Assembly (NCBI GenBank): GCA_043819795.1
Contig: JBDREN010000137.1
Span: 1 to 18,093, forward strand
DNA: 18,093 nucleotides
From: Elusimicrobiota bacterium
GTDB taxonomy: Bacteria > Elusimicrobiota > Elusimicrobia > UBA1565
Direction: 5' to 3'
Part shown: positions 1-18,093 of the stretch, piece after piece
How the letters are laid out: each line of letters begins with the position of its first letter
Position numbering within the stretch: the stretch's first letter is position 1
Position numbers and translations under genes: made by a program
Notes under the pieces: generated by a model
The model's database searches: none
Told to the model about the DNA's origin: nothing
What the model saw: the letters and a program-made list of their open reading frames with translations, nothing else

Positions 1-3000
1 ATGATGAAGAAGTTGTAGTGGCCGCATTGGAAATCAGCGGGGATAGTGAAGTCCAGCGTGGTGGAGGACTGGCCGTTCTGGTAATAGGTCTGCTCGGCGG
101 TCCCGTAGACCGAGGTGGAGAGGTCCACTAGACGGTTGCCGGGCGCCATCGCCTCAAAGTTGCCCGCATCGTTGGGCATGAGATAGACCCGCGGGTAGTT
201 GGTGGGGGAATTCGCGTACCCGTGCCCTCCTCCCGAGGCTTCTCCCCCGCCCGCAAACGTTGTCCCGACAACGGTGTAGGTGTCGCCCGGATGCAAGGTG
301 ACCGGGAAGGAACCCTGCCCGTCGATCGTTTCAATCTTGGGCTGCAAAAAGGCGACCGTGGAAAGGTGGAAGTCGTACTCCGTATACAGGGCCAACTCGG
401 CGGAGGACAGGAACACATCCGCGGCATCTTGACCCCCCGCCAGCAGAACCTTGCCGTTCGGCAAGAGCGTCGCGGTGAGCAGACGCCGCGGCGTGGTCAT
501 GTTGTCGATAACCGTCCAGGCCCCGGACGCCGGATCGTAGACCTCCGCCGTGTCGATGGCGCCGCCGGCGAGGTTCGCTTGCCCCCCCACAACCAGCACC
601 TTGCCGTTCGGAAGGAGGGCCCCGGAATGACCCTGGTGGCCGGCCGACATGGAGCCGGTCGCTGCCCATGAGTTCAAGTCGGGATCGTAGAGCTCGGCCG
701 AGCTCAGCAGGCTCCCGCCGTTATAACCTCCGAAGACAAGCACCTTTCCGTTCTCCAGCTTCGCCCCGAGCGGGCTCAGGCGAGAGTACGACATGGAGCC
801 CGCGCTCGTCCAAGAGCCGGAAGCCGGATCGTAAAGCTCCGCTGAAGCGATGGGCCCGCCGCCGTCGGCTCCCCCGGCCACCAGCACCTTCCCATTGTCC
901 AGCAGGACCGCCGCGAAGCTCATGCGCTGCCCGCTCATGCTGCCCGTCGGCAGCCAAGCCTCGACCGACGGATCGTATATCTCTGCAGACGACAACACCG
1001 ACGCCCCGTCGCGACCTCCCGCGACCAAGACTTTCCCGTTCGGGAGGACGACGGCGCCGGGAGCTTCGCGCTCGAAGGTCATCGAGCCTGTCGGCGACCA
1101 AAGCCCGGACTGAGGATCGTAGAGCTCCGCCGTTGACAGCCGCGTCGCGCCGTCCGTTCCACCGGCCACAAGCACCTTCCCGTTCGGCAACAGGACCGAT
1201 ATGTGGTAGTTGCGCGGAGTCGACATGGGATCGGCGCTCTCCCAGGATGCCGTGGCGGAATCGTAGATCTCAACGGTGGATAGGACGCTGCCCGAGTCGC
1301 CGCCGGTGACGAGCACCTTCCCGTTCGGCATCAATGTGGCCGCATGGTAGCCGCGCGCCCCGGACATCGAGTCCGTCGCCTCCCAGTCGCCGGCGGAGGG
1401 GTCGTAGAGCTCAACGCTGGAATGGTTCCCCCCCGCGCCGTTGGCCCCGGCCACCACGAGGACCTTACCGTTCGGCAGGAGCGTGGCGGAGTGCGCCGCG
1501 CGGATCGCGGACATGGCGTCGGTCGTCGTCCACTGGCCGTTAGTCCCTGAGGAAGGTTCGAAGATCTCCGCGGTGGAGAGATAGCTCCCTTGATCTCCCC
1601 CCGCCACCAGGACCCTGCCGTCCGGAAGAAGCGTGGCGACGTGCAAACGGCGCGCCTGAGCCAAGGAGTCCGTCGTGGTCCATGTCCCCTCGGAGGGATC
1701 GAAGAGCTCCGCGGTCGAGAGATAACTGCCATTGAACCCACCCGCCACCAAGACCTTCCCGTTCGGCAGGAGCGTAGCAGTGTGATAGTACCGCTGCTCC
1801 GACATGGATCCCGTGGCCGTCCAATTGCCGGACGTAGGGTCATAGAGCCCGGCGTGGTCGGTCACTCCCGGATCGGAATCTCCCCCGGCCACCAGGACCT
1901 TGCCGTCGGGCAAGAGTGTGGCGGTGTGGAAACCGAGCACATCAGGCATGGGGTTGGTCGTGGACCAACTGCCCGCGGAGGGGTCGTACAACTCCGCCGT
2001 GGAGAGTTCGCCCCCCCCGTCGAGTCCGAATCCCCCCGCAATCAGGACCTTTCCGTTGTGCAACAACGTAGCAGTGTGACCGTAGCGCCCATCCGACATG
2101 GAGTCCGTAGTGGCCCATTCTCCGTTCGTCCCCACGGAGGGGTCGAAGAGTTCCGCCGTTGAGAGGGGCGTCCCGCTGCCGTATCCACCCGCGACAAGGA
2201 CCTTCCCGTTGGGCAGGAGCGTGGCGGTATGCACATTGCGCGCCACCGCCAAGGAATCCGTCGCCGTCCAGGTGCCCTCAACGGGGTCATAGAGCTCAGC
2301 CGTGGAAAGATCGCTCCCCCCATTCCACCCTCCCGCCACCAGGACCTTGCCGTTCGGCAGAAGCGTGGCGGTGTGCTGCTGGCGCGGACTCGCCAAGCTG
2401 GAGGCGCCGCTGGTGGTCCAGGTCGGATCGATGAGCAGAGGATACCTGAGCCCGGAATCCTGGACAAGCATGGTGAGCAGATAGGCTCGATGCCCGTCTT
2501 CGCCCCGTTTCTCGGAAACGGCCGGCTGAAGCGCGAACCGGCCTTCGGCCCTTCTTCCCTCGGCGTCAATCACCACCGGCCGGGAAAGCTGGAAGACCAT
2601 AGCGTCCGCGGCGTCGCGGGCTTCCAGGCTGCCGCTCGCGTTCACCCGGAAGGACACGATCCTTCCCTTGGGGCGGAGCTCTTGCACGAAGGCCTTGGGA
2701 GCCTTCGCGGACTTCAGGTAGTAGAACTCCTCGACCTCGGCGGGGGATGCGGCGAAGAACACCGAGGTCTCGGGGTAGGCGTCGGGATAGAGGATGATCC
2801 CGTCCCGGACCGCCGCCTCGGCGGGCGAGACGCCCACAGGGCGGATCTCCACGGCGGTCTCCTCTTCGTCCTGTCCCCGTCCAGGAAGAGAGGGCAAAGG
2901 CAGTCTGACAGTATAGGGCTTGCCGTAGGTCTTGGGGAAAACCGGGGGAGCCGGGGTCTTGGCGCCGCTCCTGCCGGCCAGAGCCTCCAACGCCTTCCTC

Positions 3001-5132
3001 TCCTCCGGCTTGAGGCTCCCGGCAGCCTGAGCCGAGCCCAGATAGCCCGCGAAGGGCGAGACCCCTTGGCCGCTATCTTCGTAGCGCAAACCCTTGAGCC
3101 GGGCCCACTTCTCGCCGAGCCCGGGGAAGCGCTCCTTGAGCTCGGATACGAAGCCCGCGGCCCGGGACGGGCCCCTCGCCGCGTCCGCCGGGGACCCGCG
3201 TTCGGAGGCGCGCGCAGCCAGCAGCGAGTCTTGAAACAGCCCAAGATTGTGCCGCGCCCTGGCGTCTTGCGGATGGTCGCCGAGCAGGTCCTCGAGGTCT
3301 TGGACCGCTCTCTCCGGATCGCCGCCGTAGGCGTGGGCCACGGCCAGGTTGTTCCGAATCTCGGCGCTCGTTGGCTTACGCCCCTTAGCCAGCTCGAGAT
3401 AGGCCGCGGCCTTCCGGTGCTCGCCTTTCTGGAGATACGCCGACCCGATGCTGTAGTAGGTCTGTCCCCGGTCCACTTTCACCTGAAGGCTCTTGCGGTA
3501 TTCCCCGGCCCGGCGCAGCAGGTCAGGGCCGAAGGGCTCGACGGATTCCACGGCCCCGCGCTCATCGTCCCCGTAAAGCTCAATGGCCAGGGCGATCCTG
3601 TATTCCCCGATGGCCTCGTCCCATTGGCTCCTCTCGGCGTACGCCTTGGCCATCGCGTAACGCAGGCGGGCGGACTGGGGGCAGGTCTCGAGGTTCGCGC
3701 GGGCCAAAGAGAACGTGTCCTTCCAGTCTTTGTTGCGCTGGGTCGTGACGCCGAGATAGAGGCAGCAGAGGGCCGCGAGGCCCAGGGCCCGGACCGCGCC
3801 GTTTCGTCCCGCCCTTGTACTCAGCGTCCATGCCAGGAGCTCCGCGACGATCAGCCCCCAGCCGATGACCGAGAGGTAGAGGTAGCGCTCGTTGACGACC
3901 GTGTTGATGGAGACGATGTTCGAGACAGGAGCCAAGGCCAGCAGGAACAGCAGGATGCCGAAGCCCGTCCTGGGGTTGCGGCCCATCTGCCGGAAGCCGA
4001 GCCAGAGCAAGGCCGCGAGAAGCAGGCCGAAGAAAAGAGTCTCCGGGTCCAGGCTGTGCTTGACCGCGAAGAGGTACTCCAGGCTGAGCGGGTAGGGCAA
4101 AAGCGTCTGCTTCACGTAGATCGCCAAGCCCTTGAGCATGGTCAGCGCCTGAGGCGCCAAGCCGCCGGCCCAGTAGCCGGTCTGGGCGGTCTGGCCAAGC
4201 GCCGCCGAGCGCGCGAGCACGTAAGCTCCCGCGAGCAGGAAGTAGGGAATAAGGGGGCTCCAGCGTCCTTTACCCCCGTCCTGCGGGGCCCGCCCGCGCA
4301 GATAGAGATAGAACCCCAGCGCGACCGGCAGCGTCACCGCCATCTCCTTGCTCAGCAAAGAGAGCGCGAAGCACGCCAGCGAACCGCCGTAAGCCCAGCG
4401 CGAGGCCTTTTCCCGCGAGCGGACGAACAGGATGAACGCGAGGAGGTAGAAGAAAAGGTAGACCAGGTTGGACCGGGAGCCCACGAAGGCCACGGACTCC
4501 GTCTGCACGGGGTGGATGAGAAAGACGAGGGCCGCGATGAAGGCGGTCGCAGCGGGCGGGCCGCGCAGGCCGCGCCCTTCGGACGGGTCCTGGGGCGCGC
4601 GCGCCGCGCGGGGCCGGAAGAGCAGGAGGATCAGCCAGAACACGAGCAGGGCGTTCACGACATGGATGGCCGCGCTCGTCAGGTGAAAGGCTCTCGGGTC
4701 CAGCCCGGAGGCCTTGTAGTTTAGGGCGTAGACGAACACGCTCAGCGGACGCCAGGTGTGGCGGGTGGACTCCGCGTCGGCGTCGGCGTACTGCGCCTCC
4801 GGACGGAAGAACTTGGCGAGCGGAGTGAGGGTGCGGATGGCCTCGTTTTGGACGACGAGGATCTCGTCGTCGTAGACGAAGCCGTTGTCCAGGGTGTTGT
4901 GCCAAGCCAGGACGCCGAAAAGCACGAGGCAGGCGAGAGGCGCCAGCCCGCGAACGCCTCCCGGACCGGCGCGGTGCCCGGGGCTCTTGCCGGGTGCCAG
5001 CCTGCGAACGATTCCCGCACCGGCGCGGTGCCCGGGGCTCTTGCCGGGTCCCAGCCTCCGGACGATTCCCGCGCCGGCGCGGCGCCCGGAGCCGGCTACC
5101 AGCCGCCCGAGAAGCCTCCTCGCGCTCCTCAT
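1..5132 (-). CDS. Giant fusion protein (>1710 aa, 3' end outside the window): TMTC-like GT-C membrane glycosyltransferase + TPR repeats + YPLLIDP-ending domain + ~14 Kelch/galactose-oxidase-type repeats + further beta-rich domain
   Basis: ATG at 5132 after GAGGGGG. The nearest upstream in-frame stop is at 5202-5204, and the ORF track shows no stop-terminated ORF in this frame below that. Manual translation gives NGFVYDD, WRPLS, HPVQTESV, SKE, ERYLY and RNKDW (TMTC motifs), then TPR-like IRNNLAVAHA and ARHNLG, then VEEFYYL...YPLLIDPTW, then repeated HTATLLPNGKVLVAGG...AELYDP...W units at ~420-2420. Confidence 0.88.
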   Translation of the reverse strand, partial: MRSARRLLGRLVAGSGRRAGAGIVRRLGPGKSPGHRAGAGIVRRLAPGKSPGHRAGPGGVRGLAPLACLVLFGVLAWHNTLDNGFVYDDEILVVQNEAIRTLTPLAKFFRPEAQYADADAESTRHTWRPLSVFVYALNYKASGLDPRAFHLTSAAIHVVNALLVFWLILLLFRPRAARAPQDPSEGRGLRGPPAATAFIAALVFLIHPVQTESVAFVGSRSNLVYLFFYLLAFILFVRSREKASRWAYGGSLACFALSLLSKEMAVTLPVALGFYLYLRGRAPQDGGKGRWSPLIPYFLLAGAYVLARSAALGQTAQTGYWAGGLAPQALTMLKGLAIYVKQTLLPYPLSLEYLFAVKHSLDPETLFFGLLLAALLWLGFRQMGRNPRTGFGILLFLLALAPVSNIVSINTVVNERYLYLSVIGWGLIVAELLAWTLSTRAGRNGAVRALGLAALCCLYLGVTTQRNKDWKDTFSLARANLETCPQSARLRYAMAKAYAERSQWDEAIGEYRIALAIELYGDDERGAVESVEPFGPDLLRRAGEYRKSLQVKVDRGQTYYSIGSAYLQKGEHRKAAAYLELAKGRKPTSAEIRNNLAVAHAYGGDPERAVQDLEDLLGDHPQDARARHNLGLFQDSLLAARASERGSPADAARGPSRAAGFVSELKERFPGLGEKWARLKGLRYEDSGQGVSPFAGYLGSAQAAGSLKPEERKALEALAGRSGAKTPAPPVFPKTYGKPYTVRLPLPSLPGRGQDEEETAVEIRPVGVSPAEAAVRDGIILYPDAYPETSVFFAASPAEVEEFYYLKSAKAPKAFVQELRPKGRIVSFRVNASGSLEARDAADAMVFQLSRPVVIDAEGRRAEGRFALQPAVSEKRGEDGHRAYLLTMLVQDSGLRYPLLIDPTWTTSGASSLASPRQQHTATLLPNGKVLVAGGWNGGSDLSTAELYDPVEGTWTATDSLAVARNVHTATLLPNGKVLVAGGYGSGTPLSTAELFDPSVGTNGEWATTDSMSDGRYGHTATLLHNGKVLIAGGFGLDGGGELSTAELYDPSAGSWSTTNPMPDVLGFHTATLLPDGKVLVAGGDSDPGVTDHAGLYDPTSGNWTATGSMSEQRYYHTATLLPNGKVLVAGGFNGSYLSTAELFDPSEGTWTTTDSLAQARRLHVATLLPDGRVLVAGGDQGSYLSTAEIFEPSSGTNGQWTTTDAMSAIRAAHSATLLPNGKVLVVAGANGAGGNHSSVELYDPSAGDWEATDSMSGARGYHAATLMPNGKVLVTGGDSGSVLSTVEIYDSATASWESADPMSTPRNYHISVLLPNGKVLVAGGTDGATRLSTAELYDPQSGLWSPTGSMTFEREAPGAVVLPNGKVLVAGGRDGASVLSSAEIYDPSVEAWLPTGSMSGQRMSFAAVLLDNGKVLVAGGADGGGPIASAELYDPASGSWTSAGSMSYSRLSPLGAKLENGKVLVFGGYNGGSLLSSAELYDPDLNSWAATGSMSAGHQGHSGALLPNGKVLVVGGQANLAGGAIDTAEVYDPASGAWTVIDNMTTPRRLLTATLLPNGKVLLAGGQDAADVFLSSAELALYTEYDFHLSTVAFLQPKIETIDGQGSFPVTLHPGDTYTVVGTTFAGGGEASGGGHGYANSPTNYPRVYLMPNDAGNFEAMAPGNRLVDLSTSVYGTAEQTYYQNGQSSTTLDFTIPADFQCGHYNFFI
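420..2420 (-). repeat. ~14 Kelch-type coding repeats, period about 144-150 nt
   Basis: LLPNGKVLVxGG motif recurs near 2350, 2205, 2050, 1900, 1758, 1615, 1467, 1320, 1178, 1033, 890, 745, 600 and 450. Confidence 0.9.
4942..5089. repeat. 54-bp tandem repeat, ~2.7 copies, encoding an 18-aa unit (HRAGAGIVRRLAPGKSPG) in the N-terminal tail of the giant protein
   Basis: ccggcgcgg(t/c)gcccgg units begin at 4966, 5020 and 5074. Confidence 0.9.
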
Positions 5133-5459
5133 CGTCCCCCTCACCGGGACCTCGCCTCCTTGCTTCGGCTCGGCGCTCCTGCCGCAGCAGGAAGCCGACC
5201 TCTATGGCGAGAGACGCCGCCCGGGGGATCGGATGGCGTCTGTAGGAGCGCGAAAAGAGGGAACTTTCCGGGACCGCATTCGTACGTGTTGTTGGCGGGA
5301 GGAGCTCCCGGGAGGCCCATCCGCACGCGGATGATCCCTCCGCGGGGGGAACGGTCGGCGAGGACCGGTCCGATGGGTGCGGGCCGATGAACCGGGGATC
5401 CGACGCAGCTCAAGCTGCCCGCACAGACAGGATGGACGGACGAGTTCCGAAGAAAGCGG

Positions 5460-5488
5460 ATGATACTGTACACGAACCGACGCGTCAT
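5460..5488 (-). promoter_or_regulatory. Possible sigma70 promoter for the giant gene (ATGACG-17-TATCAT)
   Basis: Near-consensus hexamers with 17-nt spacing; implies a ~320-nt leader. Confidence 0.3.
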
Positions 5489-5568
5489 ACGGACGCCCCC
5501 GCCCGGCCCGTCCGGGGCCGGGCCTTTTGGCCCTTCTCGCGCGGCCCGGTTTGTTGTATCTTGAGCCT

Positions 5569-5907
5569 ATGAGCCGAGACGCGGACAAGCCCGCCACCAA
5601 GAGCGACATCGGCCGCTTGGACCGGAAGATTGACGGCGTGGACTCCAGGCTGGACCGGAAGATCGACCGCGTCGCGATGGAGTTGGGACGTACGCAGACC
5701 CAGATGCGCGAAATGGAGCAACGCCTCGGCGCCAGGATGGACGCCGGCTTCGACCGCGTCACGGATGTCATAGATTCCTTCGCGGGAAAGATCGAGACCT
5801 ACTCCCGCGAAACCGCCACGATCCCGAAGACCCTGGATCGGCACGGCGACAAGCTCCGGGACCATGAAAGGCGCATCGACCGGCTGGAAGCCTCCCGGGA
5901 CGGCTGA
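5569..5907 (+). CDS. Small coiled-coil hypothetical protein (112 aa) with an 11-aa RLDRKID repeat (Bdr/KID-repeat-like character)
   Basis: ATG 5569 lies 6 nt after TATCTT with no SD sequence (possibly leaderless). Contains an ATKSDI motif, coiled-coil periodicity and a C-terminal HERRIDRLE; GC3-rich codons. Confidence 0.75.
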   Translation: MSRDADKPATKSDIGRLDRKIDGVDSRLDRKIDRVAMELGRTQTQMREMEQRLGARMDAGFDRVTDVIDSFAGKIETYSRETATIPKTLDRHGDKLRDHERRIDRLEASRDG

Positions 5908-5951
5908 GGCGCGCCGCCCGGGAATCCTCCCCACGGTCCTCGTCGTCGCGC

Positions 5952-6962
5952 TCACTTGAGCACCCCGATCACCCCGGAGTCCGTCCGGCTCTTGCCGAAC
6001 CGCACGCTGAGCGAGAACCGGTGCGCGTTTCCCAGCTCGCCATAGGGCAGAAGGGTGTAGTCGAAGCTCCCGAACTTCGAGCGGAAGCCCGAGCCCAGGA
6101 ACATGCCGTAGAACTCGGAGAGCCCCGGCGCCTCGGAGCCCAGCGCCCTGCCCAAGGCCGCCTCGCGCTGCCCCCCCGACATCGTCCTGTAGCCCGCGCG
6201 CAGGGCGAAGGGGCCGAAGCCCAGGTACTCCACGCCCAGGCGCAGGACCGGCGCGTTGTCGCGAGGGAAGTCGAGCTCGAGGCTGAGCGCGTGCGGGAAG
6301 CGCTTCGTCATCCCCACGGTCGCTCCCATCCGGAAGGTGAGCGGGAGCGGGAAGCCCTGCCCGATGAAGCGGACTTTCGTGCCGAGGTTGACTAGCGAGG
6401 CGCCCACCGAGACCGGCCAGCGCTTGAACCGGCGCAACGCCCCGAAGTCCGCGGCGTAGGCCGTGGCTGAGTATTCGCCGATGGTCTGGCGGATGAACTT
6501 GCCGGTCGCGCCGAGCCCGACGAAGCCGAGCTTGCGGCCGTAGCTCACGCTCATGGCCAGGTCCGAGGCGCCGAAGGTGCCCTCGGGCTGGGCGCTCTCG
6601 TAGGTGCGGCGCTCGATGCCGCCCAGGCTCAGGTGGGTGGCGGCGAAGCCGAAGGGCCGGCGCAACAGGCCCATCTGCGAGAGGCGGATGTCCTGGATGT
6701 GCATGGCGTGCGAGGCGAGCAGCTCGTAGCCCCCGGGAGCGTGGAGCGCGGGAGGCACGGCCAGGCCGGCCGGGTTGTAGTGAACGGCCGACACGTCGTC
6801 GGCCATGGCCACGAAGGCCTCGCCGAGAGCCAGCGGGCGGGCGCCGAAGCCCAGCTTCAGGAAGGTGGCGGCCGAGGTGCCGGGGCCGGCGGAAAAAGCG
6901 GAGAGCGGCAGGCAGAGCAGGAATGCTGCTGCGAGAAGTCCTCGGCTTTTGCTCTCGGCCAC
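5952..6962 (-). CDS. PorV/PorQ-family (UPF0164-like) outer-membrane beta-barrel protein
   Basis: GTG start and signal-peptide-like N-terminus. Motifs GTSAATFLKLGFGARPLALGEAF..ADD..AVHYNPAGL and terminal FDY..PYGELGNAHRFSL; alternating beta-strand pattern. Confidence 0.85.
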   Translation of the reverse strand: MAESKSRGLLAAAFLLCLPLSAFSAGPGTSAATFLKLGFGARPLALGEAFVAMADDVSAVHYNPAGLAVPPALHAPGGYELLASHAMHIQDIRLSQMGLLRRPFGFAATHLSLGGIERRTYESAQPEGTFGASDLAMSVSYGRKLGFVGLGATGKFIRQTIGEYSATAYAADFGALRRFKRWPVSVGASLVNLGTKVRFIGQGFPLPLTFRMGATVGMTKRFPHALSLELDFPRDNAPVLRLGVEYLGFGPFALRAGYRTMSGGQREAALGRALGSEAPGLSEFYGMFLGSGFRSKFGSFDYTLLPYGELGNAHRFSLSVRFGKSRTDSGVIGVLK

Positions 6963-7356
6963 GGCGTTTCCTTCCGGCAGCCGGCCGCGAGGCCGGCTGC
7001 GTCCAGACCGCTTCAGTACGCGTAGAGACTACGTTCGAACGTTCCCCGCGCAAGCGCGGAGAGCCTTCGGTCCTTCACCGAAAAACTAAACAAGGTTCGC
7101 AGCGCGGCGGGCCGGCCGACAGGGCCGGCGCCGAAAACAACGGAGTAGGGGAATCGCGGCAGGAGCTCTGTAAAAAGAGGGGCTCGGCTTAGGTGTTCCA
7201 CTACGATGCTCTCCCGAATAAAGCCGGCTCAGAAAGCCGACGGGACCTCGAACGCCTATTAATGTAATATGTACGTTCGAAGTTTTTGTTACGCCGGTGC
7301 GAAAGGGCTTCGAATACTTACCAATATCAAAAAGCCATGTCCGGATCGTTTCCCGA

Positions 7357-7385
7357 AGGTTAACCCCGGTCCCGGGATTTGTCAA
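7357..7385 (-). promoter_or_regulatory. sigma70 promoter TTGACA-17-TAACCT pointing toward the PorV-like gene
   Basis: Perfect -35 at 7385-7380, 17-nt spacer, -10 at 7362-7357, in an AT-richer intergenic stretch. Confidence 0.6.
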
Positions 7386-7526
7386 CGGGTCCCCAAGACA
7401 TGATTTTAGGTCCTTGTCCAGACGTCTATTAGGGGTATTCCCTGCGTATCGATTAAGGGCTTCGCTCACTTCTTTTCGTCGCCTCGGCTTGAGACCCGCC
7501 GTCCTTCGCTCGCTCGTCATGACAAT

Positions 7527-7636
7527 ACTCTATCGGGATTCCCGTGCGCCCGCAAGCTCAGCTTTTCTTAAGCAAAAAGTGCCGGGAAATGCGGCATAAA
7601 GCCGCCTGTCCGGGACGGGCTTAAGGGTGGATTCAG
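7527..7636 (-). promoter_or_regulatory. 110-bp promoter/operator module, copy E1 (TTGCGG-17-TAGAGT plus two CTTAAG-based 11-bp-period boxes)
   Basis: Colinear with 8166-8275 and 10114-10223; CTTAAG at 7567 and 7620. Confidence 0.75.
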
Positions 7637-8100
7637 CCGGGCGAGCGGTAGGCCGGTTGGGATTGGACGCTCTGGTGTTCGGCGCGGGAGCGGTCGAACA
7701 CCCCGCCCGCCCCGCGCCGGGTCTCTTCAAGCCGCCGGCTGATCTGATCGAGGGTTTCCGCGGTGGTGAAGCGCCTGACGTCCGCCATGCCCTTGATCCC
7801 CGCGATCACGACAAGCGGCTCGTTGACGCCGGCCTGCCTGGCGGTCTTGGATAGGATCGCGAGGATCGCCGCCGCGCCGCGCGGCAGCGAGCTTTCCATG
7901 AGGACCATGCCGGCCATCGCGCCGCGGGCGGTCTCGATGACGGCCTCTTCGACCTCGCGGTTCGAGAGTCCGCGCCCCTTCAGCCGTGCCAAGAGCGTAC
8001 CGTTGAGAACGCCCGCCGCCACCTGCGCGGGGTCCCCGAGAGCCCGGATCGACTTGACGACCATCTCCTTCGTCAACTGAGCGAGATTGAAAGCTTCCAT
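7633..8100 (-). CDS. Hypothetical helical protein (155 aa), paralogue of the N-terminal domain of the neighbouring histidine kinase
   Basis: RBS GGAGGGGGGA before ATG 8100. MEAFNLAQLTKEMVV...GAMAGMVL...LPRGAAAIL...GMADV.RFTT is shared with the kinase N-terminus. Confidence 0.85.
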   Translation of the reverse strand: MEAFNLAQLTKEMVVKSIRALGDPAQVAAGVLNGTLLARLKGRGLSNREVEEAVIETARGAMAGMVLMESSLPRGAAAILAILSKTARQAGVNEPLVVIAGIKGMADVRRFTTAETLDQISRRLEETRRGAGGVFDRSRAEHQSVQSQPAYRSPG

Positions 8101-8165
8101 TCCCCCCCTCCATGCACCGGCGTCCACCCCGGCGGGGGCGTTGGCGCCCGCGAGGTTCTTGCCAA

Positions 8166-8275
8166 AGTCTTGCGGGATCCCCGCGCGGGCGCAAGCTCAG
8201 CGTTTCTTAAGAAAAAAGTCCCGGGAAAGGCGGCGCAAAGACGGCGATCCGGCACGGGCTTAAGGTTGGATTCAG
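8166..8275 (-). promoter_or_regulatory. 110-bp promoter/operator module, copy E2
   Basis: TTGCGC-17-AAGACT; CTTAAG at 8206 and 8259; TTTCTTAAGAAA palindrome. Confidence 0.75.
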
Positions 8276-10032
8276 ACCGCGGGTCCTCGCGTCGCCCGGC
8301 TTGGCGCGGAGGTTCCTGAAGCTGAGACCAACTCACCCGCGCTCCTGGAGCCGGGGCGGACCGGGAGGCAGACGGCGAAGACGGCGCCCTTGCCCCTCCC
8401 TTCCGAATGGGCCTCCAGGCTCCCGCCGCACTTCTCCACGATGTCCCGGCAGATGGACAGGCCCAATCCCGTGCCGCTCTGCCCGCGGGTCGTGAAGAAC
8501 TTCTCGAACAACCGGGGCAGGTGTTCGGGATCGATGCCGATCCCCGTGTCCTCGACCCGCATCCGGACCCGTCCTCCTTCGGTGTGAGCGGACACCGTCA
8601 AAGTACCGCCCTCGGGCTCGGGCATGGCGTGCAGGGCGTTGACGAAGAGGTTGAGGAAGACCCGCCGCAACGGGTTCTTGGCCGCGAGCACCTTCGGCAA
8701 GTCCGGTTGAAGCTCGGCGCGGACCGCGACCTTGTTCATCCTGGCCTGCGTGTCGACGAGCTCCAGCGTCTCCCGGAGCACCTCCTCCAGCGAGACCTCC
8801 TCCAGCTTGAACTCGTCCCCCCGGGCCAGGTCCATGAGGTGGCGGAGAGTGGCCTCGCAGGACCGCGCGCTCTTTTCCATCCTGCGAATCGTCCCCCGGA
8901 GAGGAGAGTCCGGGGGCGCCGTCTGCCTCAGAAGCTCCGCGCCTGTCAGCAGGTTCATCACGGGGTGGCTCAGATCGTGCACGACCCCGGCCACCAGAAA
9001 GCCCAGGTCCGCCATCTTGGAGGCCTGGGCCACCTGGATGTCCAGCCGCCGCTTCTCGTCGGCGAGGTCCATCTCGTAGAGGAGAAACCCCACGTGCGGG
9101 GAAAGCCATTCCAGCGTCCGCGCGTCATCGCGGGTGAAGCCGCCCTCCTTGCTGAGCAGCTCCACGATGCCCACCGCGCGCCCCTTGTGATAGAAGGCGG
9201 AGACCAGGATGTTCTTGGTCTTGTAGCCGGTCTTCCGGTCGATGGACGGGTCGAAGCGCGGGTCTTTGTACGGGTCGTTGGCGCGGATGCTCTTCCCCTG
9301 CTGGATGACGAAGCCCGCCATCCCCTGGCCGACCTCGAGCTCCACATGCTCCTCGAGGCCCACGGCGAACTCGCTTCTCAGCTTTCCGTCCTTCAGGAGG
9401 AACAGGGAGGCGCGCTCGCAGCCGAACTGGGAGGTCAAAGACTCCGCCAGGATGGGCCAGAACTCCGTCAGGGCCCTCGACTCGATGGCCCGCCTGTTCA
9501 GGTGGGCCACAAGATAGAGCAGCTGCTCGAATCCCGCGTACTGCTCGTCGGCCGAGGCATCCGCACCCTCGGGATCGCCTTCGGCGTCGGGGCGTTGGCG
9601 CGCGCCGCCGTCGGCGCACAAGCGGTCGAAGGCGGCGCCCGCGCCGCGCCGGACCTCCTCCAGCCGCTGGCTGATCCGCCCGAGGACCTCCGGGGTCGTG
9701 AAGCGCTTGACGTCCGCCATGCCCTCGATCCCCGCGATCGCGACGAGCCGGTCGTCGACGCCCGCCTCCCTGGCGGTCTTGGGGACGGCCGCGAGGATCG
9801 CCGCCGCCCCGCGCGGCAGGGGGCATTCCGTGAGGACCATGCCGGCCATGGCGCCGCGGCAGGTTTCGACGGCGGCCTCTTGGACCTCGTGGTCCGGAAG
9901 ACTGCGGCCCTTCAGCCGGGCCAAGAGCGTGCTGTGGACCACGCGCGCCGTCACTTGCGCGGGGTCCCCGAGCTCCCGGATCGAACCGACGACCATCTCT
10001 TTTGTCAGCTGAGCGAGGTTGAACGCTTCCAT
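8272..10032 (-). CDS. Cytoplasmic sensor histidine kinase (586 aa): unknown N-terminal domain + GAF + HisKA + HATPase
   Basis: RBS GGAGGGGAGA before ATG 10032. GAF motif DPYKDPRFDPSIDRKTGYKTKNIL; H-box VVHDLSHP; N-box NLFVNALHAM; G1 EDTGIGI; F LFEKFFTT; G2 GTGLGL. No clear TM helix. Confidence 0.92.
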   Translation of the reverse strand: MEAFNLAQLTKEMVVGSIRELGDPAQVTARVVHSTLLARLKGRSLPDHEVQEAAVETCRGAMAGMVLTECPLPRGAAAILAAVPKTAREAGVDDRLVAIAGIEGMADVKRFTTPEVLGRISQRLEEVRRGAGAAFDRLCADGGARQRPDAEGDPEGADASADEQYAGFEQLLYLVAHLNRRAIESRALTEFWPILAESLTSQFGCERASLFLLKDGKLRSEFAVGLEEHVELEVGQGMAGFVIQQGKSIRANDPYKDPRFDPSIDRKTGYKTKNILVSAFYHKGRAVGIVELLSKEGGFTRDDARTLEWLSPHVGFLLYEMDLADEKRRLDIQVAQASKMADLGFLVAGVVHDLSHPVMNLLTGAELLRQTAPPDSPLRGTIRRMEKSARSCEATLRHLMDLARGDEFKLEEVSLEEVLRETLELVDTQARMNKVAVRAELQPDLPKVLAAKNPLRRVFLNLFVNALHAMPEPEGGTLTVSAHTEGGRVRMRVEDTGIGIDPEHLPRLFEKFFTTRGQSGTGLGLSICRDIVEKCGGSLEAHSEGRGKGAVFAVCLPVRPGSRSAGELVSASGTSAPSRATRGPAV

Positions 10033-10113
10033 TCTCCCCTCCGCGGCCCGGCGGCCCATCCCGGTCCCCCGGATCGAGACCGTACTCCGATCGCGTCCGA
10101 GAGTTTCCGTTAC

Positions 10114-10223
10114 AGGCTTGCAGAATCCCCGCGCGGGCGCAAGCTCAGAATTTCTTAAGAAAAAAGTCCTTTGAAAGGCGGCGCAAATCCGCCGGTCTGG
10201 ACCGGGCTTAAGGGGGGATTCAG
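10114..10223 (-). promoter_or_regulatory. 110-bp promoter/operator module, copy E3
   Basis: TTGCGC-17-AAGCCT; CTTAAG at 10154 and 10207. Confidence 0.75.
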
Positions 10224-10260
10224 GCGCACATCCGGCGAACACGTGCGCCGTTCATGAAAC

Positions 10261-10322
10261 GGATTGCTCGAAGAATTCCGGCGCTGGAAAGAGATGCGCA
10301 CCGGGAATTCTTCGAGGAATCC
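10261..10322. repeat. Long inverted repeat downstream of the response regulator (hairpin, terminator-like or operator)
   Basis: ggattgctcgaagaattccgg ... ccgggaattcttcgaggaatcc; no clear U-tract. Confidence 0.55.
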
Positions 10323-10399
10323 AAGACCGCCGAAGGCACATGAAAGAACACATCGTCGAGGAAGACGGCTGCGATGAACGTTCGCGGATTCAGGCCCGG

Positions 10400-11074
10400 C
10401 TACTCGAACTTATAGCCGACCTTGGAGACCGTCACGATGCGCTTCCTCGCGTCGCCCAGCTTGGCTCGAAGGTTCCTGATATGGACCTCGACCGTATTGT
10501 CGCGAAGCACCGTGTGCCACAGCTTGGAGAGTATGAACTGCTTGGAGAACACCTTGGGCCTGTTGCGCACCAGCTCATAGAGCAGGTCGAACTCCTTGCG
10601 CGTGAGGTCGCCGATGACCCGGCCGCCGGTCCGCACGGTGAAGGTCTGCGGGTCCATCACGAAGTCGTCGGAGCGCAGGACCCCGCTCTTCGACTCGTCC
10701 ATCCCGGCACGGCGCAGAAGGGCCGCCGCCCACATGGGCAGCTCGTCCATCTGGGTCAGCTTCAACAGGTATTGGTCCGCGCCCGCGCCGAAGCCCTTCT
10801 CCATGTCCCGCATCATCGCCATGGCCGTCAGCATGATGACGGGCGTGGAGGCCAGCTCGGGATCGGCCCGTATCTTCTGGCACAAGGAGAGGCCGCTCCC
10901 GTCCGGCAGGCATACGTCCAGGATGACCAGCGAGGGCCGGAACTCCCGGAGATAACGCCAGCCTTCGGCGCAAGTCGACACGTGGATGAAGGAGTAGCCC
11001 CCGGGAGAGAGGATCTCCTTGATCCGCGCCGCCTCATCCAGATCGTCTTCTATGATCAGGACCGTCACGCCCAT
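10400..11074 (-). CDS. OmpR/PhoB-family DNA-binding response regulator (224 aa; alternative starts 11110/11119)
   Basis: Receiver motifs IIEDD, ILDVCLPDGSG, VIMLTA, GADQYLLK. Winged helix LTRKEFDLL...SKQFIL...NTVEVHIRNLRAKLG...TVSKVGYKF. Confidence 0.93.
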   Translation of the reverse strand: MGVTVLIIEDDLDEAARIKEILSPGGYSFIHVSTCAEGWRYLREFRPSLVILDVCLPDGSGLSLCQKIRADPELASTPVIMLTAMAMMRDMEKGFGAGADQYLLKLTQMDELPMWAAALLRRAGMDESKSGVLRSDDFVMDPQTFTVRTGGRVIGDLTRKEFDLLYELVRNRPKVFSKQFILSKLWHTVLRDNTVEVHIRNLRAKLGDARKRIVTVSKVGYKFE

Positions 11075-11109
11075 GTCGCGACCCCTGGGACCGTCGGCTT
11101 CGATACTCA

Positions 11110-11138
11110 TATATACCATAACCGCTTCAACTCGTAAA
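11110..11138 (-). promoter_or_regulatory. Putative promoter of the response regulator (TTTACG-17-TATATA with TGn extension)
   Basis: Hexamers with 17-nt spacing in an AT-rich divergent intergenic region. Confidence 0.4.
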
Positions 11139-11343
11139 TATGATTCCGCCGTAGAAAACCGGCCTGCGAAGAGGATTCTTGCGGAATTCGCGCAAGTAAA
11201 CGGGCAATTCCGGCGAATTCCTCAAGGATTCGATATGCGGAAACGTTTTTGCGGACGGCCCCAATATGGCCAATAAGGTAAAATGCCGAAAGCCCTTGCC
11301 CAAAGATTACCGAGATCAGCCAGAGCACCTCAAGGCGCCCGGA

Positions 11344-13098
11344 ATGAAAGCCGGCCGCGCGGGACTTTTGCTCCCGGCCCTCATCATCCTTTGCTGCCTG
11401 GCCGCGTACTTCAACAGCGTCGGCAACGGGTTCGTCTACGACGATAAGCATATCATCGTCGAGAACCCGCTCATCCGGAAGCTCTCCTTCGCGCCCTACC
11501 TGTTCGGGACCACCTACTGGGGCATGGACGTCAACGCCCCGAAAGCCCGGGAAGGCGGCCTCTACAGGCCGCTGACCATGCTGAGCTATTCGGTGAACTA
11601 CCGGCTCGGGGGACTCGAGCCCGTCGGCTATCACCTGGCGAACCTGGTCCTGCACGTCTTCGTCTCGGTCATGCTCTTCTTCCTGCTGCGGAGGCTCGGG
11701 CTTTCGGACGGGGCCTCCGGCCTCGCCGCGCTGGCGTTCTCCGCGCTTCCCGTGCATACCGAGGCGGTGAGCTCGGTGGTGGGAAGAGCGGAGCTCTTGG
11801 CCGCGGCGTTCCTGCTTTGCTCGTGGCGGCTCGCGCACCTGCGCGCGGGCGCGTTCCGGATGGGCCTGTCGGTCGTCTTCTTCCTGCTCGCTTTGCTGTC
11901 CAAAGAGAACGCCGCCGTTTTCCCGCTGGTCCTGGCTCTCGCCGAATACGCCTCCCATCCCGGCTCCTGGAAAGAGGTCCTGAAGGCGCGGGCCGGCGTC
12001 TGGGCGCTGTTTCTCGTCGCGCTGCTTTTGTATCTCGAATGGAGGTACCACATCACGGGCGCGGTCTTCGCGACCGGCGGCGAGCCGTACTTTTCGTCCC
12101 AGACCACGCCCGTCGTGTTTCTGACGATGTCGAAGTTTTTCGCCCGGAAGTATCTCTGGCCCATGGCCACGGGGCTCGGCCTGAGCGCGGAATACCCGCC
12201 CGGCGCCTTCCCCGACGCGGGCCCGGGCGACGCGGGCGCGTGGGCCTGCCTTCTCTCGATCGCGGCCGTGGCCGGCGCCGCCCTCTGGACGCTCGCGCGC
12301 GCGAAGAGCGCGAAGGCGCTTTCCATCATGGTATTCTTCGCCTTCCTGCTGCCCGTGCTGAACGTCTTTTTCAGGATCGACGTGATCGGGGCCGAACGGT
12401 TCCTATATCTCCCCTCCATCGGGTTCTGCATGCTGCTGGGCTGCCGGTGGGAAGACCTCGCCGCCGCCAGGAGCCGGGCCGCGGTCCTCTACGCGTTTCT
12501 CGCGGCGTTCTGCCTGGTCTGGTGGACCTTCAAGACCGTGGAGAGGAACCGCGACTGGCGCTCGGACCAGAGCTTCTGGGCGGCCGTCGAGAAGTCCACG
12601 GGGCGAAGCCCGCGCACGCTCAACAGCCTGGGCACGGTCTACGACCGGACGGGAAACCGCGTTGTCGCGCGGCGCTACTACACCAAAGCGCTCGCCCTGG
12701 ACCCGGACCTGGCCAACGCCATGTACAACATGGGCAAGTCCTTTTTCGACGAAGGAGACCAAAAGAACGCGAAGAGCTGGTTCTTGAAGGCGCTCGACGC
12801 CGGAGCGGGTCCGGACAAGGACACGCTCTGCTTCCTGGGGCTGATCGCCCAAGAGCGGCGGGACTACGCGACGGCCGTCCGCCGCTTCAGGCAGGCGCTG
12901 GAGGTCAACCCGTACTATCCGACGGCGCGCAGGAACCTGGGCCTGCTGCTCTTCAGCCTCGGCAACGTCGAGGAGGGCGCCGGGCATCTGCGGCAGTACC
13001 TGAGGTTCGCGCCCGACGAGGACGAGTCGGCGGACGTGCGGAAGCTTCTGGACCGGTTCGAAGGCCGGGCGGCGCCATCCGGCGCGGGAGGGGGTTGA
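11344..13098 (+). CDS. TMTC-like GT-C membrane protein O-glycosyl(mannosyl)transferase with C-terminal TPRs (alternative start 11266)
   Basis: NGFVYDD, LYRPLT, YHLANLVLH, PVHTEAVSSVVGRAE, SKE, AERFLYLP, RNRDW; many TM segments, then TPR units (AMYNMG, ARRNLG). Confidence 0.88.
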   Translation: MKAGRAGLLLPALIILCCLAAYFNSVGNGFVYDDKHIIVENPLIRKLSFAPYLFGTTYWGMDVNAPKAREGGLYRPLTMLSYSVNYRLGGLEPVGYHLANLVLHVFVSVMLFFLLRRLGLSDGASGLAALAFSALPVHTEAVSSVVGRAELLAAAFLLCSWRLAHLRAGAFRMGLSVVFFLLALLSKENAAVFPLVLALAEYASHPGSWKEVLKARAGVWALFLVALLLYLEWRYHITGAVFATGGEPYFSSQTTPVVFLTMSKFFARKYLWPMATGLGLSAEYPPGAFPDAGPGDAGAWACLLSIAAVAGAALWTLARAKSAKALSIMVFFAFLLPVLNVFFRIDVIGAERFLYLPSIGFCMLLGCRWEDLAAARSRAAVLYAFLAAFCLVWWTFKTVERNRDWRSDQSFWAAVEKSTGRSPRTLNSLGTVYDRTGNRVVARRYYTKALALDPDLANAMYNMGKSFFDEGDQKNAKSWFLKALDAGAGPDKDTLCFLGLIAQERRDYATAVRRFRQALEVNPYYPTARRNLGLLLFSLGNVEEGAGHLRQYLRFAPDEDESADVRKLLDRFEGRAAPSGAGGG

Positions 13099-14048
13099 TG
13101 AAAGGGCTTTATTTCTCCGACGGGACGCTCTCGCTGCGCGCCGACCTTCCCGAGCCCGAGCCGCGCCCGGACGAGGCGCTCATCAAAGTCGTCAAGGCCG
13201 GCATCTGCCGCACCGACCTCGAGATCGTCAGGGGCTACATGGGGTTCACCGGCGTTCCCGGGCACGAGTTCGTGGGGATCGTGGAGAAACCCGAGGGCCA
13301 CGCCCTTTCGGGCAGGAGGGTCGTGGGGGAGATCAACTGCGGCTGCGGCCATTGCTCGTTCTGCCAGGACGGGATGAAGAACCACTGCCCCGGCCGCACC
13401 GTCCTGGGGATACAGGGCAAAGACGGCGCCTTCGCCGAGCGGCTCTGCCTGCCCCTCGAGAACCTGCTTCCCGTGCCGGACGGCGTGAGCGACGAGGAAG
13501 CGGTCTTCGTGGAGCCCGTGGCCGCGGCCTGCCGCATCACCGAGCAGCTGGATGTCCGGGGCAAGAAGGTCCTGGTGCTCGGCGACGGCAAGCTCGGGCT
13601 TCTGATCGCGCAGGTCCTGAGCCTGTCGGAAGGGCGGGTGACGCTCTGCGGCAAGCACCCGGAGAAGCTCGCCCTGCTCGAAGGCACGGAGGTCTCGACC
13701 GCGCGCCTTAGCGACCTCGAGCCCGGCGAGCTCCACGACGTGGTCGTGGACGCCACGGGGAGGCCGGAAGGCCTGCCCTTGGCCCTCGCCCACGCCAGGC
13801 CCCGCGGGCAACTCGTCCTCAAGACGACCGCGGCCCGCCCCCCGGACATCGACCACAACCAGCTGGTCATCAACGAGATCACGATCGTGGGCTCGCGCTG
13901 CGGCCCCTTCGGCGAAGGGCTCCGCCTGCTGGGGACCGGAAAGCTGAGGCTGGCCCCGCTCGTTCATAAGACTTTCCCCCTGGATGAAGGACTAGAGGCC
14001 TTCGCGGAGGCCGCCGAGCCGGGCGCGCTCAAGGTCCTGATCGGGTAG
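13098..14048 (+). CDS. Zn-dependent alcohol dehydrogenase (MDR superfamily), 316 aa
   Basis: ATG overlaps the upstream TGA (TGATG). Motifs GICRTD and PGHEFVG, structural Zn CGHCSFC...HC, Rossmann VLGDGKLG. Confidence 0.92.
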   Translation: MKGLYFSDGTLSLRADLPEPEPRPDEALIKVVKAGICRTDLEIVRGYMGFTGVPGHEFVGIVEKPEGHALSGRRVVGEINCGCGHCSFCQDGMKNHCPGRTVLGIQGKDGAFAERLCLPLENLLPVPDGVSDEEAVFVEPVAAACRITEQLDVRGKKVLVLGDGKLGLLIAQVLSLSEGRVTLCGKHPEKLALLEGTEVSTARLSDLEPGELHDVVVDATGRPEGLPLALAHARPRGQLVLKTTAARPPDIDHNQLVINEITIVGSRCGPFGEGLRLLGTGKLRLAPLVHKTFPLDEGLEAFAEAAEPGALKVLIG

Positions 14049-14106
14049 TAGACGCCCCCGCCCCAAGTTCGCGCACACTCGGACAACGCCAGGTCGAGCG
14101 GCATGG

Positions 14107-14165
14107 ACGACACGCCGAGCCGTGGATTGACCAAGACCGGGTTCTTGGTATAATTATTCATAGAA
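14107..14165 (+). promoter_or_regulatory. Module A1: promoter TTGACC-16-TATAAT with extended -10; repeat of 16305-16363
   Basis: 51/59 identical to A2, including a 25-bp identical run gttcttggtataattattcatagaa. Confidence 0.8.
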
Positions 14166-14187
14166 CGCGCCGTAGGAGGATCGCATC

Positions 14188-14868
14188 ATGGCAGCGCAGG
14201 TAGATGAGCACGGGCGACCTGTAACCCTGGCGTTCAACGCATCGCGGAGGGCGGAGCGGACAATCGACGAGCTCCTCGGGCTCTGCAAGGGGATCCTCGC
14301 TGATGGCGTCGTCAACGAGAAGGAAGCGGAGGCGCTGCGGTCCTGGATGACGGCCAACCCGGAGACTGCGACCATCTGGCCGGCGAACGTGCTGGCTGAC
14401 CGGCTGGAGCGGATTTTCGCGGACGGGCGCGTGGATGACGACGAGCTGACCGAACTCAGGGATCTTCTCACCTCGATCACCGGGCAGGAGCGCGATGAGC
14501 CCGTCGCCGAACACAAGGCGACCCGCCTGCCGGTCGACGATCCGGCGCCGCCCGTGGAGTTCCCCGGCCGGCTGTTCTGCCTCACGGGGCAGTTCGTCTA
14601 CGGATCCCGCAAGGCCTGCGAGGATGCGATCGTCAAACGGGACGGCCAATGCCAGGGCAATCCGACCAGCGAGACGAATTACCTGGTCATCGGCACGCTC
14701 TGCAGCCACGACTGGGCTCGCAGCGTGTATGGCCGCAAGATCGAGAAGGTGGTACGCGGCCGGCAGAACGAAGAATACACCGCCGCCATCGTCAGCGAGG
14801 AGCATTGGACGCGGCACCTCTCGCGAGCCCCAGAACCCGCCGATCCCCCGCCGCCCGCGAACCCTTGA
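14188..14868 (+). CDS. BRCT-domain protein with N-terminal TerB-like helical domain (226 aa)
   Basis: RBS AGGAGG. N-terminal GILADGVVNEKE and FADGRVDDDE; BRCT FCLTGQF...NYLVIG...GRKIEK...IVSEEHW. No ligase catalytic domain. Confidence 0.85.
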   Translation: MAAQVDEHGRPVTLAFNASRRAERTIDELLGLCKGILADGVVNEKEAEALRSWMTANPETATIWPANVLADRLERIFADGRVDDDELTELRDLLTSITGQERDEPVAEHKATRLPVDDPAPPVEFPGRLFCLTGQFVYGSRKACEDAIVKRDGQCQGNPTSETNYLVIGTLCSHDWARSVYGRKIEKVVRGRQNEEYTAAIVSEEHWTRHLSRAPEPADPPPPANP

Positions 14869-14890
14869 TCCATCGAGCCTGCGAATAGGC

Positions 14891-15111
14891 CCGCTCGAAT
14901 CGTCCCGCTGGATGCGGGAGCGGTGACCTCCATGGGCCCGCCGCAATCCGGGCCGGGGCAGACGCCGAAACCTAGTGTAGCGCGTCATATGTCCCTTTAC
15001 TTATTCTCTCGACGGAGGGTGCATTGATCCGTCGCATCAAACGTCAAGAAGCGTTGGACGCACTACACTGATATGAAGTTATCCACAAACTTGCCCCGGG
15101 GCAAGTTGACG
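14891..15111 (+). repeat. Module B1: copy of the integrase 3' end + DnaA-box-like nonamer + 20-bp palindrome, interrupted by a MITE
   Basis: 14891-14976 matches 17139-17224 (first 39 bp identical, about 76/86 overall); 15075-15111 matches 17229-17265 (36/37). Confidence 0.9.
14974..15069. mobile_element. ~95-bp MITE-like insertion with terminal inverted repeats
   Basis: AGTGTAGCGCGTC (14974-14986) / GACGCACTACACT (15057-15069), 12/13 complementary. The segment is absent from paralogous module B2. Confidence 0.65.
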
Positions 15112-15210
15112 CTCCCTCCGCCGCGTTAGCACTGCCGATATACGGAACCATTTAGCCGCTCAGTCGTATATCTCGGGTGAGGCCCCAGGCCCATGCCATG
15201 AGGAGAGGCC

Positions 15211-16323
15211 ATGCAAATACCCGTTGACTGCGATACGCTCAGCGACCGCGACTTGATCTTCCGGTTGAAGCAAGCGACCACCCAGGAACGGCGATCCCTG
15301 ATCATGCTCTTGTGTTATCTCGCGGAAGCCGACCGCCGCCAGCTCCACGCCAAGGAGAGTTCCCCCTCCCTGTTCGCCTACTGTGTCGCGGAACTACACT
15401 ATTGCGAAGGCGCCGCATACCGGCGCATCCACGCGGCACGAGCGGCCAGCAAGTTCCCCGCCATTTATTCGCTCCTGGCGGATGGGGCTCTCTCCCTGGG
15501 AACGATCTCGATGCTGGCGCCGCATCTCACGAAGGAGAATTCTGGAAACTTGCTCGCCCGCGCACAGGGCAAGAGCAAGCGGGAGCTGCAATTCCTGCTC
15601 GCATCGCTCTCGCCCGGGACGGAACGGCCCGACTTTGCCCGGTGCCTGCCCGCGCAGCCAGCGCAAACCACCTCCCCATCGCCTAGCACCCCCCTGCGAA
15701 TGCTTCCAGCGCCCGAATCGGCCCCGGATCCGATTGCCGGGCCGGAAGGGAGCACGTCCCTGGTGTCGTTCCGGGCGTCCCCTGTTCCACAAAGCCATCG
15801 TCAGTCCGTCCAACCCTACGCTCGTCATCGGGCGCGGATCGCGTTCGATTGCGATGAAGGCCTTCTCCGGAAGCTTGAAAGGGCCCGCGAAGTCCTGCGC
15901 CACAAGTTTCCCGCCGGGAGGTATGAGGAAATCTTCACTGAGGCCCTGGAGGCCTTACTCGACAAGAAGGACCCCGAACACAGACTTCAGCGCAACAAGG
16001 GACACGGGCGCCGAGCGAACCGCGAACAGCGCGGGCGCGTCGATGGATCGAGGACGCTGCCTCGCACGCGGAGAATCCCGCAAGCGGTCAGAGACGAAGT
16101 CTGGCGCCGCGACGGGGGGCGGTGCGCCTTCACTGGTCCCGACGGCAGTCGTTGCCCGGAGCGCGGCGGTCTTGAGTTCGACCACATGATCCCCTGGGCC
16201 CTCGGCGGAAGGTCGGATACGCCGCGGAACATCCGCCTGCTCTGCCGGACTCACAACCGACTGCTCGCCAGACAGGCCTTCGGCGATGCCGCAATGCGCC
16301 CTGCACGACACGCCAAGCGGTGA
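15211..16323 (+). CDS. HNH endonuclease with long N-terminal helical domain (DUF222-like architecture), 370 aa
   Basis: RBS GAGGAG. C-terminal VRDEVWRRDGGRCAF...RC...LEFDHMIPWALGG...NIRLLCRTHN; N-terminal SLFAYC..LHY.EGAAYRRI.AAR. Confidence 0.9.
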   Translation: MQIPVDCDTLSDRDLIFRLKQATTQERRSLIMLLCYLAEADRRQLHAKESSPSLFAYCVAELHYCEGAAYRRIHAARAASKFPAIYSLLADGALSLGTISMLAPHLTKENSGNLLARAQGKSKRELQFLLASLSPGTERPDFARCLPAQPAQTTSPSPSTPLRMLPAPESAPDPIAGPEGSTSLVSFRASPVPQSHRQSVQPYARHRARIAFDCDEGLLRKLERAREVLRHKFPAGRYEEIFTEALEALLDKKDPEHRLQRNKGHGRRANREQRGRVDGSRTLPRTRRIPQAVRDEVWRRDGGRCAFTGPDGSRCPERGGLEFDHMIPWALGGRSDTPRNIRLLCRTHNRLLARQAFGDAAMRPARHAKR

Positions 16324-16363
16324 ATTGAATAACCCCGTGTTCTTGGTATAATTATTCATAGAA
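16305..16363 (+). promoter_or_regulatory. Module A2: promoter TTGAAT-16-TATAAT, overlapping the HNH 3' end
   Basis: Repeat of 14107-14165. Confidence 0.8.
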
Positions 16364-16396
16364 AGAAACCGCCTCCGTGCCCGCGGGACAGGCGGT

Positions 16397-17209
16397 ATGC
16401 CCCGCAAGGCAAGGGCGAGTTCGACAGCCGTAAACACGCCATGGCCCTCGGTCTGGATTGAGCCGCGGAAGAGGAAGAAGGGGACGAGTTGGCTCGTCTG
16501 TTGGCAGACGGCCGGGCCGGCGACTCGGCGGAAGAGGGCCTACCGCATCAAGCCGATCGCTGAGCGAGCGGCCGCCAAGAAGCGGCTCGAGCTCGAGGCC
16601 GGGAAGGCCGGCGTCGAGATCCCCCCGGAGCGGCTCGAGTGGCGCGCGTACGCGGAGGAGTACCTCGCCCACTGCAAGGCGCACAAGGCCGCGAACACCA
16701 TCGAGCATTTCGACGCGCCCGCCATCCGGTCCTTCACCGAGATGGTGAACCCGGACTCGCTGGGCTCGATCACGCCCGGAGCGATCGAGCGATGGAAGCT
16801 CGAGCTCCTCAAGAAATACTCGCCGTCGACCGTATCCATGCGGCTGCGCTGCGTCAAGGCCGCCCTCGCCCATGCGGTCCGCCTCGGCTACATGGCGAAG
16901 AACCCGGCCGCGGCGGTCCGGAAGCCGCGGGAGGTCCGGGCCGGGAAGGCCCTGACGAACGAGCAGATCGTGAAGTTGCTGCGCGCGGCCTCCGCGCGGA
17001 TCCGGCCGGCCATCGTATTCGCGCTGCACACCGGCTTCCGCCGCGGCGAGGTCCTCGCCCTGGACTGGATCTGGATCCGGAAGCCCCGGAAGGGATCCTG
17101 GGAGGCCACGCTGCCGGCCGAGCACACGAAGACCGGCGCCGCTCGAATCGTCCCGCTGGATGCGGGAGCGGTGACCTGCGTGGGCCGGCCGCAATCCGAA
17201 CTGAGGTAG
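16397..17209 (+). pseudogene. C-terminally truncated tyrosine recombinase/phage integrase
   Basis: Arm/core-binding region, then HTGFRRGE (catalytic Arg) and HTKTGAARIVPL (Lys). The stop comes before HxxR and the Tyr nucleophile. Confidence 0.8.
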
Positions 17210-17265
17210 GCGCCGAAACCGAGTCCCCGAAGTTATCCACAGACTTGCCCCGGGGCAAGTTGACG
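17139..17265 (+). repeat. Module B2 (TTATCCACA 17233-17241; palindrome ACTTGCCCCGGGGCAAGT 17243-17260)
   Basis: Direct repeat of B1. Confidence 0.9.
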
Positions 17266-17373
17266 TGGCCCTGTTGACGCGGCCCCGACATCTCCGGCCG
17301 GAGACGGGCGGATCGCCCTGCCGGGCGGCCGGGTTGCGCCGGGCTGCAGGCCTGCGGAGCCGCCGGCCCGTGA

Positions 17374-17541
17374 GTGAACCCCCTCCCCGGGCTAAAGCCC
17401 GGGGCTTCGGGGCCTCGGCATGCTTCGGCCCGCCGGCACGTTGCCACCGGCGCACCCTCGCATGCCAAACAACGCCTCCGCTACGCTCCGGGCGGCCATT
17501 CATCCCCAGGCTTGAAAGCCTGGGGTTTTCTGGCCGTCTTT
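17374..17541 (-). mobile_element. Non-autonomous IS200/IS605-family palindromic element (PATE), ~168 bp
   Basis: On the - strand: target TTAT, then left end AAAA + hairpin CCCCAGGCTTTCAAGCCTGGGG. Right end GAAG + hairpin CCCCGGGCTTTAGCCCGGGG...TTCAC. No tnpA or tnpB. Confidence 0.75.
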
Positions 17542-17546
17542 ATAAA

Positions 17547-17575
17547 TTGTTGAAACCGTTGTTTATTCGTATAAT
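17547..17575 (+). promoter_or_regulatory. tRNA promoter TTGTTG-17-TATAAT
   Basis: Perfect -10 at 17570-17575, about 60 nt upstream of the tRNA. Confidence 0.65.
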
Positions 17576-17633
17576 TCAGCCTTAGGGGGAGTCGCGTCCC
17601 GGCGAGCCGGGGCGGCATCCGCCCCAAGTTTGC

Positions 17634-17724
<91 letters not shown>

Positions 17725-17866
17725 TTTTCTCCGGACCCGTAACATACCCCATGCCGACCTCACTGATTTCCAATAGGGCAGAGCGAGTGGAGCGGGCGGC
17801 ATGTTCCGCGGCGGACCCGCGATACGCCGTACCGGGTCCAGAATCCCCGAGAAGCGAGGCGGCGGG

Positions 17867-18093
17867 TTGAGCGCGGACGCCACTCCCGAAAAAAAGGCCG
17901 TGATATGCGACGACGACAGGATGCTCGCGCATATCATGGGCCATATGCTCACCAAGCTGGGCTTCGAGGTGCTCAAGGGCGAGAACGGCTACGAGGCCGT
18001 CGCCATGGTGCATTTTCACAAGCCCCGCCTGCTCATCCTGGACGTGGAGATGCCGGCCAAGGACGGCTTCAGCGTGCTCGCCGACCTCCAGAA
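17867..18093 (+). CDS. Response regulator receiver-domain protein, partial (alternative start ATG 17801)
   Basis: KAVICDDDRMLAHIMGHML...GFEV...NGYEA...KPRLLILDVEMPAKDGFSVL; runs off the window end. Confidence 0.88.
   Translation, partial: MSADATPEKKAVICDDDRMLAHIMGHMLTKLGFEVLKGENGYEAVAMVHFHKPRLLILDVEMPAKDGFSVLADLQ

Follow-up and report, generated by a model that had tools for sequence, protein, structure and literature searches.

The window (the whole stretch of DNA that was analysed, 18,093 nt) is an entire contig (C137) of a 5.0 Mb, 67% GC, 90%-complete genome. Its minus strand carries a reading frame that starts with an ATG at position 5132, 4–10 nt downstream of a Shine-Dalgarno-like GAGGGGG recognised from the sequence (5136..5142), and reaches the contig end after 1710 codons and zero stops. 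This frame is listed by an ORF search in which open ends are allowed, and since the window is the whole contig, the gene is truncated by the assembly and its product has at least 1710 aa. From the N-terminus onwards (all coordinates on the minus strand), the protein features a basic, repeat-built tail predicted to be cytoplasmic and not seen in relatives (aa 1–57, 4962..5132; 54-nt repeats at 4939–5100), a TMTC-like GT-C membrane domain with 11 putative transmembrane helices (aa 59–472, 3717..4958), a TPR region predicted to be periplasmic (aa 474–634, 3231..3713), an unconserved Ala/Arg/Pro linker of low model confidence and without signal-like segment (aa 635–660, 3153..3230), a DUF7948-like beta-sandwich ending in an invariant YPxLIDPxW (aa 661–905, 2418..3152) and 14 Kelch repeats predicted to form two seven-bladed propellers, the first of which was modelled (aa 914–1590, 363..2417). 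The gene leaves the contig within a domain conserved after Kelch repeat 14 (3..362), which we take to be Ig-like, of the E-set/IPT type. Upstream of the fusion gene and on the same strand, a PorV/PorQ-family outer-membrane barrel gene (5952..6962; NF033709, 135.6 bits for a cut-off of 90) is a possible carrier partner.

This architecture bears out the sequence-only reading, which had seen a single frame leading from a GT-C/TPR enzyme through a linker to a VEEFYYL...YPLLIDP domain and on to Kelch repeats, running off the contig; its estimate of about 14 Kelch repeats coincides with our count, and the DD motif that it considered intact lies at 4866..4871 (D88-D89). The Ala/Arg/Pro linker that it described is present here, but as a private insert of the window copy, the linker of several relatives being about 6 residues long.

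Third-position GC ranges from 0.81 to 0.92 across every part of the fusion gene. Read support across the junction, which had been put forward as a check, comes from a separately assembled 199-nt contig of a public run (one sample, possibly the source sample itself) that equals window positions 3073–3271 with 0 differences and thus spans the TPR end and the linker. No continuation of the gene was recovered from the other contigs, either as an exact overlap of the first 21–55 nt or as a blastn match; several contigs of the genome resemble the tails of fused relatives, none being assignable to the window gene. That the joint is due to misassembly, or that two neighbour genes recently happened to lose the stop codon separating them, is suggested by the nature of the contig, a metagenome-assembly fragment with read support only from short contigs of one sample, but this explanation is refuted by homologues: in view of 32 distinct fused junctions, 30 linkers without relic signal peptide and a separate contig crossing the junction with 0 differences, we give it practically no credit.

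These homologues were identified in several ways. In a junction search, 12 of 71 other matches hold the GT, TPR, DUF7948-like and Kelch parts on one chain, so that the proposed search for further proteins with both TMTC and Kelch domains turned out positive. When long proteins were searched with the GT domain only, the same passenger was found on 14/25 matches of 940–2993 aa and on 2/2 of 2994–5000 aa, the remaining long matches being long TPR proteins, one double GT and frog TMTC1. The junction domain occurs in 17 of 80 related genomes: 11 are fused, two have a signal peptide instead, one retains only the last transmembrane helix and the TPRs, and three are partial or unclear. Sampling 401 genomes of the phylum revealed at least 14 fused cases in at least two classes, a lower bound, as scoring was confined to two candidates per genome and checking to 29 new loci. 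Twelve of 40 named genome loci are fused (seven from Elusimicrobia/Elusimicrobiota and five labelled only “bacterium”), as are 0/20 loci from other named groups and 1/74 metagenome loci. Altogether, 74 fused records correspond to 32 distinct junctions at less than 90% identity, the window copy included. The fusion is therefore confirmed as genuine and conserved, and the possibility raised beforehand, that relatives always encode two genes and that the window shows a one-off, does not hold. The distribution of the fused loci points to Elusimicrobiota as the host, a phylum in which huge proteins are reported to abound (PMC11573180). Giant proteins of Omnitrophota have also been described as embedding glycosyltransferase domains, in their case of the GT1/GT5 kind, and are proposed to be cut (10.1101/2023.11.21.568195). 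Our literature search, for which subscription journals were mostly outside coverage, as were supplements (e.g., tables of giant proteins), returned no description of a fusion between a TMTC and a Kelch or other surface protein; the fusion is apparently undescribed so far.

Comparison with unfused relatives shows that the signal peptide and the enzyme module are mutually exclusive: a hydrophobic signal-like stretch is found in 0/30 fused linkers vs. 20/20 N-termini of unfused proteins from the same clade, which indicates that the enzyme module takes the place of the signal peptide. In a FastTree phylogeny of 110 passengers (restricted to rows with at least seven Kelch hits), a clade of 45 rows (support 99) contains all 24 fused passengers, interspersed with 20 unfused rows, and the well-supported branches imply at least eight switches between the fused and unfused states, so the passenger is able to do without its own enzyme. 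A quick GT tree with 65 domains groups 27 of the 29 fused copies in one clade (SH-aLRT 95), together with three unfused rows (a sequence truncated at a contig end, a double GT and a protein that stops after the TPRs), and places the two others elsewhere; the GT of the L023/P0085 lineage looks different from the other fused copies, which might reflect a second, independent fusion. A single clade for all fused GTs was not rejected by an AU test (p = 0.096, with nine rows dropped and the group chosen post hoc). The simplest reading of these unrooted trees is that a single old fusion was probably followed by repeated loss of the enzyme. Distances between GT domains correlate with those between DUF7948-like domains (Mantel rho 0.28, p 0.003), which, like the grouping of most fused GTs, speaks for enzyme and passenger having been inherited together; they show no correlation with Kelch distances (rho 0.03).

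Regarding the enzyme module, a profile built from 22 bacterial GT domains matched frog TMTC1 along 377 columns (E 6.6e-30, probability 99.8), i.e., over the whole membrane domain. With the seven TMTC motifs (M1–M7) set out in PMC7801869 as a reference, the DD of M1, in the first outer loop, and the ERxxY of M7 (E415-R416-x-x-Y419) are retained in 26/26 fused copies. In M2 (SHKSYRP), the aromatic-R-P part is likewise retained in 26/26 (R128-P129 in the window), with SHKS replaced, while M4 (KE(T/Q)xxT) appears as KEMAVT, in which K, E and the last T are kept and the third position is Met (K262 in 25/26 and E263 in 26/26). At the DW position of M5, the window has E352-Y353, an acid and an aromatic being found in 26/26 copies each and a literal DW in two. 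Two motifs deviate: the R-x-D/E of M3 reads R220-S-N222 here, with Asn in 21/26 copies and Asp in two, and the PxxP of M6 lacks its first Pro, the second (P402) being invariant in 26/26. The only Pfam match of the GT-C domain, to PMT_2, is below the cut-off, and DUF1736 (PF08409) matches neither the window protein nor the 22 aligned bacterial GT domains. Judged by its sequence, the module is TMTC-like, yet outside strict TMTC/GT105 membership.

The AlphaFold model (mean pLDDT 83.7, pTM 0.55) displays a helical bundle that fits 11 transmembrane helices and runs straight into the TPRs, vs. seven helices in a crude hydropathy scan. The relative placement of the domains is not fixed at this pTM. 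Fold searches with the long model returned only propellers among their matches, dominated by Kelch, and a sequence search for a solved GT-C structure returned 0 matches. Since LpxB is found in the genome, the cell has two membranes; by homology, the active site, the TPRs and the passenger would be periplasmic.

Because the putative catalytic residues (DD, RP, KE, ERxxY) are near-invariant in 26 copies, the enzyme of the fused proteins looks active. Alternatively, the GT-C/TPR module could be non-catalytic and serve as an export signal, an anchor or a holding chaperone, as might be suggested by its exact replacement of the signal peptide, by the Asn at the acidic position of M3 and by one locus (L028) in which only the last membrane helix and the TPRs are retained ahead of the passenger. 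Nonetheless, all the other residues with a putative role in catalysis or phosphate binding are (near-)invariant at a mean identity of 42% for the fused GT domains, in which only 8% of the columns reach 95% conservation, and the GT domain is more conserved than the TPR (36%) and DUF7948-like (35%) parts, which makes a purely structural role improbable.

The passenger begins with the YPLLIDP domain, the model of which (pLDDT 91.9) is a confident one with a beta-supersandwich fold resembling galactose-mutarotase/lyase-type domains (Z about 10, rmsd 3.5–3.7 over 174 residues, identity below 13%). Foldseek gave no match at E 0.001. At the sequence level, it appears to be distantly related to DUF7948 (PF25778), which is matched by 25/66 family members at E up to 0.1 (best 9e-6) and not by the window copy. 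Its relatives number 6179 at E 0.001, the best 150 of which are mostly the first domain of Kelch proteins bearing a signal peptide; its nearest named Atlas clusters (0.84 and 0.81) are leads only. The propellers match seven-bladed ones of the galactose-oxidase type (Z 35), and the succession of a seven-bladed Kelch propeller and an Ig-like domain recalls copper radical oxidases (galactose oxidase, GlxA; AA5), whose residue set comprises a Cys-Tyr cofactor and copper ligands. The fused passenger differs from them in having two propellers, and its core alignment has conserved His only at repeat positions and lacks any conserved Cys: Cys is absent from both window propellers and conserved nowhere across 44 aligned cores, and NF052501 scores 158.7 bits vs. 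a cut-off of 800. Without Cys for the cofactor in the propellers, copper oxidase activity was rejected. Beyond the Ig-like domain, tails are variable, complete fused members ranging from about 1,670 to 7,824 aa. The shortest (about 1,670–1,730 aa) end soon past the Ig-like domain with a Trp-rich tail, while longer ones append FN3, beta-helix, G8, FG-GAP or Big domains.

Considering these observations together, we lean slightly towards a dedicated enzyme, i.e., a TMTC-like GT-C/TPR module that would modify its own passenger during export and that likely doubles as the passenger's export signal and inner-membrane anchor. By comparison with TMTCs and TfpW, the 11 putative membrane helices would place the active site, the TPRs and all downstream parts in the periplasm. 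As the enzyme would be synthesised first, the parts of the passenger would leave the Sec channel unfolded next to it, extended beta-strands would be held by the TPRs, and Ser/Thr would receive single sugars, not necessarily mannose. To judge by homology, a Dpm1/ArnC-like GT2 enzyme might make the donor, a polyprenyl-phosphate sugar: several genes of the genome resemble such lipid-phosphate-sugar synthases, all below family cut-offs. Several observations run against a dedicated enzyme, including the Asn at M3, the cost of a one-to-one enzyme when standalone TMTC-like genes are available (1–22 matches per genome in 74/81 genomes of this order), a GtrA flippase not found in the 90%-complete genome, the uncorrelated GT and Kelch distances and the repeated changes between fused and unfused states.

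If the enzyme glycosylates its passenger, an acceptor signature might be expected in the latter. The Ser/Thr-rich Kelch repeats pointed out in the sequence-only reading are a family trait rather than an attribute of the fusion: Ser+Thr amounts to 0.237 in 25 fused vs. 0.219 in 19 unfused in-clade proteins (p = 0.14), and the window copy, at 0.196, lies below the unfused mean. The mean of 47 out-of-clade proteins is also 0.219, and the corresponding difference (p = 0.03) involves kin that are non-independent. Among 989 columns, no fused-specific Ser/Thr column survives correction, whereas N-sequons are slightly under expectation in all groups and not significantly enriched in fused passengers. 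C-mannosylation via WxxW was rejected, as this motif is found a single time, within the short Trp-rich tail, whether the protein is fused or not. The conserved fusion, the motifs and, by homology, the position of the cargo on the side of the active site partly support the sequence-only reading, but the enzyme-substrate relation itself finds no positive support in the sequences. TMTCs are reported to modify the strands of Ig-like domains, and modification driven by proximity has been proposed (PMC11292533); since the known clients of TMTCs and TMEM260 are Ig-like strands, the Kelch repeats are no likelier to be acceptors than the Ig-like, FN3 and beta-helix parts. The broader proposal that Kelch proteins are clients of bacterial TMTCs in general found no support, a single fused clade having to be set against the many standalone matches per genome.

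The missing signature and the repeated losses of the enzyme would both fit a glycosyltransferase active in trans, on other exported proteins or, like ArnT, on an envelope glycan or lipid, in which case the fusion would anchor the passenger and place the enzyme where surface structures are assembled. The genome encodes many other giant secreted proteins as potential clients, and ArnT is given as the closest solved homologue of TMTC domains (PMC7801869). Action in trans on unfused passengers is also possible given the standalone TMTC-like genes, although no TMTC gene adjoins an unfused passenger at the loci examined, which also speaks against a dedicated enzyme. Yet, this passenger is the sole non-TPR one found on long TMTC-like proteins in the GT search, the TPR-bearing relatives with known substrates (TMTC, TMEM260, TfpW) act on proteins, and a passenger of thousands of residues would bring a trans-acting enzyme little gain. 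On balance, we regard a function in trans as rather unlikely, albeit the most serious competitor of the dedicated enzyme.

The dedicated enzyme can be compared to several known systems. Animal TMTC1–4, which are protein O-mannosyltransferases (CAZy GT105), share with the fused proteins the whole membrane domain, the DD, RP, KE, acid-aromatic and ERxxY residues and the C-terminal TPRs; the fused proteins differ in being bacterial, in carrying a passenger of 1,100 to more than 7,000 aa and in the M3, M6, M2 and DUF1736 features detailed above (mostly Asn, first Pro absent, SHKS replaced and no match, respectively). TfpW, the pilin D-arabinofuranosyl transferase of Pseudomonas aeruginosa group IV strains, combines a DDX motif with periplasmic TPRs and a prediction of 11 helices, and is dedicated to a surface protein encoded by the neighbouring gene, the pilin just upstream, which it glycosylates (10.1101/2020.04.19.049825). 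Unlike the fusion, TfpW is a separate gene downstream of its substrate and makes arabinan chains. In human TMEM260 (GT117), a GT-C core is associated with TPRs reported to bind unfolded acceptor beta-strands (10.64898/2026.03.17.711096), a mechanistic model that we adopted here. TMEM260 acts in trans and has an extra Rossmann-like domain with the catalytic base, whereas our model passes from the last membrane helix directly into the TPR helices. Prokaryotic TMTC homologues are called uncharacterised in PMC7801869, according to which TMTC catalysis itself lacked direct demonstration at that time. A natural fusion of enzyme and passenger offers a candidate substrate within one construct, and sister pairs with and without the enzyme are natural controls; self-glycosylation, if true, would provide the first named substrate of a bacterial TMTC homologue.

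Five fused members (L023, P0077, the G003 gene, P0149 and P0225) end in a tail resembling the type A C-terminal domain of type IX cargo, which is absent from the other complete members. The tails of L023, P0077 and the G003 gene exceed the TIGR04183 cut-off, while those of P0149 and P0225 match an in-house profile built from type IX-like tails (E about 1e-14). Known type IX cargo starts with a cleavable signal peptide, in place of which the fused proteins have their multi-pass GT-C module, with linkers devoid of hydrophobic stretches. This raises the question of the route by which cargo attached to a multi-pass protein of the inner membrane would reach a carrier in the outer membrane, and the tail of these five members implies that they either leave the membrane or extend across the periplasm. 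One could envision a polyprotein that is cut soon after export, e.g., at the Asp-Pro of YPxLIDP, into a free enzyme and a secreted adhesin, without any enzyme-substrate relation. In its favour, Asp-Pro self-cleavage occurs in other secreted proteins, this Asp-Pro is invariant in 66/66 sequences, and the type IX-like tail is difficult to square with a permanent inner-membrane anchor. However, unfused homologues have the same invariant Asp-Pro, which is located between two strands within a well-folded domain, the linker has no conserved cleavage motif and most complete members are devoid of the tail, so that we hold this polyprotein to be very improbable. Cleavage by itself fits a dedicated enzyme as well, the polyprotein differing in that it denies the enzyme-substrate relation.

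Under the dedicated-enzyme reading, members without type IX-like tail would remain membrane-anchored, and the tailed ones would be cut free or would bridge the periplasm to a PorV/SprA-like carrier of the outer membrane. Our more detailed and more tentative proposal, which we rate at somewhat less than an even chance, is a self-glycosylating giant surface protein, in which a lipid-sugar glycosyltransferase would head its own substrate and sugar-coat thousands of residues at the Sec exit, some members passing the chain via the type IX-like tail to the outer-membrane carrier, either cleaved or spanning both membranes. As regards the machinery of such a transfer, Pfam searches of the genome for SprA_N and the PorU peptidase returned no match, the controls being equally silent. 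A 1889-aa ORF comprises three collinear SprA-like segments (below the cut-off) and about 20 genes of the PorV/PorQ family score above the cut-off. Beyond the window, loci L020, L021, L023 and L046 also have a PorV-like gene close to the fused one.

In one relative of the fused gene (L028:3-1760, minus strand), the passenger is preceded only by the last membrane helix and the TPRs, the catalytic domain being absent. At another locus (L021:4834-17527, plus strand), the fused gene is interrupted 3' of the fifth Kelch repeat by a frame change, which may be either an assembly error or a genuine split. The protein P0073 has a tandem GT-TPR-GT architecture, of which the second GT domain groups within the fused clade. 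Moreover, the shortest family members, fused and unfused alike, end in a conserved Trp-rich tail of about 60 aa (noted in P0005, P0010, P0074-P0076, P0085, P0147 and P0177).

The source genome encodes at least six TMTC-like GT-C/TPR domains, including a standalone protein of 610 aa, the second of this type on the window (11266-13098, plus strand), which is far from the fused clade and whose M3 motif (R-x-D/E) reads GRAEL. It also has about 20 PorV/PorQ genes, several of them directly 3' of giants bearing a type IX secretion-like tail, and a 1889-aa ORF (G000:C134:13528-16377) with three collinear SprA-like segments, the match being below the cut-off. At L185 and L186, two related giants, one fused and the other unfused, share a downstream gene set, which we take to comprise an unknown exported protein, a FecR-like protein and a barrel-like protein, with presumably MotA/MotB-like genes on the opposite strand.

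Upstream of the fused gene, a 164-aa ORF (7633-8127, minus strand) is similar to the N-terminal part of the adjoining GAF histidine kinase (8272-10242, minus strand), apparently through a local duplication; a response-regulator-like gene follows (10400-11119). Finally, the region 14188-17723 looks like the edge of an integrated element, with an ORF that we assume to be BRCT-like (14188-14868; no match in a Pfam search), an HNH gene (15211-16323), an integrase-like gene (16397-17209) and a tRNA-Ser (17634-17723).
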